Shown: positions 1 to 64,000 of the stretch, in pieces
Layout of the letters: each line of letters opens with the position of its first letter
How positions within the stretch are numbered: the stretch's first letter is position 1
IMG/VR virus record: IMGVR_UViG_3300009553_000023
Coordinates: 1,448-65,447 of that record
Length of the DNA: 64,000 nt
From: a virus
Lineage: Duplodnaviria; Caudoviricetes
Strand: one strand, 5' to 3'
Notes under the pieces: generated by a model
Told to the model about the DNA's origin: nothing
What the model saw: only the letters and a program-made list of their open reading frames with translations
Database searches by the model: none
Made by a program: the position numbers and the translations under genes

Positions 1-3
1 GGA

Positions 4-1413
4 ATGGAGCCTGCTCGGGCGCCGCGTGAGTATCAACGTGTGGCGGCTGACTTGGCGCTGACGACGGGGCATCTCCTCCTCGCTGACGATCTCGGTCTCG
101 GCAAGTCAATGAGCAGTCTGCTCATGCTTCGTGACCCTGAGGCGTTGCCAGCGCTGATCGTCTGCCCGACTCACCTACCTGAGCAGTGGGTCTCGGAGCT
201 GGGGAAGACCTTCCCGCTGCTGCGGACGCACATCATCCGCTCGCTCAAGGTCTACGACCCTGCCGAGCGTCGAGAGATGGGCGGCCACAACCCAGACGTG
301 CTGATAATCAACTACGCGAAGCTGCGCGGCTGGGGAGACCACCTCGCCGGTCAGGTCAAGACGGTGATCTTCGATGAGGTTCAGGAACTGCGCCGGGCAG
401 ATTCCGACAAGTATGTCGCCGCCGCCCAGATTGCAGACGGCGCGACCTACAAGATGGGCCTCTCCGCGACTCCCGTCTACAACTACGGCGGCGAGACGCA
501 CAACATCTTCCAGGTGCTTGCTCCCGAAGTCCTTGGGAGCCGCGAAGAGTTTGCGCGCGAGTGGGGGAGCGGCTACTGGCACGACCAGGTTGAAGTCGCC
601 GATCCAGCCGCGCTGGGGACCTATCTTCGGAACGAGGGGCTGCTACTTCGGCGCACCCGCAAAGACGTGGGCCGGGAGCTGCCCGAGGTGGTCAGGGTCA
701 CCCACGCCATCGACTCCGATGAGAAGGTCTACGACAAGCTGACCGGCGAGGCGATCGACCTCGCCAAGCTGATCCTGAATTCGGAGGCCGAGCGAAAAGA
801 GCGCTGGCAGGCATCCGGCGAACTGGACTGGCGCCTTCGCCAAGCGACTGGCATCGCCAAGGCCCCCTACGTCGCTGACTTCACGCGCTTGCTCTTGGAG
901 AGCGAGGAGTCGGTCGTTTTGTTCGGGTGGCATCGTGCCGTCTACGACATATGGGCCGAGCGGCTTGCCGACTTCGATCCTGTCTTCTACACGGGGGAGG
1001 AGAGCCCGGCGGCAAAGCAGCGGTCTCGGGACGAGTTCGTCTCAGGTCGGAGCCGCGTGCTCATCATGTCGCTCAGAGCTGGGCTCGGCCTGGACGGTCT
1101 TCAGGAGCGCTCCCATGTCGCTGTATTTGGGGAGTTGGACTGGTCTCCTGGAATGCACGACCAATGCGTTGGGCGGCTGCACCGCGACGGACAAGGCGAA
1201 TCGGTGGTCGCTTATTTCCTCGTCAGCGAGACGGGCGCCGATCCACCGATGGCTGAGGTGCTGAATCTCAAGCGGATGCAGAGCGAGCCGCTCATCGACC
1301 CGGAAGCCGAGTTGTTCACAGCGGCCGATCGCACGGGTCGCATCCGCCAACTCGCGGAGGAAGTCATGCGCCAGCGTCAAGCCCGGCCCCAACAGCAGTT
1401 GGTGGCCGCATGA
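4..1413 (+). CDS. SNF2-family helicase/ATPase (N-terminus may extend beyond window)
   Basis: Motifs LADDLGLGKS (I), DEVQ (II), SATP (III), GLGLDGLQ (V), QCVGRLHRDGQ (VI). Confidence 0.9.
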   Translation: MEPARAPREYQRVAADLALTTGHLLLADDLGLGKSMSSLLMLRDPEALPALIVCPTHLPEQWVSELGKTFPLLRTHIIRSLKVYDPAERREMGGHNPDVLIINYAKLRGWGDHLAGQVKTVIFDEVQELRRADSDKYVAAAQIADGATYKMGLSATPVYNYGGETHNIFQVLAPEVLGSREEFAREWGSGYWHDQVEVADPAALGTYLRNEGLLLRRTRKDVGRELPEVVRVTHAIDSDEKVYDKLTGEAIDLAKLILNSEAERKERWQASGELDWRLRQATGIAKAPYVADFTRLLLESEESVVLFGWHRAVYDIWAERLADFDPVFYTGEESPAAKQRSRDEFVSGRSRVLIMSLRAGLGLDGLQERSHVAVFGELDWSPGMHDQCVGRLHRDGQGESVVAYFLVSETGADPPMAEVLNLKRMQSEPLIDPEAELFTAADRTGRIRQLAEEVMRQRQARPQQQLVAA

Positions 1414-1598
1414 CGACCAGTCCCGCCACAGATCCTCTCCTAGCCCTACAGCTAAAGCTCCCCACCCATACCTACAGAGCAGTGAAGCTAAGGGCAAAGG
1501 AACTCCAAGGGGACGAGAGGGAGGCCTATCTCAAGGAGGTCCTGGCTCAGCGGGAGCGGAGCGAAGAGGCGGGGCAAGCAAAGAAAGAGGAGCCATGA
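1410..1598 (+). CDS. small hypothetical protein
   Basis: ATGA overlaps with both neighbouring genes (translational coupling). Confidence 0.6.
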   Translation: MTTSPATDPLLALQLKLPTHTYRAVKLRAKELQGDEREAYLKEVLAQRERSEEAGQAKKEEP

Positions 1599-2416
1599 GC
1601 GCAACCGCCGAGATCCCAACGGTCCAGTTCGCTGCCGAGGAGCGGCCCGACTGCGGGTGGTGCACTGGGCCGGGCGACGTGCTCGTCGAGATCGAGAAGG
1701 ACTCCAACCACTTCGTGGCGCGTTGCGATCGCTGCATCGACATGCCAGTCGAGCCCGACGAGGAGCACCTGAGCAAGAACGGCAAGCCCGCCTTCGACCT
1801 TACCCCGGAGCAACGCAACGCGATCTTCGCCGGCGACCACACCGCCATCAAGCTCAAACCCGGCGAGACCAAGCCAGAGGTAGAGGCAGGACAGACGGTC
1901 GTACTCGCTAGGTCTCGAGGCGGCAAGCAGTTCCTCGCCAAGACCGAGAGGGAGCGCAAGAAACGAGTGGAGGAAGGTCTCCCGCTCCTCGCCGAGATCC
2001 CGAGCGAGCCAACCGTCTGGATCGTCTTCCACGAGCCGAAGTTGAAGGAAGGTCGATGGCAGATCTCCTTCGACGCCCACGACACACGCGAAGCTGTCCG
2101 CACCCTCGCCAGCCCACCGACCGGCACACGCCTCCCCGGCCTCAAGACCCGCAAGCGCAGACGGGTCCCGAAGAAGGGCGAGTACAAAGCTCCAGGCCTC
2201 GGGCTCTCCGACGACGCAGCCCGCGGCTACGGAGGCGGTGGCAAGTCGACCGTTGATGAGCGCGAAGGTGTCGACGACGCCTCACTCCAGCGCTATGCGC
2301 AGCTCGCCGAAGAGGACGGTTTGAAGAGACGCACGAAGCACCGCCAGGCGGCCAAAATGATGGAGCGAGAGATGCGCGCTGCCGAGAATCGCAAGCGGAG
2401 ATTGCCGTCCGCTTGA
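1595..2416 (+). CDS. Zn-finger (CxxC..CxxC) plus degenerate ASCH-like domain protein
   Basis: CGWC...CDRC; EQRNAIFAGDHTA..GQTVVL resembles the ASCH signature of 50659..51048 (ELAEAILRGEKTA..GQVFTI); GAGGAG RBS. Confidence 0.6.
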   Translation: MSATAEIPTVQFAAEERPDCGWCTGPGDVLVEIEKDSNHFVARCDRCIDMPVEPDEEHLSKNGKPAFDLTPEQRNAIFAGDHTAIKLKPGETKPEVEAGQTVVLARSRGGKQFLAKTERERKKRVEEGLPLLAEIPSEPTVWIVFHEPKLKEGRWQISFDAHDTREAVRTLASPPTGTRLPGLKTRKRRRVPKKGEYKAPGLGLSDDAARGYGGGGKSTVDEREGVDDASLQRYAQLAEEDGLKRRTKHRQAAKMMEREMRAAENRKRRLPSA

Positions 2417-2442
2417 ATCCGTCCGCTGCAACCGTCTAGACT
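2413..2442 (+). promoter_or_regulatory. predicted sigma70-type promoter (putative late promoter)
   Basis: TTGAAT (2413-2418), 18 bp spacer, TAGACT (2437-2442); predicted TSS ~2449 coincides with the first RNA stem. Confidence 0.55.
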
Positions 2443-2448
2443 TATCGC

Positions 2449-2938
2449 GCTGTCCTGACCCAGGTTCGTCGCGGCCAATAGAGGCCGTCGCAGGTCAAGG
2501 GAACAGCCAGAAGTACCACCTCACCCACTTCTCCTTGGCGGCTTCGGTCGCAAGCGCTATGCCCTCGGAGCCCGTGCATGGGCTCGCTGGTCGCGGCCCC
2601 TTGGCCGGACGGGGTTCCGGTCGCGACCGGTTAATCCCAATCGAGGCAAGCGAAGGGGGCCCAACTTCAAGGACCGAGCCTGACCCTCTGGTCACTCGGT
2701 CTCACACTTCGGGGGACGGCTCGTGCGCGGGCACTCCTGTTCGGTAGCCAATCCGCGCAGGACCGCGTGTACGTAAAGAAGCTGGCCAGCGCCGACTCCC
2801 TCGAACCCTTGCAGGACCGCTCGCCCCCACCGCGAGCACATCGGACCAGCGGGACCGAGACCTCGTCCCGTCGAGAGACGGATGAGCCGAAAGGCCCGAC
2901 GAGGCCGGCCGCTGGCCGCTTCAAGGAAAGGACTGCAG
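2449..2938 (+). ncRNA. large structured RNA / late-operon leader, family unassigned
   Basis: Nested stems with UUCG and GNRA (GAGA, GAAA) tetraloops and G-U pairs on the + strand; no convincing CDS. Confidence 0.65.
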
Positions 2939-2940
2939 CG

Positions 2941-3027
2941 ATGAACGAGACCGTGACCACCTGGCGGCCCCGCAGCGAGAGCGCGCCTGGTCCACTGGAA
3001 CGAAACCGCGAAACACGGCAGATCTGA
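2941..3027 (+). CDS. 28-aa small ORF
   Basis: AAGGAAAGGA upstream of ATG; MNETVTTWRPRSESAPGPLERNRETRQI. Confidence 0.35.
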   Translation: MNETVTTWRPRSESAPGPLERNRETRQI

Positions 3028-3030
3028 GCC

Positions 3031-3144
3031 ATGTCCTTCATCTCAGGTGTAGCCATAGGCATCGCCTTCGTAATCGCAGTAGAGGCTGGGGTCATAGGCA
3101 TCTGGTACCTGATCGTCAAGTACGGAGAAGGCAAGGGGGACTGA
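3031..3144 (+). CDS. 37-aa single-TM membrane peptide
   Basis: Translated by hand: MSFISGVAIGIAFVIAVEAGVIGIWYLIVKYGEGKGD; not in ORF track. Confidence 0.55.
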   Translation: MSFISGVAIGIAFVIAVEAGVIGIWYLIVKYGEGKGD

Positions 3145-3153
3145 GGAGTTGCC

Positions 3154-3366
3154 ATGCCCTCCGTCAAGACAGCCAGGCGCCACGAACGCCGGCCAGGTCC
3201 ATACCCAGCCGATCGTCATTGCTCCTGCGGCGCTGTCCTCTCCCGCAACAACCCAGGCCCTCTCTGCGCTCCATGCCAAGGAGGAGATTGGCACTCACCG
3301 GATGAGCTGAGCACGAGACGTGAACTCAACCTGGCCCGCGGGCGAGTTGAAGGGCTAGTCGCGTAA
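3154..3366 (+). CDS. small Zn-ribbon protein
   Basis: CSCG...LCAPC; GAGGAG RBS. Confidence 0.6.
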   Translation: MPSVKTARRHERRPGPYPADRHCSCGAVLSRNNPGPLCAPCQGGDWHSPDELSTRRELNLARGRVEGLVA

Positions 3367-3749
3367 TGGGCAAGGGGATCGGCATGCCCGCCGCGCTCAA
3401 GCTCGAATGGTTCGCCCGGGTGATCCACGAGTTCTTCGGCGAGTACGCCTACCACGTCGGCTCTTCCCTGAAGTGCAGCATGGGGCAGGCGGAGACCTGG
3501 CGCGATGTCGATGTCCGGTTGATCCTCCCCGACGACGACTTCGATGCTCTCTTCGGCACCCTGACCGAACCGCGCTGCCTCAACCTGAAATGGAACGCAG
3601 CCTGCCTCGCCTTCGCCGCGCTCGGCCGGGACATAACCGGCCTACCGATCGACTTCCAGATCGACCGCATGACAGAGGCGAACAAGGAATACGACGGCGA
3701 GCCGCGCTCTGCGCTGATCCCGGCCGACCACATTCCGGCCCCGGCATGA
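3366..3749 (+). CDS. minimal nucleotidyltransferase (Pol-beta superfamily)-like protein
   Basis: hGS motif (YHVGSS), DVD (WRDVDVRLIL) and third Asp (PIDFQI). Confidence 0.7.
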   Translation: MGKGIGMPAALKLEWFARVIHEFFGEYAYHVGSSLKCSMGQAETWRDVDVRLILPDDDFDALFGTLTEPRCLNLKWNAACLAFAALGRDITGLPIDFQIDRMTEANKEYDGEPRSALIPADHIPAPA

Positions 3750-3844
3750 CCCTCTTCCACAAAGAAGACACCCTCCTCATCCTCATCCTCATAGCCATAG
3801 GGAGCCTTGCCGCCATCGTCCTTATCCAGTGGAGATGGGCGTGA
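3746..3844 (+). CDS. 32-aa membrane peptide
   Basis: MTLFHKEDTLLILILIAIGSLAAIVLIQWRWA; ATGA overlap. Confidence 0.5.
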   Translation: MTLFHKEDTLLILILIAIGSLAAIVLIQWRWA

Positions 3845-3887
3845 GGCCTCCTCGAGGTATTCCGCCCTTGAGGCCGAGGCCGGTGGG

Positions 3888-4370
3888 CTACCGCTTGCCC
3901 TGAAGGATCTCGCCGTCGTAGGGGACGCGCAGGCTGATCCCGAGATTCGGATTGCCTTCGCCCTGACCGATGTAGGCCATGCAGATCGCCTGCTTGCCCT
4001 CTTCCTTCAAACCACGTAGTCGCTTCCCGAGGCGGCGCGCGGTACCGCGAGGTAGATGCCCGACGAGCTCGCCGTCGACCTCGACGCGAACCGCGAATTT
4101 GTCGTGCGGGTTGTCGGGGTCAAGGACCAGCTCTGCACTGCACTCGTAGCCATGTTCGCCCTTCGCAGGGCACTGACTCACTCGCTTGAGCGCCGGTTGG
4201 TAGAAGGACTCGCCCACGACATTGATCCGCATGCAGTTGTCGTAGCGGCTCCAGTCGGGCTCGATGCCGGTCACCACCTTGCCGGCCATCGAGTGGCCCG
4301 GATGTGCAGCAGCAACCACCCGCTTCGGCCCAAAGAGCTTCCCCAGGAAGTTTCTGTCCTCGCTCGTCAC
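3888..4370 (-). CDS. HIRAN domain protein (moron)
   Basis: INVVGESFYQ...DPDNPHDKFAVRV...VGHLPR HIRAN signature; GTG at 4370 with GAGGAGGGG RBS. Confidence 0.8.
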   Translation of the reverse strand: MTSEDRNFLGKLFGPKRVVAAAHPGHSMAGKVVTGIEPDWSRYDNCMRINVVGESFYQPALKRVSQCPAKGEHGYECSAELVLDPDNPHDKFAVRVEVDGELVGHLPRGTARRLGKRLRGLKEEGKQAICMAYIGQGEGNPNLGISLRVPYDGEILQGKR

Positions 4371-4448
4371 CGATCCCCTCCTCGCGAATGGCCAGCAAGA
4401 GCCTAAACGCTCCGCAGAACTGGTGCGCTCGCCGCAGAAAGAGATGCG

Positions 4449-6404
4449 ATGCCTGAATTTGATCTCAAAACGGATGTCGAGAACCGCCAGGACGGAGTTA
4501 GCGGTGAGACGCGTGTAGGCCCGGGAACTCCTGAAGCTGGCGAGGGCTACCACGCAAAACTGCACAACGAAGTCAATGCGGCGGTTAATCAGGTTGGCGA
4601 AGAACTAGACTCGCTTGGCAGCGCAGCTACCAAGGCTGTAGGCGCGGCGGGCGAATCAGGGAAGGTACTCGCCTCCGATGACCCCGCGCTCGTCCGAAAC
4701 GTCAAGAGTTTCGGCGCCAAAGGCAACGGTGCCACTGATGACGCAACGCCGATCCGCGAAGCCATCAAAGCTGTCGCTGAAGCAGGCGGAGGGACGGTCT
4801 TCTTTCCTGCGGGGAACTACCGAATCGCTTCGAATGTCGCGCTCAAACCGAAGGTAGAAATAAGGGGTGCGGCGCGCGAGGCGACGCTGATCAAAGCCGA
4901 CATCGGCGTCACGGTCGCGCCGTTTACGGCGACCGAAATTGAAGACACCGTCGTGCGCGACCTGGCGATTGACGGGGACGCCGTGGTCTTCGTCGGCAAC
5001 ACCTTTGGGATTAGCTGGACTCGGTGTAAACGTGTTCGCCTCACCAACGTTCGGATCAAAAACACGTACCACATCGGCGCCTACAGTACCGAATGCACGG
5101 ACTACTCGATCGACAACTGCCTGCTTGACGAATGCGGGAAGACCTCTGCGACCCCGAACTGCATCCACGTGCTCAAGGGGACGCGCGCGAAGGTCGCCTT
5201 CAACACGGTGATCGATTGGGGCAACGGCGGGAACGGTCGTGCGGTCTACGTCTCCGAATCGCCAGAAACGCAGATCATCGGCAATAGCTTCGCCAATCCC
5301 GGTGGTGTCAACCACTCCCACATGATCTCGGTCGACGCCGCCTCGGACCGATGCGTCATCACCGACAACTTGCTGGAAAACAGCGGCTACCCCGGCGAAG
5401 GGCGCAAATGCGTCGGGATCAGCGTCATCAACTCCGATGACCCACTCATCGGCAACAACCGCATTAGGGAGCCCACGCAAGACAAAGGCTCCCTGGAGTG
5501 CATTCAGGTCGACGGAACGTCGAAGCGGGCGACGATCACGGGCAACCACTGCGAGTACGGCGATGACAATGGCATCACCGCGTGGGGCGCCGGCGAACAC
5601 GTCGTCTCGGGGAACCTGATCGAGTTCGCCGCGCACCACGGGATCTCCGTGAACTCGAACAACTGCACCGTCTCGGGCAATCTCGTCAAGAACTCTGGGC
5701 AGCACCCAGAAATCATCAACCCCTCGGGAATCGGGATTCTGAGCGGCGTAACCGGGACCGTCGTCACGGGCAATCGCTGCTTCGACGACCAGGCGACGAA
5801 GACCCAGCTCTGGGGCGTCATCGAGATCAGCACCGCCGACAAAAACACAATCCTCGGCAACGATCTGACGGGCAACAAAGAAGGTCCAGTTTCCTACGTC
5901 GGCGCCAACACGATCGTCGGCGCGAACCAAGGGATGACGCCTCGCAAGGGAGAGGTGGAGATCCACAATATTGGAGCGACCACTTTCGATGACGCTCGAG
6001 CCGCGGTGACGCCTCCACTCGGGACCCTGCTGTATCGAGAAGACACCGGCCAGCTTGCTGCCCGAACGGGGGCCAACATCTGGACGGCACTCGCGAAGGA
6101 CAAGACCGCGACGCTGACCGATGGGGCCGGGGTGACCCCGAACTTCGCTAATGGCAACCACTTCATCCTGGTTGCTAAAGGCAATCGCACTATCAACAAC
6201 GTGACCAATCGCCTGGCTGGTCAGACGATCACCATGAGCATCAAAAACGAAACCGGTGGCGCGATGACAACCACCTGGAACGAAGCCTTCAAATTGGCTG
6301 GCGCCTGGGTCGACCCCGCCAATGGCAAACGGCGAACGATCACCTTCTACTGCTATGACGGCTCGAACTGGGAAGAGCTGAGCCGCTCGGCTGCGGATAT
6401 CTAA
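4449..6404 (+). CDS. pectate-lyase-like right-handed beta-helix protein (spike/depolymerase)
   Basis: NVKSFGAKGNGATDD...GGGTVFFPAGNY Pectate_lyase_3 start; repeated I/V-x-G-N beta-helix rungs. Confidence 0.85.
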   Translation: MPEFDLKTDVENRQDGVSGETRVGPGTPEAGEGYHAKLHNEVNAAVNQVGEELDSLGSAATKAVGAAGESGKVLASDDPALVRNVKSFGAKGNGATDDATPIREAIKAVAEAGGGTVFFPAGNYRIASNVALKPKVEIRGAAREATLIKADIGVTVAPFTATEIEDTVVRDLAIDGDAVVFVGNTFGISWTRCKRVRLTNVRIKNTYHIGAYSTECTDYSIDNCLLDECGKTSATPNCIHVLKGTRAKVAFNTVIDWGNGGNGRAVYVSESPETQIIGNSFANPGGVNHSHMISVDAASDRCVITDNLLENSGYPGEGRKCVGISVINSDDPLIGNNRIREPTQDKGSLECIQVDGTSKRATITGNHCEYGDDNGITAWGAGEHVVSGNLIEFAAHHGISVNSNNCTVSGNLVKNSGQHPEIINPSGIGILSGVTGTVVTGNRCFDDQATKTQLWGVIEISTADKNTILGNDLTGNKEGPVSYVGANTIVGANQGMTPRKGEVEIHNIGATTFDDARAAVTPPLGTLLYREDTGQLAARTGANIWTALAKDKTATLTDGAGVTPNFANGNHFILVAKGNRTINNVTNRLAGQTITMSIKNETGGAMTTTWNEAFKLAGAWVDPANGKRRTITFYCYDGSNWEELSRSAADI

Positions 6405-6410
6405 TCCCTG

Positions 6411-6815
6411 ATGGGGGCGATCGGTTCAGCCACGATCGGCGGCGCCACGATCGGCGGCACCCCCGAACGCGACGAGATCCCCGTAGTCCAGTTGGACGAG
6501 GAGGGTGTCAGCCCCGGCCTTCAACAGGAGGGCGATCCGATTGTCGGTCACTACATCGCCGACAACACGGGGCGGACCGTCCTCGAGGTCGTCAACTCGG
6601 ACTCCTCCAGTCACAGCGTCACCGTCGAGACCCCTCTGGTGATCGAGGAAGTCAACGTGGAGGAGATCGTCGTCTCAATACCGCCAGGGGCAACCCGCCT
6701 GCTCGGCCCCTTCACCCCGAAGGTCTACAACCAGGCGGACGGCTCGGTCTTCGTGGACGTGAGCGACAGGCACCTGCTGATGCGGGCCTACCGGGTCGTG
6801 GCACCCGTCGCGTGA
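6411..6815 (+). CDS. virion structural protein, paralogue of 13398..13739
   Basis: Shared GPFxPxVxNQxxGxxFVxV...RAYRV C-terminus; N-terminal ATIGG x2 (15-bp tandem repeat 6429-6458). Confidence 0.65.
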   Translation: MGAIGSATIGGATIGGTPERDEIPVVQLDEEGVSPGLQQEGDPIVGHYIADNTGRTVLEVVNSDSSSHSVTVETPLVIEEVNVEEIVVSIPPGATRLLGPFTPKVYNQADGSVFVDVSDRHLLMRAYRVVAPVA

Positions 6816-6825
6816 CGCTCCCGTC

Positions 6826-7509
6826 ATGACGCCTCCAGGGGTTGCTCCGCCCGATCAACCACGCTGTGGAGCCAAGAAGCGCCAAGGCTCAGGCACCTGC
6901 ACCCAAGTGGCTGGCTGGGGCACGGATCACCCCGGCGTTGGCAAGTGCAAGCTCCACGGCGGTTGCACTGAATCCGGGCGCAAGGCAGCGCAGCGCGAAG
7001 GCGTTGAGCTGGAGGCTCAGCGCATGGTCGCCCTCGCTGGCGTCGACCAAGACCCGATCGAACACCTCCTCGAATCGCTGCACCTGGCCGCAGCCCTCGT
7101 CCGTGTCTGGGGAACGATGGTCGCCGCGATAGACGAGAAGGCTGAGGAGGAGGCAGGCGACGATGGCTTCCTGCGGGGCGAGCTCGGCTACGAGGAGATC
7201 GAAAGCGAGAAGGGCTTCACAGACACGATGGTCAGGCCGAAGGATCGGCTTATGGCGGTCGACAGCCGAGGCGAGTCACAAGTCCATCCCTACATGGTCG
7301 AGTACCAAAGAGCGCTTGAGCGCCGAGCCAAGTTCGCCAAGATGTGCCTCGACGCAGGGGTCGCAGAGCGCCAGGTCAAGGTCGTCGAATTCCAAGTCGA
7401 GCTTGCGCAGAACGCTTTGATTCGAACCCTCGACGCGATGGGCCTGGCCGGCGAGCAAAAGCAGGAGGCCCTTCGAACCTATGCTCGCGAACTCCGCGCC
7501 GGCACATGA
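6826..7509 (+). CDS. terS: terminase small subunit (HGGxSTG-like)
   Basis: CGAK..C..AGWGTDHPG.G.CKLHGG motif; directly upstream of TerL. Confidence 0.75.
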   Translation: MTPPGVAPPDQPRCGAKKRQGSGTCTQVAGWGTDHPGVGKCKLHGGCTESGRKAAQREGVELEAQRMVALAGVDQDPIEHLLESLHLAAALVRVWGTMVAAIDEKAEEEAGDDGFLRGELGYEEIESEKGFTDTMVRPKDRLMAVDSRGESQVHPYMVEYQRALERRAKFAKMCLDAGVAERQVKVVEFQVELAQNALIRTLDAMGLAGEQKQEALRTYARELRAGT

Positions 7510-9136
7510 CTTTGCTCATCTTCTAGCTGACCGCCTAGACCCACCGCATGACAGCGACCGCGAGATAGCGCTCGCGTGTGCGGCAAGCCTCTCGACCTTC
7601 ATCCGCGAGGCATGGCCGATCCTCGAGCCAGCCACGCCATTTGTGGACGGCTGGCACATCGACGTGGTTGCTGAGCACCTCGAAGCGGTCTCCCGCGGGG
7701 AACTGCTGCGGTTGATCGTCAACGTCCCGCCGCGGACCATGAAGAGCCTGACGACGGCTGTCTTTTGGCCTGCTTGGGACTGGCTAGACCACCCCTATCT
7801 GCGGTGGCTCTATGCCTCCTACGCCTCTGAACTGAGCCAGCGGGACTCGATGAAGATGCGCCGGCTGATCAAGTCGAAGGGCGGCGCCGAAGAGGGAACG
7901 ATCTTCGAGCGCATTGGCTACCAGGGCGTCCTGCGGTTGCTCTCCAGCGACCCGTGGGAACTGACCAAAGACCAGGACGCAAAGACGAAGTACGAGACCA
8001 CCGCAACGGGCTTCCGGCTCGCCACCTCTGTGGGTGCGATGGCGACGGGGGAGGGTGGAGACCGAGTGGTGGTCGACGACGCCCTCTCGGCCGAACAGGC
8101 GCGCTCAGACGCCGAACGCATCAAGGCGAACGAATGGTGGAGCGGGACCATGTCGACCCGCTTCAACAACGCTGGAGCGGCGGCAGTCATCGTCCAGCAG
8201 CGTCTCCACGAGGAAGACCTGACGGGCTACCTGCTTGAGCGTGGGGGGTGGCACCACCTCTGCCTCCCGGCCGAGTATGAGCCCAAGCACCCATTCGTCT
8301 ATCCCGACATGGTGCGGTTGCCTGATCGCGAAGAGACGGTCGAGGGCAAAGACGACGAGCCCGAAGTAGTTGTCAAGCCCGGCCGTGAACTTCCCGGTGA
8401 CCCCCGCACCGAGGAGGGCGAGCTGCTAGAGCCCGTCCGCCTCGGGCCCGCGAAGCTCGAAGAGCTGCTGCGGGAACAAGGCTCTTACGGCTATGCCGGC
8501 CAGCTTCAGCAGCGCCCAGCCCCCGCCGAAGGCGGCATGTTCAAGAAGCACTGGTGGAAACGCTTCGACGCAGAGGCGCCGCTGCCCATGTATACCCGCC
8601 TGGTCGTCTCCTGGGACATGCGCTTCAGCGACTCCCAGAAAGCCGCATCGAGCTACGTGGTGGGGCAGGTATGGGGTATCCGGGGAGCGGATCGCTATCT
8701 AGTCGGGCAGATCCGAGCGCGCCTCAGCTTCACGGAGACCCTGGCTGCGGTTGAAGCCCTAGACGAGTGGAAGCAGTGCGGGGCCAAGCTGATCGAGAAA
8801 AAGGCCAACGGCGAGGCCGTCCTCAACACGTTCAAGCACAAGATCCCCGGGCTGATCGACATCAACCCGAAAGAGAGCAAGGAGGCCCGCGCCGCTGCGG
8901 TGACTCCCGAAGTCGAGGCCGGGAACGTCTACTTGCCCCAGGGCGAATTCATCCCGGCCCCGAAGGGCTACGAACCCACGCGCACCGACGACTTCATGCA
9001 CGAGCACGCCGTCTTCCCGAACGGCTCCCACGACGACCAGGTGGACTGCCTGAGCCAGCTACTTGACTGGGTGGCGAAGTCCCCTATGACCGGGGCGCCG
9101 ATCATCCGTACTTCTCGCAGTCGGCACAAGCTGTGA
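7481..9136 (+). CDS. terL: terminase large subunit
   Basis: LIVNVPPRTMKS Walker A variant, VVVDD Walker B, QRLHEEDL, SWD and HDDQVD nuclease motifs. Confidence 0.93.
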   Translation: MLANSAPAHDFAHLLADRLDPPHDSDREIALACAASLSTFIREAWPILEPATPFVDGWHIDVVAEHLEAVSRGELLRLIVNVPPRTMKSLTTAVFWPAWDWLDHPYLRWLYASYASELSQRDSMKMRRLIKSKGGAEEGTIFERIGYQGVLRLLSSDPWELTKDQDAKTKYETTATGFRLATSVGAMATGEGGDRVVVDDALSAEQARSDAERIKANEWWSGTMSTRFNNAGAAAVIVQQRLHEEDLTGYLLERGGWHHLCLPAEYEPKHPFVYPDMVRLPDREETVEGKDDEPEVVVKPGRELPGDPRTEEGELLEPVRLGPAKLEELLREQGSYGYAGQLQQRPAPAEGGMFKKHWWKRFDAEAPLPMYTRLVVSWDMRFSDSQKAASSYVVGQVWGIRGADRYLVGQIRARLSFTETLAAVEALDEWKQCGAKLIEKKANGEAVLNTFKHKIPGLIDINPKESKEARAAAVTPEVEAGNVYLPQGEFIPAPKGYEPTRTDDFMHEHAVFPNGSHDDQVDCLSQLLDWVAKSPMTGAPIIRTSRSRHKL

Positions 9137-9165
9137 CGTCTATGGTCGTGGGTACGATTACGTCC

Positions 9166-9271
9166 TGTCCCCGACGTAGCTCAGCGATGCAGAAGCATCG
9201 GTCCCGTTGGATGGCTAGAGCGGCACAACAAACGTGGTCACGCGCCGGTTCAAGTCCGGCCGTCGGGGACA
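9166..9271 (+). ncRNA. tRNA-like RNA with expanded D-loop and degenerate anticodon arm
   Basis: Acceptor CCCGACG/CGTCGGG (extends to 11 bp), TA-GCTC...GAGC D-stem, GCCGG-TTCAAGT-CCGGC T-arm; TACGAT -10 at 9153-9158. Confidence 0.7.
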
Positions 9272-9296
9272 AGCTGTAGCCGGGGTGGGGGGTAGG

Positions 9297-9671
9297 ATGG
9301 CGGGTGTGGTCGAGTCGCACAAGATGTTCGTCCCACCCCCGAATCATCCCTTCAACGGTGCGGCATGGGCCATGCGCCAACACCAGAAGGAGCGTGAGTA
9401 CGTAGCGGAAGCTTTGCTCCGTGCGCGTCTACCCCGCCAGCTTCAGGGCCTGCTGAAGCGCCCACGTGCCTTGAAGCTTGCGCTGCGCCTCCGCCCCATG
9501 TGGAAACCGACCTTCATTCAACTTCAGGGCTACACGACGTTGGCCAGCGCTCAAGAGTTCGGCCAGGCCTGGCTCCGCGAGACGGCAGAGCGGGGCAACA
9601 CACAGGCCAACGTGGGCGTAATCTACTCCCAGGCCGACGCGAGACAAAGAGCAATAGCGGTCCATGCCTGA
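9297..9671 (+). CDS. hypothetical protein
   Basis: ATG after GGGGGGTAGG; overlaps next gene. Confidence 0.5.
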   Translation: MAGVVESHKMFVPPPNHPFNGAAWAMRQHQKEREYVAEALLRARLPRQLQGLLKRPRALKLALRLRPMWKPTFIQLQGYTTLASAQEFGQAWLRETAERGNTQANVGVIYSQADARQRAIAVHA

Positions 9672-9870
9672 CATCGAGGGCACCCTCTACGTCCCGCTCG
9701 ATTTCAAGCCCCGCATCCTCGTCGGCTGGCAAGTGAAGACGACTCGGGGCAACGACGTGAACGAGTTCGCGATCACTCGCGCCTATACCTGGCCGCACTC
9801 AGTGTCCCGCTCGTTCGACGGGCGCAAGAAGGTGGCTTTCGTGGGAGACCGCTTGGAGCCGAATGCCTGA
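9664..9870 (+). CDS. hypothetical protein
   Basis: Overlap-coupled small ORF. Confidence 0.5.
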   Translation: MPDIEGTLYVPLDFKPRILVGWQVKTTRGNDVNEFAITRAYTWPHSVSRSFDGRKKVAFVGDRLEPNA

Positions 9871-10192
9871 GACCATCCTCTACCGAGGCCCAAGCGGTGT
9901 AACCATAGACTCGCAGGCGATGCTAGATGAGCTGCGCGCCACCAATCTCCGCCTGGTCTTGGAGAGCGCGAAGGAAGACCCCGTGACCTACCGGGTAGGT
10001 GGTGAGGATCACACCGTCCGTGGTTTCGATGATGAACCCTGGCGAGCCGAGATCCACCCCGCCGACCGCAAGCAAGTCCTTGACTTCGAGGAAGGCAACG
10101 GACCGGAGAAGGTAGAGGGCGTAGCGCGCCTACTGCGCCGAGTCCTTCCTGAGCCAGCCAAGGTCGTTGCCCACATGTCCGATGTTGTCTGA
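9863..10192 (+). CDS. hypothetical protein
   Basis: Overlap-coupled; GGAG RBS. Confidence 0.55.
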   Translation: MPETILYRGPSGVTIDSQAMLDELRATNLRLVLESAKEDPVTYRVGGEDHTVRGFDDEPWRAEIHPADRKQVLDFEEGNGPEKVEGVARLLRRVLPEPAKVVAHMSDVV

Positions 10193-10337
10193 GATCTTCG
10201 CCGAGAACATGCGGGATGCCATCCGGTCCATTCAAGTGACGCCGGAGCAGGTTGTCCGCAACCTTCAGTCGTTCGCTGCCGCCGGTTTCAAGGTGGCGGA
10301 CTTCGCGGCGCTCGTCCACCGATCGCCCGAGCGCTAG
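10182..10337 (+). CDS. 51-aa hypothetical protein
   Basis: MLSEIFAENMRDAIRSIQVTPEQVV...; fills the gap, overlaps upstream gene. Confidence 0.4.
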   Translation: MLSEIFAENMRDAIRSIQVTPEQVVRNLQSFAAAGFKVADFAALVHRSPER

Positions 10338-10365
10338 CCGCAGCCCCCCACCTACCGGAGGCCCG

Positions 10366-10548
10366 ATGTCCCGCCACTCTGGGCGCACCCGCGCCAATTC
10401 ACGCGTGCGCCACCAGCGAGCTGAGCGCAAGGCTGCTCGCAGGAGGGCGAGGAAGCTAAGGGCCGATGACGGTCTCAGGCTGCTCACCAGCGCGGACCTG
10501 CGAGGCAATACGGCGATGAAGGTGCTGCGCGAGGCGATCCGTGGCTGA
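10366..10548 (+). CDS. small Arg-rich protein
   Basis: GGAGG RBS then ATG; overlaps portal start. Confidence 0.5.
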   Translation: MSRHSGRTRANSRVRHQRAERKAARRRARKLRADDGLRLLTSADLRGNTAMKVLREAIRG

Positions 10549-12685
10549 CATCGCCCCGATGGTCGTCAAGGACTCTCGGCGGCGAGCCGTTCATCGCGCC
10601 GCCTCTCCGACCTTCAATGAGCTCGGGGTCACCGGCCTCCGCCAGTACGGCGGGTTCGTGGTCGAGGAGTGGCTACGCCAGCTCTCGGGCCAGCGCGCCT
10701 CCTGGGTCTACCGGGAGATGGCCGATAACGACGCCACGGTAGGTGCGTTCCTCTTCGCGATCGAAATGCTCGCCCGTGGCGTGCCGTGGGAGGTAGAAGA
10801 GGGCTCTGAAGCTGGCGCCGCGGAATTCATCGAGGAGTGCCGCAACGACATGTCCTCCACCTGGGAGGACATCGTTTGCGAAATCCTCACCATGCTCATC
10901 TTCGGCTGGTCTTGGCATGAGGAAGTCTTCAAGAAGCGCCAGGGCCCGCAGAAGGAGTCGATCCCGACCGGTGAGGGCGAGGAGCCGCAGGAAACCCCGC
11001 CCTCTTCCCGCTACAACGACGGCAAGATCGGCTGGCGCAAGCTCCCGATTCGTGCACAGGAGACCCTCTGGCGCTGGGACTTCGACGAAACCGGTGGCGT
11101 GCAGGCGATGGAACAGGTCGCTTGGGACGGCCAAAAGCGGCTCATCCCGATCCAGAAGTCGCTCCTCTTCCGGACCAAGGCCAACAAGGGCAACCCGGAG
11201 GGTCGCTCGATCCTCCGCAACGCCTACATCGCCTGGTTCCGCAAGAAGAATGTCGAAGAGATCGAGGCGATCGGCGTCGAGCGCGATCTAGCCGGCATCC
11301 CGGTCGCCAAGCCGCCCGAGGGCTTCGATCTGTACGCGGATACTGACGAGGCCAAGAAGGTCCGTGAGGCGGCCGAGGAGATGGTCTCCACGATCCGCCG
11401 CGACGAGGACGAGGGCGTGGTGCTTCCTGGTGGGTGGGAGTTGGAACTCCTGACCACGGGCGGCTCCCGCCAGCTCGACACCAACGAGATCGTCACTCGC
11501 TACAAGCAGGACATCGCCACCTCCGTGCTGGCGGACCTGCTGCTCATCGGACAGGACAAGGTCGGCTCCTACGCAATGGTCGACGCGAAGGCCGATATCT
11601 TCGGGTCCGCGGTGGATACGTGGATGGAAGGCATTGCGGCGGTCTTCAACCGCTACGCGATCCCGCGCCTGCTTGCACTGAACGGGATGAGCCTCGACGA
11701 TCCTCCGCAGCTTCGGCCGGGGACCGTGCGGCGCGTCGACCTCGACGCCCTGGCGCAGCTCCTCGAACGCCTTGCATCCGCCGGCGCCGTCGTCTTCCCC
11801 GACAACGACCTGCTGGCCTCCATCTATCAGCGTGCTGGTCTGCCTGCACCCGCCGCAGTAGAGGCAGCCAAGGCCGACCCAGAACCCGTGAGCGCCGCGG
11901 AGAAGCGCTTGGCGGATGTCGCGACGCCCGAGCTCGGTCGCCGCTATCTCGACCTCTCAGAGCACCATGAGCGCCACCTACAGCGCGCCATGAACTCGGC
12001 GCTGCGTGCCTTCGGTGAGGAAGCGGCTCAGTCCTACGAACGGATCGTCTCTAAGGGTGCGGCCTCACCCGAAGAGCAGCTGGTCGCCGACCAGATCATG
12101 AAGGACATCGGCGCCGCTGCCTTCGCCCGGAAACTCGCCCGCTCCTACTACGGCCACTATGGCGATGTAGCGGACTCGATGATCCAAGCCTTCAAGGAGG
12201 AACTGGGGGTGTTGGGTCGCTCGATCGACCTCAACCTGACCAAGCAGGCTCGAGCGGACATCCTGCGTGAGGGCGGATTGCGGGTCGGGATGCTCGACAT
12301 CGAACGCCAGCTTCGCTCCTCCATCCACAAGGCCCTCGCCGACGCTCGCGAAGCAGGCGAGGGATGGGCGCAGGCCGCGGCCCGCATCCGTAGCTATGTC
12401 CCGTCAGGCAAGTTCGTCAAGGCTGGTACTGCCTACCGCTCGCAGTTGATTGCACGCACCGAGACCGCGAATGCCCAGCGTCAGGTCGCCCTCGCCGCCT
12501 ACAGGACACACCCTGAAGTCGAGAAGATCGAACTCCTCGACGGGTTGGTGGCTGGCTCAGACGACGAATGCATCGCCCGCAACGGGTCCGTGGTCAGCTT
12601 TGCCGAAGCCGAAAGCATGGCTAAGGACGAGCACCCGCAGGGGACCCTCCAGCTTCTTCCGGTCTTCACGCCTCGCGGCGACTAA
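10541..12685 (+). CDS. portal protein fused to C-terminal MuF/SPP1-gp7-like head morphogenesis domain
   Basis: Portal motifs GNPEGRSILRNAY, GVERDLAGIP, FNRYAIPRLLALNG; MuF-like LIARTET...CIARNG...EHPQGT. Confidence 0.85.
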   Translation: MADIAPMVVKDSRRRAVHRAASPTFNELGVTGLRQYGGFVVEEWLRQLSGQRASWVYREMADNDATVGAFLFAIEMLARGVPWEVEEGSEAGAAEFIEECRNDMSSTWEDIVCEILTMLIFGWSWHEEVFKKRQGPQKESIPTGEGEEPQETPPSSRYNDGKIGWRKLPIRAQETLWRWDFDETGGVQAMEQVAWDGQKRLIPIQKSLLFRTKANKGNPEGRSILRNAYIAWFRKKNVEEIEAIGVERDLAGIPVAKPPEGFDLYADTDEAKKVREAAEEMVSTIRRDEDEGVVLPGGWELELLTTGGSRQLDTNEIVTRYKQDIATSVLADLLLIGQDKVGSYAMVDAKADIFGSAVDTWMEGIAAVFNRYAIPRLLALNGMSLDDPPQLRPGTVRRVDLDALAQLLERLASAGAVVFPDNDLLASIYQRAGLPAPAAVEAAKADPEPVSAAEKRLADVATPELGRRYLDLSEHHERHLQRAMNSALRAFGEEAAQSYERIVSKGAASPEEQLVADQIMKDIGAAAFARKLARSYYGHYGDVADSMIQAFKEELGVLGRSIDLNLTKQARADILREGGLRVGMLDIERQLRSSIHKALADAREAGEGWAQAAARIRSYVPSGKFVKAGTAYRSQLIARTETANAQRQVALAAYRTHPEVEKIELLDGLVAGSDDECIARNGSVVSFAEAESMAKDEHPQGTLQLLPVFTPRGD

Positions 12686-12748
12686 CGAGAAAGAGCCGCC
12701 CAAAGACGGCCCTCCTCGCTTGCGGGGCAAATTGGGGAATCGGCCCCG

Positions 12749-13099
12749 CTAAGGCTTAAGTCCCAGCTCTTCGATGCTTCGCCGATGCTCTTCCCATCGC
12801 GTTGCCTTCCGACAACGCTCCTTGATGGCTGAACCTACGGCGGACCATGATGGGAGTCGGCCTGTATCGAGGTTGTCCGCAACCAGAAGGGCGGCGCGAC
12901 CAAAGCCATCCCATGCTTGCGAGAACCGAGCTTCGGCCGCCGGACCCTGGATAACTTCCACGAACTCCCTGGCGGATGCCAACCATTGTCGCCTTGGGTC
13001 GTTGTTGTAGTGCGAAGGTGCGTCGGGGAGGCAGAGGAACTCAAGCGCCATTCGTTCAAGCTCTTGTCGGGCACGGCGAGCAGCCAGGCGCTTAAACAT
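12749..13099 (-). CDS. hypothetical protein (reverse-strand moron)
   Basis: GGAAGGA RBS, MFKRLAARR start; hairpin GCGGGGC/GCCCCGC at 12722-12749. Confidence 0.55.
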   Translation of the reverse strand: MFKRLAARRARQELERMALEFLCLPDAPSHYNNDPRRQWLASAREFVEVIQGPAAEARFSQAWDGFGRAALLVADNLDTGRLPSWSAVGSAIKERCRKATRWEEHRRSIEELGLKP

Positions 13100-13301
13100 T
13101 TCCTTCCACCTCCGCCTCCCACATCTCGACTGAGCCAGAGAACGTTTCAACGAGGGGACGCGCCACCAAGCGCACACCATCTGGCAAGTCGTGATCGGTG
13201 CCCACGGCGCCGTCCAAGCCCATGAACGTGTTGATGCGCTCGGCTGCTGCGCGTTCAACGCGAGCCTTGGTCTCGCCCGTGACTGTGAATCGAACTTCCA
13301 T
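13092..13301 (-). CDS. hypothetical protein (reverse-strand moron)
   Basis: GAGGGGG RBS, MEVRFTVTGE start; coupled to 12749..13099. Confidence 0.55.
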   Translation of the reverse strand: MEVRFTVTGETKARVERAAAERINTFMGLDGAVGTDHDLPDGVRLVARPLVETFSGSVEMWEAEVEGNV

Positions 13302-13397
13302 CGCAGATTCCCCCTCTGCGTAGCGGTTTTCGAGCCGCGATTTTACCGCGCCACTCGGCGCTCCCATCTCGTCTAACCCTCTCGAAAGGATCCCATC

Positions 13398-13739
13398 GTG
13401 GCCCGTATTGCCGTCCCCGTAACCCAGGTCAAAGTCGCTGGCGTCACGCCGCCCGTTCAGACCGCCGGCAACGCATCCGAAAACCATCAGATCGAAGGAA
13501 ACGATGGCCGGATCTACGTCGAGGTCGAAAACGTAGACGCTGCAGCCACCCACACGATCACGTTCCTCACCCCGGGCAGCGCTGGTGGCGCTGAAATTGA
13601 AGACCCGGCGATCGTTGTCGGCAAATCGGCCAAGGTGCTCGCCGGGCCTTTTGCTCCTCAGGTCTTCAACCAGTCCAACGGGCAGTTGTTCGTGAATGTC
13701 AACAGCGCCGAACTGAAACTCCGGGCCTACCGGGTTTGA
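13398..13739 (+). CDS. putative capsid decoration/structural protein
   Basis: AAAGGA RBS; beta-rich; head-module position; paralogue of 6411..6815. Confidence 0.65.
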   Translation: MARIAVPVTQVKVAGVTPPVQTAGNASENHQIEGNDGRIYVEVENVDAAATHTITFLTPGSAGGAEIEDPAIVVGKSAKVLAGPFAPQVFNQSNGQLFVNVNSAELKLRAYRV

Positions 13740-13740
13740 T

Positions 13741-14658
13741 TTGCGCTTCCCTGGCCTGAACAGGCAGGCGAAAAAGGCCGACCGGTCGTCTGGAGCGATG
13801 GTCGCCCTCTACCCGACCGCAGACGTGGCGCAAGCGCTGGCACAGTCAGGTGGCGAGTCGGCCGAGGAACTGCACCTAACGCTTGCCTTCCTTGGTGAAG
13901 CTGCCGATCTGCGCGACCCGGAGGCAGTGCGGAAGGTGGTCGAGGGCTTTGCGGCCTCATCTCCGCCGCTGGCCGGCGTGGTTTCGGGTATCGGCCATTT
14001 TACGGCTGGGCCGGAGCCGGTCACGTACGCCAGCGCCGATGTGCCAGGGCTGCCTCGATTCCGCGAGCGTCTCTGCGAAGCCCTATGTGGAGTCGGTGCT
14101 GAGCCATCGACGGACCACGGATTCAGCCCGCACATCACCCTCGCCTACGACCAGCGGGACCCGACGATCCCGAACCTCGCCCTGGCGTTCAACGAGGTCG
14201 CACTCGTCCTCGGCTTCGAGCGCTTTACGTTCCCACTGACAGGCAAGAACGCCGCAGACGGGGAGACGATCGCCACCAAGGGGGAAGGGGAGATGGAACT
14301 GACTGTGCCCCTCTGGAAGGACGACGCCAAGCGCATCGTCTACGGGGTCGTCATGCAGCCACATGTCCCCGACTCCCAAGGCGACTGGCAGGAGCCCGAG
14401 GACATCGAAGCAGCGGCGCACCGCTATCTCGCCGAATCCCGCAAGCACGACGTGCAGCACGCTGAGGAGCAAGTCTCAGTAGTACCTGTAGAGAGCTTCG
14501 TCACGCCCACGGATATGGAGTACGCCGGGCGCCCGGTTCTCAAGGGCTCCTGGGTGATGGCGGTGCGGGTGGACGATGACGAAGTCTGGAGCCAGGTCGT
14601 CAAGCGCGAGCTCACCGGCTTCTCGATCGGCGGCACCGGCGAACGCCTGAACGCCTGA
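13741..14658 (+). CDS. 2H phosphoesterase (2'-5' RNA ligase family) fused to XkdF-like prohead protease
   Basis: Two HxT motifs (LHLTLAF, PHITLAY); then RIVYGVV.P...DSQGD...IEAAAH...GSWVM...LTGFSIGG. Confidence 0.85.
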   Translation: MRFPGLNRQAKKADRSSGAMVALYPTADVAQALAQSGGESAEELHLTLAFLGEAADLRDPEAVRKVVEGFAASSPPLAGVVSGIGHFTAGPEPVTYASADVPGLPRFRERLCEALCGVGAEPSTDHGFSPHITLAYDQRDPTIPNLALAFNEVALVLGFERFTFPLTGKNAADGETIATKGEGEMELTVPLWKDDAKRIVYGVVMQPHVPDSQGDWQEPEDIEAAAHRYLAESRKHDVQHAEEQVSVVPVESFVTPTDMEYAGRPVLKGSWVMAVRVDDDEVWSQVVKRELTGFSIGGTGERLNA

Positions 14659-14701
14659 CTTCCTTTAACGCCTGACGGGCCCATGTGGGCCAGGAGGCCC
14701 C

Positions 14702-15664
14702 ATGCCCCAACTCACCAATCTCGACGTCGAGTGGGTGTCGCTCGTTGACCGCGCCGCGGTTCGCGATCCCATCGAGCAGTCGGAACCCAACCGCTTCCTG
14801 ATCTGGAAGCGCGATCAGTCCCAAGGAGGACACCCAATGTCGAAACTCACAAAGGAGCTGCTCGACCAGCTCGGCGACGCGGTTGAGAAGGAAGACGCTC
14901 TCGCCAAGCTCGTCGAGAAGGCTGACAACCCCGAGGAGGTCGGAAGTGCCCTCCAGGGTGTCGCGCGCCTGCTCACCGCCCACAAGGCCGACCTGACCCC
15001 GGAGATCGTCGCGGAGGTCGCGAAGGCCGCTGGGCTGGAGTTGCCGACCCCTGAGGCTCCTGAGGCCTCGGTCTTCAAGGCCGAGAACGCCTCTGAGGTC
15101 GTCGAGGCCCTTAAGGGCGCCGATGTCCCCGAGAGCGTCGTCAAGGAGGTCGAGGAGGCACTGGCCAAGGCGGCCGAGAAGGCAGAGCTGGAGAAGGCCG
15201 ACCTCCCACCGGCCGTCAAGGCCGCTCTGCAGAAGGCCGAGGATGACCGCAGGGAGTCCGCACGCAAGGCTGAGGAGGCCGAGCGGATCGCCAAGGAGGA
15301 GCGCGACACCCGCCTCAACAAGGAATTCATCGCCAAGGCTGAGGAGTTCAAAGGCCTGACCGTGAAGTCCGAGGAGTTCGGCCCTGTCCTCAAGTCCGCC
15401 AGCGAGAAGCTGGAGAAGGACGAATACGAGGCACTGGAGACCGTCCTGAAGGCTGCCGACGAGCAGATCGTCAGAGGCGAGCTCTTCAAGGAGGCCGGTG
15501 CGAGCGGCTCCCACACGCCCTCCGGTGCGTTCGAAGAGGCCACCAAGAAGGCGGAGGAGATCCGCAAGTCCGATTCCTCGCTCACTGCAGAGCAGGCGCT
15601 GGAGAAGGCCTTTGAGGCTGATCCCGCCCTCCAGGAGCGCTACCTCGCCGAGGTCCGCCGCTAA
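14702..15664 (+). CDS. capsid scaffolding protein with N-terminal protease-like strand
   Basis: AGGAGG RBS; MPQLTNLDVEWVSLVDRAA, then Ala/Glu/Lys-rich coiled coil; upstream of capsid genes. Confidence 0.75.
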   Translation: MPQLTNLDVEWVSLVDRAAVRDPIEQSEPNRFLIWKRDQSQGGHPMSKLTKELLDQLGDAVEKEDALAKLVEKADNPEEVGSALQGVARLLTAHKADLTPEIVAEVAKAAGLELPTPEAPEASVFKAENASEVVEALKGADVPESVVKEVEEALAKAAEKAELEKADLPPAVKAALQKAEDDRRESARKAEEAERIAKEERDTRLNKEFIAKAEEFKGLTVKSEEFGPVLKSASEKLEKDEYEALETVLKAADEQIVRGELFKEAGASGSHTPSGAFEEATKKAEEIRKSDSSLTAEQALEKAFEADPALQERYLAEVRR

Positions 15665-15691
15665 CCGCGGCAGGCAGAAGGAGAAACACTC

Positions 15692-16093
15692 ATGGCAACT
15701 CAGAAGATCGATGAGTTCGATTTCGAAGCCGCCCCTGCGGGCGAAGACCTTTCGACCAAGCAGTTCACGCTGGTGAAGCTGAACGAAAAAGGCGAACTGG
15801 TCAAAGCAGGTGGCGGTGATCTCGGTTTCGTCCTCCAGGACAAGCCCACCAAAGGCGTGACCGGCACCTTCGCGGTTGCTGGCCGCGTCAAGTGCGTCGC
15901 CGGCGCCGAAGTGAAACCTGGCGAACTGCTCTCGTCCGACGCGAACGGCCACGCCGTCCCGGCGACCGCAACCAAAGTCGCCGAAGAAAAAGTGAAAGCC
16001 CTCGGGACCAAGATCGTCGGCATCGCCCTCGAGGCGGCTGCCTCCGGTGAGGTCTTCGCCTTCCGGGCTGCCCCGACTGCTGGCCGCGCCTAA
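15692..16093 (+). CDS. capsid cement/decoration protein
   Basis: Small Gly/Ala beta-rich protein ending VGIALEAAASGEV; between scaffold and MCP. Confidence 0.75.
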   Translation: MATQKIDEFDFEAAPAGEDLSTKQFTLVKLNEKGELVKAGGGDLGFVLQDKPTKGVTGTFAVAGRVKCVAGAEVKPGELLSSDANGHAVPATATKVAEEKVKALGTKIVGIALEAAASGEVFAFRAAPTAGRA

Positions 16094-16124
16094 GCGCTCC
16101 AGCCACATCTAAGGAGAAAGCACA

Positions 16125-17132
16125 ATGGCTGGAACTGTCACCCCGATCCGCAAGGACGCAACGCCTTCGGATCTCCATATCGACCAGTACCTCACGAACC
16201 TCTCGGTTGCGTTTGCCCAGGACTCGGGGAAATTCGTCGCCGACAAGGTGTTCCCGGTGGTGCCGGTCACCAAGCAGTCGGACAAGTACTCCATCTACCC
16301 CAAGGGTCACTTTTGGCGCGATGAGGTTGCTCCCCGCCCGCTGGGAGGCCGCCCCAACCAGGCCGGGTATGACGTCGAATCGGGCACCTACCTCTGCGAG
16401 GAGGAAGGTCTAGAGCACAAGATCGACGATCGCGTTCGCGCGAACGCCGACCAGCCCCTAAACCCCGACCGCGCCGGCATGCGCCTGCTCACCGAACAGA
16501 CGATGATCCACCGCGACAGCGACTGGGCTGGCGCGTTCTTCAAAAAAGGGGTCTGGGGTAGCGACCTGAAAGGCAAAAGCTCATCGCCTGGGGCTGGGGA
16601 ATTCCTCCAGCTCGACCAGACCGGCACCGAACCCGTCGAATTCCTCGACGAACAGCGCGACGACCTTGGCAGCGCTACAGGCATGGATCCCAACACCCTG
16701 GTCCTCGGTCGCGACGTTGCCCGCGTGGTCAAGAACCACCCCGAAGTCAAGGATCGGATCAAGTACACGCAGCGCGGCATTGTCACGCCGGAGCTGCTGG
16801 CCGAGCTCTTCGGGGTCGAGCGGGTCGTCATTCCTGGTTCAGTCAAGAACAACTCCGAGGAGGGAGTTGCCGATGCGATCGACTTCATCGTCGGCCGCAA
16901 GGACATGCTGCTCATCTACTCAGCCCCGAATCCCTCCATCGACCAGCCCTCCGGCGGCTACATCTTCGCCTGGACCGGCCTGATCCCCGGGGCGACCAAT
17001 GCCTATGGTGGCGTGATCGAGCGAGGCCGTGAGGATCTCGCACATTCCGATGTGCTCCAGATTCGGGTTGCCTACGACATGCAGGTCGTGGCTTCTGAGC
17101 TGGGCATCTTCTTCGAAGGTGCGGTGGCCTAA
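16125..17132 (+). CDS. major capsid protein
   Basis: HIDQYLTNLSVAF, FVADKVFPVVPV, PNTLVLG, PSGGYIFAW; 335 aa; AAGGAG RBS. Confidence 0.88.
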   Translation: MAGTVTPIRKDATPSDLHIDQYLTNLSVAFAQDSGKFVADKVFPVVPVTKQSDKYSIYPKGHFWRDEVAPRPLGGRPNQAGYDVESGTYLCEEEGLEHKIDDRVRANADQPLNPDRAGMRLLTEQTMIHRDSDWAGAFFKKGVWGSDLKGKSSSPGAGEFLQLDQTGTEPVEFLDEQRDDLGSATGMDPNTLVLGRDVARVVKNHPEVKDRIKYTQRGIVTPELLAELFGVERVVIPGSVKNNSEEGVADAIDFIVGRKDMLLIYSAPNPSIDQPSGGYIFAWTGLIPGATNAYGGVIERGREDLAHSDVLQIRVAYDMQVVASELGIFFEGAVA

Positions 17133-17774
17133 ATGCCCTACATCGCTAAGCGGCGCCTTCGCTTCGGTGATGGCTGGATCGAGCCGGGGGAGCCAGTCCC
17201 GGAGGAGGAGGGACGCAACTACGCGTCCCTCCTCACCCACGGCCACATCGTCGAGGCGAAGGCCGCCAACGAGATGTCTGACGAGGAACTCACTGCCGAG
17301 GTTGAGCGTCTCACTACCGAGAACGAGCAACTCAAGGCGGCGGACACACCGGAGAGCATTGAGGTGCCCGATGGCGTGACGCCGGGTGTCACGCCAGGGT
17401 GGCCACTCGATGCGACCACCGGCACGCCCCTTTCCTTGAGCGAGGAGCAGCGCTCGGTACTCGCCGAACAGGAGATCGGGGAGGGCAACGAGAACGATCC
17501 GGTTCTCGCCATTCTCACCTACGAGGGCGATTTTGTGATCGTCAGCGGTGGCCAGGAGGCAGAGCAAGCCGAGGCTGACACGGGAGATGCGGCCGCTGAG
17601 GCTGAGTCGCCGGACCCTGAGCCCGCCGGGCAAACAGTTACCGAGGCCACCGACGCAGCGATCAAACTCGCCGAGGACGAGGACATCGACCTGCGCAGTG
17701 TGGTTGGCAGCGGTAAGGACGGTCGCGTAGTCGAGGGCGACGTGCAGAAGGCTATCGCCGAGCGCAACGCCTAA
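17133..17774 (+). CDS. acidic protein with C-terminal E3-binding (PSBD)-like domain
   Basis: ATDAAIKLAEDEDIDLRSVVGSGKDGRVVEGDV matches the 2-oxoacid dehydrogenase E2 peripheral-subunit-binding motif. Confidence 0.7.
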   Translation: MPYIAKRRLRFGDGWIEPGEPVPEEEGRNYASLLTHGHIVEAKAANEMSDEELTAEVERLTTENEQLKAADTPESIEVPDGVTPGVTPGWPLDATTGTPLSLSEEQRSVLAEQEIGEGNENDPVLAILTYEGDFVIVSGGQEAEQAEADTGDAAAEAESPDPEPAGQTVTEATDAAIKLAEDEDIDLRSVVGSGKDGRVVEGDVQKAIAERNA

Positions 17775-17779
17775 CACGC

Positions 17780-18196
17780 ATGTCCTGGAGCTACAGCGGC
17801 GACCCATCCGGTAGCAAAGGGGACGCCGTCCGGTTTGAGATTCCCGACACCGATGAAAGCCGGCAACTGGTCTCCGACGAGGAGATCGCCTACGCCCTTT
17901 CAGAGGAGTCGGGGATCATCGGGGCCGCGGCGCGCTGTTGTGAGATCGTCGCCCGCCGGTACACCCAGCAGGCCGACGTAGCCACGGGCGATGTCAAGCT
18001 CACGTACTCGAAACAGGCCGAAAACCTGGCAGTTAGAGCTAAGGAGCTTCGTGCCGCAGCACAGGGTTCACACGCTCCGTACTCGGGCAGTCAGAGTGTC
18101 TCGCGTAAGGAAGCACTAGGCGAAGACGCAGATCGCGTCGTGGGCCGGTTCTCACGTGGGCAGTTCGACAACCCTTCGGCCGCAGGTGGTGTCTGA
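17780..18196 (+). CDS. head-to-tail adaptor
   Basis: MSWSYSGDP..DAVRF.I.DTD...SDEEI.Y.L motif; synteny. Confidence 0.75.
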   Translation: MSWSYSGDPSGSKGDAVRFEIPDTDESRQLVSDEEIAYALSEESGIIGAAARCCEIVARRYTQQADVATGDVKLTYSKQAENLAVRAKELRAAAQGSHAPYSGSQSVSRKEALGEDADRVVGRFSRGQFDNPSAAGGV

Positions 18197-18573
18197 TGGC
18201 GCTTGGCGTCTCGCCCGCTCTGGCAGCGCAGCAGGCCGGAATAGTCCTGCCGGACACCTGCTACATCCTGACCCGATCCGAAGAATCGAACGGGGCTGGC
18301 GGTAAGAAAGCCACCTACATCAAAGGCGACCCGCTCCCCTGCGGACTGGCGCCGCTGAAAGGGGGCGAGTACACCGGCAGCCGGGCTCTGCCGAGACCCG
18401 CAGGCGAACGCCTCGATGATCGCACGACGAATGTGCTGACGCTTTTGCCCGACACCGAGATCACCGAGGAGGATCGGGTCGAGATCGACAAGCATGGTCT
18501 CTTCGAGGTGACCGCTCTCCGTCGGCGCTCGATCGAAATCCTCCGCGAAGTCGAGCTGAGAGAGGCTCCCTGA
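18196..18573 (+). CDS. head-to-tail stopper
   Basis: Synteny; LPDTC.I...TEITEEDRV pattern. Confidence 0.7.
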   Translation: MALGVSPALAAQQAGIVLPDTCYILTRSEESNGAGGKKATYIKGDPLPCGLAPLKGGEYTGSRALPRPAGERLDDRTTNVLTLLPDTEITEEDRVEIDKHGLFEVTALRRRSIEILREVELREAP

Positions 18574-18965
18574 TGCCCGCAGAGCTAGCCAGCCGCATCC
18601 CCGAGATCATCCTGGAGGGAGAGGTGCGTGCCGAGCTCGCCGTTTCCCGGACCTGCATGGAGATCGAGGCCAACGCCAAGCACAACCTCATCGCCAACGG
18701 TTCAGTCAAAACGGGGGAGCTGGTCAGCAGTGGCGAGACCCACGTAGAGGGCACAACAGGCGAAGTGACGTTCGGAACGGATCACAGCTTTTTCGTCGAG
18801 TACGGCACGGGGGAGCGAGGCAGCGAGAGTGAGTTTGAGGGCAAGCCGGACGACATCTCTTATTCGCCTGGGTGGCCTGGCATGTCGGCCCGCCCTTACC
18901 TCACCCCCGCAGCCGAGTCGCAACGCGCTCCCTTTCTCGCGGACATGTCGCGGATCTACGGGTAA
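18573..18965 (+). CDS. HK97 gp10-like neck/tail completion protein
   Basis: VKTGEL, FVEYGTG, GMSARPYLTPA. Confidence 0.8.
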   Translation: MPAELASRIPEIILEGEVRAELAVSRTCMEIEANAKHNLIANGSVKTGELVSSGETHVEGTTGEVTFGTDHSFFVEYGTGERGSESEFEGKPDDISYSPGWPGMSARPYLTPAAESQRAPFLADMSRIYG

Positions 18966-19381
18966 TGGACCCGCTGCGGGAAGCAATCGGCAAGGCGCTA
19001 GCCACCGACGCGCCGCTGCAGGCTCTTCTCGGGGCCCCCGGTGAAGTCCACCACGCCAAGGCCCCGTCGAAAGCCAAGTATCCGTATGTGGTCTTCAACC
19101 GCCAGGCCGGAACGAACGTCTGGGCGATGGGTCCGAAACCGGCCTTCAGGGACGATCTCTGGCTTGTCAAGGGTGTCTGCCGTGATCTTGACGCCGGGTC
19201 GGCAGAGGACATCGATGCCCGCTGCGAGGAAGTGCTGAACGACGCTGCGTTGGAAGTCGCAGGACATCGCCACCTCTTCTGCCTGCGCGAGTCCGACATG
19301 CCGACCTATTCGGAGGCTGACTCAGGCGAGGCCATCTACCACTGTGGTGGCCTGTACCGAATCAAGGAGGAACCGCTTTGA
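18965..19381 (+). CDS. tail terminator (DUF3168-like)
   Basis: LREAIGKALATDAPLQALLG...APSKAKYPYVVF; ATG at 18965. Confidence 0.7.
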   Translation: MDPLREAIGKALATDAPLQALLGAPGEVHHAKAPSKAKYPYVVFNRQAGTNVWAMGPKPAFRDDLWLVKGVCRDLDAGSAEDIDARCEEVLNDAALEVAGHRHLFCLRESDMPTYSEADSGEAIYHCGGLYRIKEEPL

Positions 19382-19758
19382 GCTTGACCGAGATTCGTAA
19401 GGCAATGGCCGCACCCTTGGCCGACCTCCCCGGGACCGTGAAAGTGGCCGTGGGCGAGTCCAAGGAAGGCGCCGACCTTGAGCGGATGGTGGTCGGAGTA
19501 GTCGTCGGCCCGCTCCAGACCCCTGCCCCCGCTCAAGGGGGAATCGAGCCACTCAACAACGTCGACACCACTGAAGTCCTCGACGAACTACTCGAGGACG
19601 AGGGCGAGCGCTCAGTCAAAGCTCGCCTTGAGGCAGACCGCACCCTTGGCGGCGCGGTCGCCGATCTCTTCGTGGCCGGGCACTCCGGCTACTGCGTGTA
19701 TCCGAGTCCCAAGGGGCCGCAGCTCGGCGCCGAGTGGACCGTGACCTACACCGTCTAG
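19378..19758 (+). CDS. second terminator-like structural protein
   Basis: SVKARLEADRTLGGAV motif; TTG start with AAGGAGG. Confidence 0.55.
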   Translation: MSLTEIRKAMAAPLADLPGTVKVAVGESKEGADLERMVVGVVVGPLQTPAPAQGGIEPLNNVDTTEVLDELLEDEGERSVKARLEADRTLGGAVADLFVAGHSGYCVYPSPKGPQLGAEWTVTYTV

Positions 19759-19836
19759 CTGCACCTGGCCCTCTGGGCCGATTCTCACCGCGCCTGGCAT
19801 AGGCGCTCCATATCACCCTCAGAAAGGAGGGCGTCC

Positions 19837-20067
19837 ATGCCAGACGGCAAGGCTGCCACCACCTATGAGGTCGTCGGGCGCCAGGCCGTACTTGGCCGCG
19901 CCAAAGGCGACCGCATCACCTCCGCCGAGATCGGCGACGAGACGCAAGAACAGCGGCTCCTCGACAGCGGCGCGATCAAGCCAATCACCCCCGAGGCCCA
20001 GCCGGCCCCGACAACCACGACCAGCCCCGGCACGAAGCCGGAGGCCGGCGCGACCCCGAAGGAGTAA
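19837..20067 (+). CDS. small hypothetical tail-region protein
   Basis: AGAAAGGAGG RBS. Confidence 0.65.
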   Translation: MPDGKAATTYEVVGRQAVLGRAKGDRITSAEIGDETQEQRLLDSGAIKPITPEAQPAPTTTTSPGTKPEAGATPKE

Positions 20068-20073
20068 CGAGCG

Positions 20074-20496
20074 ATGGCAAAGAGCATCCTCCGAGAAGCG
20101 AAAGTTGAAGTCAACGGCGTCGACCTGAGCAACCACGTCCAGAAGGTCACGGTCACCAAGAAAGCCGACGAACAGGACGTAACGGCGATGGGTGCCAAAA
20201 GCAAGGAAACCCTGCTCGGCATCAGCGACGACATGATCCAGGTCACCTTCTACCAGGACCATGCTGAAGGCTCCGTCAACCGGACGCTCAGCCCCCTGCA
20301 GGGCTCGAACACGCCTTTCAAAATCAAGGTGACCCACTCCTCGGGCTCGATCTCCAAAACGAACCCCGCCTGGGAAATCGAAGAATGCATCCTGCCGGAA
20401 TTCACGCCCCTGGATGGCCAGGTCGGCTCGGCCGAGACCACGGACTGCAGCTTCAAGCCTGCGGGCGGCGAAGGCCTGAAAGAACTCACCTCGTGA
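20074..20496 (+). CDS. major tail (tube) protein
   Basis: VNGVDLSNHV..VT......DVTAMG...TFYQD...S.TNP motif; upstream of chaperones. Confidence 0.85.
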   Translation: MAKSILREAKVEVNGVDLSNHVQKVTVTKKADEQDVTAMGAKSKETLLGISDDMIQVTFYQDHAEGSVNRTLSPLQGSNTPFKIKVTHSSGSISKTNPAWEIEECILPEFTPLDGQVGSAETTDCSFKPAGGEGLKELTS

Positions 20497-20864
20497 AACG
20501 ACTCACGAAGGAGCAACTCAAGGCGCGCGCGAGCTTCAACTTCAAGGAGGTGGAGCTCGCACTGCCGGAGCTTGGTGAGAAGGACGCCGGGATTCTCTGT
20601 CGCACTCCGTCAATTAAGAACATCCACCAGCTCGAACGAGCATCCCAGGAGCGCAAGGACAAAGGCATCAGTAGCCCCGGTGTAATTGCAGGGCTGCTCG
20701 CCACCTACTGTGCGGACCCGGAGCTCAGTGAAGAGGAATGGCTGGAGGTCGTCAAGGACTGGCCGTCGACAACGATGGACAAGATCTATGAGACCTGCGC
20801 CAAGCTCGCCGGGACCACCGAAGAGGAGGCTCGCGCGCTAGCGACCGAGTTTCGCGGTTCCTGA
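20493..20864 (+). CDS. tail assembly chaperone (G-like)
   Basis: GTG overlapping the tail-tube stop; between tail tube and tape measure. Confidence 0.75.
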   Translation: MKRLTKEQLKARASFNFKEVELALPELGEKDAGILCRTPSIKNIHQLERASQERKDKGISSPGVIAGLLATYCADPELSEEEWLEVVKDWPSTTMDKIYETCAKLAGTTEEEARALATEFRGS

Positions 20865-21006
20865 GACAGATATTCCCTTTCGGTTTGAACTGGCCTTGGA
20901 GCTAGGGATGACCGTGGGGGAGCTTGAAGAGCGCATGGACTCCTACGAGTTCCGCGCTTGGAACCTGTTCATCAGGGAACGCGAAAAGCGTCGTGCTGAG
21001 GACTAG
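20842..21006 (+). CDS. tail assembly chaperone extension (T-like), in the +1 frame
   Basis: Open +1 frame after TAG at 20839: ...FRFELALELGMTVGELEERMDSYEFRAWNLFI... Confidence 0.65.
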   Translation, partial: RPSFAVPETDIPFRFELALELGMTVGELEERMDSYEFRAWNLFIREREKRRAED

Positions 21007-21019
21007 GCGCCCCGTGTGA

Positions 21020-21319
21020 CTAGGGCACGGGGCGCAGGTGCCGTTTGGGTGCTCGTTGCATCTCTACCGTGGCGCCTGCGGCTTCTAGTTCGTCTCGAAG
21101 TTGCTCAGCGATGCCTGGCTCAAGGTTGCGGCCGATTCGCGTAGGTGCGGCCTGGATAAGCCCATGGGCCTCGCTCAGGCGAAGCCCCATCCGCTCTCGG
21201 AGCACATGAATGACGGGGACCTTCTTCCCGTCGACCCCCATCAGTCGCACCTCTACATCGCCCTCGCCTACAGCGACCGGCGCCAGCGCTGGGCCTTTCC
21301 GTCGGCTCAGGAACCCCAC
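21020..21319 (-). CDS. ribosomal protein bL12 (L7/L12) C-terminal-domain homologue
   Basis: VRLMGVDGKKVPVIHVLRERMGLRLSEAHGLIQAAP...AEQLRDELEAAGATVEM; TACGAT -10 on minus strand at 21359-21364. Confidence 0.8.
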   Translation of the reverse strand: MGFLSRRKGPALAPVAVGEGDVEVRLMGVDGKKVPVIHVLRERMGLRLSEAHGLIQAAPTRIGRNLEPGIAEQLRDELEAAGATVEMQRAPKRHLRPVP

Positions 21320-21395
21320 GCCTCATCCCTTCTGACCTCGGGAGTCACTTGACCTTGCATCGTACCCTGCCCAATCAAGCCTCAGAGGCCTGCCC

Positions 21396-24300
21396 GTGAA
21401 CACCGCGGCGGCAACCCTCCGGGTCATTGTCGAGGCCCAGACGGGGCCGGCGAGTGCGAACCTCGCGAAGTTCGACGGCCAGCTCGAGGCAACCGCCGCC
21501 AAGGCCGACGCCGCGATGGGCCGCGTTGCAGCATCGAGCGAGAAGGCTGCCATCGCCTCGGGTCGGCACTGGGAGGCGACCGGTCGCTCGATCACCAAAG
21601 TTGGCAAGACCATCGGTCTAGTCGCTGCGCCGGTGGCCCTCTTTGGGGCCGCGGCGGTGAAGATGTCGATCGACTTCCACAAGGCGATGGAGATGATCTC
21701 CACGCAGGCCGGGGCGTCGCAGGGGGAAGTCCGCCAGCTTGAAAAAGCTGTCCTGGGCTTGTCGCGGCACTCGACCCAGGGGCCGACCGAACTCGCAAAC
21801 GCCCTATTCCGACTCGAGGGGGCGGGGCTCCGGGGGAAGAAGGCGATGGACGCCCTACGGGCTTCGGCGAAGCTCGCCACGGTAGGCGGCGCCGATGTAG
21901 AAGACACCGCAAAGACCCTGTCGCAGGTCTGGTTCACCGATATCAAGGGAGCAGAAGACTTCAAGCGTGTCGTTGCAGAAGTCAACGCCACGGTCGGCGC
22001 CGGCGACCTTCGCCTTCCCCAACTCGTCGATGCGCTTGGCACCGGAGTGCTCGCCTCCGCCAAGCAGGTGGGCCTCTCGCTGAAAGACGTGAACGGTGCT
22101 CTTGCCGTGTTCGGTGATGAGACCAACAACGTTTCGGGGTGGTCTGCCCAGCTCGCGACGGCGTTTCATTTCTTCACCAACCCCACTGAAAAGGCGACGG
22201 GCGCCCTCGAACACATGGGGCTGACGGGCAACTCCCTCGCCCGGGACATGCACAAGAGCCAAGGGCTGATAACTGCCCTCTCGGATCTTCGCGACCACCT
22301 GGAACGACTACCGGGTGGGCTAGAGGGAGTCCAGGCCGGGAAGACGCTTGGTGACATCCTGCCGGGTGGGCGTGGGCGCGTGCTGCTGGTCCTGCTCAAT
22401 CAGCTCGAACGCTACGAACAGAAGATGGTGCAGATCAAAGGCACCACCGACCAGTTCGGCAACGCTGTTCGCAAGACTTTCGCATTGCCTGGCGCGAAAA
22501 TGGAACGCGCCTGGTCATCGATTCGAGCCGACATGATCGAAACCGGCGACGTGCTACTGCCCGCTGTGGTCCCGGGCTTCGAACACCTTGTCCATCTTGC
22601 CGATGTGGCGATGCACATATTCACCGCCATGCCTCCCGGTCTCCAGAGCGCAGCAGTGGAGGCCGGACTCATCGGTATTGGCCTCTCCGGGGCGTTGATC
22701 GTCACCGGCAAGCTGGTTGAGGCATTTGGAGTCCTGCGTGGCTCGATGATGGGTGTCGCTGCGGCGAACTTCGCCTCTTTCGTCAGCGGCGGAGTGGGGG
22801 ACCTGAGGGCTGCCGGTGCCCTTGCGATGAGTGGCGAGCTGGGTGGCTTCTCGATGGTCGGATCGGAGGCAGCCGGTGCCCTGATGGGAGGCCTCAAAAG
22901 AGCGCTGCCTCCCCTCGTTGCTGCAGCAGGGCTAGGGGACATCGTCCTAACAGCCACGCATGGCGATTGGGGCAAGGTCGGTGCTGAGGCTGGAGGAGCC
23001 GTTGTCGGTGGCATCGCAGGCGCCTTTGTAGGTAACCCGCTGTTGGGCGTCGGCTTGGGCGCGATCTTGGGTGGTCTTAGCGACGATCTCGCGAACTCAC
23101 TCTTCGGAGGCTCGGACGACAAGCTAGCGAGCTTCCAGTCCGGGCTAAGCACCGATATGGATCGCTTGACAGGTGCCGCCAAGGTCCAGAAGGAAGCGTT
23201 TGAGGCCCTGGCAAATGCCGGCCACAAGGTGGCGGCAAGTCACCACAGGGTTCATGCGGCCGAGTCTCGCCTCGCAGCGGCGAAACGCGAGCTGAAAAAC
23301 ACCGAAGAGGAGTTCCGGGGCACCCGGCACCTATCCATATCCCAAGCCATCCAGCTTGCGCGCAAGGAAGAGAATGTTCGGGAGGCAGCGCGTCAGGTAG
23401 CCGTCGCCAAGCGCGCTGAGGAAACCGTCGAAAAACTCCAAGGCGTCCGGCGCAAGATCACCAAGCGCCAGCTTGAACAGACCGTAGAAGTCGAGAAGGG
23501 CGTCGCGGAACGGCGAGCTAAACAGATCGGCCCCCTCAAGCACCTGCTCCAGTACGAAGAAAACCAAGGTGCCTCGCGCAAGCGCATCATCGAAATCGGC
23601 AAGGTACTCCTCGCCGATATGGAAGCGCGCCAGAAGGCCTTGGCGAAGGTCAACCAGGCCGAGAGTGAAGCAGCCACCAAGATCTCTCCCCAGTTCGCGA
23701 AGCATCTCGAACAGCTCAAGTCGGCCGAGAAACAGTTCTCCGATGCGATGGCGAGGTCGACGAGGAACTTCGAACGGACGCATTCCCTCATGCAGGAAAG
23801 CGATCGCCTGTTTGGGGCTAATCGCCAGGCGGTTGGGCGAACCACCCAAAGCTACGAACACCTGAAGGGTGTCATGGGCCCGTTCCGGGCGGAATTCCAT
23901 ACGAAGCTCGGCTACGCGATGGCCGATGCCGAATCGTGGAGCAAAGCGACCAAACTCGGCGTCTCGGCGGTTGAAACGCGCTTTCATAACTTCGCCTCGA
24001 AGCTCGGGATCGCCAACGTCCACTTCGACGTCAAAGACCAAGCGCCGCAGAAACATCAGAAAGGCGGCTTCACGGTCCCCGGCAACTCGACCGGGGATCA
24101 GCATCCCTATCTAGTTCCCACCGGCTCGTTCGTCATGAACAGGGTCGCTTCGGCGGCGGCCGGATTGCAGAGCGGTGGGATGACGCCAGTGATGCTGGAG
24201 TCGAAAGAGACCGTCTTTTATCCGGATGCGGTCGCCCGCCATGGAGCCACGAACCTCGCAGCCTGGAACGCCCGCTTTCCTCGATTCCAGAAAGCACAAA

Positions 24301-27263
24301 CTGGCGGTTCCATCGGCCCCGAACCGGTGATCGTTGGTCCGACCGGGCAATTGCAATCTGTGGGCCAAGCGGCCGTGCATGCCGTCTATCAAGGCGCCCA
24401 GAAGTACTTGTCTCAGCATCAACCCACCGGGCTAGCACTCCCCGGTGGAGGCGGTTCGGTCGTCGAGCAAATTGGCCGCGTCCTCTTCGCCAACGGCTTC
24501 AACAAGATCGGCGCCGCTGGCATCATCGGCAACGCTTACCGAGAGTCAGGTTGGAATCCGGCAGCGGTAGGGACGGGCGGTGGCGGACTCTGGGGCTTTA
24601 CATCTGGCGCCATCTCACTTGCCGCCCTCCAGGCGGCGGCTGGTCGGGCGGGTGTCCCCTGGACTGATGTTCCTTTCCAGACCGGGTTCATGCTCCGTCA
24701 CGGCGGCATGGGTCTTCGGAACGTGCTCAACCACGCCGGAAGCGCGGGCGACGCCGCCCGAATCTTCATGGAACAGTGGGAGCGCCCAGGAATCCCGGCG
24801 CTGGGGGAGCGCGAAGCAGCCGCTCGCAAGGCCCTGGCGATGGGTTACCAACAGGGCGGCCAGGTGAAGCCGGTAGGCAAAGCCCTTCGACACGAATTCA
24901 ACGAGACCATACGTCGCATTTGGCCGAGGGCCGCGCCCTACTACGGGCATTCTGCGATGCCCACAACTATCGTGCTAGACCTTCCCCGCGGAACTGCTGG
25001 CGAGGCTGTGCATACCCGGCATGGCAAGGCAGCGGTCATAGACCGCAATGCGGCGCTTGGAATTGTTTCGGGCCACGAACCGGGGAACCCGGGCGCGCCT
25101 GCAGGGAAGGGGACTCTCCTGCATGAGTGGAGCCATGTCTTTCAGGTTCCCGGCCTGAAGACTTGGGAAGCTGAGGGCGGGGCTGAGGACTTCAAGCTCT
25201 GGGCAGGGCCGCAGATCTTTGGCGATACGGGAGCCTTTGGCTCCCGTACTAGGCGCTATTTTGACGATGCCCAAAAAGTTGCCCATGACAAGGGTTGGCC
25301 TTGGGTAAAGTACGGTCAGTTTGGTAGGACCCCTCAAGGCCAAGTTCATCGGCAGGAGGGCGGGCTGGTTCTCTCCCTCCAAAAAGGTGGCCCGACCGAC
25401 GCAGTCCACTGGGCTATGCGTCATCTCGGCAGCACCGACCATTGGGGCTACCCGGGGGAGTGGTGCGGCGCGTTCCTAGCTGCGGACATGGAAGCGGTAG
25501 GACTCACTCCTCCATCCGGCTATCCCTCGGCGATCAATTGGGCCTCCTACGGCTCCCCGCTGGGCCGCTCACACATCCAGGCCGGGGCGATCCTGGATTA
25601 CGGCAGCGCTCACGTGGCGATGGCAATCAGCTCCAGCGAGCAGATTCAGGGCAACAACAGCGAAGGAAAGGTCGGCACCTCCGGGATCGGCGGGGTCATC
25701 GGGGGTTCAAAACTGACGGCGGTCCGCTGGCCACCCTACGCCACGGGCCCTGGTGCTGGCTCCTCTCTAACCGAAAAAGTCCCCGGCATCTTCCATGGCG
25801 CCCACACGAAAGCCCTTTCGCTCAGCGGCGCGATCCCCAAGACGATCGGGGGCGTCAACCGCGAGATCGCCCGCCGGGAGAAAGAACTTCACATCTACCG
25901 TCGCGCCGCACAACTCGCAGGCGCCAAAGGAATGCCCAAGACCCAGCAGGCGATTCAGCACAACGTCACGGCGCTCGAAAAGCGGGTGAGCGAACTGCGC
26001 CGTGCGCTCCACAAGCTACGCCAGGAGGTCGCCAAGAAACGCATTTCAAAGCACCTGGGGCGTTCCCTCGGAACCGTCACTGGCTACGAGAAGCTCATCG
26101 AAGGCAAGGCTCGCACCTACAACCAGCTCAACGAATTCGCCAGCCAGACCGTGGACCTTGAGCCCCAGGAAGCCATCCTCTCAGCTGGGGCTACCGAAGC
26201 TCAGCGGGAGGCCGCCGAAAAGCTCTACGTCGCGAACCTGACCAGCTACATCGACTCTCAGGAGCGTCCTGCGTATCAGCGTGTCCTCGAAGCGGAGGCC
26301 GATTGGCGCAACACAATCCTGCGCGCCGAGATCTTCGGGTTTGGCAAGAACAAACCATCGGCCGCACACCTCGAGCATCGCTGGGAAAAGGGCATTCGCG
26401 GCGTCGATAGCGACATCGACGCCATCAACGCCTTCACCAAAAAGGTCTCCGACGAGAAGGGGCAGTGGAAGTCAGCCCACCCTAAAGAAGACTTTCCAAA
26501 ATGGCTCAAAGCGGCTATCAAAAAAGACGAAGCCGAACGGGAACGGCTCCCAGTCCTCCGATTCCGCGATCGTGAACTGCGCAAAGTCCTCGGCGAAGCG
26601 CGGGGGGAGTTCTACCCAGGCGTCAAAGATCCGATTCAACCCCCGACGACCCCGCTTGCTGGAACCGGGACCTTTGAGTCTGACCTGGAAGACGTACAGG
26701 GCGTCCATTGGCCCGACCAGCATGCCCTCGGTGCCTCAATTCCGGGGATGCGCATCAAGGGGCATTTCGGCGGGGCGATCTGGGAGACGCAGGGAGCAAT
26801 CGAAGAACTAGGGCTGAAGATCCAACAGGCCAGCGCGAACATCGGCGGGAGCGGTGGAGCCGGGACTGACGATTCCGAAGAAATAGCGCTCCTCAAGGAA
26901 GAACTGCTCCATGAACGTATGGGGAAGGGGCTTCGGCATATCGAGGAAGTCGTAAGCGGCGAAACTCCGAAGCCGAGCCAACTCGGCCTGCCCTATGCCG
27001 GCGCCTATGCATCTGGTGGTGTGGTTGGAGCACTCGTGGGGGAGAAGGGACCTGAGATCGCGGCCTTCCCAACGGGCACGCGAATCCACTCCGCGCGCGA
27101 GAGCGCCTCGATCCTCAAGCCCAACGTGAACGTCTACTTCTACGAGGGTGAGGGCATCGCGCAGGTGGAAGTTGACGGCCAACAGGTCGAAGCAATCGTC
27201 AACCGCATGGACCGGCGTTCCGCGCGTGGTGCGGCTCGCGGGATGGCAAGGGCAGGTTTCTAA
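21396..27263 (+). CDS. tape measure protein with lysozyme-like, HExxH and CHAP-like domains
   Basis: 1955 aa, TP901-type TMP N-terminal region; GIIGNAYRESGWNP, LLHEWSH, WCGAF...HVAM...GN. Confidence 0.92.
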   Translation: MNTAAATLRVIVEAQTGPASANLAKFDGQLEATAAKADAAMGRVAASSEKAAIASGRHWEATGRSITKVGKTIGLVAAPVALFGAAAVKMSIDFHKAMEMISTQAGASQGEVRQLEKAVLGLSRHSTQGPTELANALFRLEGAGLRGKKAMDALRASAKLATVGGADVEDTAKTLSQVWFTDIKGAEDFKRVVAEVNATVGAGDLRLPQLVDALGTGVLASAKQVGLSLKDVNGALAVFGDETNNVSGWSAQLATAFHFFTNPTEKATGALEHMGLTGNSLARDMHKSQGLITALSDLRDHLERLPGGLEGVQAGKTLGDILPGGRGRVLLVLLNQLERYEQKMVQIKGTTDQFGNAVRKTFALPGAKMERAWSSIRADMIETGDVLLPAVVPGFEHLVHLADVAMHIFTAMPPGLQSAAVEAGLIGIGLSGALIVTGKLVEAFGVLRGSMMGVAAANFASFVSGGVGDLRAAGALAMSGELGGFSMVGSEAAGALMGGLKRALPPLVAAAGLGDIVLTATHGDWGKVGAEAGGAVVGGIAGAFVGNPLLGVGLGAILGGLSDDLANSLFGGSDDKLASFQSGLSTDMDRLTGAAKVQKEAFEALANAGHKVAASHHRVHAAESRLAAAKRELKNTEEEFRGTRHLSISQAIQLARKEENVREAARQVAVAKRAEETVEKLQGVRRKITKRQLEQTVEVEKGVAERRAKQIGPLKHLLQYEENQGASRKRIIEIGKVLLADMEARQKALAKVNQAESEAATKISPQFAKHLEQLKSAEKQFSDAMARSTRNFERTHSLMQESDRLFGANRQAVGRTTQSYEHLKGVMGPFRAEFHTKLGYAMADAESWSKATKLGVSAVETRFHNFASKLGIANVHFDVKDQAPQKHQKGGFTVPGNSTGDQHPYLVPTGSFVMNRVASAAAGLQSGGMTPVMLESKETVFYPDAVARHGATNLAAWNARFPRFQKAQTGGSIGPEPVIVGPTGQLQSVGQAAVHAVYQGAQKYLSQHQPTGLALPGGGGSVVEQIGRVLFANGFNKIGAAGIIGNAYRESGWNPAAVGTGGGGLWGFTSGAISLAALQAAAGRAGVPWTDVPFQTGFMLRHGGMGLRNVLNHAGSAGDAARIFMEQWERPGIPALGEREAAARKALAMGYQQGGQVKPVGKALRHEFNETIRRIWPRAAPYYGHSAMPTTIVLDLPRGTAGEAVHTRHGKAAVIDRNAALGIVSGHEPGNPGAPAGKGTLLHEWSHVFQVPGLKTWEAEGGAEDFKLWAGPQIFGDTGAFGSRTRRYFDDAQKVAHDKGWPWVKYGQFGRTPQGQVHRQEGGLVLSLQKGGPTDAVHWAMRHLGSTDHWGYPGEWCGAFLAADMEAVGLTPPSGYPSAINWASYGSPLGRSHIQAGAILDYGSAHVAMAISSSEQIQGNNSEGKVGTSGIGGVIGGSKLTAVRWPPYATGPGAGSSLTEKVPGIFHGAHTKALSLSGAIPKTIGGVNREIARREKELHIYRRAAQLAGAKGMPKTQQAIQHNVTALEKRVSELRRALHKLRQEVAKKRISKHLGRSLGTVTGYEKLIEGKARTYNQLNEFASQTVDLEPQEAILSAGATEAQREAAEKLYVANLTSYIDSQERPAYQRVLEAEADWRNTILRAEIFGFGKNKPSAAHLEHRWEKGIRGVDSDIDAINAFTKKVSDEKGQWKSAHPKEDFPKWLKAAIKKDEAERERLPVLRFRDRELRKVLGEARGEFYPGVKDPIQPPTTPLAGTGTFESDLEDVQGVHWPDQHALGASIPGMRIKGHFGGAIWETQGAIEELGLKIQQASANIGGSGGAGTDDSEEIALLKEELLHERMGKGLRHIEEVVSGETPKPSQLGLPYAGAYASGGVVGALVGEKGPEIAAFPTGTRIHSARESASILKPNVNVYFYEGEGIAQVEVDGQQVEAIVNRMDRRSARGAARGMARAGF

Positions 27264-29914
27264 TGGCACTCCAGAACATCATCCTCGACCCATCTGAGGT
27301 CGCGATCGAAGGTCGCAAAGAACTTCCCCTTGAAGGCGGTGGAATCCGGATCTTCTACGAAGGCCTCGACTTCGGAGATCAGGAAGTCAAAGCGTTCATG
27401 GCTGAAGGGCGGTTCGGGTCGCGTCCCATCGATCACGACTGGCCGCAGCGGACGATCAAGATCCCGCTGGTCATACGGGCGTATGGGTCGGAAACCTTTG
27501 ATGACATCCGGGTGAAACTCCAAGCCTGGACCTCAGCAGTTGCCAATGACGGGGGCGGCTGGCTGAAGCGCATACTTCCGTCTGGGCGCCACATCTTCGC
27601 GGACATAGTCGAAGCGAAACTTCACCTTAGCTCGGACTGGACTGCCGAAAATCGAAAAGTCGACCGCAGTGCAATGCTGGAACTTCAGGCGCTTGCTGAC
27701 TTCTACGGGGATAAGAAAACGGGGCCCATACATGAATTTACTGGCGATGGCTCATGGACCGAACAAATCGAAGGCGACCTACCTGGACGAGTGGTTGATC
27801 TTGCCGTAGAAGACAAGTCAGGGAGTGACCAGTACGGGCTGATGTGGCATTTCCGCCGTGACGTGTCCAGTGAAGAAGAAGGTGCCTCTTGGGTTTTCGA
27901 CGCCGAGGATCTCATGCCGATGGATCAGGCGAGTATTGCCAATTTGTCCGGGGCTAGCCCCGCTGGCAGTTCGACCAACAACATCGTCGAACATAAAGCA
28001 CTAGGCACGGATTGGACTCCGATGCTGAGCTTGACTCGGTCTCCGAAAGTGCGAGCGGTCGGCGCCGCAGTGGCGGGCACAGGTGGGGTGACACCACCTC
28101 TCCCGACAGGGGTGCAGAAAGACGACATTCTCATCATGTACCTGGAGACCGAAAATCAAGCAGTCACGGCTCCAACTGGCTGGACGCAGGTCCACGCACC
28201 GAGCATCACCACCGGTACGCCAACGCGCCTCACGGTCCTATGGAAGCGCGCAGTCGCGGGCGAGGCGGCGCCGAACGTCCCCGACCCTGGCGACCACGTT
28301 ATCGCCCGGATCATCGCGGTCAGCGGGTGCATCAAAACGGGCAACCCCTGGAACGTCACCGGCCAGGGCACCGAGGAAACCTCGGACACCAGCGTCGAAT
28401 TCGTGAGCGTCACAACGACCGTCGACCAGTGCCTTGTGCTGCAGGCGGCCTCGACCGGCGTTGACGTTTCGAGCACCGCGCACGCTTCGGCTTGGGCCAA
28501 CTCCAACCTTCAGGCCGTCACCGAGCGGATGGACAACTGGACCGCGGAAGGCGCTGGGGGCGGCTTCGCGGTGGCATCTGGGCTCAAGATCAAGGCGGGC
28601 GCCATTGGAGCGACAACAGCTACCGTCGGTACTGCAGCCCCCAAGGCCCAATCGACGATCGCTCTACGTCCCGCAGAAGGCGGCAATGCTCTTGAACTCA
28701 CGGGCGTGTTCGATGTCTGGGCACGGGTGCGATCGACCAGCGGAAAATTGCCGTGGCTTCGCCTTCTTTCAGGCTTTGGTGACTTGGTCGGGATGGACGA
28801 ACTTCAGCAGCGCCGGATACCTGGACTCAGCGCTTTTTTCATGCTTTATCTCGGCCAAGTGTCCTATCCGGCGCCTTCCTTCGGCCCCCAGCGCGGACAG
28901 GGTGTGATTCAAGCGCGAGGTGAAGATGGCGGCGAGATGGCACAGGTCGACCGCCTGTACTTCCAGAGCGTAGGTGACTCCTGTGGGGTGCTTAGCGCGC
29001 AGATGAGCCCGAGGGTGGGCGTAACCGGCTTTGACGTACGCGATGAATTCGAAGGCGCCAAAGCTGTTCTGAACGAACGCTCAATCCCCGATGGTTCGGG
29101 GAAATGGGCGACAAGTGGGGCGACTGGCGATTTTGAAACCGATGGGGCGGGCTCTCTTATCCGGACCAAAACAGCAGATACGGCAAACCGAATCGCAACT
29201 CCGCCGGGAGGCCCTTATAAAGTCGTCGCTGCAAAACTCGAAGGCCTCGAATGGTCCGATGTACCCCACGAATCGGGGATTGGCACGGTCGACGGCGGTC
29301 TCCGCACGGGCCTTCATGCATTTGGCGCACATTTCTGCTTGGTTCACGAAGGCTTTGGTTCGGGGAAAGCCGGAGTTGCGCTAGACGAAGTCCAGTACAT
29401 CGAAGCATGGACTCACACGCAGCCCCTGACTCTTCAAGCCGGCAAACGTTACTCCTTCACCATGCTTGCGGTTGGCGGTCACTATGTAGCGCTGTGGATA
29501 GATATCGAAGGCGTACCGGTTAGCGCACCCCTCGTCGTGCCTATATCGACGGCTGAAGGCAAAATTGAACTCCTAGATGAGTATGATGGCTATTCGACAC
29601 CAGTGACCCGCAGATATGGGAGCTTTCGGCGATGGGTGCCTCCGCTTGACGCGGTGATCTACGCGAACCGCGACTGCCACCTCAGCGAGCGCGGGATGTT
29701 TAGGTCTACCAACGATGGCAGTGGTTATGGTGCGGTGAATAGACCAGGTGCCGACCTACCCCGTATTCCAGTGTCTGGGCCGAAAGAAGCTCCGGTTGAG
29801 ATTGCGCTTAAGACAAGTCGAGGTGACTTTAGCGAAGCACCTGACGGAGGCCTCGATAAATTCGCCGCGCAGCACACATACCAGCCTTGCTGGTCATCGG
29901 TGCCTACGAGCTAG
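27263..29914 (+). CDS. distal tail/minor tail protein with inserted beta-sandwich domains
   Basis: Directly follows TMP; Dit-like N-terminus (QRTIKIPL); Thr/Gly/Trp-rich central domain. Confidence 0.7.
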   Translation: MALQNIILDPSEVAIEGRKELPLEGGGIRIFYEGLDFGDQEVKAFMAEGRFGSRPIDHDWPQRTIKIPLVIRAYGSETFDDIRVKLQAWTSAVANDGGGWLKRILPSGRHIFADIVEAKLHLSSDWTAENRKVDRSAMLELQALADFYGDKKTGPIHEFTGDGSWTEQIEGDLPGRVVDLAVEDKSGSDQYGLMWHFRRDVSSEEEGASWVFDAEDLMPMDQASIANLSGASPAGSSTNNIVEHKALGTDWTPMLSLTRSPKVRAVGAAVAGTGGVTPPLPTGVQKDDILIMYLETENQAVTAPTGWTQVHAPSITTGTPTRLTVLWKRAVAGEAAPNVPDPGDHVIARIIAVSGCIKTGNPWNVTGQGTEETSDTSVEFVSVTTTVDQCLVLQAASTGVDVSSTAHASAWANSNLQAVTERMDNWTAEGAGGGFAVASGLKIKAGAIGATTATVGTAAPKAQSTIALRPAEGGNALELTGVFDVWARVRSTSGKLPWLRLLSGFGDLVGMDELQQRRIPGLSAFFMLYLGQVSYPAPSFGPQRGQGVIQARGEDGGEMAQVDRLYFQSVGDSCGVLSAQMSPRVGVTGFDVRDEFEGAKAVLNERSIPDGSGKWATSGATGDFETDGAGSLIRTKTADTANRIATPPGGPYKVVAAKLEGLEWSDVPHESGIGTVDGGLRTGLHAFGAHFCLVHEGFGSGKAGVALDEVQYIEAWTHTQPLTLQAGKRYSFTMLAVGGHYVALWIDIEGVPVSAPLVVPISTAEGKIELLDEYDGYSTPVTRRYGSFRRWVPPLDAVIYANRDCHLSERGMFRSTNDGSGYGAVNRPGADLPRIPVSGPKEAPVEIALKTSRGDFSEAPDGGLDKFAAQHTYQPCWSSVPTS

Positions 29915-29950
29915 CAGGGTGCCGTGGTGAAAAGCTGCGTAGCCTGGCTT

Positions 29951-30784
29951 TCAGGCTAAGGGTTTCTTGGGGCAGTTTACTTCAACGCGATGGAGGGCTC
30001 CGAGGATCTGACGCCGCATTCGATGGGGGATGGCATTGCGGCCTCGATGATGCCTGAGGAACCGAAATGCAATGGCTTCCCGCTGTTCGAGCAGATGTTC
30101 GCTCCCCCCACACCTTTGGAATGCGGTAGGTATAGCGATCCTGCCGTGGCGCTCGACCCATACTTCCTTCCAAAAGGTCTGGGCGCAGACTTCATTCCTA
30201 ATGGCTTCCGTGAAGCCTTCCAAGCACGATGCTTGGGGTTCGGAGCCTTCGACCCGCGATAGGTATATGAGATAGAGGCAGGGTGTTTCGAGCATCCCTG
30301 CGGGCCATAGCCTGTATCGAAGATGGAGATGCATAGTCAGCGGTTGCATGCCGTTGCCGTCGACCACCGGTTCACTCATCCAAGCAACATGCAGTGGCGG
30401 ATTATGTCGCTCGAACCGAGTGCCCCTGAGTTGGTCGAGATACCACGAAGTGGGGGTTTGTCGGTTCCAGAATTCCGTGATCGTCGGTAGCTTCCCGCAT
30501 GGACTCGGAAGAAGGCGAAGGTGGCCTGCACCGAAGACGACCTGAGGCGCTCGGGCCAACAGAGCAAAGCGCCCTCCGCATGGTGGCATTGTCCCTTTCT
30601 GACCGCCTAGAGGTACTTCGTATTCCCACGCAGTCTGCTCATCCGCGTTTTCGCATTCATTTGGTTCGGCGAGCGCTTTCACAATCACGTCGCCACCACG
30701 GGATGCGACTGCTTCGGTAATACCGGCGCTCGCCGGGGTCGCACCGATGAGGAGCATGGTGATCGCGAGGAGAACCCATTTCAC
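29951..30784 (-). CDS. secreted Cys-containing protein (moron)
   Basis: Signal peptide MKWVLLAITMLLIGATPASA; opposite strand within tail module. Confidence 0.65.
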   Translation of the reverse strand: MKWVLLAITMLLIGATPASAGITEAVASRGGDVIVKALAEPNECENADEQTAWEYEVPLGGQKGTMPPCGGRFALLARAPQVVFGAGHLRLLPSPCGKLPTITEFWNRQTPTSWYLDQLRGTRFERHNPPLHVAWMSEPVVDGNGMQPLTMHLHLRYRLWPAGMLETPCLYLIYLSRVEGSEPQASCLEGFTEAIRNEVCAQTFWKEVWVERHGRIAIPTAFQRCGGSEHLLEQREAIAFRFLRHHRGRNAIPHRMRRQILGALHRVEVNCPKKPLA

Positions 30785-30839
30785 GGCCGCAAAACCCTAG
30801 CGCGTACCGAAACGCCCGGCAACATCGGAGGGTCGTCCA

Positions 30840-32558
30840 GTGCCTGAAATCAACCGTATCCGGGTCAATGAGCGGCCGCCTATGCGCCAATACCTCCTTG
30901 CCACGACGCCGGGCGGCCGGACCATCCGCTGGGGCGAGGATGAGGCCTCGCCGGAGAACATCTTCGAAGATCTCGAGTACTCCTCCACTGCCCCAGGAGG
31001 TCCCAAGGAGCTGAGCTGCAAGCTCCCGCGCAAGGCGGGCGTCGACTACTCGGATATGAAGATGGGCACGCGGATCGAGGTCTTCGGTGCTGGACAACGC
31101 AAGCTCGCCGAATACCGGCTGGAGCGCACCCCGCGAACCTCGGGCGACTATCTAGTCATCGAGCCGGCGGCAGTGGGCTACCAGGCGCTTCTCACCGACC
31201 AAGAGGAAGTGCTGGAGATCTTGATCGACTCCGATGTCAGCGGGTGGACCGACGTGTCGGCGCAACACAGGTCAGACGCGGTGAAATCCGGCTATCCGAT
31301 CGTGGCCTCCGCATCAACGGGGTTTGGAGACAAAGGTGAAGTGCCCGCGAGCATCGTTTTCGACTTCACGAACGTCTCCATGGAAGAAGGCCGCAACGAG
31401 AATGCTGAGTACTCCTACTACGGCGGTGGAGTGGACATCGGCCCGATCCTCTCGGGGTTCCAAGTTCTCACTGGCTCGAAAGCAAATGCTTCATGGAACG
31501 ATATTTTGCGTGCGTCAACCGATGACGTCCTCAGCAAATACGTAGATGGCACCGACCTCAACGCGACGAGCCTATCGGCGGGTGCGTTCACTGAACTGAA
31601 TCCCCCTGAACCAGGCTACAAGTACGCCTTTGTGCTCAGCACATGGACTGGCACTGGTAGCGGAGTAAACATGTCCGACATGCGGGCCTGGACGACCCCG
31701 AAGGTCTTGGGTCGCCATGGCCTGCCTCTGTATGGAACGTGGCCTGAAATAGGAGTCCTTGCCTCTGATGTCATCGCCTACCTGCTTGCCAAGTATGTCC
31801 CCGGTCTCCAATACACGACTGGGGCCTATGGGTCGATCAAGCCGTCGTCCTTCGTTATCCCCCACCTGGCCTTCAAAGACCAGCCGGTGACCGTGCAGGA
31901 AATGATCACCCAGGCCGTCCGCTTTGAGCTGCTCGAATGGGGCGTATGGCCGGGGCAGTTCGGCCCCACCTTCTGTCTCAACCCCCGCGGCCAACGGGAA
32001 GGCCGGAAGCGTTGGCGGACGCGGATTAGGCCAGCGAAGTTCGAAGAAACCGGCCAGCAGATGGATCAAGTCTGGAATCGCGTTGTCGTCTCCTACAACG
32101 ATGTCGATGGCACCTCACGGGTGCTCGGTCCTCCCGGCTCGGGCTTCAGGGCGACCGACCCTCGCTGTGAAGACACAGACCCCTTGAACCCGATCAACGA
32201 AACGGGCGAAGCACGCACCAAGCACATCGCACTCAACGAGCCCCACACCCAAGAAGGAGCGGCAGAAGTAGCGCAGCGGTTCCTCGAACAGGCCAAGCTT
32301 CTGGATGGCTCTGGGCAAATGACCCTCACGGGCTTTGTAGAAGACGAGCACGGCATCGAATGGCCCTATTACTGCGTCGAAGCAGGGGACGAAATCGAAC
32401 CGCTGGATGCCTCGATAAAGGGCTATCGCTACATCGTTGAAGCGAACCGATCGCGGTCGTCGCGGTCGTCTCGAATCAGCATCGACGCGCCGCCCGATGG
32501 CTATGCGGAGATGCTTGAACGCCTAGGTGCCCGTGAGGCCGCCGGTGGCTTCTCTTGA
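30840..32558 (+). CDS. minor tail protein (hub/Tal-like)
   Basis: 572 aa; STAPGG, VWNRVVVSY and AGDEI motifs; synteny. Confidence 0.7.
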   Translation: MPEINRIRVNERPPMRQYLLATTPGGRTIRWGEDEASPENIFEDLEYSSTAPGGPKELSCKLPRKAGVDYSDMKMGTRIEVFGAGQRKLAEYRLERTPRTSGDYLVIEPAAVGYQALLTDQEEVLEILIDSDVSGWTDVSAQHRSDAVKSGYPIVASASTGFGDKGEVPASIVFDFTNVSMEEGRNENAEYSYYGGGVDIGPILSGFQVLTGSKANASWNDILRASTDDVLSKYVDGTDLNATSLSAGAFTELNPPEPGYKYAFVLSTWTGTGSGVNMSDMRAWTTPKVLGRHGLPLYGTWPEIGVLASDVIAYLLAKYVPGLQYTTGAYGSIKPSSFVIPHLAFKDQPVTVQEMITQAVRFELLEWGVWPGQFGPTFCLNPRGQREGRKRWRTRIRPAKFEETGQQMDQVWNRVVVSYNDVDGTSRVLGPPGSGFRATDPRCEDTDPLNPINETGEARTKHIALNEPHTQEGAAEVAQRFLEQAKLLDGSGQMTLTGFVEDEHGIEWPYYCVEAGDEIEPLDASIKGYRYIVEANRSRSSRSSRISIDAPPDGYAEMLERLGAREAAGGFS

Positions 32559-32581
32559 CCCCAACTCCAAAGTGAGGACCG

Positions 32582-32881
32582 TTGACCCCTGACGATCGAG
32601 AGTTCGGAATCCTCATCGGCAAGGTCGACGCGCTCACCGAGCAGGTCGCCGAATTGCGCCGGACAAACTCTGCCGAGCACGCTGCCAACGGGGAACGCCT
32701 TGAGCGGCTAGAGGCCTCCCTACGCGAACCGCTGAAGGACCATGAGCAGCGGATCGATTCGCTGGAGACCACCAGGGACGAAGGCAAAGGAGCCGCGAGG
32801 CTCGTGAAGGTCGGCCAGGGGGCCTTCGCCCTCGCCCTCGTGTTCTTGACCTACCTAGCCACGAAGGGCGGTGTGGGATGA
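32582..32881 (+). CDS. coiled-coil membrane protein (holin-associated)
   Basis: Coiled coil plus C-terminal TM; start of lysis cassette. Confidence 0.6.
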   Translation: MTPDDREFGILIGKVDALTEQVAELRRTNSAEHAANGERLERLEASLREPLKDHEQRIDSLETTRDEGKGAARLVKVGQGAFALALVFLTYLATKGGVG

Positions 32882-33444
32882 GGAATGCATTCCAACGACA
32901 GCTAGCAGCGCTGGGGTGGAGGGCGGCAGGCTTTGCGGGCGCTGCTTTTGTCGTTCTGGTCGGCGCGTTCCTCTGGGGCTCCGGTATCGAAAGCCGGGTG
33001 AGCCGTGCCGAGCGGGACCATCATCGCGACCACCGCCTCATCGTCCGGCTGGCGCAGGGTAAGCCGCTTCACCCGCATCACCGTGACATCAAAATCTCAT
33101 CCAAGGAAGTCCAAAACTTGGAACAGCAGGCAGGTGAAGAGGTAGCTACGGAAGCTCCAAACCACGGCGAGCACCACGCCGGTCAGCAGGAAGTGCGAGG
33201 CCACGAACCCAAAGCGCCGCACCCGCAGCACTCGAAGCTGCCGAGCGCTCCGAAACAGAAGCCGACCAAATCGACGCCGCCGGCACCCGTGGCGTTTGAA
33301 TCGACCACGAGTTCGAGCCCACCACTCGAAGAGGCTGGCAACTCCGGTGAGACACCCGCGGCAGAAAACAGCGATGGCCTCAAAGCTTGCGTGAACGTCG
33401 CAGTAAGTGCCTGCCTGAACGCAGGACTTACCGAAGCACCCTGA
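32878..33444 (+). CDS. membrane-anchored His/Pro-rich protein
   Basis: N-terminal TM; ATGA overlap. Confidence 0.55.
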   Translation: MRNAFQRQLAALGWRAAGFAGAAFVVLVGAFLWGSGIESRVSRAERDHHRDHRLIVRLAQGKPLHPHHRDIKISSKEVQNLEQQAGEEVATEAPNHGEHHAGQQEVRGHEPKAPHPQHSKLPSAPKQKPTKSTPPAPVAFESTTSSSPPLEEAGNSGETPAAENSDGLKACVNVAVSACLNAGLTEAP

Positions 33445-33495
33445 ATCCTCTCGCCGCCTGAGCGGCATCTATATCTATGAAGGGAGGGCCGCTCT

Positions 33496-34095
33496 GTGGC
33501 CCATCACCATTACCGCGACCCGCGGCTCAACCGTCTGCGGTTACGCATCCACGCCAACCGCGAGGGCCGTGCCCGTGGCTACAAGCGACGGATCGCCTAC
33601 CTGCAGCTTCGAATCGGGAAGGTGGTCGAGCGCCGGCACGGCCTGAGCCACATCGTCATCCTCGATGGCGCTCCATGCGCGCTCGGGCAGAAGCTGTTTT
33701 TGCTCGACTGCAGGCGCCACGGTGGCTGGCAAGGAGTTCTGGTCTCTGGCGACCGCCGCGAAAATTCGCGCACGCGGCGCCTCCTGCATCGGCTCGGCCT
33801 ACACACGCAGACGGAGCTGATCGCGCTCGGCTACCCGGCGAACCCGATCACCCTCTCCTCGCACTGCGGCTACTCGGATGGGGTCAGCGAGCCTTCCGTT
33901 GGGCGGGAAAAGCGCTTCTCCCATGACGAGCTCTGGATGCTCGGCATGGATGTCACGCTTTGGGATGCCCTGCTGGTCGCTGCTCGACGCCTGCGCTATT
34001 CGCTTGTGCAGCCCTACCCGGCTAGCAACGAGGAACATCACGTCAACCTTAGGAAGGATCCTAAGCACCGTCTCATTGAGCGGGGGCTGGTGTGA
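33496..34095 (+). CDS. putative M15-like Zn peptidase (endolysin candidate)
   Basis: SSH...GMDV...EEHH resembles the M15 SxH..D..ExxH set; AAGGGAGG RBS. Confidence 0.5.
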   Translation: MAHHHYRDPRLNRLRLRIHANREGRARGYKRRIAYLQLRIGKVVERRHGLSHIVILDGAPCALGQKLFLLDCRRHGGWQGVLVSGDRRENSRTRRLLHRLGLHTQTELIALGYPANPITLSSHCGYSDGVSEPSVGREKRFSHDELWMLGMDVTLWDALLVAARRLRYSLVQPYPASNEEHHVNLRKDPKHRLIERGLV

Positions 34096-34589
34096 AGCGG
34101 CGTTGGTCGATCCTTTGGGCGGCTCGCTTTATCGCTCGTTGGGAGGGTTTCCTCGGATATGCCTACTGGGACAGCCTCGGTGGCGTGTGGACGATCGGCT
34201 ACGGTCACACGCCTGCGCAGCCCGGAGAACGTTGGAGCCGAGCGAAGGCGCTGCGCGTCCTTGGCGGCGACTGTCGCTCTGCGGCGCACGCCGTTGACAA
34301 ACTCGTCAAGCACCGGCTGACGGTTCGCCAGCGGATCGCGCTCATCAGCTTCATCTTCAACCTTGGTCCTGGGGTCCTGCCTCACTCGGATCTGCTCAAG
34401 GCATTGAACCGGGGCGAATTCCATCGTGCTGCTCGAGAGCTACTCGACTACGACCACGCAGGTGGGCAGCGTGTGCTCGGTTTGACGCGACGCCGGAGAT
34501 CAGAGGCCTGGCTGCTCACTCACCCGCGGAAGCGGCCGCCCGAGAGACCGACGCCGACGCACCACAAGGCGCATCGCCGCGCTCGTTGA
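34092..34589 (+). CDS. GH24 lysozyme (endolysin)
   Basis: WEG...AYWDSLGGVWTIGYGHT, ALISFIFNLG, GLTRRRRSE. Confidence 0.92.
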   Translation: MKRRWSILWAARFIARWEGFLGYAYWDSLGGVWTIGYGHTPAQPGERWSRAKALRVLGGDCRSAAHAVDKLVKHRLTVRQRIALISFIFNLGPGVLPHSDLLKALNRGEFHRAARELLDYDHAGGQRVLGLTRRRRSEAWLLTHPRKRPPERPTPTHHKAHRRAR

Positions 34590-34637
34590 TCTCGGTCTCG
34601 TCACCGACCGAACCCTCCGGCTCGAAAGGAGCTTTCA

Positions 34638-35411
34638 TTGAAGCTTGGAAAGAAGCCATTCGTCTCCGACGAGCGTGACCTGAAGCTCGCCAACTACTAC
34701 GACCACACGGAGAGTCCGCGGTTGCCGACCGCGCATGGACACGCCGATCTGGTCAAAGAGTGGGGGATGCTCGGCAACGACGAGGTTGGCGACTGCGTGC
34801 TCGCCGGCGCCGCGCATGAGACGCTACTTCTGGGCGCTGAGGGTGGCCACCATCCTGCCTTTACTGACGAGACGGTCCTCGGCGACTACTCGGCTCTGAC
34901 CGGCTATGTGTCTGGCGACCCATCGACCGACCAGGGAACCGACGTCCGAGATGCCGCCCGCTACCGCAAGCACACGGGGATCGAGGATGCGGACGGGCGC
35001 CGGCACCGCATCGGCGCCTACGTTTGGCTTGAGCCTGGCAACGTCAACCAACTGCTCCACGCCCTCTACGTCTTCGGGACCGTCGGCGTCGGATATGAAC
35101 TTCCGCGATCCGCCGAGGAGCAGTTCGCTGAGGCGAAGCCTTGGACTGTGGTCGATGACTCACCGATCGCCGGCGGCCACTACGTGCCCGCTGTTGGCTA
35201 CGAACCCGGCGAATACACCGATCAGGGAGTCAACACTTTCATCGGGTCGGTGACCTGGGGGAGGGTCGTCTCGATTACTTCCGAGTTCTACGAGAAGTAC
35301 TGCACCGAGGCCCTTGTCTATGTGAGCGCATCAGCGCTCGGCCCTGACGGCAAGACCCCGGAGGGACTCGACAAGGCCGCTCTGCTCGCCGATCTCAAAG
35401 CGCTCGCCTGA
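34638..35411 (+). CDS. papain-like cysteine peptidase
   Basis: MLGNDEVGDCV (Cys), GGHYVPAVGY (His), TWG. Confidence 0.7.
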   Translation: MKLGKKPFVSDERDLKLANYYDHTESPRLPTAHGHADLVKEWGMLGNDEVGDCVLAGAAHETLLLGAEGGHHPAFTDETVLGDYSALTGYVSGDPSTDQGTDVRDAARYRKHTGIEDADGRRHRIGAYVWLEPGNVNQLLHALYVFGTVGVGYELPRSAEEQFAEAKPWTVVDDSPIAGGHYVPAVGYEPGEYTDQGVNTFIGSVTWGRVVSITSEFYEKYCTEALVYVSASALGPDGKTPEGLDKAALLADLKALA

Positions 35412-35466
35412 GCGCGCAATTCATCCCGCTCGCGGTTTTGGCGAGCTACAGAAAGGAAGGCATCGA

Positions 35467-35700
35467 ATGCCGCTCATTACCGTTCCGGCCAGCCGGAAGG
35501 TCGTCGCTACGTTCGTGGTTGCTGGCGTCCTCGCCCTGCTCCGAACCGTTGGAGTCATCGAACCGCCCGCCGATCTCACTGCATGGATCATCGCCGGCGC
35601 CGGCCTCTTCGCGGGAGCAGCCGTTGGAGAGGGCTCCAAGTACGTGAACTTCTTCCTTGAAGCCCGCAAGCTGCCGTTCCGCGTCGAGGACGAGGCGTAG
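35467..35700 (+). CDS. putative holin
   Basis: 77 aa, two TM segments, charged C-terminus; GAAAGGAAGG RBS. Confidence 0.65.
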
Positions 35701-35701
35701 G

Positions 35702-37117
35702 GTGCTTCGTCGGGCCCTTCTCCTCGCTGCTGCGGTCTTTGTCCTTCTCGGGGCGACGGCTGCAGCAGCGACTTCGACCGACCAGAAGCAGAACGAACGG
35801 ATCACCGCCCTGGTGACCCGAGTCAACGGTCTCGAAGCACGGATCGTCTTGCTCGAAAACCGGGCTGCGGTTCCCGGTCCAGCCGGCCCGCAAGGTCCCC
35901 CAGGGCCACAAGGCCCAACTGGTCCCGAAGGGCCGGCAGGTCCTCCCGGACCAGAAGGCCCAGTCGGTCCGCAAGGACCGCAAGGTCCGCAGGGCATTCC
36001 CGGACCTCCGGGCGAATCGATCATCGAACCACCTCCGGTCTTCCCGCTCGAAGAACCGCAGCCTGAACCCGAACAGGAAAAACCGGCTGCGGGGTGCAGC
36101 TCGACCGTCTCCTCTGGATCTGCGGCAGAAGCAGCAGTGACGTCGGCCTCGAGCGGATCGGTGATCTGCCTGGCCGATGGCTCCTACGGCGGCCTCACCC
36201 TGAAAGCGTCCAAGCCGGTGGCGCTCCAAGCCGCCCATCCCGGCGCGGCGACGATCGGCGCCACCACCCTCGAAGGCACCGATCTCACCCTGGCCCGCTT
36301 CAAGGTCAACGGCGAAGTCAGTGTCAAGCCCGGGTCGAAGCGGATCTCGATCGAGCACAACCGAATCACGGGCGGCTACATGGGAGTCAACGCTTGCCCT
36401 TCGACCACCACGACCTGCGACGACGAGAGGATCGTCGGCAACCAGTTCGTCGGCCCGTTCGGTGAGGACGCGATCAGGGCCAACCGCTACCACGACGGCA
36501 ACGGAGACGGGGTGGGTCTGCTCGTAGAAGGCAACGAGTTCACCCAGATCCGCGAGAACGGGAACCACTCGGATTGCCTACAGACGGTTTGGCCGGGCGA
36601 TCACCTGGTCTACCGCCGCAACTACCTGCACGACAACCGCTGCCAGGGGTTCTTCATCAAGGACCAGAACCTCGCAGGCCCTGAAGCCAAGGTGGAAGGC
36701 ATCCGCTTCGAAGACAACCTGTTCCTACGAAACCACGAACCGTGCGGCGCCCCGGCGACCAGCTGCGGCCAGCCCATCTACGTGCACATCTTCGGCCCCT
36801 ACTCGGGCCTGAAGGTCTCCCACAACACGGTCTGGGGCGACGGGTCGGACTCGATCCTTGCCCTGCGTGAAGGGATCGCCTCGGACACGGTGATCGACTC
36901 GAACGCGATCTACCGGTTCTGGACCGACTCCAATGCATCGGGAGCGACGTTCACGAACAACACGCTGTGCACGATCGAAGGCACCTGGCCCTCGTCTCGG
37001 CCGGGCACGACCACCGAATGCAAACCGTCGTTCCGGGGTACGGCTGCTGACGACTACCGGCTTGCTTCTGGGCGTGGGGTGGACTGGGCACCGGCTGAAG
37101 TGCACTTCGGGCCGTGA
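35702..37117 (+). CDS. secreted collagen-stalked right-handed beta-helix protein
   Basis: Signal peptide [23 protein letters not shown], short coiled coil, 16 Gly-X-Y triplets, ICLADGSYG and HSDCLQ beta-helix. Confidence 0.8.
35876..36019 (+). repeat. collagen-like (Gly-X-Y)16 coding repeat
   Basis: [12 protein letters not shown]...GPPGES. Confidence 0.9.
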
Positions 37118-37491
37118 GCCTCGAGCGGGCCACGCTCTCCATCCCCGGCACCCCCAAGTCCTTCAACCAGATCGGCTACCGATCGCACTGGGCGATTGGT
37201 CAGCGAGAGAAGCAGACATGGCAGGGCTGGCTCGCTGTGGCGATGATGGAGCAGAAGGTTCCCCGCCGGATGAAGCAGGTGACGGCCACGGCGACCCTGC
37301 GGTTCAAGCAGCGTCGGCGGAGGGACTCCGGGAACTTTCGCGTCGTCCTCGAGAAGGCGCTTGGCGACGCCTTGGTCGAAGGCGGATGGCTTCCCGACGA
37401 CACATCGGACCTCTACCTCTTCGGAGCGGTCGAGCTACTCGCCCCAGTGCAGAGACCGGAGACGATTGTGGTCTTGGACTACGAGCGGTAA
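37114..37491 (+). CDS. RusA-like endonuclease
   Basis: RRRDSGN...[16 protein letters not shown] RusA motif. Confidence 0.8.
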
Positions 37492-37682
37492 AGACGAAGC
37501 GAGTTTGCAGTAAGAGCGGCGGCATCTTCCTGCTGGAGCCGTCGGCCGCTCGCGGCGGCTTCTCGGATGAACCGAAGCTGCCTTTCGGTTGGCCGGAAGT
37601 CCCGGCCGTCCTCTAGTTTCAGGCTCTCGGTCAAGAACTCCTCGCCGCTTACCGGCTTGTCTGGGATGGGGCCGTGAGCCAT
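37479..37682 (-). CDS. small hypothetical protein
   Basis: TGATG-coupled to 37682..37894. Confidence 0.45.
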   Translation of the reverse strand: MAHGPIPDKPVSGEEFLTESLKLEDGRDFRPTERQLRFIREAAASGRRLQQEDAAALTANSLRLYRS

Positions 37683-37894
37683 CAGTTGAGCCCCATCTTC
37701 CAAAGCATCTCGCGCGTCTCGACAAACTGGGCGTCGGGAGAGCGGTCAAGATTGGCGCCGGGGTAGGCGCGCTCGTAGTAGCGGATCTCTGCAAGCTCTT
37801 GTTCGCCGCGTTCAACTCGACCTTTCGGCTCGGGAGCAGCACCAAGGACGTGCGGCGGAACTTTGAGGCCGTCTATGTGGAGGACCGTGGGCAT
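37682..37894 (-). CDS. small hypothetical protein
   Basis: MPTVLHIDGLKVPP; TGATG coupling. Confidence 0.45.
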   Translation of the reverse strand: MPTVLHIDGLKVPPHVLGAAPEPKGRVERGEQELAEIRYYERAYPGANLDRSPDAQFVETREMLWKMGLN

Positions 37895-38294
37895 CAGCGA
37901 AGGGCGCGGTATTTCTGCGTGACTTCTGCATCGGGACACGGGCGAGAGCGCTCAAGTCTGTATTCGGCGACTTCGTCGCGGCGGAGCGCAGGCGGACCAG
38001 TCGGAACGGTGTAGGCCACAACCGGATTGACTGGCGCCGGGAGTCTCAGGACCGGGCCGATGATGCTCTCGCGCCGCCCGTCAAGCGCGCGCCGCCAACC
38101 AACTGCGCCTGCTGCTGCTCCAAGAGCGCTGCGTCAGCGGCGTATAGGTCGGGCCGTTCGAGCAGCTTGCGAGTCACCTGCCAGATCTCTCTCGGTTCCA
38201 TGAACTCGTACGGCCTCACCGCCCCACTGTAGCGCCCCTCTTCTCGGTAAAGCCGCGGTCAGTGCGGCTCCCCTGAAAGCAACCGGAAGGAATC

Positions 38295-38882
38295 ATCCGA
38301 CTCCGGACCACCCTGATATCAGGGGCTCTCGTCGTGCTCTACCTGCTGCTGTTCGCGAGCCCGACGACTGCCCTGCGTCCCAGTACCACCATCGACCCCT
38401 GCATCCTCTATTCGGACTCACCTGCTTCGGTTCGCTCGTTCGTCGAGGAGGTCTGGAGCCCTGATCGTTGGCGCCGCGGTGATCCGCCGGCGAAGACGAT
38501 CCGAGCCTGGAGGCACAAGCAGCACTGTCTTCCTCCTGGATGGCAACGAGCACTGAAGAAGAGGTGGCGGGAGCTGCAGGCCGCGTTCTTCGATCGCCGT
38601 CGGGCCGAGCTTCGGCGCCGGCGCGTCACGCCCTTCTGCTCAAACGGCACCTGCTACGCGCTTCCGGTCCCCCTAGTGATCTGCGAGAGCGGGGGCAACT
38701 ACAGCTTCACGTACGGGGCCTATTCGATCTTGGATGCGGCTTGGCGAGCATGGGGCGGCAAGACCGCTCACGCCGGTGAAGCGTCCAAGCGCGAACAGGA
38801 CCTCATCGCCCACTACGGCTACAGCCGCTACGGCGAGAGCCCGTGGGAATGCAAAGGCGATGGCTCTACGGGCTGGCCGTAG
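38295..38882 (+). CDS. secreted Rpf-like lytic transglycosylase (possible ATC start)
   Basis: ICESGGNY...GAY....W...GG.....AS..EQD.IA........PW.C Rpf signature; signal peptide. Confidence 0.85.
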   Translation: MRLRTTLISGALVVLYLLLFASPTTALRPSTTIDPCILYSDSPASVRSFVEEVWSPDRWRRGDPPAKTIRAWRHKQHCLPPGWQRALKKRWRELQAAFFDRRRAELRRRRVTPFCSNGTCYALPVPLVICESGGNYSFTYGAYSILDAAWRAWGGKTAHAGEASKREQDLIAHYGYSRYGESPWECKGDGSTGWP

Positions 38883-38912
38883 ACTGCGCCGCGATAACTG
38901 AACTCTGTGACT

Positions 38913-38950
38913 GACCCCCGTTGCCCCTGGTTGGGCGGCGGGGGTTTCTT
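38913..38950 (+). terminator. intrinsic terminator
   Basis: GACCCCCGTTGCCC/GGGCGGCGGGGGTT stem then TCTT. Confidence 0.75.
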
Positions 38951-39001
38951 CGTTCTGGGGCGGTCGTCTTTAGGAACGGATAGGGTGCCGCGCCGATAGG
39001 G

Positions 39002-39214
39002 ATGGCATCGACCAATAAGGAAATTAAGGAGCTCATTCGGGAGGCCGAAAGGCAGGGCTGGAGGGTCTCGAAGACGAAAAAGGGGCACATACGCTTCTTC
39101 GCTCCAGACGGCGAAACGATCTTGACGGCACCGGGTACTCCAAGTGAGCATCGGTGGCTTAACAACCTGCTCCCGCAGCTGAGGCGCTACGGTTTCGTAT
39201 GGAAGGGAAGGTGA
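39002..39214 (+). CDS. hicA: HicA-family toxin
   Basis: KELIREAERQGWRVSKTKKGHIRF..P.G.......TPS. Confidence 0.8.
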   Translation: MASTNKEIKELIREAERQGWRVSKTKKGHIRFFAPDGETILTAPGTPSEHRWLNNLLPQLRRYGFVWKGR

Positions 39215-39221
39215 TCGCAGC

Positions 39222-39584
39222 ATGAACGATTCGATTTACCAGGCTTGGCATCGCGAACTTGGCCATGCTGAATACCGCTTGTCGATCACGATGGAAGGCT
39301 ACGGAGCTGACGAGGACGCCGCCGAGGCATTTCTCTGCGGCTTCGAGCAGGAGCACCCAGAGGTCGGGGCGGTGATCTCGCAGAACAGCGCGGAGGACAC
39401 GATCACGGCGATCTTCTCGCTCAGCGCCAACAGTGACCTGCATGCACTGAAGCTGGGTGCTGCGATTTGGGTCGAGGCGGGCGTGGCCTCCGGCTTGGTG
39501 CCCAAAGACGTCATTCGGACCGAGACGGAGCTGGTGAATGGCGAGCGCGAGCAGGCAGAGCATCAGTCGGCCGTGCTCGCCTAG
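39222..39584 (+). CDS. putative HicB-like antitoxin
   Basis: Acidic 120-aa gene directly after hicA, before a terminator. Confidence 0.55.
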   Translation: MNDSIYQAWHRELGHAEYRLSITMEGYGADEDAAEAFLCGFEQEHPEVGAVISQNSAEDTITAIFSLSANSDLHALKLGAAIWVEAGVASGLVPKDVIRTETELVNGEREQAEHQSAVLA

Positions 39585-39613
39585 CCCAACCTCAGAACAC
39601 TTAGCGACTTATT

Positions 39614-39642
39614 GCCCTCGCCTCGGCGGGGGCTTTTCTTTT
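39614..39642 (+). terminator. intrinsic terminator
   Basis: GCCCTCGCC/GGCGGGGGC stem plus TTTTCTTTT. Confidence 0.8.
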
Positions 39643-39747
39643 GCCCGGCGCCGGTCAGCGCCGTAACAGCGAACCACGCCGTGTATCTGATCCACTTCGG
39701 CGAGAGGCTATGGCTATTCCGCCCCGTGGCGGATTGGCTTCACGGGG

Positions 39748-39978
39748 ATGGGAGAGGCAGGGGACCTACAGCGCCGGCTCGGCGAAGCGATCAAGAAACG
39801 GCGCGAACGAGACGCCGTCTCGCAGGAGAGCCTGGCCGCGAAGGCTGACCTCCATCCGACCTTCCTCTCTGAACTGGAGAACGGCCATAAGGATTTGCGG
39901 CTCTCGACGCTCTGCAAGGTCGCAGACGGGCTCGGCATCTCGGTGCTCGAGCTGATCGGCCTCGCTGAACGCACATAG
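39748..39978 (+). CDS. XRE-family HTH regulator
   Basis: LGEAIKKRR....SQESLAAKADLHPTFLSELENG. Confidence 0.88.
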   Translation: MGEAGDLQRRLGEAIKKRRERDAVSQESLAAKADLHPTFLSELENGHKDLRLSTLCKVADGLGISVLELIGLAERT

Positions 39979-40098
39979 GACTTCGGTGATCGGCTAAGGT
40001 CCAGAGCGAGCTTCGGTCACTCCCTCGACCGTCGCACCAGCTCGATGACTGGAAGAAGACGCCCCTCGGCTATCCGCTGGCCGAGGGGCGTTTTGTCG

Positions 40099-40488
40099 TC
40101 ATAGGTCCCGCAGCTTCTTCGGGAGCCGGGGCAACTTGCGTTCTCTGTAGGCCTGCTCGATCGCCTTGGCCAACTGCTTCAGTTCGTACTCGGCCCCCTC
40201 GCCGGCAGGGTGGACCGTGAAGCTGTCCAGCTCTTTCAGCGCCCGGATTACTTCCTCGCTGAGCTCGAGGCTTGGGTTGATCTCGCGGATGAAGCGGATC
40301 AGAAACCTGTTGCAGGCCGCTTTGTACCGACTGGCTTCCTGAACACCCATGAGGATCGTCAGCCGTAGGGCTTGGTGCAGGTAGACATAGCCGCTTTCCG
40401 AGGCCCCTTGCCAGGCGAAGGGCAGACTTTCCTCCTCGAGGGCTTGGTCGAGGTCTACGTAGATCTGTCGGTTGCCGGCTTCTCCCAT
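40099..40488 (-). CDS. hypothetical protein under LexA box (antirepressor candidate)
   Basis: 129-aa ORF whose ATG abuts an SOS box. Confidence 0.65.
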   Translation of the reverse strand: MGEAGNRQIYVDLDQALEEESLPFAWQGASESGYVYLHQALRLTILMGVQEASRYKAACNRFLIRFIREINPSLELSEEVIRALKELDSFTVHPAGEGAEYELKQLAKAIEQAYRERKLPRLPKKLRDL

Positions 40489-40504
40489 GCGAACGCATGT
40501 TCGA
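40489..40504. promoter_or_regulatory. LexA (SOS) box
   Basis: GCGAACGCATGTTCGA vs actinobacterial consensus TCGAAC-N4-GTTCGA; minus-strand TTGACC -35 at 40521-40526. Confidence 0.7.
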
Positions 40505-40619
40505 TCTCAAGGGCTCTGAGGTCAAGCGGTACGCCCGCGGTCTACGGCCTGCTGGCCCTATGAGCCAAGAAGCGCAACCGTTCCCTGCTAGGGAGTAGGG
40601 GGAAGGCGCCGGGATCTTG

Positions 40620-40826
40620 ATGCCCGTCATGCCCGACGTCGACCCCCTTAAGAGACTGAGAGAGATCGCGAAGCTGGAACGCGAAGTCGAGGGGCTGCGC
40701 CCGGAACGCAACCGCCTCATGGGAGAGGCTGCCGGCGAAGGCCACTCCCGGCAGACGATCGCCGACGCGGCTGACAAGTCAAAGACCCACGTCAAGGACA
40801 TCCTCAGGGAGGTCCTGGCCAAATAG
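40620..40826 (+). CDS. small coiled-coil plus HTH protein
   Basis: RNRLMGEAAGEGHSRQTIADAADKSKTHVKDIL. Confidence 0.65.
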   Translation: MPVMPDVDPLKRLREIAKLEREVEGLRPERNRLMGEAAGEGHSRQTIADAADKSKTHVKDILREVLAK

Positions 40827-40892
40827 ATGGGTAGGTGGCCTACCCCCTTTTAGGCCATCGGGCTTCGCTCTTCCGGTACGGTCGCGGACCTT

Positions 40893-41651
40893 ATGGCGGA
40901 GCAATCAGCCCTGAGCGCCTACGAGCAGATGGCGCCGTTCTACGATGACTTCACGGCGCACCACGACTACAGGTCCCTGACCGTTGATTTGCTCGACATA
41001 CTTGGGCGCTGGGGGTTGCGGGGCGATCGACTGCTCGACGTAGGCTGCGGCACAGGAAACAGCTTCATGGAGATGTTGTCCGGTGGCTGGAAAGTGACGG
41101 CGTGTGACATCTCGCCTTTGATGTTGGCGAAAGCCCGGGCAAAGTCGCCCGCGTCAGTTCGATTGGAGGTCGCCGACATGCGCGAACTCCCCGCGCTCGG
41201 GGAGTTCGACCTGATCTGGGCGCTCGATGACGCAGTGAATTACCTGCTGAGCCTCGAGGAACTCGTGTCGACACTGACGGCGATGCGAGCCAACCTTGCC
41301 CCTGCGGGTCTCCTGCTCTTCGATGTCAACGAGCTCCTGATGTATCGGACCTTCTTCGCCGAAGAGAGCACGACGGAGTTCGACGGGCGGCGCGTAACGT
41401 GGCGCGGCCTCACCGCACGAGATGTGGCACCAGGCTCGATCTGCGAAGCTGAGGGGATAGCTGGCGCTCACGTCGCCCGCCATCAGCAGCGGCACTTCCC
41501 GGAAGCGACAGTGCTGCAAGCGCTGGATCGCGCTGGCTTGCAATGTCTCGCCGTCTATGGCTCCCATGATGGGGGCCTAGAGCAGCCGCTTGACCAATCG
41601 GCGCACACCAAGGCCGTCTACGTCGCGCGAACTGGAACGGGTAATGGGTAG
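40893..41651 (+). CDS. class I SAM-dependent methyltransferase (not a DNA methylase)
   Basis: LLDVGCGTG, CDISPLML, ADMRELP..GEFDLI, DAVNYL; no NPPY or PCQ motif. Confidence 0.9.
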   Translation: MAEQSALSAYEQMAPFYDDFTAHHDYRSLTVDLLDILGRWGLRGDRLLDVGCGTGNSFMEMLSGGWKVTACDISPLMLAKARAKSPASVRLEVADMRELPALGEFDLIWALDDAVNYLLSLEELVSTLTAMRANLAPAGLLLFDVNELLMYRTFFAEESTTEFDGRRVTWRGLTARDVAPGSICEAEGIAGAHVARHQQRHFPEATVLQALDRAGLQCLAVYGSHDGGLEQPLDQSAHTKAVYVARTGTGNG

Positions 41652-41692
41652 CGGACCGGCCCGCCAGATTTGCCGGCAAAGGCCAGTCCGCC
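41650..41692 (-). terminator. hairpin between convergent methyltransferase and peptide genes
   Basis: GCGGACTGGCC/GGCCGGTCCGC (G-U pair only on the minus strand) enclosing TTTGCCGGCAAA. Confidence 0.5.
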
Positions 41693-41700
41693 ACGCTCCA

Positions 41701-41760
41701 CTAGCGGAACTTGCCGATCTGAACGTGCGGAGCTACTGGCGAAATTGGCGCGATCGTCAC
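41701..41760 (-). CDS. 19-aa peptide MTIAPISPVAPHVQIGKFR
   Basis: SD AGGAGGT 8 nt before GTG; TAG at 41701-41703; followed by hairpin; below ORF-track cutoff. Confidence 0.65.
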   Translation of the reverse strand: MTIAPISPVAPHVQIGKFR

Positions 41761-41881
41761 TGGGCATCACCTCCTCTCGTCGTCGAAGGAAGCTGCACAG
41801 AAAGGACCTTTGCAGCGGTGGAGGATGTTCCACCGGTAAAGGAACGTTGAATCGCCAGCCGGTCAGCAAGATTCGTTTAGC

Positions 41882-42502
41882 ATGAAAACCCTTGAGCCTG
41901 AGTTAGAGGAGAGGAGTCTGGGCCACATGCCGACGAAGGCGCAACGAGAACAACGCGAGGCCAACCGCAATAAGGCAATGGGGCATGCCATCCGAGCCGC
42001 TGCATTTCGAGTGATCCGAGACGCGCCGGCTAGCCCTTCTGATGTCGCCAAGGAGATCGGCGAGTCAACGCAGAGCGTGAGCTTCCACATGAAACAACTC
42101 GTGAAGCTCGGCTGCGCTGAACTCATCGAGCAGCGGATCGTCGGAGGCAACGTCAAGAACATCTACAAGGCGACAGAGCCGTTCATGATCGAGACGGAGG
42201 AGTGGGAAGAACTGGCCCCTGAGGTCAAGGACGCTCGAGCACGGGACTTTGCCCAGGCTCATGTCGACGATCTAGTCCTCTGGGCCAGGACTCACGGCGG
42301 GAAGGATAAGTTCTTTCACCTCACCGGCAATCACTATTCGTTGGACGAGCAAGGGCGCGATCGGATCATGGAGATCGCGGAAGAAGCCCGGCTCGCCTCC
42401 GAGGAGGAGGCCGCAGCGGCAGCCCAGCGAATCGCTGATGGTGCTGACTCGATGCGCGTTGCCACCATGATCGGTGTAATCGAGGTCCCGGCTACCAAGT
42501 AA
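41882..42502 (+). CDS. ArsR-like winged-HTH regulator with extended C-terminal domain
   Basis: KAMGHAIR......ASPSDVAKEIGES...VSFHMKQLVKLGCAEL...YKA, plus ~100-aa C-terminal domain. Confidence 0.85.
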   Translation: MKTLEPELEERSLGHMPTKAQREQREANRNKAMGHAIRAAAFRVIRDAPASPSDVAKEIGESTQSVSFHMKQLVKLGCAELIEQRIVGGNVKNIYKATEPFMIETEEWEELAPEVKDARARDFAQAHVDDLVLWARTHGGKDKFFHLTGNHYSLDEQGRDRIMEIAEEARLASEEEAAAAAQRIADGADSMRVATMIGVIEVPATK

Positions 42503-42560
42503 AGCTTGCTTGAACGGTATCCGCTTGACACCTCGGTGAGTACTCCGAAAAGCTGCGGCC

Positions 42561-42611
42561 ATGCAGAACGGGGAGGGGAGGCGGCCGAATGTTATTGTCT
42601 ACGTCTGGTGA
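42561..42611 (+). CDS. 16-aa leaderless peptide MQNGEGRRPNVIVYVW
   Basis: TTGACA (42525-30), 18 bp, AAAGCT (42549-54) puts predicted TSS at the ATG. Confidence 0.35.
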   Translation: MQNGEGRRPNVIVYVW

Positions 42612-42715
42612 TCACGTGAGCGGGTTGGTCAGGGAGAAGGAACGAGCGATGACGATCGCCTATACGTCTCTGTGGCAACTCCGCGAACTCGACCCCGATG
42701 AGGAGCCAACGCAAC

Positions 42716-43150
42716 TCAGGATTGCTCGGATTGAGCTTGGTCGTCGTCTAGGTCGGGCGGACGTATCCGAAGCTCGCCCCCTGGCTCGCCGGAGTCGTCC
42801 GGCGGCTGAGGCCACGCAGGCGACCCAGGCTCGGGCTGATCGCCACCTTCGAGCCGTCGCCATGCCTGCACCATCGCCGGCAACTGGCTGAAATCGACTG
42901 AGAAGAACTCATGTGGCAGACCGGTTGCCTCCTGAACGAGCCTAACCGCCTTCTCGCGTTTGCTGGCCCGTAGACGGAACCGCTTCTCGCTTCCAAACTC
43001 ACCGTGCTCCCAGAGCCGCAGGTCGTGGCGGTCGACTTTAAGGCGCTTTGCAAACTCCTCACCGGATTCTCGGAGATAGCCACGACCAGCGCTGAGGCGC
43101 CTGCCGAGCTCTGAATCCGAAATTGGCTCGCCCATATCGGGGCGGACCAT
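42716..43150 (-). CDS. putative immunity repressor (XRE-like, no S24 domain)
   Basis: ELGRRLSAGRGYLRESGEEFAKRLKVDRHDLRLWEHG HTH; divergent from early operon. Confidence 0.65.
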   Translation of the reverse strand: MVRPDMGEPISDSELGRRLSAGRGYLRESGEEFAKRLKVDRHDLRLWEHGEFGSEKRFRLRASKREKAVRLVQEATGLPHEFFSVDFSQLPAMVQAWRRLEGGDQPEPGSPAWPQPPDDSGEPGGELRIRPPDLDDDQAQSEQS

Positions 43151-43213
43151 AGCCGCTCTTTCGTGCCTAGGGCGCGAACGATTTCCCTGCTCTTTCCGAG
43201 AAGTAGCAACAAA

Positions 43214-43245
43214 TTGACAGAACTTCTATCAATCTGGTATAACTT
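43214..43245 (+). promoter_or_regulatory. early promoter with overlapping operator palindrome
   Basis: TTGACA, 18 bp, TGgTATAAC; TTGACAGAA-C-TTCTATCAA inverted repeat (8/9) at 43214-43232. Confidence 0.75.
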
Positions 43246-43253
43246 CGTCCACG

Positions 43254-43439
43254 ATGAGCAAGCAAGCAGAGCTGACTCAAGTTGGTGCCCAGATCGATGG
43301 CGACCTCTTGGCCCTTCTAGACGCGAGGTGCGAACGAGAGGGACGCAAGCGTGCCCAAGGGATTCGCCAAGCGATCAAGGCTTGGGCCGAGCCAACAGAG
43401 GACCGCCAGTCCCCAGCTGACCAAAAGGCAGCCGCCTGA
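43254..43439 (+). CDS. ribbon-helix-helix protein in the Cro position
   Basis: QVGAQIDGDLLALLDARCEREGRKRAQGIRQAIKAW. Confidence 0.7.
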   Translation: MSKQAELTQVGAQIDGDLLALLDARCEREGRKRAQGIRQAIKAWAEPTEDRQSPADQKAAA

Positions 43440-43726
43440 TGGCTGGGCGCGATCTCGTCAGCGAGTACTTCAACGAGCCGATCCTCTATGGCGGCCTGAT
43501 CTGCACCCGAGCAGAGGCGATCGCCGACATGGAAGTGCAGGGCATGAGCAAGCGCTGCATCGACCGCTGGATGTTCGGTGCTGAAACTGCGCCTGATCCC
43601 GCGATCCTGGTCGTTGACGAGGGCGATAACTGCAGCGCCTGGGAGCCCATCGGTGTCACGCCCGCTGCTCGCGGCGAGGGCAAGAGCGAAAGCATCGCCC
43701 ACTACTTCGAAGCGGTAGGTGCCTGA
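43439..43726 (+). CDS. hypothetical early protein
   Basis: TGATG coupling. Confidence 0.55.
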   Translation: MAGRDLVSEYFNEPILYGGLICTRAEAIADMEVQGMSKRCIDRWMFGAETAPDPAILVVDEGDNCSAWEPIGVTPAARGEGKSESIAHYFEAVGA

Positions 43727-44013
43727 TGCACCGCCCGACCTACTTCCGGCGCCCCGGTGGCCTCATGCGCTGCTGCCTCGACTCCCTGGACTCCCACATG
43801 GTCACCAGGATGGCCGCGGGGGAAGGGCCTCCAGAGGACGGGGATACCAATACGACCCAGTGCTGCCAGATGCCTCTCGTGCATCGAGATGGTGCTTGGG
43901 AGTGGGCGAAGCCGAGGAAGGCACCTTGGAGTGACCCGCTCGGAGGGGCTGAGGAGCAGGTAGCCCAGGCACGTGCTGAACAAGAGGCGCGGGTCGAGGA
44001 GGTCGCTCGATGA
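43726..44013 (+). CDS. hypothetical early protein
   Basis: TGATG coupling. Confidence 0.55.
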   Translation: MHRPTYFRRPGGLMRCCLDSLDSHMVTRMAAGEGPPEDGDTNTTQCCQMPLVHRDGAWEWAKPRKAPWSDPLGGAEEQVAQARAEQEARVEEVAR

Positions 44014-44179
44014 CCACCGCCACCCACACCCCCTCGGACCCCTACATGCAGCCGATGGGGCGACCCGCAGGGCACATGTACCACGTCCCCTGCAAGGACT
44101 CGGAACAGCGGGCCTTCTTCCTCAGGTGCCTTGAGCGCGATTTCCGGGGATGCGAAGAAGCTGCCGGGGGCGGTGCCGT

Positions 44180-44434
44180 ATGACGGTGGCCACCCGCACC
44201 CCCTTCGTCGTAGAACGGGTTGACCTCCGTGAACCGGATCTGACTGAGACGTGGGAGGTAGAGAGCGTCGAGGATGCGGCCGCTCAGTTCGAGTCCGAGG
44301 CCTCGCCGCAGAACTGGGCGCTCGAGGACATCGAGGCTGAACTTGCCGAGCGAGGCGAGCTGCGGACCTGTGATGACGACGCGCGCTTCGAATTCGTAGC
44401 CAAGCGTCGGGATGTTGCGGGGTGGGTTCGTTGA
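44180..44434 (+). CDS. acidic hypothetical protein
   Basis: ATGA coupling. Confidence 0.5.
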   Translation: MTVATRTPFVVERVDLREPDLTETWEVESVEDAAAQFESEASPQNWALEDIEAELAERGELRTCDDDARFEFVAKRRDVAGWVR

Positions 44435-44955
44435 GCGCGGGGATCTTGCAAGACGAGCAGGTGCGACGTGCGAACGAAGCAGCGGGCCACGCGCTCTGCG
44501 GTCACTGCAACGGCACCGGCAACGAGTTGTACGCGATGTACCGGGCCTGCCCCGAGTGCGGCGGGAGCGGTGTCGCTGCGCGCCACGGCGAGCGGTGCGC
44601 GCTGGCTCGCTGGCTGATCCTCTGGCGTGAGCGCAAGGCCCGCGAGCGCGCTCTGCGCAAGCGTCGCCGGGTCGAACTCGACTGGCGGCACCCCCGAGTT
44701 GCGCTCGCGATGGCCCTCGGCTTCGGCCCGGACGCTGACGGTCAAGCGCAGTGGGAGGTCGTCAGCCGTATTCGCTGGGCTGCCTCTCACTACCTCTGCA
44801 TCGGTAGCTGGTTCTGGAACGGCAAGGACGACTGCCACCGATGCGGCGCTCAGCCGGTCGATGTTGACTTCTGCATGCGCCGGGTTGGCTTTCGCCGCGC
44901 CGAGTGCATCGACCACGAGATGTGCAGCGAAGCTGTTGCGGAGGCCACCCAGTGA
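44422..44955 (+). CDS. DnaJ-type Zn-finger protein
   Basis: CGHCNGTG...CPECGGSG. Confidence 0.6.
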   Translation: MGSLSAGILQDEQVRRANEAAGHALCGHCNGTGNELYAMYRACPECGGSGVAARHGERCALARWLILWRERKARERALRKRRRVELDWRHPRVALAMALGFGPDADGQAQWEVVSRIRWAASHYLCIGSWFWNGKDDCHRCGAQPVDVDFCMRRVGFRRAECIDHEMCSEAVAEATQ

Positions 44956-45245
44956 CCGCCCGCCAGAAAGAGGCACGTGAGCGAATGGCGGGCGAGCTTC
45001 AGCAGCTTGGCCTTTACCTGACCAGCTCGTTCGTGCGATCCGGTCGAGATTCGATGGCCCAAGGATTTGAGCACGTACTAAAGCGCGTGCCTCGCTTCGA
45101 GGCGTCGGTCGAAAAGTACGAACACGAGTGGTCGATCGAGCAATGGGGCGTCGGCACGGTCGGCTACGGCACCCTCCGTCGTCTTCGCCGCTACACCGCT
45201 GATCTGCGCGCCTTCGTCTGCCGCTGGCAGGGGGCTGAACTGTGA
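44952..45245 (+). CDS. hypothetical protein
   Basis: GTGA coupling; GGAGG RBS. Confidence 0.5.
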   Translation: MTARQKEARERMAGELQQLGLYLTSSFVRSGRDSMAQGFEHVLKRVPRFEASVEKYEHEWSIEQWGVGTVGYGTLRRLRRYTADLRAFVCRWQGAEL

Positions 45246-45760
45246 CCGCCCGCCAGCGCAGAGACTCCCGCCGGGTAGCGGTGGGGGAGCAGGTAGAAGA
45301 TCGGCGGCGCGCTTGCCAAGGCTGCGGCGCTGACCTAACTGGCGCACACGGAAAGCGCAAGTGGTGCTCCGAGCGCTGCCGAAAGGTGAACAGCTACGGC
45401 GGCAAGTGCGAAACGTGTGGGGCGCCCACAGACCCGAGCCAGGGTCCGGGTAAGGCCCCAAAGCACTGCAAGGAATGCGCCCCAGCGGCAAACGCGAAGT
45501 GGCCCCCCGAGCGCATCCTCCAGAAGATCCGCGAGTGGGCCGACTTGTACGGCGACCCGCCAGGTTGCATGGACTGGAATCCCACTCTGGCGGCCAACAA
45601 GGGCGCGGCCGACCTCGCCACGATTCGGGAGCGCTTTGAGTCCGGCGATTGGCCCTGGTACGGGTCTGTCACCTACAACTGGCCCACCTGGAACGACGCC
45701 ATTCGTGCCGCTGGCCTTCAACCGCGTGAGGCGGGCAAAGGGCGAAAGGTGTTCGCGTGA
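45242..45760 (+). CDS. Zn-finger plus homing-endonuclease-associated-repeat-like protein
   Basis: CQGCG..KWCSERCR; WPPERILQKIREWADLYGDPP...TWNDAIRAAGL. Confidence 0.6.
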   Translation: MTARQRRDSRRVAVGEQVEDRRRACQGCGADLTGAHGKRKWCSERCRKVNSYGGKCETCGAPTDPSQGPGKAPKHCKECAPAANAKWPPERILQKIREWADLYGDPPGCMDWNPTLAANKGAADLATIRERFESGDWPWYGSVTYNWPTWNDAIRAAGLQPREAGKGRKVFA

Positions 45761-45899
45761 ATCGACCCGCGCGCATAGACGTAGTGGCCCTCAGCAAGGA
45801 GATCGCAGACCGCCGCTGGGCGCGCATCTCACCGCTCCTCAAAGAGGCCAAGGCAGGCAACCCCTGTGCCAAGGAACTGCTGGCTAGGGAGGGGCGGTC

Positions 45900-46457
45900 G
45901 TGAGCGGGGAAGACGCTTTCGTGGATCAGCTCCAAGAGCACCCGATGGGCGGTATTCCCGGCCCACCCGACCCTCCGATCACTCCGGGCTTTGGAGGATG
46001 GCCGTCACGCGAGAGACTGAACTCGCTGGTCGCGACCCTCGGGATATTCGAGTGGTGCGAGGCCAACGGCCTTCTTGACGCTGAGATGGGCGAGCTACGC
46101 CGCGCCCGCGACGCCTTCATGTTCGACTGGGGGCCGACCGCCGAACGTTGGCGGGAGCAGCAGGGCAACGAGCCGGAGTCGAGCTGGTCACAGATGGCCG
46201 CGCTGCTCAAGGAGAACCAAGAGCTTCGCGCTGCGAGCGAGCAGACCGGAACGCGCACCGAGTACATCGTCGTCCACGGCGAACAGGCGGTGCCGCTGAC
46301 CATTCCACTCAAGGTGGACTTGGCCGAGGCCGAGCGAGTCCGAGACGCCTACAACCCGGTCGGCTTCAACGAGGTTTTCTCCGACATCCGCCTTCAGCAG
46401 CGCACCGTCACCGAGACACCCTGGGGAGACATTGAGGCAGAGGAGGCGTCGTGCTGA
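45900..46457 (+). CDS. hypothetical protein
   Basis: GGAGG RBS; coupled. Confidence 0.55.
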   Translation: MSGEDAFVDQLQEHPMGGIPGPPDPPITPGFGGWPSRERLNSLVATLGIFEWCEANGLLDAEMGELRRARDAFMFDWGPTAERWREQQGNEPESSWSQMAALLKENQELRAASEQTGTRTEYIVVHGEQAVPLTIPLKVDLAEAERVRDAYNPVGFNEVFSDIRLQQRTVTETPWGDIEAEEASC

Positions 46458-46678
46458 CCGCAACCGTCTCAGGTCTCTCTGCGTTGGTCCTCGTCGCTGC
46501 CTTTGCCTTCCTCTGCTTCTGGGCGCTCTGGGTCTCCAAAGACGTCCGCAAGCGAGAGGGGCGACGCCTACAGCACCCCAGGCGGGAGCAGCCGGTCGAC
46601 CTCGCTGCTGAGCGCCGGATCTTCGAGGCCGAACGAGACCGCCACGCCGAAGAGATCGTCTTGCGGAGGGCCGCTTAG
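46451..46678 (+). CDS. small membrane protein
   Basis: N-terminal TM; GGAGG RBS. Confidence 0.55.
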   Translation: MLTATVSGLSALVLVAAFAFLCFWALWVSKDVRKREGRRLQHPRREQPVDLAAERRIFEAERDRHAEEIVLRRAA

Positions 46679-47073
46679 TGACGTCCGAGCATCAACCAAA
46701 AAGAGACGCCCGAACTGGTGAGACAGCCGGGCGCCATACGACCAAGGGAGGTCCCCCTGTGGCCGCAGTACCAAACCCTACCGACCGAGCTGAGGCCCTT
46801 GAGCAGGTAGACAACGGCCGGCGCCTGGCAGTAGCGATGGAGCAGGAGCTTCTGGCCCAAGTCGCCCGAGGCGAAGGCTTCATCCCAGGGGCACTCGATG
46901 CCGAGTCGGCGCAGCGCATCGGCTCAAAGCTCCTCGACGCCCAAGGGGCGATCCTCGCCGCCGCCTACGAGGTTCCGCTTGAGGGCGAGACCCACCTGTA
47001 CAAGCAGTTCTGCGCCCTGCTGAAGCAGCTCGATGACATTGGGGCGGTTCTCTCGGAGAGGTTCGGATCGTGA
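46678..47073 (+). CDS. hypothetical protein
   Basis: Coupled ORF; true start may be an internal GTG after GGGAGG. Confidence 0.5.
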   Translation: MTSEHQPKRDARTGETAGRHTTKGGPPVAAVPNPTDRAEALEQVDNGRRLAVAMEQELLAQVARGEGFIPGALDAESAQRIGSKLLDAQGAILAAAYEVPLEGETHLYKQFCALLKQLDDIGAVLSERFGS

Positions 47074-47936
47074 GCGGGGAGGGGCAGGCGGTAGCGACCA
47101 AGCGCCGCGACACCACGCCGCTGCTTCGGCGGGACCCAGAAGGGCTAGCCCAGCACTTCGCACAGTCGGGGTACTTCAAGGACGCTTCCGACGTAAGCAA
47201 GGCGATCGTAAAGATCGTTGCTGGCGAAGAAGTTGGTCTAGGTCCGATGGCGTCGATGCAGGGCATCCACATCATCGACGGCAAGCCGAGTCACAGCGCC
47301 AACGTGCTGGCGACCCTCATCAAACGCTCCGAGAAGTACTCCTACAAGGTTCTACGCAGCGACGAGGAGATCTGCGAACTCGAATTCCTCGAGGACGGCG
47401 AGCCTCAGGGCATCTCGAAATTTACGATCGAGCGGGCGCAGAAGATGCGGGTCAAGGAGTACGGCGAATTGAAGCCATTGGCCGACACTCGCCGCTGGCA
47501 GAACTCGCCAGAGGACATGCTCTTCGCCCGTGCCATGTCGCGCGGTCATCGGAAGTTCGCCCCTGATGTCACCGCTGGAGTCCCCGCCTACACACCGGAG
47601 GAGCTCGGCGCTGAGGTCGACGATGAGGGCGAAGTCGTCTACGTCGAGAACGAGGTCGAGGTCACGGAGTCCCAGCCGGCGCCGACCCTTAATGAGGAGC
47701 AGGTCGAGCACCTCGACAAAGGCTACGAGCTAGCCAAGCCAGCCCTCGAAGAAAACGGCGTCAACGCTCTCGACGGGTTGAACGTCAGGCTCGGGGCGCT
47801 GGGGATCGACGGCTTCAACCCGAACGAATCGGTTGCCGAGCAGCTCGCGAAGCTGACCGAGGAGCAGGCCGAGGCGCTCGATGCCGACCTACAGCAGCTC
47901 GTGGACCAGGAGGCGGGTGAGCCTGATGGCGAGTAA
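47070..47936 (+). CDS. RecT-like single-strand annealing protein
   Basis: IVAGEEVGLGPMASMQGIHIIDGKP...WQNSPEDMLFARA...YTPEELG. Confidence 0.75.
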   Translation: MSGEGQAVATKRRDTTPLLRRDPEGLAQHFAQSGYFKDASDVSKAIVKIVAGEEVGLGPMASMQGIHIIDGKPSHSANVLATLIKRSEKYSYKVLRSDEEICELEFLEDGEPQGISKFTIERAQKMRVKEYGELKPLADTRRWQNSPEDMLFARAMSRGHRKFAPDVTAGVPAYTPEELGAEVDDEGEVVYVENEVEVTESQPAPTLNEEQVEHLDKGYELAKPALEENGVNALDGLNVRLGALGIDGFNPNESVAEQLAKLTEEQAEALDADLQQLVDQEAGEPDGE

Positions 47937-48792
47937 ACGCCCGCCCAACCGCACCGAGACCCTGCCCGATGGAACCGAGGTTGCCTTCTGGGACAAGGTC
48001 GGCGTCGATGGCAAAGGGCAACGTCGCTGCTACAGGGTCGGCGGGCGCGAAGAGACCTGGCCGTCCGTGTCGACGATCGCGGGCATCTACGCCATCCCGG
48101 CGCTGCCGCCCAAGGCGGTGAAGATGCAGGAGGAAGCGGTGATCGCGCTCGCCCAGAGCGGGGTGGACATCGCCAGCCTCACCCGCGAGCAGCTTCGAGC
48201 CAAGCTCTGGGAGGCCGGGACGCACTACGACGCGATCTGGGGCGAAGCCCGCAAACGCGGCGACGTGGCTCACGATGTGCTGCTGCGGCTCTGGCAGGGA
48301 GAGGTACCGAACCTGGCCGACTACCCAGACGAGCGCCCGTGGATTCAGGCGGGGTTGAAGTTCGCCCGCGACGAGGACCCCGAAGTCATCGACGCTGAGT
48401 ACTTCGTTGCTTCAACGACTCACAAGTTTGCGGGCCGCGGCGACCTGCTTTACGTGCCCCGCAAGGGACCACGTAAGGACAAGCTAGTCCGCCTCGATTT
48501 CAAAACCCAGACATCCTTCTCCTACCAACCACTGCGCAAAGGGGAAGAGGAGCCGGGTCGGTTGCGGCCCCCGTGGGACGAGTCGTTGATTGCACTCGCT
48601 GGGTACGAGCTCGCCGCAGTTGAGTCGGGCTATCTCCCCTCGGATGTTCGGTTGGTGGTCCGATTGGGTCCGGAAGGCGAATACGACGCGACTGAGAGTC
48701 ACGCGACCGAAACCGTCTTCCTGGCGGCTCTCACCGCTTATCGCGAGAAGGCCTATCTCACAAAGCCTCGCCCCGAGCCGGTGGTCGCATGA
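47926..48792 (+). CDS. PD-(D/E)xK exonuclease (RecE/Cas4-like)
   Basis: PSVSTI, RGDVAH, FAGRGDL...LDFKT; adjacent to the annealing protein. Confidence 0.8.
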   Translation: MASKRPPNRTETLPDGTEVAFWDKVGVDGKGQRRCYRVGGREETWPSVSTIAGIYAIPALPPKAVKMQEEAVIALAQSGVDIASLTREQLRAKLWEAGTHYDAIWGEARKRGDVAHDVLLRLWQGEVPNLADYPDERPWIQAGLKFARDEDPEVIDAEYFVASTTHKFAGRGDLLYVPRKGPRKDKLVRLDFKTQTSFSYQPLRKGEEEPGRLRPPWDESLIALAGYELAAVESGYLPSDVRLVVRLGPEGEYDATESHATETVFLAALTAYREKAYLTKPRPEPVVA

Positions 48793-49229
48793 AGCGGCGG
48801 GGTGGCAGCGGCCGATTCGAGCGGACGTTGACCGAGCGCATCTGCGAGCACGCGGCCTGTGGCAAGCAATTCTTGCCACGTTCCAGCACCCAACGGTTCT
48901 GCGGCAAACCGTGCATGTATGCAGCCCGGCGCGGAGCATGGTCCGGAACCGCCAATCCGCGATTTCGTGGCGGTCTCTCCCAGAACAAAACCACAGGCCG
49001 CTGGCTGATCGTTTGCCGCGACTACTCGCTCGTTCTCTTCTACCGCGCAGTCATGGAGGCACACCTTCGCCGGCATCTGCGCTCCGTCGAGATCGTCCAC
49101 CACATCAACGGCGATCCGACCGATGATCGCCTGGAGAACCTCGAACTCACCACTCGAAGTGAACACGTCGAGATGCATCGTGCCGAGTTGAATGCTGCTC
49201 GCGGTAACGAGAGCGAGCTGGTCGCATGA
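48789..49229 (+). CDS. HNH endonuclease
   Basis: EIVHHINGDPTDDRLENLEL....H...H. Confidence 0.85.
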   Translation: MKRRGGSGRFERTLTERICEHAACGKQFLPRSSTQRFCGKPCMYAARRGAWSGTANPRFRGGLSQNKTTGRWLIVCRDYSLVLFYRAVMEAHLRRHLRSVEIVHHINGDPTDDRLENLELTTRSEHVEMHRAELNAARGNESELVA

Positions 49230-50041
49230 CCGCCCCCGGGGCAGAAGTAGCCGAGGCACCCGAACTGGTCGAGCTGATCCCAGCGAGCGTCGAGGACCGC
49301 ACCGCCGAGTTCGAGCGAGAGGTCGCCAAGGCCCGCGAGATGGCCGAGGCGATCCCGGTCACCGACGAGGAGGAGGCGCGGAAGGCTCTCGAGTTCGCGC
49401 AGGGGCTGAAGCGTCAAGCCAAGGAGATCGAGGAGGAGCGGATCTCGCTGACCAAACCGCGCAAGGACGCCGCCGAAGAGATCAAGCGCCGCTACGACGC
49501 CGTGAAAGCACCGTTCGCGGAGGCCGAAGGCGTTGTGCTCGGCAAGCTCGGCAAGTTCCAGCGCAAGCGAGAAGACGAAGCCCGAGAGCGCCAGCGCGTC
49601 GAAGAAGAGGAGCGCCGGCGGATCGAGGAGGAGGCGCGAGCCAAACGGGAGGCGGCCGAGAAGGCAGAGCGCGAAGCCGCCGAGCTCGCCGCCGAAGCAG
49701 CAGACCAAGGCGACACGGAGGCCGCGGCGGAACTCGAGGCTGAGGCACGTAGAGACGCGGAGCGCGCCGCTGTCACTGAGCAGGCGATCCAGTCACTACC
49801 TGCCGAGCGTCCTGCCGCAGCTCCGAGCCTTGACGGTCTCGCGACCCCGAAACGCTGGGAGCCGGTGCTGACCGACCTGGCCAAGGTGCCCACTTACCTG
49901 CCCGATGGAACTCCTCTGATCGAGGTCCGGACCGGGCCGCTGCGCGCCTACATGTACGCACATCTGAAAGAGCACGGGTGCCCGCCGGAGGTCCCCGGCT
50001 TTGAGTTCAGGCAGGTCACCGGGACGCAGGTGAGGACATGA
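49226..50041 (+). CDS. coiled-coil phage protein (recombination-module associated)
   Basis: IEEERISLTKP..., long E/R/A helix, EVPGFEF C-terminus. Confidence 0.65.
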   Translation: MTAPGAEVAEAPELVELIPASVEDRTAEFEREVAKAREMAEAIPVTDEEEARKALEFAQGLKRQAKEIEEERISLTKPRKDAAEEIKRRYDAVKAPFAEAEGVVLGKLGKFQRKREDEARERQRVEEEERRRIEEEARAKREAAEKAEREAAELAAEAADQGDTEAAAELEAEARRDAERAAVTEQAIQSLPAERPAAAPSLDGLATPKRWEPVLTDLAKVPTYLPDGTPLIEVRTGPLRAYMYAHLKEHGCPPEVPGFEFRQVTGTQVRT

Positions 50042-50310
50042 TGGAGGCGACCCCTGCCAAACGCTGCTCGATGTGTTTCGGCCTCGGCTGGGTCACGGAC
50101 TGCAACGACCTGAACAAGCCGGGGCCGCGCATGGTCGAGTTCATCCCGTGCTTTCACCCCGAGTGTGACTGCTCAGGGCAGGAGATCCAGTCGCTCTGTT
50201 TCAAGGGCATCGAGTTCCAGCACGTCTCGATACACCCCTCCAAGCACTACGTGATGTCCGTCAGTGACCCGGTAGCGAGGGATGCCCTGGGAAGGGCTGG
50301 GGCTTCATGA
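50038..50310 (+). CDS. Cys-rich hypothetical protein
   Basis: CSMCFGLG; ATGA coupling. Confidence 0.5.
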   Translation: MMEATPAKRCSMCFGLGWVTDCNDLNKPGPRMVEFIPCFHPECDCSGQEIQSLCFKGIEFQHVSIHPSKHYVMSVSDPVARDALGRAGAS

Positions 50311-50479
50311 ACGCCCGCGACGCCGAGGTAGTGGAACTTGTCTGCGAAGCGTGTGGGTTCGCCCATTGCCTCAAAGCCGTCCTGATGTGCCCCTCTGCTC
50401 TTACTGCCGGTGTCTGTACCCGTGAGGAGTACGAGAGACGGCATGTGGAGGAACGACAGCAGCGAATGGGGGCTGCGGC

Positions 50480-50662
50480 GTGAGCAGGGTGAGCGTCTCG
50501 ATCCTGGAGGTGCCGGGCGACGTGGAGGTATTCCGCTGCACGGGCCCAGCCGAGGAAGTGGCCGAAGCCGTAGCCGAGGAATTCGAGCTCCTCGTCGAGG
50601 AAGACAGCGCTGACGCCAAGAGCGTCTACGTGGTCGAGATCAAGCGGGAGGTGGCGGCGTGA
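50480..50662 (+). CDS. small acidic protein
   Basis: GTGA coupling to ASCH gene. Confidence 0.5.
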   Translation: MSRVSVSILEVPGDVEVFRCTGPAEEVAEAVAEEFELLVEEDSADAKSVYVVEIKREVAA

Positions 50663-51048
50663 TCTTCAAGCCCGAGCTGGCAGAGGCGATCCTTCGCGGC
50701 GAGAAGACAGCGACTCGCCGGAAGTTCAGCGACAACCGACGCTCGCCCTGGTGGGAACACGGTTGCTCCTACATGGTCGGCCAGGTTTTCACGATCAATC
50801 CCGGCCGTGGTGTCCCACGTGTGGGCGAAGCTCGCGTCACGGCGGTCTACTCAGAGCCGCTCGGCCACATGGTCGAGGCCGACGCACTGAAGGAGGGCTT
50901 CCGGCCCGAGGGCACAGCCACTGCACTCGCTGCTTTTGACGAGTCCTGGGAGACGATCAACGGCGAGTACTTCGCTGACGAAGCGGTTTGGGTTATCGAA
51001 TTCGAGCTTGTAGGGGAACATCAGCAGGTAGTGGGGAGGGCAGCGTAG
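50659..51048 (+). CDS. ASCH domain protein
   Basis: MIFKPELAEAILRGEKTATRR...DALKEGF...VWVIEF. Confidence 0.85.
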   Translation: MIFKPELAEAILRGEKTATRRKFSDNRRSPWWEHGCSYMVGQVFTINPGRGVPRVGEARVTAVYSEPLGHMVEADALKEGFRPEGTATALAAFDESWETINGEYFADEAVWVIEFELVGEHQQVVGRAA

Positions 51049-51626
51049 TGGGCGATCGCTCACCCGCAAGCGTCCGAGGCCAAAGAGGCCGAGGCATGGG
51101 CGGCCACTCGGTACCCAACGGTGGCCTGAGCAACGAGTGGTACACGCCGCCAGGAATCTTCGAGGCACTCGGGATCTCCTTCGACCTCGACCCCTGCCAC
51201 CCCGCAGAGCGCTTGCCTTGGATCCCAGTCGAGCACACCTACGACAAGGCCGACGACGGGCTAGCGCAGCCTTGGTCGGGGCGGGTGTGGATGAACCCTC
51301 CCTACGGCGCCGAGACAGATCCCTGGCTTGAGCGGTTTGTCGAGCACGGCAATGGCATCGCTCTAGTTTTCGCTCGGACCGAGACCGAATGGTTCCACCG
51401 CCATGCCCTCGCGGTCGACGCATGGTGTCTGATCCGGGGGCGACTTACCTTCGTCTACGCCGACCGCACACCGTCGCGCTACAACGCAGGCGCTCCCTCA
51501 GTGCTACTTGCTGCAGGGGATGACTGCAGCACTGCGCTCCTTAACTGTGGCCTCGGAATCACCGTCAGTGTCAACGAGCGCTCAGCCCTCGGTCAGGCAT
51601 CGATCTTTGCGGGGGCCACAGCGTGA
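51048..51626 (+). CDS. phage N6-adenine DNA methyltransferase (Dam family)
   Basis: EWYTPP, FDLDPC, DGLAQPWSGRVWMNPPY, ARTETEWF. Confidence 0.88.
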   Translation: MGDRSPASVRGQRGRGMGGHSVPNGGLSNEWYTPPGIFEALGISFDLDPCHPAERLPWIPVEHTYDKADDGLAQPWSGRVWMNPPYGAETDPWLERFVEHGNGIALVFARTETEWFHRHALAVDAWCLIRGRLTFVYADRTPSRYNAGAPSVLLAAGDDCSTALLNCGLGITVSVNERSALGQASIFAGATA

Positions 51627-52450
51627 CCCGCGCCTGCGCGTACGAGCCCTGTGGCCGCGGCTTCGAGCCAGGCCATCCTCGTCAGAGATTCTGCACCCCG
51701 ACGTGCCGAGCGAATCAGCACTACGTGGACAACCCCGAGAAGGGCCGGCAACTCCAGGATGGTGCGTTGCGGTGCGTTGCAGAGCAACCTCTGCGAGAGG
51801 TCCGGGGCCAGCAGGAGGAAGGAGCCTCCGCCGATTACTTGATCTTGGCCCGCGAGCAGATCGGCCGCACCTTGCTGGCCACCGGTTGGTTCACCGCTGA
51901 CGACCTCGAGCCACTTGGCATCCCGAAGCGATTCCGCCGTTCAGTGCATGGTTCAGCAACTGGCTACTTCTCGGGCGAGCTTGGGTGCATGGTGGAAGCC
52001 GGTCGACGCAAGTCAGAGCGCCCGGCGCGCAAGGGCGGCAAGAACACGGTTTTCCGCATCACCGCGAAAGGTCGCCGCGAACTACCTGTCCTCCTCAAGG
52101 ACATGGAGGGCCCGGTCCGAGATGCATCCAAACGCTTGTACGGAGATCAACTCGCCGGAGTGGGGGGAGGGTTCGTGGCTGGTTCTCGCTCCGTCTCCGC
52201 CGCGACCGGTCACTCCCCCCATTCGGGCGAGACCCCCGCCGGGGTGAGCAGCGAGCAGTCGGTGCATTCCTCTCCCGCCGATGCCTCTCCCTCGCTCGCT
52301 GCTCATCCGGGTGGGACTCCCCAAGGGGACCCTGGCGCTCTGACTGGTAGCGCCGGGGAGCCCCACCCCTCTTGTGAACCAGTACCGCTGTTTGAGGAAG
52401 AGGAGCGGCCACGCTCTGCCTTCACCGATCCTGAGATGGAGGCTGCCTGA
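51623..52450 (+). CDS. Zn-finger/winged-helix-like hypothetical protein
   Basis: C.YEPCG..F......RFCTPTCR; coupled. Confidence 0.55.
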   Translation: MTRACAYEPCGRGFEPGHPRQRFCTPTCRANQHYVDNPEKGRQLQDGALRCVAEQPLREVRGQQEEGASADYLILAREQIGRTLLATGWFTADDLEPLGIPKRFRRSVHGSATGYFSGELGCMVEAGRRKSERPARKGGKNTVFRITAKGRRELPVLLKDMEGPVRDASKRLYGDQLAGVGGGFVAGSRSVSAATGHSPHSGETPAGVSSEQSVHSSPADASPSLAAHPGGTPQGDPGALTGSAGEPHPSCEPVPLFEEEERPRSAFTDPEMEAA

Positions 52451-53373
52451 TGGCTGACCACGGAACCGCGATCGAGTGGACCCAGGCGCCTGGCTTCAAG
52501 GGCGAGACCTGGAACCCTGTCACCGGCTGCGACCGCGTCTCGCCTGGCTGTGCTCACTGCTACGCGCTCGACCTGGCGGCGAAGTTCAAGGGCTGGGGCC
52601 AGAAGCGCTACCAGAACGACGGCGACCCAAAAACTTCGGGTCCCGGCTTTGGGCTGACCCTTCACCCCGACAAGCTGGAGGAACCGTTGCGCTGGCGCAA
52701 GCCCCGCATGGTGTTCGTCAACTCCATGTCGGACCTCTTCCACGAGGCGATTCCCTTCGACTACATCGCAGACGTCTTCGACGTGATGGCGTCGGAGCAA
52801 TGTGAGCGCCACATCTTTCAGGTGCTCACGAAGCGGCCCGAGCGAATGATCGAGTTCCTTCAGTGGCACGGGGAATACGTGACCGGCGACCGACCCGCCA
52901 GCGTCGCGTTTGACGTGTGTAGTTTCGTGCCGAACGTCTGGCTCGGCGTCACGATCGAGAATCGCCGATTTGTACATCGGGCCGACCTTCTGCGGGAGAT
53001 GCCTGCGGCCGTACGGTTCATCAGCGCTGAGCCGTTGCTCGGCCCTCTGGTCGGTCATTGGACCGAGGAAACCGGCGACTATGGCGCTACTCATGGGTGG
53101 GAGCACGTCTGGCCGGATGGCTCCACAGAGGGTGACCCCCTCGACCTAACTGAAATCGACTGGCTTATTTCCGGCGGCGAGTCAGGCCCAAGGCACCGGC
53201 GCTTTGATCCCCAGTGGGCGCTCGACCTTCGGGATGCCTGCGAGGCCTCCGGGACGGCTTTCTTCCACAAGCAGAACGGTGGCCGCACACCCAAAGCAGG
53301 AGGTCGCGAACTAGGCGGTCGCACCTACTCAGATTTCCCGGCTGCCCTGCAAGCAACAACGGGGGCAGCTTGA
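52450..53373 (+). CDS. DUF5131 (phage Gp37/Gp68) family protein
   Basis: TAIEWT..TWNPVTGCDRVSPGCAHCYA, FVNSMSDLFH, ISAEPLLG, GGESG. Confidence 0.9.
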   Translation: MADHGTAIEWTQAPGFKGETWNPVTGCDRVSPGCAHCYALDLAAKFKGWGQKRYQNDGDPKTSGPGFGLTLHPDKLEEPLRWRKPRMVFVNSMSDLFHEAIPFDYIADVFDVMASEQCERHIFQVLTKRPERMIEFLQWHGEYVTGDRPASVAFDVCSFVPNVWLGVTIENRRFVHRADLLREMPAAVRFISAEPLLGPLVGHWTEETGDYGATHGWEHVWPDGSTEGDPLDLTEIDWLISGGESGPRHRRFDPQWALDLRDACEASGTAFFHKQNGGRTPKAGGRELGGRTYSDFPAALQATTGAA

Positions 53374-53424
53374 GGACCCATGCCATGGCAAGGGGAGATC
53401 GACAACTGCGGGGTGGGCTGCTAG

Positions 53425-53769
53425 ATGGCGAAGCCGCCAGCGTTCCAGTTCTATGCGAAGGACTGGGTCATGTCCACCAGGACGATCCCCGCCGAGGCGC
53501 GGGGCATCCACATCGACCTGCTCTGCTTCGCGTGGGAGGAGGAGGGCCTGCCCGCCGACTTGGAGGGGCTACACACCTTCGTCGGTCTGAGCAAGCGCAA
53601 GTTCAAGGCCCTCTGGGATGCACACCTTGCCCATCGGTGGGAGAGCGACGGCAACGGCAAGCTGGTGAATCCCCGGATCGAGGAGGAGCGTCGCAAGCAG
53701 AAGGAGTGGCGGAAGAAGTCTGCAAAGGGCGGTCGCGCCAGTGCCAAAGCAAGAGGCAAGCAAAAGTGA
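53425..53769 (+). CDS. DUF1376/YdaU-like replication initiator N-terminal domain
   Basis: PPAFQFYAKDW......EARGIHIDLLCFAW...LVNPRIEEER. Confidence 0.8.
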   Translation: MAKPPAFQFYAKDWVMSTRTIPAEARGIHIDLLCFAWEEEGLPADLEGLHTFVGLSKRKFKALWDAHLAHRWESDGNGKLVNPRIEEERRKQKEWRKKSAKGGRASAKARGKQK

Positions 53770-54272
53770 ACCACCCTTCAACCTTACGCTTTAAGGGTGG
53801 TGCGAAGGGTGGTTCAACACTGCAGTTTGCACCTTGCAGTTTGCCTAGAGAACAGAACCCCCCAATCCCCCCGCAGGCGGTGGCGCTGGCGAGCGATCCC
53901 GTTCCCATCGAGGTCCGCCGACTACGAGTCGCCAACGGCTCCCGACGCAAGCGTGACCTCGCCGCTGTTCGGATGGCCGAGGAACTCCAGCGCCTCGAGT
54001 CGGTCGGCCAGGCTGACGCCGAGGTCCACCGCTGCTGGGCGGAGGCGAAGGAGCGGGTCGAGGCGAGCGTCCCGCCGTCGACCTTCGCGAACTGGATTGC
54101 TCCGGTCGAGCCGGTCGGCGCCACCGAGAGCGCCATCGTCCTCACCGCCCCCGCTGGCATCCGAGCCTGGACTGAGCGCCGGTATTCCGGCCTGATCCGC
54201 GACGCCCTCGCTGCCAGCGACGGTCCCTACAGCGAAATCGAGTTCGTGGGGGAGGGGGAGCCGTGCCGGTAG
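53766..54272 (+). CDS. initiator C-terminal part with DnaA N-terminal-like domain
   Basis: NPPIPP linker; WAEAKERVEASVPPSTFANWIAPV......IVLTAP....WTERRYSGLI. Confidence 0.7.
   Translation: MNHPSTLRFKGGAKGGSTLQFAPCSLPREQNPPIPPQAVALASDPVPIEVRRLRVANGSRRKRDLAAVRMAEELQRLESVGQADAEVHRCWAEAKERVEASVPPSTFANWIAPVEPVGATESAIVLTAPAGIRAWTERRYSGLIRDALAASDGPYSEIEFVGEGEPCR
53767..53844. repeat. putative origin iterons
   Basis: 13-bp perfect inverted repeat TGAACCACCCTTC/GAAGGGTGGTTCA, extra AAGGGTGGT, and TGCAGTTTGC x2. Confidence 0.6.
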
Positions 54273-54811
54273 CGGAGAGCAGCCAGTGCATGGCGGCCTT
54301 GGCGAAAGCGAATCGCATTCGTCTCGCCCGAGCCGCTCTCAAACGCCGCGTTCGCTCGGGTCAGGTCACCGTCGAATCGCTACTGACCGTCGGCTCGCCC
54401 ATTCCACCGGAGGCAGAGTCGATGACGATCGCCGAACTCCTCGGCTGCCAAGTTCGCTGGGGAGAGACGAAGGTCCGGAAGTATCTCGCTGCACTGAGCA
54501 TCGGCGGCCACGTCGCCCTGGCCAACCTGACCGACCGACAGCGCAAGCTGATCCTCGAAGGCCCGGCTGAGCCCGAGCGCAAACGGCCGCCCGCTCGCCT
54601 GGATGGCCCTCGCCTGCTCGCATGGTTGGAAGAGCGCCGACTTCTCTCCGAGGACGTTCGCGTTAGCAGCAAGACGTTCAAGGGACGGTTTCAGCGCTGG
54701 CGGAGGGGAGCGTCGGTGACGCTGGACACGGCCGACCACACGCTCCTTACGCTCGGCCTTCACCTCTCCGAACTGCCGCCGCACCTTTACCTAAGCGGTG
54801 AGCAAGCGTGA
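54263..54811 (+). CDS. actinobacterial IHF (mIHF/sIHF, H2TH) homologue with C-terminal extension
   Basis: ALAKANRIRLARAALKRRVRSG...MTIAELL....RWGETKVRKYL..L.I.......LTDRQR..I. Confidence 0.8.
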   Translation: MPVAESSQCMAALAKANRIRLARAALKRRVRSGQVTVESLLTVGSPIPPEAESMTIAELLGCQVRWGETKVRKYLAALSIGGHVALANLTDRQRKLILEGPAEPERKRPPARLDGPRLLAWLEERRLLSEDVRVSSKTFKGRFQRWRRGASVTLDTADHTLLTLGLHLSELPPHLYLSGEQA

Positions 54812-54993
54812 GGATCTTCAAGCGGACCGCCGAACTCGAAGACCGGGTGGAAGGCCTGGAGTTACTGCTGGCCGAGCTACTGCGCGCTCAAGATCCTCAG
54901 CCCACTGAAGAGCGCCCGCGCGATCGGGCCTTGCCGCCTGGTGGTTGTCGCCCGCCGGCGCCCGTGCCCAGTCCGAACCGGAGCGACTCATGA
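54808..54993 (+). CDS. small hypothetical protein
   Basis: GTGA coupling. Confidence 0.5.
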   Translation: MRIFKRTAELEDRVEGLELLLAELLRAQDPQPTEERPRDRALPPGGCRPPAPVPSPNRSDS

Positions 54994-55153
54994 AGGTCGA
55001 CGTCCCAACCTCCCCGGAGATCCTGGCCACGGTCCCCGGGCGCTGTCCTGAGTGCAATGCCGCCATTCGCGTAGACGACCCGATCGTCGAAGTACTGGCG
55101 ACCAAAGCTTGGGTGCATCCGGAGTGCGTTCCGGTTGAGGAGGCGCGGTTCTA

Positions 55154-55714
55154 GTGCGCTATGTCTGCGACCAAGGCTGCATGGAGGAGGGCACGAAGAA
55201 GAACCCGCCACCCCGTACCTGCCCAACCCACGGCTCCCCGTTCGTCTACGAGAAGCAGCTGCGCCGCTCGACACCGCTCAAAGCGGTCAGCGGCGGGAAC
55301 CAAGAGGCAGTCCGCCGCCGCGGCTCGACCCTCAAGCGAGGGAAGGGCTTCGAGGCCTCACCGCAACAGCGCGAGAAGGTCAAGCGGATGCCCTGTCTGG
55401 CCTGCGGCAGGGAGGCGACCGAAGACGGGAGGGTGACGATCGACCCCGCTCACGTCTGGCCCCAGGGCAAGGGCGGCTGCAAGGACCCCGACTGCGTCTT
55501 TCCGCTCTGCAGGGCCGCCGACTACTCCTGCCACACGCTCTTTGACGAAGGCAAGCTCGACCTCCTCCCGCGTCTAGCCGAGCAGGCTGAAAGCTGGGCC
55601 ACAGAGATCGCCCATCCGATTCTCTGCCACGGGGTGACGCTGATCGAACTGGTCCGGCGTCTCGCCGGCAACCGGCAGGAACTCACATGGGTTGAGCGGG
55701 AGGTGGCGGCATGA
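55154..55714 (+). CDS. HNH-like (beta-beta-alpha-Me) Zn-binding nuclease
   Basis: CLACG...IDPAHV...GG....VFPLCR....CHTLFD. Confidence 0.7.
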   Translation: MRYVCDQGCMEEGTKKNPPPRTCPTHGSPFVYEKQLRRSTPLKAVSGGNQEAVRRRGSTLKRGKGFEASPQQREKVKRMPCLACGREATEDGRVTIDPAHVWPQGKGGCKDPDCVFPLCRAADYSCHTLFDEGKLDLLPRLAEQAESWATEIAHPILCHGVTLIELVRRLAGNRQELTWVEREVAA

Positions 55715-56442
55715 AGCCCGTACTCCTCGACCTCTTCTGCGGTGCTGGCGGCTGCACCAAGGGCTACCAAGAAGCTGGCTTCTACGTCGTCGGCGTGGAT
55801 ATCGAGCCACAGCCGAACTACTGCGGGGACCTGTTCGTGCAGGCCGACGCACTGGAGATGGCAGCAGCCCTGGCGAAAGACGGGGCTCTGTTCTGCGGGC
55901 CGGGCTTGACCATCCTGATCCCCGACGCCATTCACGCCTCCCCGCCTTGCCAGGCCTACACGAAGTACCACAACACCGGCAATGTAGGGGAGTACCCCGA
56001 CCTCATTGCCCCAGCCCGCGAGTTGCTCAGCACAACCGGAATTCCCTCGGTGATCGAGAACGTTGAGGGCGCGCCCCTCAGTGACCCGATCCTCATCTGC
56101 GGCTCGATGTTCGACCCGCCGATGGATATCCGTCGCCACCGACTGTTCGAGTGCAGCTGGGACCTCACCCCACCGCTTTGGCCTTGCCGGCACAAGCTGC
56201 ACGGACCCGATCGCTTCCCCGGCGGCCGCTCCAAGGCCCGCACAGGCTCGAGCCGAGGACGAGTCAGAGGCACGGTTGAGATTGGCTCATGGGATATCCC
56301 GCTCAATCGCCAAAGGGCGGCGATGGGCATCGACTGGATGACGCTCGAGGAGCTCAGCGAGGCCATCCCACCCGCCTACACGCGCCACATCGGCGAGCAG
56401 CTGATGGCCCACCTCGAGCAGCCATCGGAACTCGCCGCATGA
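55711..56442 (+). CDS. C5-cytosine DNA methyltransferase
   Basis: LDLFCGAGG, HASPPCQ, IENV, RHRLFE, EAIPPAYT. Confidence 0.9.
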   Translation: MKPVLLDLFCGAGGCTKGYQEAGFYVVGVDIEPQPNYCGDLFVQADALEMAAALAKDGALFCGPGLTILIPDAIHASPPCQAYTKYHNTGNVGEYPDLIAPARELLSTTGIPSVIENVEGAPLSDPILICGSMFDPPMDIRRHRLFECSWDLTPPLWPCRHKLHGPDRFPGGRSKARTGSSRGRVRGTVEIGSWDIPLNRQRAAMGIDWMTLEELSEAIPPAYTRHIGEQLMAHLEQPSELAA

Positions 56443-56471
56443 CTTCCTACCCCCGAAAGGAGCGCCCCCCA

Positions 56472-56828
56472 ATGAGCGCTGAGACCGACACGGAGACCGA
56501 CCACAAGGCAGAGGCGCTGAGGATGCTCGACGTCGCGGTGAAGCACGGGAAGGAAACCGGGGATCCCCCGCTTCCCCAGCACGGCTTCCTCGCTGCCCTC
56601 GTCTATTCCAACCTAGCCATAGCCGAGGGACAGGAGCGGGTGGCGGAGGCACTGGAGGGCGAGCGAGCATTGCCGCGAGGCGTCGAGAACGGCGACCTGA
56701 CGCGCTGGATTCTAGATGGCCTCGAACTGCCTGCCGATGATCCGGGAAACGCCGAGGCGGCGCGGGTGCAGCGAGTCATCCAGGTTGCGGTTGAAGGCTG
56801 GTTCGCACCCGCTGGAGCAGGCGAGTGA
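56472..56828 (+). CDS. hypothetical protein
   Basis: GAAAGGAG RBS. Confidence 0.6.
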   Translation: MSAETDTETDHKAEALRMLDVAVKHGKETGDPPLPQHGFLAALVYSNLAIAEGQERVAEALEGERALPRGVENGDLTRWILDGLELPADDPGNAEAARVQRVIQVAVEGWFAPAGAGE

Positions 56829-57040
56829 CCGCCTACCGCGCCATCGTCAAGGTCGCTCTCGACGCGACGGCCGAGGAGCGCGTCACGGCCCTCGTCAAAG
56901 GCATTGAGGAATGCGCGCTGGAGCTTGTCGGTGAGCTTGGCAAGGGCGCCGACTTCCTCGATAACGCCTTGGAGGACGCCCGGTCTGTCGCTGAACACGA
57001 ACTTGAAATGCGGCGGTTCCGCGAAGAGGAGAAAGCATGA
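56825..57040 (+). CDS. hypothetical protein
   Basis: GTGA coupling. Confidence 0.55.
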   Translation: MTAYRAIVKVALDATAEERVTALVKGIEECALELVGELGKGADFLDNALEDARSVAEHELEMRRFREEEKA

Positions 57041-57372
57041 CCGGCCCCTCCACACAGGACAGTCCGAAGGTGCCGGAGAAGTGGGCGCCTCAGGAGCTTG
57101 TGCGGCTTCGCTCCGGCTGTGTGCCAACGACCCCCGCTGAGGGCGATTCCTTGCGCGGCCTTGAAGCCGAAACCTACATCCCCGTCTCCGCCTTCCTCTC
57201 CGATGCGACGGTGGAGGTGCTGGCTCAGCGGCTTTACGAGGAACACGGCGTTGAGCGACCCCAGGAACGAAGGTGGTCGGCAACAGTAGAGGCAGTCCGC
57301 GAGATGTACCGCCAGGATGCCCGCGCCCACTTGCAGGCCGTTGCCGAGCAGGTAGGAGGTGGTCAGGGATGA
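57037..57372 (+). CDS. hypothetical protein
   Basis: ATGA coupling; GAGGAG RBS. Confidence 0.55.
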   Translation: MTGPSTQDSPKVPEKWAPQELVRLRSGCVPTTPAEGDSLRGLEAETYIPVSAFLSDATVEVLAQRLYEEHGVERPQERRWSATVEAVREMYRQDARAHLQAVAEQVGGGQG

Positions 57373-57526
57373 GCGAGCCAAGCGCCCTCGACCGGATTGT
57401 CGCTGACAACGATCCCCGCAACGGCTCCATCGCTCAGCGGTTGATCCGCATGTCGGAGCAGCCCGACCGTCAGCCCAACGAGGAAGGGCTTTATGACGAC
57501 GCCTCTCCCGCAGGAGGCAAAGACCA

Positions 57527-57880
57527 GTGAGCGATCTAGCGCCGAAGGGTCAACTGATCGCGCTGGGCCTCGAACAGCGCACCGAGCCTGACGAGGAGTG
57601 GGGCAAGGGCTGGTACCTGCGCCCCGGCGAATGGGAGTTCGGCCCCTTCCTGGCTCGCTTGTGGCCGTGGGCGATCGCGCTGAAGTGCGCCGTCTGCATT
57701 CTGCTTGGCCGCAAAGGCTCAGAGCGCTGGACCGAGGACTGGATCATGGTCGCGGCTTGGGATGGCGAACGCTGCAACGGCTACCCCGAAGCCAGCTACG
57801 ACCAGTGGAAGGAACTTCGCGTTCGCAAGGGCTGGCGCCCCTCTACCTGGCTGTACGACGCAAGGACGGAATCCACATGA
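57527..57880 (+). CDS. Trp-rich hypothetical protein
   Basis: AGGAGG RBS; coupled. Confidence 0.55.
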   Translation: MSDLAPKGQLIALGLEQRTEPDEEWGKGWYLRPGEWEFGPFLARLWPWAIALKCAVCILLGRKGSERWTEDWIMVAAWDGERCNGYPEASYDQWKELRVRKGWRPSTWLYDARTEST

Positions 57881-59859
57881 GCGACCGCACGCAGACGCTC
57901 ACGGTGGAGATCGAGGTGAACCGCTCGGATGCCGAGCGCTGGATCGGCGGCCGAGGGTCAGATGCCATCCTGGACAATCTTCTGCGGCCGGCCATAAGGC
58001 AAGCCCTCGCCCAGCCAGAGCACCAGGGGGACGAGGGACTGGCACAAAAGCTGCGAGACAAGGCCGCCGAAAAGCGTGACCTCTCAGCGAAATGCGAAAC
58101 GGTTGCGGCCGGAGAACGTGCCCTCGGCGTGGCGGAAGGATTCGATCTGGCCGCCGATCTACTGCCCCCCGCCCCAGCACTTAGCGACAAGGAGAGGGAG
58201 CGACTGGCCTCGATCGCCGGGCTACTGGACGCCGCGATAGAACGCGGACAACTGACTTCACCGGTCTGGAGTGAAGAGGCCACCTTCCTCCGCGCCGCCG
58301 CCGCCGAGAGTCCTGGCCGAGGGGGCGCTAGCGGACTGCGCGAAGCGCTGGAACGCGCGTGGCTACTGGGCTGGCACTACTGCGACGACATGGGAGAGCG
58401 GACCTCCGTTGAGGAGTGCACAAAGGTGGCGGAAGCCCATGCCTACTCTGCGCTTTGCGAGCAGGTAACAGAGCGAGCCGAGGAAGAGCGCGACAAATGG
58501 AAGTTCGAGCCATGTAGGTGTGGAGGGGGAGTACTTAGCGCCGAGGAGAGGGATCAACTACGCAAAGCGGCGCAGCTTCTCAAGGAAACGACAGAAGGCC
58601 CCGACCCATACGCCGACGATCTCATCGGCTGCCTCCGCAACCTCGCCTCTCAGGAGCACCGGGGGGAAGAACCGGCACTTCGCCGCGAGCGAGCAGTCAC
58701 TGAACTCTTGGCGCTCGCCGCCATCGCTGACAGCCAACGGATGCGCGAAGAGTTGGAGGCTCTGGCTGCCCGCTTTTCGTTGCCGCCGCTTTCCTCCGAC
58801 CCCTCGCCAGGAGAGGTAGGGAAGCTACGGGAACGACTGCTTTCCAACACCGCTCTCTACGCCGCGAAGCAAAAGTGGGCTGAGAGCGGGGCTAGCTGGC
58901 ACGACGCCGTCGAGGCACTTATCGACGCTGCCTACCAGCTCCAGGAGTTCCCCAAAGTCTGCCAACGGTGCGCCCAAGAGAAGGCCGGGTGCATCCGAGT
59001 AGGCGACGACTGGCTATGCCCCACCTGCAACCCAGCCCCCAGCCAGGTAGAGGGAGACGAAAGCCACGCCGTTGAGGGCGCTGAAGAACGCGGCTACGAG
59101 GAGGACCGCCAACCAGAGCCAGGAGACGAGGAGGACTGGCCGGAGGTTGAGCTTGTCCGAATCGCTGGCACCAAACTGCTCAGACTCGTCACTGACGGAG
59201 CCACCTACAGCAACGCACACGAGTTCCGCCGCTATCTACCCGCTACCTCCCAGGACTCCTCAGGGCTGGAGGCGATGCGAGTGGCCGCGTCGATGTACAA
59301 GCAGCTTGCGGAGGAACGAGGGGGCCGCGCAGAGCGAGCCGAAACCGCACTAGAGGAGTTGGTGGCCGAACTCAACGCTGAGGCCAAGGCGGTCGAGGGG
59401 AAGGCTAAGGAGGCGAGACGCGCGAGAACGCATTGCCCCGAGCATGGGGAGCTGTGCGGGCGACCCAACTGGACCGGGTATTGCTGCTGGCGGGTCGAAC
59501 GAGTCGAGGAGTGGATCGAGGACTATGACAATGCTCTGGCTTCGGCCCTGTCGCGGGTTGAGACGCTCGAAGCCGAACTCTCCCAAGCCCTAGCAGCCGG
59601 CCTCAGCGATGGGGATCGGGAGCTGATTCGCAACATGGCAACGCGAATCGAAGAAGGGATGCCGGAGTGCCTGCCCGAGGCTCGCGTCCTCCGCAAGCTC
59701 GCCACCCCGAAGGAGGGGGGGGAGGAGACGATCACGGTTGCTCGCGCTCGGATGCAGTTGCGCGAGGCATTCGAGACCTCTGAACCGCCCCAGGACGGCA
59801 CGGACCTGGAGTACTTCATCCGCCGTGCGCTCCCCTCGAAGGAGGCCGACCGTGACTGA
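57877..59859 (+). CDS. large mosaic hypothetical protein
   Basis: 660 aa from ATG 57877; repeated LSxxE/DRxxL modules; Zn ribbon. Confidence 0.6.
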   Translation: MSDRTQTLTVEIEVNRSDAERWIGGRGSDAILDNLLRPAIRQALAQPEHQGDEGLAQKLRDKAAEKRDLSAKCETVAAGERALGVAEGFDLAADLLPPAPALSDKERERLASIAGLLDAAIERGQLTSPVWSEEATFLRAAAAESPGRGGASGLREALERAWLLGWHYCDDMGERTSVEECTKVAEAHAYSALCEQVTERAEEERDKWKFEPCRCGGGVLSAEERDQLRKAAQLLKETTEGPDPYADDLIGCLRNLASQEHRGEEPALRRERAVTELLALAAIADSQRMREELEALAARFSLPPLSSDPSPGEVGKLRERLLSNTALYAAKQKWAESGASWHDAVEALIDAAYQLQEFPKVCQRCAQEKAGCIRVGDDWLCPTCNPAPSQVEGDESHAVEGAEERGYEEDRQPEPGDEEDWPEVELVRIAGTKLLRLVTDGATYSNAHEFRRYLPATSQDSSGLEAMRVAASMYKQLAEERGGRAERAETALEELVAELNAEAKAVEGKAKEARRARTHCPEHGELCGRPNWTGYCCWRVERVEEWIEDYDNALASALSRVETLEAELSQALAAGLSDGDRELIRNMATRIEEGMPECLPEARVLRKLATPKEGGEETITVARARMQLREAFETSEPPQDGTDLEYFIRRALPSKEADRD

Positions 59860-60418
59860 GTGGAGCGAGCAGTGGGTGCTCTACCTGAACGCCGAGCGCG
59901 AGCGGGTGGCCTACGGAATGCATATCGGTGAAGGGGTCGAGGTCGTCCCCAAGCAAGAGGCCGAGCAGAAGATCGAGGAGGCCAGGGAGAAGAGCGCTGA
60001 GTACACGGCGCGAGCGGTCGCGGCCGAGCAAGACTTGCGCCGAAAGGTCGAAGCGGAGTTGGAGGAGTTCAGGCGCTCGGCCTCATCCAACGCCGTGGTT
60101 GACGTGATCGCAGAAAACGCTGCACTCCGCACCCGCGCCGACCAAGCCCTAAAGCAAGGGGCAGCCGAAGAGCGCCAGAACACTCTGCGAGAAAAAGGGC
60201 GGGCAGAGCATGCAGAGCGTGCCCTAGATCGCGCTCGGCAAGGGGCTGCGGAAGAGCGAGCGCGGCTGAGGGAGAAGCTGAAGCGCCTGCTCGACCGGGC
60301 GCCGTCGGCACCACTCGCGGTCCTCAGCCAACACCCCCCAGACGAGGGCCGGGTCTACGCGCTTGATCCAGACGATCTTCTCTCCGCAATAGACCAGGAG
60401 GACTCCAGTGAGCGGTGA
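59852..60418 (+). CDS. coiled-coil hypothetical protein
   Basis: AAGGAGG RBS; internal QGAAEER duplication. Confidence 0.55.
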   Translation: MTEWSEQWVLYLNAERERVAYGMHIGEGVEVVPKQEAEQKIEEAREKSAEYTARAVAAEQDLRRKVEAELEEFRRSASSNAVVDVIAENAALRTRADQALKQGAAEERQNTLREKGRAEHAERALDRARQGAAEERARLREKLKRLLDRAPSAPLAVLSQHPPDEGRVYALDPDDLLSAIDQEDSSER

Positions 60419-60779
60419 GCGGCTAGAGGGCGAGTGGCGCTGCTCGGCTTGCGGCCACGGTGAGCATCTCTGCGGCTGCGCCATCGCCGTGGTGTACGGG
60501 CGCCTGGAAGCCAACGGCGAACTGACAGAGGATCACGTGACGCAAGACGGCCTTTTCGAGGACAGCGTCGAGTGCATCGTGCACCAATCCACTGCGCCGC
60601 TCGAACGCTGGATCGCCGGGGCCTGGTGCCGTTTTCAGCGCTGTGAGAAATGCGACGGGCGAGGCGAAACGCAGCGACCTCGCGAATTCGGCGGCTATTC
60701 CCGCCACTTCTGCCGTCCCTGCAACGGTCGCGGCGGTCATTGGGTTCCTGTCGCCGAGGCGGTGATGGTCGATGCCTAG
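60408..60779 (+). CDS. Zn-finger protein
   Basis: CSACG, CEKCDGRG, CRPCNGRG. Confidence 0.6.
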   Translation: MSGERLEGEWRCSACGHGEHLCGCAIAVVYGRLEANGELTEDHVTQDGLFEDSVECIVHQSTAPLERWIAGAWCRFQRCEKCDGRGETQRPREFGGYSRHFCRPCNGRGGHWVPVAEAVMVDA

Positions 60780-61083
60780 CTACGAGCTACCGGAGGGGGT
60801 GGAGACGATGCTGGTCCGCGTCTGCGCGGGCTGCAACGAGCCGATCAGGTCCACCAGTGGGCACATCCACAAACGCTTCTCACCTGCCCAGCAGATCAAG
60901 GTCGTCCGCCTCTCCGACCTCGACGCCATCCGCTCTCAGGAGCGTCAACGAGTAAGGGAGGCGCTCCGTCGGCCAGTTTCAAGCGACGCAATCTTGAAGG
61001 CGTATCAGCAAGGCGGCTGGCCCAAGGTATTCGAGGTTCGCATCTTCCAAGTCCTCGACTCTCTGGAGGACGGGGATGAGTAG
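60772..61083 (+). CDS. hypothetical protein
   Basis: Coupled ORF. Confidence 0.5.
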   Translation: MPSYELPEGVETMLVRVCAGCNEPIRSTSGHIHKRFSPAQQIKVVRLSDLDAIRSQERQRVREALRRPVSSDAILKAYQQGGWPKVFEVRIFQVLDSLEDGDE

Positions 61084-61267
61084 CCAGGCGAATGTTCGGG
61101 CCGTCGGTGTCGTATTCGTCTTGGTTGGCGCCGGTCTAAATGCCTTCCTGCCCTACAGCGGGACCAAGGTGATTGCGGCGCTTGCGGGCCTGCTCATCGG
61201 ACTGGGCATCCACTACATCTGGCCAATCCCGGACTCCAATACACGTGAGGAGGCAGGGGATGGCTGA
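61076..61267 (+). CDS. two-TM membrane protein
   Basis: Two hydrophobic segments; GGAGG RBS. Confidence 0.55.
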   Translation: MSSQANVRAVGVVFVLVGAGLNAFLPYSGTKVIAALAGLLIGLGIHYIWPIPDSNTREEAGDG

Positions 61268-61625
61268 GCCAAAGGTCGCAATCGACTTCCCGTGGCCCGT
61301 AGAGGCTGGCTTCGAGGGCATGGGCCAATGGTTCAAATTCCCGACTGATCTAGGTGACGCTCATGGCGGCCATGCTCCGCTGCAAGACGGGACGCTGATC
61401 GCCTTCCTAGCCGACCCGCTCGGCAACGCCTGTTTCGCACGACTTCGCCCCGAGACCAACTGGGCGATTGAGGAGAGGCGCAAGGGCAAGTGGCCGCCCG
61501 CGATCAAGGAGCCGATGGACCAAGCGTGGCGGACCTTGCTCGACGCCTTCGCCGCCGCGAACCGCAAGATGCGCGCGCTTGAAGCCTCGGCCGGGCAGCT
61601 AAAGGACGGCGACGATGGCGAGTAG
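61260..61625 (+). CDS. hypothetical protein
   Basis: GAGGAGG RBS; MAEPKVAIDFPW. Confidence 0.55.
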   Translation: MAEPKVAIDFPWPVEAGFEGMGQWFKFPTDLGDAHGGHAPLQDGTLIAFLADPLGNACFARLRPETNWAIEERRKGKWPPAIKEPMDQAWRTLLDAFAAANRKMRALEASAGQLKDGDDGE

Positions 61626-62079
61626 GGCGCAGATGTGCGGGAAAGTCCCGATGGGACCCGAGACGACCCGCGCTAACCTCGAACCGGCAGCCCCATGCGG
61701 CAAGGGGGCGGAGGCGCCGGCTGCCGGGGGGCGCCCATGCCTGACCTTCACTCCGTCCCAACACCGGACACGCCTGAGCCCTCGCTCGAGGAGCGGCGCT
61801 GTGTCGAGCTCCACCGGGACCTCGGCTGGCTACGAGTCATCCGAGGCCACTGGGAGTTCGACGGGCTCTGGTCCCACTTCGTGCTCCCTCATCGCTGGGC
61901 ACGCTTCGAGCTCAACCTCACCCTCGGTCCTCTCTCAGTGCATCTCTTCCGTCGCAGGGTCCAAGAGCTTCCAGAGCCAGAGGAGTACCGGCGGCTTCAC
62001 GTGGTCGATCGATAGGGCTCAGAAGCACTACGGAAATGGGGTAGCCAAGAACCGCCAACGACAGAAAGGCGGTTCCTTC

Positions 62080-62292
62080 ATGCCCCAGCCCGGCGATCGA
62101 CTTCGGATCAAGGAAAACCGACCCACCTCTGAGCGTCTCCCCGACGAGTTCGAAGGCACGTTGGTCTCGGAAAGCAGCGGGGAGGAGGGCACCTGGCTCG
62201 TGCTGAAGGACTGCTCCCCTGGAGCTCCTCAGCGGCTTGTGCTGTGGGAGTACTGCGAGGCGGTTGAGTTGGTGAAGGCGGACTCAGGATGA
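62080..62292 (+). CDS. small hypothetical protein
   Basis: AGAAAGG RBS; MPQPGDRLRIKE. Confidence 0.5.
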   Translation: MPQPGDRLRIKENRPTSERLPDEFEGTLVSESSGEEGTWLVLKDCSPGAPQRLVLWEYCEAVELVKADSG

Positions 62293-62465
62293 AGCTTCGT
62301 CCGATCTCCAAAGAGCTTCAGAAGCGTGGATTGTTGTCCCGGCCAGGGCCGAGCAATCCCCAGATCCTCACCGAGCGTGGTCGTGAAGCACTGGCTTGGG
62401 CACCCGTCGGAAGAGAGAAGGCGCCGGAAGCCCTCACGTTGGAGCAGCAGGGGGAGGGGCGCTAG

Positions 62466-62678
62466 GTGGCCGCGATACGCATTGTCGATCCCGTGGAGGC
62501 CCCCTTCTTCACCGTGCCCTCGCTGGCCAAACGCCTCAGCGTCGACCGAAAGACGGTCCGGCGGATGCTCGAAGACGGGGAAATTGCGTATTACGAAGTC
62601 CGCTCGGCCATCAGGATCGACCCTCAGGACGTAGATTCCTACCTCGCTAGGAGGCGAAGCGACCGAAGGGCAGCTTGA
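62466..62678 (+). CDS. xis: excisionase (HTH_17/MerR-like)
   Basis: FFTVPSLAKRLSVDRKTVRRMLEDGEI...IRIDPQDVDSYL; upstream of integrase. Confidence 0.85.
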   Translation: MAAIRIVDPVEAPFFTVPSLAKRLSVDRKTVRRMLEDGEIAYYEVRSAIRIDPQDVDSYLARRRSDRRAA

Positions 62679-63814
62679 GGCGACGCGAGGCACCGATACC
62701 AAGGATCAACCCGTCCGGCAAAAAGGTCTGGGTCGCCCGCTACACGAACTCCGCCGGCAAGCGCAAGAGCGCTGGCACCTTCCCACTGAGGAAGGAAGCC
62801 GTCGAAGCGATCGAGGAGGCCTATGGAAAGCCCGAGCGCTGGGACACCTTCGGTGCATATGCGGCCACCTGGATCGAGCGCCACCCCCGCTCGGAGCGGA
62901 CCAACGAGACTGCTTCGCGCCCTCGCCTGAACGCCGTCCTCGACATTGAAATCGAGGGTCGCCCTCTTCGGGGCTGGCCATACCCCGAGCTCCGCCGACG
63001 CCACATGCTCGTCGTGATCGATCACCTCCTAGCGGTCCAAGGGCGAGCCGTTGCCGGGGTCATCGGGATCCGAAACACGCTATCGGCAATGACCGAGGAC
63101 GCGATCACCGACGAAGTGGCGGAAGTCAACTTCGCCAAGGGGGCAAAGGTCCGCGCCAAAGACCCCCGCGTCAGGAAGCCAGCGAAGAAGGCTCGCATCT
63201 GGACGTTCGATCAGTTGCGCGAGTTCGCCGCGGCCGGGAGACCTGAGGTCCGGGCACACACACCCAAGCCCAACAAGCACCGAAAGACCGGGGAGACGCT
63301 CTACTACTCGGCGATCGACTATCAGCCCATGCTGGCCGTCTTCGCGCTCAGCAATCTTCGGATCGGCGAGGTGCTGGCGCTGCGCCGCTCCCAGCTCGAC
63401 CTCGAGGCCGCCATGCTCCACCCAACCGGCAACGCCTACAACGGGGTTATCACCGAGGGTGATTCCCGCGAGAAGAAGCACGTCCGAGAAGTTCCTTTGG
63501 CGCCGTCGCTCGTCGATCTGCTCCGCGACCTCCCTCCTCGCATCGATACCCCCCTGCTCTTTCCGACCCCGAAGGGCACCGTCTGGCACGACTCGACCTT
63601 TCGGCGCGACGTCTGGGAGCCGGCGCAGATCGCCAGCGGCATGGATATCACTCCCCATGAGTGCCGCCACTCCTACGTCACGAACCTTCGAGCTGCAGGC
63701 ATCGACCCAGCCGACCTCGCGCAGGTCACCGGCCACGACATCGAGACCGCCACGCGCGTCTACACCAAGCCGCTGGGACAGAGCATGGACGCGATTCGGG
63801 CGGTAATCGGTTAG
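62675..63814 (+). CDS. int: tyrosine integrase
   Basis: LRIGEVLAL (R), HECRH (HxxR), GH, and VY (Tyr) catalytic set. Confidence 0.93.
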   Translation: MRRREAPIPRINPSGKKVWVARYTNSAGKRKSAGTFPLRKEAVEAIEEAYGKPERWDTFGAYAATWIERHPRSERTNETASRPRLNAVLDIEIEGRPLRGWPYPELRRRHMLVVIDHLLAVQGRAVAGVIGIRNTLSAMTEDAITDEVAEVNFAKGAKVRAKDPRVRKPAKKARIWTFDQLREFAAAGRPEVRAHTPKPNKHRKTGETLYYSAIDYQPMLAVFALSNLRIGEVLALRRSQLDLEAAMLHPTGNAYNGVITEGDSREKKHVREVPLAPSLVDLLRDLPPRIDTPLLFPTPKGTVWHDSTFRRDVWEPAQIASGMDITPHECRHSYVTNLRAAGIDPADLAQVTGHDIETATRVYTKPLGQSMDAIRAVIG

Positions 63815-63845
63815 GTCGAGGTCGCATCGCGGTCGCATCCGGTCG
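63814..63845 (+). repeat. putative integrase arm-type sites
   Basis: GGTCGCATC at 63820 and 63831 (11-bp period), flanked by GGTCG. Confidence 0.55.
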
Positions 63846-63878
63846 GTTTCATAAGCTGCAGAGCCAGTGCGCGACACC

Positions 63879-63920
63879 CTTCTAAGCCGATGGTCGCTGG
63901 TTCGAATCCAGCCTGGGGCG
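63879..63920 (+). other. att core: 3' half of tRNA-Arg(TCT), prophage boundary
   Basis: CTTCTAA loop, GCCGA, TGGTC, GCTGG-TTCGAAT-CCAGC, CTGGGGC-G; 5' half absent. Confidence 0.85.
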
Positions 63921-64000
63921 CTTTCTCAGCGCGAGCAACCCGACCGCGCCGAGGGCGACGGCGGCGAGGACCAGGGCGATGGTGATCAGTCCCGGGTTGC

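What the first reader, a model, noticed from the sequence alone, without database searches (positions are those of the whole stretch)
2449..2938. ~490-nt multi-domain structured RNA at the head of the late operon
Seen: directly after a TTGAAT-18-TAGACT promoter the sequence folds almost continuously. Domain 1: GCTGT..TGACC/GGTCA..ACAGC (2449-2507). Domain 2: multibranch 2531-2659 with GCGGC-UUCG-GUCGC, GAGCCC/GGGCTC and a 13-bp GCTGGTCGCGGCC/GGTCGCGACCGGT stem. Then GACCGAG..TGACC/GGTCA..CTCGGTC (2672-2701), TGCGCGG/CCGCGCA (2724-2759), GCTCGC/GCGAGC, and a junction at 2846-2915 with GAGA and GAAA tetraloops. G-U pairs point to the + strand. Known: phages carry large ncRNAs (GOLLD, ROOL) and RNA antiterminators (HK022 put). 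Inference: an unassigned large ncRNA or an antitermination leader for the ~35-kb late operon.
Basis: partly seen in the sequence, partly recalled or inferred. Interest (0 to 1): 0.8.

Follow-up and report, generated by a model that had tools for sequence, protein, structure and literature searches.

The report
Modular structured leader of phage late operon
The roughly 500 bases between a conserved promoter and the first late gene of this soil actinobacterial phage form a real, non-coding, heavily folded RNA leader, but it is a patchwork of separate hairpin cassettes that sit between tRNA genes in related phages, not one large RNA.

Summary
The stretch is non-coding, has no Rfam match and no tRNA, and folds better than shuffles (z -3.08, + strand).

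It is not one conserved large RNA. Against 12 related phage or prophage loci, two of them inside Solirubrobacterales MAGs, it breaks into five modules with different histories:
- M1, the 5' hairpin, is shared with 2 relatives.
- M3, the 'E3' hairpin, occurs in 10 of 13 loci.
- M4 is 90-95% identical in 2 otherwise diverged relatives.
- M5 is a GNRA-capped hairpin just before the first ribosome-binding site, in 8 of 13 loci.

M1, M4 and M5 keep pairing through compensatory changes. E3 varies in stem length while its pairing is kept.

In 7 of 12 relatives the same leader carries tRNA genes between these hairpins. A strand-specific (A)ACTTC/GCTTC motif recurs in the leaders, and a third of homology breakpoints lie near it.

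Best reading: a promoter-proximal, tRNA-operon-like precursor whose hairpins act as processing or stability elements ahead of the late mRNA. Antitermination is neither supported nor excluded. These are new RNA motifs in a small family, of moderate interest.

The parts
2413..2442 (+). Promoter-like site TTGAAT-18-TAGACT; the predicted transcript starts near 2448-2450
   Evidence: Sequence. The same TTGAAT/TGGATT-N17-19-TAGAMT arrangement sits at the end of the upstream gene in 9 relatives found by regex, and in L002 by alignment. It is the only + strand match in the 64-kb window to a loose consensus. The generic sigma-70 scan did not call it, because it matches 8 of 12 positions and the threshold is 9.
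2447..2526 (+).
   Evidence: Fold (z -1.38). It is 78-80% identical in L002 and L112. In the 3-sequence consensus, 27 pairs are predicted and 3 have changes on both sides with the pair kept.
2527..2531 (+). ACTTC punctuation motif at the M1/M2 junction
   Evidence: Similarity to L112 and L002 ends at 2525-2532.
2530..2663 (+).
   Evidence: Fold: + strand -68.8 kcal/mol, z -1.77; - strand z +0.05. No homologue was found in 12 relatives, 401 Solirubrobacterales genomes, 5 whole relative records or an IMG/VR pattern scan. L112 joins M1 directly to M3.
2663..2714 (+). M3 ('E3'): AACTTCA-GGACCGAG[TGACC-CTCT-GGTCA]CTCGGTCT-CACACTTCG; hairpin at 2671-2702
   Evidence: z -4.13, 0/200 shuffles. Present in 10 of 13 loci. 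All 10 of 10 fold to the same hairpin. The lower stem and 3' flank are invariant, and the upper stem and loop vary in length with pairing kept.
2708..2805 (+). M4: three-way-junction module
   Evidence: 94.7% identical to L050 and 90% to G001/L126. Every substitution inside predicted stems keeps pairing: GU/AU once, UA/UG/CG once and UA/CG once. The other substitutions lie in loops.
2819..2837 (+). M5a: small hairpin GCTCGC-loop-GCGAGC
   Evidence: It is kept in the 5 loci where this piece is homologous: window, L050, L111, L113 and L126.
2843..2917 (+). M5b: long hairpin or three-way junction closed by GG(A)CCAGCG/CGCTGGCC, with GAGA and GAAA loops
   Evidence: z -5.36 for 2817-2925. The closing helix is paired in 8 of 8 loci, and 2 of its 8 pairs have compensatory changes. 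An apical GNRA loop is present in 6 of 8.
2918..2940 (+). GCTTC motif, then a purine-rich ribosome-binding region AAGGAAAGGA ahead of the ATG at 2941
   Evidence: Sequence. TGGCC(G/A)CTTC is conserved in 8 loci.
2941..3027 (+). First ORF after the leader (28 aa), ending in the conserved peptide ..SAPGPLER..
   Evidence: DNA similarity to L005, L113 and L119 over 2958-3044. The peptide was read from the sequences.

Best explanation
Window 2447-2940 is the untranslated 5' leader of the phage's structural (late) operon. It is transcribed from a conserved sigma-A-type promoter that overlaps the end of the last replication-module gene.

The leader is a string of independent RNA hairpin cassettes (M1-M5) joined by short linkers, several of which carry a (A)ACTTC/GCTTC motif. 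In related phages and prophages of Solirubrobacterales the same promoter drives the same backbone hairpins, with tRNA genes, tRNA-like genes, other structured cassettes or small genes slotted between them.

The transcript therefore most likely behaves like a tRNA-operon precursor (inferred):
- It is cut in the linkers. An actinobacterial RNase E, which prefers to cut 5' of C in unpaired RNA, is the obvious candidate. In relatives RNase P would cut at the tRNAs.
- The conserved hairpins would define and protect the ends of the pieces.
- M1 would cap the primary 5' end.
- E3 would be a sequence-specific processing or binding site.
- M5 would form the protective 5' structure of the processed late mRNA, just ahead of its ribosome-binding site.

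This phage carries no tRNA cargo. It carries two non-tRNA cassettes instead: M4, shared with two relatives, and M2, which is unique.

Shown: the non-coding status, the folds, the covariation, the mosaic homology and the tRNA occupancy in relatives. Inferred: transcription, cleavage at the linkers and the stabilising roles.
For: Non-coding:
- No Pfam match for the three longest ORFs in the gap.
- GC frame plot flat over 2417-2700.
- M4 and M5 are adjacent only in this phage.
- A 1-nt indel against L050/L126 lies inside the 2767-3027 frame.

Known families excluded: no Rfam match at E<=10 locally or at gathering score window-wide. No tRNA in the window.

Promoter: conserved in position and spacing in 10 of 12 relatives and unique in the window.

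Structure:
- Overall z -3.08; M3 and M5 at 0/200 shuffles.
- M5 closing helix 100% paired in 8/8 with 2 covarying pairs; observed covariation score 0.301 against 0.122 in shuffles and at most 0.084 for slid partners.
- M4: all stem substitutions are compatible with pairing.
- M1: 3 compensatory pairs.
- E3: 10/10 form the same hairpin.

Strand: invariant G-U pairs in M1 and M4, GNRA loops in 6/8 M5 copies, and M2 folds only on the + strand.

Mosaic and tRNA context:
- Searches show the mosaic.
- ARAGORN finds tRNAs inside the leader of 7 of 12 relatives.
- The M5 hairpin directly follows a tRNA 3' end in L002, L051 and L109.

Motif:
- AACTTC occurs 14 times against 1.4 expected, and ACTTC 25 times against 4 for its complement GAAGT, in 8,135 nt of leaders.
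- 34 of 104 homology-breakpoint clusters lie within 8 nt of the motif, against 18.3 expected.

Plausibility of the enzyme:
- Both host MAGs encode an RNase E/G protein.
Against: - There are no RNA data. No RNA run holds the sequence, so transcription, ends and cleavage are all inferred.
- Three of the five modules do not beat shuffles on their own.
- The absolute MFE of the - strand is slightly lower than that of the + strand.
- The covariation rests on 3 sequences for M1 and M4 and on 8 for M5.
- The motif counts include homologous copies. Only a third of breakpoints lie near the motif, and breakpoints are counted in both partners, so the p value (1.5e-4) is inflated.
- The invariant sequence of E3 goes beyond what a mere stabilising hairpin needs.
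- 5 of 12 relatives, like the window, have no tRNA. The backbone therefore has some role that does not depend on tRNAs.
- The RNase E preference comes from Mycobacterium, not Thermoleophilia.
Confidence: 0.5

Rival explanations
1. Cis-acting regulatory leader for late transcription, on the lambda PR'-6S-tR'/Q or HK022 put pattern. The promoter-proximal hairpin (M1) or a protein made by the upstream gene would modify RNA polymerase. E3 or other hairpins would act as attenuators that are read through only late in infection.
For: - Position: a promoter directly after the last gene of the replication module and ahead of about 36 kb of + strand structural genes.
- The upstream gene always ends inside the promoter.
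- The promoter spacer (CGTCCGC...CCGTC) is conserved even where it is non-coding: window, L112, L113, L119.
- A hairpin starts within about 10 nt of the predicted start in all 9 loci folded.
- E3 follows the stop codon of a gene in L005 and L111, as a terminator would.
Against: - E3 and the other hairpins lack a U tract, while this phage does use canonical hairpin-plus-U terminators at 38913-38946 and 39614-39633. None of that kind lies in the leader.
- The upstream 273-aa protein has no Pfam, PHROG, PDB or Atlas lead.
- M1 is shared by sequence with only 2 relatives.
- tRNA genes placed downstream of a terminator would make little sense.
Confidence: 0.2
2. The cassettes are cargo RNAs that act in trans. 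M4, and perhaps M2, would be small phage RNAs (regulators, decoys or anti-defence RNAs) delivered from a highly transcribed slot in the way tRNAs are. The backbone hairpins would merely release them.
For: - M4 is 90-95% identical in genomes whose neighbouring genes are only about 62-66% identical, and its loops are invariant.
- The same slots hold tRNAs and tRNA-like genes with abnormal anticodon arms in relatives.
- The phage also encodes RNA-ligase-like and tRNA-methyltransferase-like domains.
Against: - No target, partner or known family is identified.
- High identity could equally reflect recent exchange.
- M2 has no homologue, so nothing shows that it is selected.
Confidence: 0.18
3. The conserved pieces work at the DNA level, and the RNA folds are incidental. 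They would be operator or recombination sites, or targets of the free-standing GIY-YIG-like (T5orf172) endonuclease genes found next to E3 in relatives.
For: - T5orf172/MUG113 ORFs end exactly at the 5' flank of E3 in L005 and L111.
- The E3 sequence is invariant.
- A perfect 10-12 nt palindrome follows M1 in L002 and L112.
- The mosaic breakpoints themselves.
Against: - G-U pairs and G-U/A-U alternations are tolerated only on the + strand.
- GNRA apical loops in 6/8 M5 copies.
- Compensatory changes in helices whose arms lie 60-100 nt apart.
- M2 folds only on the + strand.
Confidence: 0.1
4. Part of the stretch is protein-coding (GTG ORF 2767-3027, or the - strand ORF 2667-3167).
For: Weak GC3-like periodicity over 2700-2900, in the frame of the 2767-3027 ORF (GC 0.75-0.80 at third positions).
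Against: - No family match.
- The frame is broken by a 1-nt indel in L050 and L126.
- Upstream of 2941 the ORF spans M4 and M5, which are not adjacent in any relative.
- Only the last 28 codons (2941-3027) are conserved as a peptide.
Confidence: 0.02

Closest known systems
Phage tRNA gene clusters transcribed as one precursor together with non-tRNA stable RNAs (the T4 tRNA region with its small stable RNAs; recalled, not checked in a call)
   Same: A promoter-proximal, non-coding, multi-RNA transcription unit in a phage. tRNAs and other structured RNAs sit side by side in relatives.
   Different: This phage has no tRNA at all. The spacers are conserved hairpins with hypervariable interiors. 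The unit is fused to the head of the structural operon rather than standing alone.
GOLLD and ROOL large phage ncRNAs (their association with tRNA genes is recalled)
   Same: Structured non-coding RNA of several hundred nucleotides in a phage, in a tRNA neighbourhood.
   Different: No match to any Rfam model. There is no conserved overall architecture, and the modules occur separately and in different orders in relatives.
HK022 put antitermination RNA and the lambda PR'-6S-tR'/Q late switch (recalled)
   Same: A structured RNA directly behind a promoter at the early/late boundary.
   Different: No canonical terminator in the leader. No Q-like protein family upstream. The leader is seven times longer than put, and most of it is variable.
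Hairpin processing sites that punctuate polycistronic phage transcripts (T7 RNase III sites, recalled), and tRNA or 't-element' punctuation of organelle transcripts (PMC1920247, search listing and abstract only)
   Same: Conserved irregular hairpins or tRNAs between functional units, which would define RNA ends.
   Different: The cleavage is not shown here. The stems are shorter than typical RNase III substrates, and a specific ACTTC-type linker motif accompanies them.

Membership tests
Any Rfam 15 family (including GOLLD, ROOL, riboswitches, self-cleaving ribozymes, tmRNA, RNase P RNA, tRNA) | Covariance-model match at the family's gathering score | tested here: not met
   Window-wide gathering search: 0 matches. 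In 2000-3600 at E<=10 there were only two chance-level hits, both outside the stretch or on the other strand.
tRNA gene / tRNA array | Cloverleaf recognised by ARAGORN or the Rfam tRNA model | tested here: not met
   0 tRNAs in the window. The feature is met in the homologous leader of 7 of 12 relatives.
Intrinsic terminator (for E3 and the other hairpins) | G+C-rich hairpin followed by a U tract | tested here: not met
   No + strand terminator-like site in 1500-4600. E3 is followed by CACACTTCGGGG. Canonical examples exist elsewhere in the phage.
HK022 put-type antitermination RNA | Two stem-loops directly downstream of the promoter that make RNA polymerase terminator-resistant in cis | not testable with these tools
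   A 5' hairpin is present, but its activity cannot be computed, and no sequence model of put was available to me beyond the Rfam search.
Lambda-type Q late switch | A Q-family antiterminator gene immediately upstream of the late promoter | tested here: not met
   The 273-aa upstream protein has no Pfam or PHROG family. There is no PDB relative at E<0.1 and no Atlas hit of 0.9 or more.
Single large conserved ncRNA (generic) | Homologues share the whole architecture collinearly | tested here: not met
   No relative matches more than two adjacent modules, and M2 matches none.
MITE-like mobile insert (for M2) | Multiple copies in host or phage genomes | tested here: not met
   No credible copy in 401 Solirubrobacterales genomes; the best hit lies in a thiolase gene. 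None in 5 relative records, and none among 27 pattern hits in IMG/VR.

The most novel reading that the evidence does not exclude
The head of the late operon in this phage family is a dedicated 'RNA cassette array'. A strongly transcribed, promoter-proximal landing pad would hold structured RNA cassettes: tRNAs, tRNA-like RNAs with remodelled anticodon arms, and novel ncRNAs such as M4 and M2. These would be gained, lost and swapped between phages at short ACTTC-type linkers and conserved hairpin bases, and then released by host RNases. It would be an integron-like logic for RNAs rather than genes, with some cassettes acting against host defences.
Probability: 0.2. Interest if true: 0.75.

Novelty: new variant of a known kind. 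Interest (0 to 1): 0.5.

Why it matters
- It supplies four comparatively supported, unassigned RNA motifs (M1, E3, M4, M5) from phages of Solirubrobacterales, a poorly studied soil actinobacterial order.
- It shows that what looks like one large RNA is a modular, exchangeable array tied to tRNA genes.
- If processing at the linkers is confirmed, it would be a compact natural system for studying how actinobacterial RNases carve phage precursors, and how phages shuffle RNA cargo.
- If not, it remains a well-delimited structured leader whose conserved E3 and M5 elements are good candidates for control of late-gene expression.

Tried and rejected
- Phage GenBank collection, blastn 'distant' with 2300-3200: no match.
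- Two collection scans found nothing because my E3 pattern was one base too long for the relatives. The corrected pattern was used.
- The search for related loci with the Zn-ribbon alignment on genome contigs returned an error, 'no conserved stretch'.
- The bare 15-nt E3 pattern gave 102 stretches, nearly all chance; 4 real relatives were picked out by context.
- BLAST of the leader against 401 Solirubrobacterales genomes gave only G001 as a real hit. The other 69 genomes had chance-level hits (E 6e-6 to 1e-2 per genome). The best of these lies in a thiolase gene. Two of the genomes (G227, G262) are flagged unpublished; nothing here rests on them.
- M2 searches were all negative.
- A scan for hairpins ending just before RCTTC across the window was not discriminating: 77 of 201 sites on the + strand and 116 of 231 on the - strand.
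- AACTTC is not a window-wide intergenic signal.
- A five-sequence alignment of 5' hairpins including L113 and L119 gave no usable consensus, with a positive covariation term.
- The first 85 nt of the relatives' transcripts fold into a 5' hairpin but mostly do not beat shuffles: z -0.06 to -3.13, with 2 of 8 at 2/200 or fewer.
- A hammerhead-like look of GGATGAGCCGAAAGGCC in M5 was rejected. The core positions differ, relatives lack it, and there is no Rfam hit.
- Sequencing runs: no RNA holder listed.
- The literature searches for phage tRNA-array spacers and for Solirubrobacterales phages returned nothing pertinent in their listings. I do not claim from these that nothing is in print.

Full report
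**Context**

The window is 64,000 of the 65,447 bases of an IMG/VR virus record estimated at 72% complete.

- Upstream of the finding, on the + strand, lie an SNF2-type helicase (4-1413), a 62-aa ORF and a 273-aa ORF (1595-2416). The 273-aa ORF has no family.
- Downstream, also on the + strand, come a 28-aa ORF (2941-3027), a 37-aa hydrophobic ORF (3031-3143) and a 70-aa four-cysteine protein (3154-3366).
- These are followed by a pectate-lyase-like tail spike, the large terminase, portal, protease, major head and tail-fibre genes.
- The first canonical hairpin-plus-U terminators on this strand are at 38913-38946 and 39614-39633.
- The stretch therefore does sit at the head of a structural operon of about 36 kb.

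**Observation**

- The generic sigma-70 scan does not call the site, because it matches 8 of 12 positions.
- It is the only + strand match in the window to a loose TTGHHN-N16-19-TA[GAC][AG][ACT]T consensus.
- The same arrangement, overlapping the stop codon of the upstream gene, recurs in 9 relatives by regex and in L002 by alignment.
- The listed stems are present, and all but one appear in the MFE fold.
- The whole stretch folds at -235.8 kcal/mol against -210.7 +/- 8.2 for dinucleotide shuffles (z -3.08, 1/100). The - strand gives -239.5 kcal/mol, z -2.00.
- Rfam gives nothing, and ARAGORN finds no tRNA in the window.

**Coding potential**

- The GC frame plot is flat over 2417-2700. It shows weak periodicity over 2700-2900, in the frame of a GTG ORF at 2767-3027.
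- That ORF, the TTG ORF at 2535-2747 and the - strand ORF at 2667-3167 have no Pfam match.
- The 2767 frame is broken by a 1-nt indel in the two homologues of that segment.
- It spans modules that are adjacent in no relative.
- Only 2941-3027 is conserved as a peptide (..SAPGPLER..).
- I treat 2447-2940 as non-coding.

**Relatives**

- I used neighbouring proteins, DNA patterns and one metagenome scan, and collected 12 distinct related loci: L002, L004, L005, L050, L051, L109, L111 (same sequence as L110), L112, L113, L119, L125 and L126.
- L125 and L126 lie in contigs titled 'uncultured Solirubrobacterales bacterium' MAGs. L005 and L050 are classed as proviruses.
- The likely hosts are therefore Solirubrobacterales (Actinomycetota).
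- The only DNA run holding the window is a rhizosphere metagenome that may be its source. No RNA run is listed.

**Mosaic structure**

Sensitive blastn of 2300-3400 against these loci splits the stretch into modules:

- 2420-2532 (M1) matches only L002 and L112, at 78-80%.
- 2654-2714 (M3, 'E3') matches L004, L109, L111 and L112 by blastn, and its 3' part matches L050, L051 and L126. By pattern it also occurs in L005 and L125.
- 2690-2820 (M4) matches L050 at 94.7%, and G001/L126 at 90%.
- 2817-2862 and 2903-2943 (M5) match L050, L111 and L113; 2909-2943 also matches L110, the duplicate of L111. L126/G001 matches 2817-2862.

In L112, the closest relative on the upstream side, M1 is followed directly by E3. 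M2 is therefore an insertion, or its absence a deletion, of about 125 nt. In the other loci the same hairpins are separated by other material, so no relative shares the architecture as a whole.

**tRNA context**

ARAGORN finds tRNA genes inside the homologous leader of 7 of 12 relatives:

- L002: Met, Ile.
- L050: Ser, Gln.
- L051: Ser, Met.
- L109: Gln.
- L112: an 88-nt 'Pro'.
- L125: one of undetermined identity, Met, Glu.
- L126: Met.

It finds none in L004, L005, L111, L113 or L119. The M5 hairpin starts 1-3 nt after a tRNA 3' end in L002, L051 and L109. The window's hairpins are therefore the counterparts of inter-tRNA spacers.

**Support for the individual folds**

- M5: the closing helix GG(A)CCAGCG/CGCTGGCC is paired in all 8 loci that have it. 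Two of its 8 pairs change on both sides (GC/CG in 3 loci; GC to AU, UA or GU). The covariation score is 0.301, against 0.122 +/- 0.033 in shuffles (0/500) and at most 0.084 when partners are slid. Its interior differs completely between loci yet always folds, and 6 of 8 carry apical GAAA or GAGA loops.
- M4: among the window, L050 and L126, every substitution in a predicted stem keeps the pair (GU/AU; UA/UG/CG; UA/CG), and the rest fall in loops. Three G-U pairs are invariant.
- M1: 27 consensus pairs, 3 of them with compensatory changes, in 3 sequences.
- E3: 10 of 10 copies give the same hairpin. The lower stem GGRCCGA/TCGGTCT and the 3' flank CACAC are invariant. The upper stem ranges from 5 to 8 pairs with loops CTCT, TCC, TTCG, ATCA and TTTCTC.
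- M2: no comparative support. Its fold is strand-specific, with + strand z -1.77 and - strand z +0.05.
- Individually, only M3 and M5 exceed all 200 shuffles.

**Linker motif**

- In 8,135 nt of leaders, AACTTC occurs 14 times against 1.4 expected from a first-order model. ACTTC occurs 25 times against 4 for its complement.
- In the window, ACTTC or GCTTC sits at 2527, 2664, 2706 and 2918. That places it at or next to the M1/M2, M2/M3 and M3/M4 junctions and at the end of M5.
- Across all leaders, 34 of 104 homology-breakpoint clusters lie within 8 nt of an [ACG]CTTC, against 18.3 expected.
- These counts include homologous copies and double-counted breakpoints, so this is a tendency and not a rule.
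- The motif is not a genome-wide signal.

**Mechanism**

What is shown is a conserved promoter, a non-coding leader, helices maintained on the + strand, modular exchange, and tRNA occupancy of the same slots in relatives. From this I infer a tRNA-operon-like precursor that is cut in the linkers.

- Both host MAGs encode an RNase E/G homologue.
- In mycobacteria RNase E cuts immediately 5' of cytidines, with a weak preference for a preceding purine. [quoted passage not shown]
- A cut at A/CUUC would fit that preference, but it is not shown here.
- M1 would protect the primary 5' end.
- M5, which always ends in GGCC-RCTTC just ahead of the ribosome-binding site of the first ORF, would form the 5' structure of the processed late mRNA.
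- The invariant E3 sequence suggests a sequence-specific partner that I cannot name.

**Rivals**

- A lambda- or put-like late switch fits the position and the conserved promoter spacer. It lacks a recognisable terminator in the leader and a recognisable antiterminator.
- A trans-acting cargo role for M4 and M2 is open.
- A purely DNA-level role is disfavoured by the G-U pairs, the GNRA loops and the long-range compensatory changes. However, T5orf172-type endonuclease genes abut E3 in L005 and L111 and may drive the mosaicism.

**Limits**

- There is no expression evidence.
- The family is small: 13 loci including the window.
- The collection scans are exhausted.
- Supplements of the cited paper were not consulted and are not needed for the statements made.

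Noticed in passing
L125:4519-4593; L112:624-711; L126 about 3025-3133 (- strand); L002 about 2515-2640: A family of tRNA-like genes has normal acceptor, D and T arms but an abnormal anticodon arm. L125 has a 6-nt loop, and the other three have inserts of about 16-50 nt in the alignment (GCTYRGGCC...CGACCAAT) that extend the arm into a long hairpin. Each copy is preceded by CTTGGRGCA. ARAGORN calls one 'tRNA-???' and one an 88-nt tRNA-Pro; in L002 and L126 ARAGORN did not call it, and Rfam at gathering score did not report the L002 copy (L112, L125 and L126 were not Rfam-searched). The window has none.
   Followed up: partly
L005:2456-2950; L111:2558-3148: Free-standing T5orf172/MUG113 (GIY-YIG-like) ORFs are inserted in the leader, with their stop codons in the 5' flank of the E3 hairpin. 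They are possible homing endonucleases behind the mosaic exchange.
   Followed up: partly
window 13741-14658 and 40893-41651: The 305-aa ORF before the scaffold and capsid genes combines an N-terminal part that hits PHROG 'RNA ligase' families with a C-terminal head-protease part. A 252-aa ORF weakly hits a 'tRNA methyltransferase' PHROG. These are RNA-repair-like functions in a phage whose relatives carry tRNA arrays.
   Followed up: no
window 38913-38946 and 39614-39633: Two canonical + strand hairpin-plus-U terminators mark the likely end of the late operon.
   Followed up: no
L112:548-559; L002 about 1752-1761; window 2509-2522: A perfect palindrome follows the 5' hairpin: AGAGGTACCTCT in L112 and GAGGTACCTC in L002. 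It is degenerate in the window. It is too short to be an RNA hairpin and could be a protein-binding site.
   Followed up: no
window 2941-3027; L005:3858-3968; L113:3861-3995; L119:516-760: The first ORF after the leader varies from 28 to about 80 residues. It carries the peptide ..SAPGPLER.. near its C-terminus in the window, L005 and L113, and internally in the longer L119 ORF.
   Followed up: partly
window 2524-2531 and 2660-2668: M2 is flanked by near-identical CCCACTTC / CCCAACTTC, and its ends form an imperfect 12-nt inverted repeat, as a small mobile insert would. No second copy was found anywhere searched.
   Followed up: yes

Follow-up and report, generated by a model that had tools for sequence, protein, structure and literature searches.

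A tRNA-shaped, possibly non-decoding element with an expanded D-loop at the terL stop codon of a Solirubrobacterales prophage

Between the genes for the terminase large subunit (terL) and the portal protein, the viral DNA analysed here (a stretch of 64,000 nucleotides, hereafter the window; all coordinates are window positions on the plus strand) carries a 106-nt element that folds as a tRNA cloverleaf (9166-9271, +). Our preferred reading, held tentatively and with somewhat less than an even chance of being right, is that it specifies a non-decoding, tRNA-shaped RNA that would act through its upper half. This reading is favoured because the cloverleaf stems and the elbow are intact, with pair probabilities that are high for these helices only, and because tRNA look-alikes from other viruses share the site of a D-loop insert, the intact stems and mostly irregular anticodon arms.

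The first-pass annotation, made from the sequence alone, had described an 11-bp perfect acceptor stem, a perfect T arm and a D stem following TA, and all three were borne out. The two strands of the extended stem (9166-9176 and 9261-9271) are joined by Watson-Crick pairs throughout (pair probabilities 0.88-1.0, 0.54 for the outermost pair), the standard 7-bp acceptor corresponding to 9170-9176 and 9261-9267. U8 and A9 (9177-9178) are followed by a D arm (9179-9221), in which a 4-bp stem, GCTC/GAGC (9179-9182 / 9218-9221), closes a D-loop of 35 nt (9183-9217), i.e. ~26 nt above normal. This loop had been put at ~30 nt with one hairpin; the hairpin is present (hairpin 1, 9185-9200, a perfect 6-bp stem with a 4-nt loop), the length was too short, and a second, weaker hairpin (hairpin 2, 9201-9212) directly precedes G18 G19 (9213-9214). 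Both hairpins sit in the variable 5' part of the D-loop, 5' of G18 G19. The anticodon arm (9222-9238) is non-canonical: its stem has three Watson-Crick pairs, as annotated, beside one G-U and one G-G, and its 7-nt loop AACAAAC (9227-9233) has A33 in place of U33, with an anticodon that reads CAA. A37, i.e. a purine, and the loop length are kept, and nucleotide 26 is absent. A 5-nt variable region of a type I body (9239-9243), with C48 at its end, leads into the T arm (9244-9260), which consists of a 5-bp stem and the 7-nt consensus T-loop TTCAAGT. The discriminator G (9268) is followed by ACA, CCA not being encoded, as had also been noted.

Across the acceptor, D and T stems, 16/16 pairs are Watson-Crick, and the four extension pairs are perfect too. 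The elbow and tertiary nucleotides, read from the sequence with numbering taken from the cloverleaf of the partition-function fold, are all present (U8, A14, G18 G19, C48, T54-A58, C56 and G53-C61). Apart from the structured D-loop insert, every irregularity falls in the anticodon domain, a clustering that concerns few defects, was defined after the fact and carries weak statistics.

A strict detector combining a T arm, an adjoining 7-bp acceptor and U8 found the element as the only site in the 64-kb window and nothing in 20 shuffles. The fold of the surrounding 133-nt region (z = -2.63) was equalled by 3/200 shuffles, and partition-function pair probabilities reached ~1.0 in the acceptor, 0.96-0.99 in the T stem and 0.99 in hairpin 1, with 0.46 in the D stem and only 0.02-0.13 in the anticodon stem. 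The D-loop insert taken alone gave a modest z of -1.60, with 7.7% of shuffles folding as well. Standard detectors did not call the intact element: ARAGORN, for which a pseudo or undetermined result had been expected, reported 0 genes in the window in its tRNA and tmRNA searches, Rfam gave no tRNA match for the element at E<=10, and RF00005 run on the whole contig matched only C1:51-123 and C1:65302-65367. A TACGAT hexamer, which the first-pass annotation had taken as a -10 element predicting a start at the stem, is indeed found at 9153-9158 and is of the TANNNT type, but a sigma-70 consensus scan called no promoter or terminator around the element on the plus strand, and transcription starting at the element from this hexamer would be only a guess. 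The sequencing runs listed for positions 7500-11500 comprised two DNA runs, one of them the probable source, and no RNA run.

Could the element still decode? A working but unusual phage tRNA, tolerating a large D-loop and A33 and reading UUG or another codon, perhaps with altered framing or suppression, is very unlikely. In its favour, ARAGORN at default threshold scores the element as a tRNA once the D-loop insert is excised in silico, in 55/162 variants (49 called as Leu(caa), four with a four-letter anticodon and two as Pro(tgg)); R37 and a 7-nt loop are retained, and among the tRNAs with D-loop inserts found elsewhere, 4/37 have canonical anticodon arms and several 95-122-nt relatives of the class exceed the RF00005 gathering threshold. 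On the other hand, the arm stays irregular after in-silico removal of the insert, and the G-G mismatch, the missing nucleotide 26 and the low pairing probability of the arm all speak against decoding. U33 is, to our knowledge, close to universal in elongator tRNAs, and the element has A33. Bacterial tRNA-Leu has a long variable arm and A73, whereas the element joins its CAA anticodon to a short variable arm and G73; this pairing of anticodon and body type fits no bacterial isoacceptor.

The location between terL and portal was confirmed, with the qualification that four small ORFs (9297-10548), the first at 9297-9671, precede the portal gene (10541..12685; PHROG 113, E 4.6e-80; Pfam Portal_Mu). 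The terL gene (7481..9136; PHROG 38, E 3.8e-90; Pfam Terminase_6C) ends with TGA at 9134-9136, and in a relative ~96% identical in terL, homology stops exactly at 9134. A direct repeat of 12-19 nt flanks the element with a spacing of 143: the left copy (9117..9134, core 9123-9134) forms the last codons of terL, and the right copy (9259..9277, core 9266-9277), whose last letters are TAG, shares sequence with both the 3' acceptor strand and the trailer. Local alignment of the two copies gives 16 matches and one gap, a score reached by 4/1000 shuffles. The 31-nt leader of the inserted segment (9135..9165), which holds the -10-like hexamer, has no counterpart in the related record L005, in which terL is directly followed by the conserved spacer, ribosome-binding site and ATG (9297) that stand at 9278..9299 in the window. 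Window 9243-9299 aligns to L005 4526-4589 with a score of 46 that 0/1000 shuffles reached, and L005 4548-4589 is the counterpart of 9120-9133 as well as of 9262-9299, i.e. both repeat copies fall on one and the same L005 stretch. Since both flanks map to this stretch and a direct repeat flanks the element, the alignment shows an insertion of ~143 bp at the terL stop, accompanied by a short target duplication, and we take this insertion to be recent. The repeat copies differ at three positions, exactly those that give the right copy perfect pairing with the 5' strand.

Two possible origins of the insertion were tried and rejected. Descent of the T arm from a duplicated terL tail had a suggestive gapped alignment, of which the part upstream of the repeat was not significant; against three terL tails, the T arm gave p of about 0.5, 0.28 and 0.02. 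A MITE or other small transposon was dropped as well: the element is a single copy in the contig, none occurs in the whole records of five relatives, and no terminal inverted repeats lie beside the duplication, the 11-nt inverted repeat starting 31 nt inside the left copy and overlapping the right one.

The contig is a prophage integrated in a tRNA-Arg(TCT) gene of Solirubrobacterales, a soil actinobacterium, the tRNA at the attachment site having 12/12 exact matches within this order. Integration proceeds via a ~45-nt core, which a tyrosine-integrase-like ORF adjoins. The element might act purely as DNA, i.e. as a recombination scar, as a secondary attachment site, tRNA genes being favoured integrase targets, or as a boundary of module exchange, its RNA product being irrelevant. 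The phage's own integration into a tRNA gene beside such an ORF would suit this, as would the direct repeat that bounds the element and the mosaic junction found exactly there in two comparisons. We consider such a role very unlikely indeed: the 3' part of a tRNA would be enough for a scar or attachment core, and here a whole cloverleaf is kept, including the perfectly complementary 5' strand and the D arm. The single copy in the genome, the lack of terminal inverted repeats and the non-significant similarity of the T arm to the terL tails likewise argue against it.

The element is absent at the terL end in five relatives (L005, L006, L007, L114 and G041), and the whole records of five relatives did not contain it either. 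Among relatives, the terL-portal spacer ranges from 0 nt (L114 and G041) to ~1.4 kb, with unrelated contents. L005 carries tRNA genes on both sides of terL, the one in the spacer being a poorly scoring tRNA-Ser called by ARAGORN and not by RF00005 at E<=1; marginal tRNA genes therefore do occur in this spacer. A T-arm-like hairpin in the spacer of L006 (z = -1.26, no Rfam match) was dropped as evidence.

Searches further afield returned no homologue. Three patterns run on 2.9 million viral contigs found none, a 28-mer of the T arm and acceptor and a pattern for the D-loop hairpin architecture each giving 0 matches there. In isolated phage genomes, the 1.3-kb region matched 14 records within terL only, and the element alone gave seven weak T-arm matches (E >= 0.4). 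Peptide patterns from terL revealed no relatives in genome contigs; a six-frame search of 401 Solirubrobacterales genomes matched a terL relative in four (G041, G203, G205 and G348), of which G205 has unrelated DNA downstream of the match and G203 no tRNA by ARAGORN. As for a parent tRNA, a DNA search of five host genomes gave no host tRNA match beyond 20 nt, the best match being the T arm of tmRNA (19/20 nt, E about 0.05 per genome), which is probably generic. A covariance model built from the element as single sequence matched in 26/151 Solirubrobacterales genomes, a tally that includes the unpublished genome G067, on which no conclusion depends. The top matches were ~80 nt long, and all eight loci checked were ordinary tRNAs (six Thr(CGT), one Phe and one Lys); nine weaker matches had 102-118 nt and 19.7-26.4 bits, and there was no strong match of the element's length in the 151 genomes.

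These results bear on what we regard as a quite possible alternative, if one well short of an even chance: the variable terL-portal spacer received an ordinary tRNA gene, of phage or host origin, which took a D-loop insertion and a few hits in the anticodon arm and is now a non-functional relic being lost. It would account for the absence from all relatives examined, including the one nearly identical in terL; a young relic is just as compatible with this distribution. The spacer, a hot spot of mosaicism, contains marginal tRNA genes such as the tRNA-Ser of L005; decoding features have been lost, standard detectors fail and no promoter is called. What a relic explains less well is the perfection of everything else: 16 acceptor, D and T pairs, four extension pairs and the full set of elbow nucleotides. 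Assuming a divergence of ~10% between the repeat copies since the insertion, neutral drift would be expected to have altered the 32 stem nucleotides as well, an argument that is an estimate and not a test. In addition, the insert consists of two hairpins at the one D-loop site where extra RNA points away from the elbow, and the same site carries inserts in 32/37 other viral cases, some of them conserved families.

These other cases come from a motif scan that found 37 further distinct viral tRNA-like cores with D-loop inserts of 20-40 nt, an uncurated set defined by our own pattern, which requires intact D-stem and T-loop motifs. In the 32 cases just mentioned, the insert follows the TAGCTCAG motif and lies 5' of G18 G19. 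The inserts form hairpins and are more stably folded than their shuffled versions (median z -1.64, with 19/37 below -1.64), acceptor stems are complete (7/7) in 22/39 rows and offset by a register shift in 14 more, and T stems are complete (5/5) in 37/39 rows. Canonical anticodon arms, in contrast, are found in 4/37 look-alikes vs 13/23 ordinary tRNAs of the same loci (Fisher p = 2.5e-4, a test that overstates independence, the members being partly interrelated), and in the four with fully canonical arms the insert is mostly 3' of G18 G19. ARAGORN missed 28 of the 37 and gave the other nine a shifted reading, and RF00005 placed several class relatives of 95-122 nt above its gathering threshold. 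The element matches the common pattern in its insert 5' of G18 G19, its acceptor (7/7), its T stem (5/5) and its non-canonical anticodon arm.

Within the set, one family of 13 distinct sequences retains a hairpin at a fixed position, the stem of which occurs in three unrelated sequences. A GC-rich family, whose terL relatives are actinophages, keeps an identical 6-nt anticodon loop in 6/7 members (L062 differs) and has diverging D-loop inserts. In L098, which has actinophage-like terL relatives, D-loop-insert genes lie 1.7-4 kb downstream of terL, and such a gene is the best non-self match of the element's covariance model (38.6 bits), with the same T-loop. One member from each of two families, searched against 50,697 isolated phage genomes, gave no match in one case and a T-arm match only in the other. 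Sequence homology between the element and the look-alikes extends only to generic tRNA motifs, and the element has two hairpins where the look-alikes have one; its place among them is a likeness of design, and we make no claim of common descent. Full-text searches of the openly accessible literature listed no report of D-loop insertions in phage tRNAs.

Compared with known systems, the element resembles phage tRNAs (RF00005) in arm order, 7-bp acceptor, D stem, consensus T-loop, elbow and short variable region, and like many of them it lies among structural genes. Unlike them, it has a D-loop of 35 nt vs 7-11 nt, A33, a G-G mismatch in the anticodon stem and no N26, and is missed by both ARAGORN and RF00005. 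Archaeal tRNA introns in the D-loop, of the bulge-helix-bulge type, also place an intervening sequence there; the element's host, however, is bacterial, and its anticodon arm is irregular even without the insert. We know of no splicing endonuclease in bacteria.

The tRNA-like domain of tmRNA likewise combines an acceptor/T-arm helix with the lack of a working anticodon arm. The element differs from tmRNA in having no tag reading frame or space for one, no pseudoknots and no G3-U70, in its true D stem and in its length (106 nt vs about 360 nt), and the ARAGORN tmRNA search was negative. Bacterial Y-RNA-like mimics such as YrlA offer a parallel in being non-decoding, as the element putatively is, and in imitating the upper half of a tRNA together with its elbow. 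YrlA is reported (Chen et al. 2014) to be permuted, the place of the anticodon stem being taken by a Ro60-binding stem that contains the ends. YrlA and Y-RNA-like RNAs usually lie beside rsr, a TROVE-domain gene, and have been reported in some phages. The element, in contrast, has its ends in the acceptor stem and no Rfam Y-RNA match, YrlA included, at E<=10, and the prophage has no gene for a TROVE (Ro60) protein, RtcB or a CCA-adding enzyme.

Lastly, tRNA-like structures serve as processing signals in mitochondrial tRNA punctuation, in the mascRNA of MALAT1 and in the stable RNA species 1 of phage T4. The element would share with these a tRNA shape inside a longer transcript, at which RNase P and RNase Z could cut and free a small stable RNA. 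It differs from them in not being conserved in relatives with the same operon, and its processing is putative.

Taken together, a non-decoding RNA that acts through its upper half is the reading we prefer, and its course might be as follows. A tRNA-derived gene cassette entered at the terL stop codon of a temperate Solirubrobacterales prophage, leaving the short target duplication. Its RNA, transcribed as part of the late operon or from a weak -10 hexamer of its own, would fold like a tRNA, with the acceptor/T-arm helix and the D-loop/T-loop elbow intact and two extra hairpins projecting from the D-loop, and the anticodon arm would be too irregular for normal decoding given A33, the G-G pair, the missing nucleotide 26 and a Leu anticodon on a short-variable-arm body. 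Enzymes that read only the upper half may recognise it: RNase P would cut at 9169/9170, the 3' end would be trimmed back to 9268 and CCA would be added. Such processing would yield a stable RNA of ~100 nt and, as a by-product, separate the terL message from that of the downstream head genes. The RNA would have no role in decoding and might signal processing, sequester host factors with affinity for the acceptor ends or elbows of tRNAs, or do both.

The same reading is weakened because the element is a singleton, absent from relatives, with no promoter called and a modest fold of its insert, and because the prophage has no gene for a tRNA-handling partner. The first-pass annotation had proposed a functional mimic, possibly a decoy for tRNA-targeting defences or a Y-RNA-like scaffold. 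Its general idea agrees with the intact stems, with defects confined to the anticodon domain and with a trend in the same direction across the look-alikes; nothing found here favours a decoy or Y-RNA role in particular.

It is tempting to go one step further and to place the element in a so far undescribed group of phage RNAs, with a 5' D-loop expansion, a preserved upper half and elbow and a deliberately non-decoding anticodon loop, a proposal that we consider possible and, on balance, doubtful. If it is true, the tRNA machinery of the host would make and mature such RNAs, and phages would use them via the upper half only, possibly in order to titrate host toxins or defence enzymes whose targets are the acceptor ends or elbows of tRNAs, or to punctuate late transcripts. 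The hairpin might offer a grip to a protein of the phage or the host.

Phage tRNA genes are today mainly seen as a codon supply or as spares that counter anticodon nucleases. If a tRNA-shaped RNA retained all but decoding, this would suggest that phages put the tRNA fold to another use, and the set of 37 further cores suggests that the design with a swollen D-loop recurs unnoticed. Should the element prove to be a relic, the locus would still show cleanly how a small cassette enters between terL and portal and duplicates a short piece of its target.

A tRNA cloverleaf can be read on the + strand at 9166-9271, between terL (7481-9136) and the portal gene (10541-12685), and the tRNA-like anatomy that the first-pass annotation had described at this site is thereby confirmed with small corrections. 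The 7-bp acceptor stem (9170-9176/9261-9267) is extended by four extra pairs (9166-9169/9268-9271) to a total of 11 perfect pairs, with U8 and A9 directly 3' of its 5' strand, and is accompanied by a D stem (9179-9182/9218-9221), a variable region of 5 nt with C48 at its end and a T arm with the consensus 7-nt loop (9244-9260). The elbow nucleotides are complete, i.e. A14, G18 G19, T54-A58, C56 and G53-C61. The D-loop comprises 35 nt compared with the usual 7-11; the 6-bp hairpin noted in it earlier is present and perfect (9185-9200), while the size of about 30 nt had been set too low and a second, weaker hairpin of 4 bp (9201-9212) lies next to G18 G19. In contrast to this intact upper half, the anticodon arm (9222-9238) is broken, with three Watson-Crick pairs, one G-U pair, one G-G mismatch, A instead of U at position 33 and nucleotide 26 absent; CCA is likewise absent from the encoded sequence. 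Considering A33 and the mismatch in the anticodon stem, it is very unlikely that the element is a true decoder.

The same unevenness is seen in the predicted fold. The region is more stable than its shuffles (z = -2.63, 3 of 200 shuffles equal), and in the partition function the acceptor stem, the T stem and the first D-loop hairpin are near-certain, while the probabilities are 0.46 for the D stem and 0.02-0.13 for the anticodon stem. Compared with the minimum-energy fold, the cloverleaf is less stable by 2.7 kcal/mol. A strict detector that requires U8, a T arm and a 7-bp acceptor stem adjoining it called the element alone in the window and gave no site in 20 shuffles.

As it stands, the element is called by none of the standard tools: ARAGORN reported no gene in the window, Rfam gave no tRNA match at E<=10 over 8900-9600, and the two RF00005 matches on the whole contig both lie elsewhere. 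When ranges of the D-loop were removed in silico, ARAGORN at its default threshold called 55 of 162 variants, 49 of them as a tRNA with anticodon CAA. Therefore, the body of the element is beyond reasonable doubt tRNA-derived. The label 'Leu' is meaningless, since a long variable arm and A73 characterise bacterial tRNA-Leu and the element has neither. It also lacks three of the tested features by which a working tRNA is defined, and was therefore not filed as a tRNA gene.

The element is an insertion with a target duplication. In the closest viral-contig relative, L005 (terL 73% identical), the terL stop adjoins a conserved ribosome-binding and start block without a gap, and window positions 9120-9133 and 9262-9299 both align by blastn to L005:4548-4589. 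The intervening ~143 nt are bounded by a direct repeat with a core of 11/12 identical positions (9123-9134/9266-9277), which can be extended to 9117-9134/9259-9277 (16 matches, one gap; a score reached by 4 of 1000 shuffles). The 3' acceptor strand and trailer come from the right copy, which departs from the left one at three positions, exactly those giving perfect pairing with the 5' strand. A purely DNA-level role, which would leave the complete cloverleaf with its complementary 5' strand unexplained, is likewise very unlikely. Descent of the T arm from the duplicated terL tail was rejected, the similarity falling short of significance.

Homology to a soil-metagenome contig with ~96% identical terL stops exactly at 9134 and returns patchily from 9665, and three other viral relatives (L006, L007 and L114) as well as a related prophage in the host-order genome G041 either have different contents behind terL or lack a spacer altogether. 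Therefore, the terL-portal junction is a hot spot of mosaicism and the element is a lineage-specific cassette. The terL end (CTG TAG) and the ribosome-binding/start block (window 9278-9299; L005:4566-4589; locus L170, ~1610-1625) are conserved in relatives with diverged flanking genes, and since the mosaic junctions fall there, the block may act as a boundary at which modules are exchanged. The corresponding spacer of L005 holds a tRNA-Ser(GCT) at 4970-5058, which is called by ARAGORN and not reported by RF00005 at E<=1, i.e. another marginal tRNA gene at this place. Four small ORFs, not assigned to a family, lie between the element and the portal gene.

No homologue was found in the whole records of five relatives, nor in 2.9 million viral contigs searched with two specific patterns, and isolated phage genomes gave generic T-arm matches only. 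Against five host genomes the longest match was 20 nt, in the T arm of tmRNA; the host-order tmRNAs (L152-L155, in genomes G001 and G003-G005) measure ~360 nt, carry the tag ADHEFALAA and differ from the element's T arm at one base in 20, probably a generic similarity. A covariance model built from the element as its single sequence and run on 151 host-order genomes had top matches of ~80 nt; all eight loci checked proved to be ordinary tRNAs, predominantly Thr(CGT). Nine weaker matches measured 102-118 nt and scored 19.7-26.4 bits.

The 65.4-kb viral contig represents an integrated prophage in its entirety, including the att sites. A full tRNA-Arg(TCT) lies at its left end (contig positions 51-123, immediately before the window). 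At its right end (window 63855-63920), directly behind a tyrosine-integrase-like ORF, lies a partial copy that comprises the 3' part of the tRNA, beginning at the anticodon loop; the two represent attL and attR, and their core measures ~45 nt. Exact copies of the 73-nt tRNA are found in 12 genome records, without exception Solirubrobacterales or Conexibacteraceae MAGs, and the host is therefore a soil actinobacterium of the order Solirubrobacterales. TROVE, RtcB and CCA-adding genes were not found in the prophage. No RNA run was found to contain the locus. A transcription start had been proposed from a -10-like hexamer at 9153-9158, a proposal that gained no support: the scan of 8700-9700 called no promoter, only two terminator-like sites on the - strand inside terL, and the hexamer is a match to TANNNT, a pattern frequent by chance. 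A young relic, i.e. a tRNA in decay, is a possible if doubtful reading, in favour of which speak the missing promoter, the absence of the element from every relative examined, its location in a mosaic hot spot and defects so few that their statistics are weak.

Scanning viral contigs for the element's D-arm and T-loop motifs with 20-40 nt in the D-loop returned 90 stretches; 89 matches in the loci analysed represent 60 distinct cores besides the window. By a simple rule, 23 of these consist of a whole tRNA preceded by a 5' tRNA fragment, and the remaining 37 represent single tRNA-like genes that contain a genuine insert (loci L024-L113, e.g. L030:2993-3082(-), L046:1010-1104(-) and L098:6658-6768(+)). 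Of the 37, ARAGORN missed 28 and called nine, all with a shifted reading. The insert lies 5' of G18 G19 in 32/37, as in the element, and in most of these 32 the anticodon loop is irregular. As a group, the inserts are more stable than shuffles (median z -1.64; -1.60 for the window's insert). In this set, pre-selected by a pattern demanding intact D-stem and T-loop motifs, the T stem is 5/5 in 37 of 39 rows and the acceptor stem 7/7 in 22, with a register shift in 14 more (13 of one family, and L102). A canonical anticodon arm (five pairs, 7-nt loop, U33 and R37) was present in 4/37 insert cores vs 13/23 ordinary tRNAs with the same motifs from the same loci (Fisher p = 2.5e-4, from a simple parser and with family members that are not independent), and by a looser hand count in 8/37 vs 19/23. 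Three of the four canonical cores (L027, L029 and L033) have no GG at the 3' end of the insert, which is read as lying 3' of G18 G19.

Two families stand out; with one member of each as query, isolated phage genomes gave no match beyond a T arm. The 13-sequence family, from as many loci, several on contigs of at least 300 kb, has its hairpin at one constant site with three unrelated stem sequences. The seven members of a GC-rich family have divergent inserts, and six (all except L062) share an identical 6-nt anticodon loop. The terL relatives of its member L098 are mostly phages of Gordonia, Microbacterium and Arthrobacter, suggesting that this family is bacterial, not archaeal. Downstream of terL by 1.7-4 kb, L098 carries an odd tRNA-like cluster (6100-8560) with the best non-self match of the element's covariance model (38.6 bits, identical T-loop, G at 33). 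Among the genes of the cluster are two with D-loop inserts, two labelled 'Leu(tag)' (74 nt) and 'Leu(caa)' (71 nt), in whose anticodon loops U33 is read as lacking, and one (7148-7231) that has a very long anticodon arm and resembles the element in its acceptor and D arm. L025, a family-mate of L098 and, given the terL relatives of L098, probably from a bacterial host, harbours three long tRNAs of 95-122 nt above the RF00005 gathering threshold (4246-4341, 4603-4724 and 5699-5793), in which the anticodon arm, not the D-loop, is enlarged by 38-59 nt; these inserts are too short for group I introns.

Among known kinds, tmRNA and MITE were rejected as identities, as was YrlA, whose topology and neighbourhood the element does not share. 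For the insert, the closest parallel in print is the D-loop intron of archaeal type, although the element's host is bacterial; the uncurated set of viral look-alikes with D-loop inserts comes closest in design. No description of such genes was found in the literature outside subscription journals and supplementary files.

The first-pass annotation had proposed a functional mimic. The contrast between upper half and anticodon arm on which it drew stands, while we infer both the production of the RNA and its relevance. With somewhat less than even confidence, we favour a non-decoding tRNA-shaped RNA acting via its upper half, mainly because 20 perfect pairs and an intact elbow stand beside a broken anticodon arm, and also because of the placement of the insert, its hairpin nature and the recurrence of the design in other phages. 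Such an RNA would be matured by enzymes reading the upper half only, i.e. by RNase P, 3' trimming and CCA addition, and would then mark a site of processing between terL and the head genes and/or titrate factors that bind acceptor ends or elbows. It is conceivable, albeit unlikely, that the element belongs to an undescribed class of phage tRNA mimics that work through the upper half alone.
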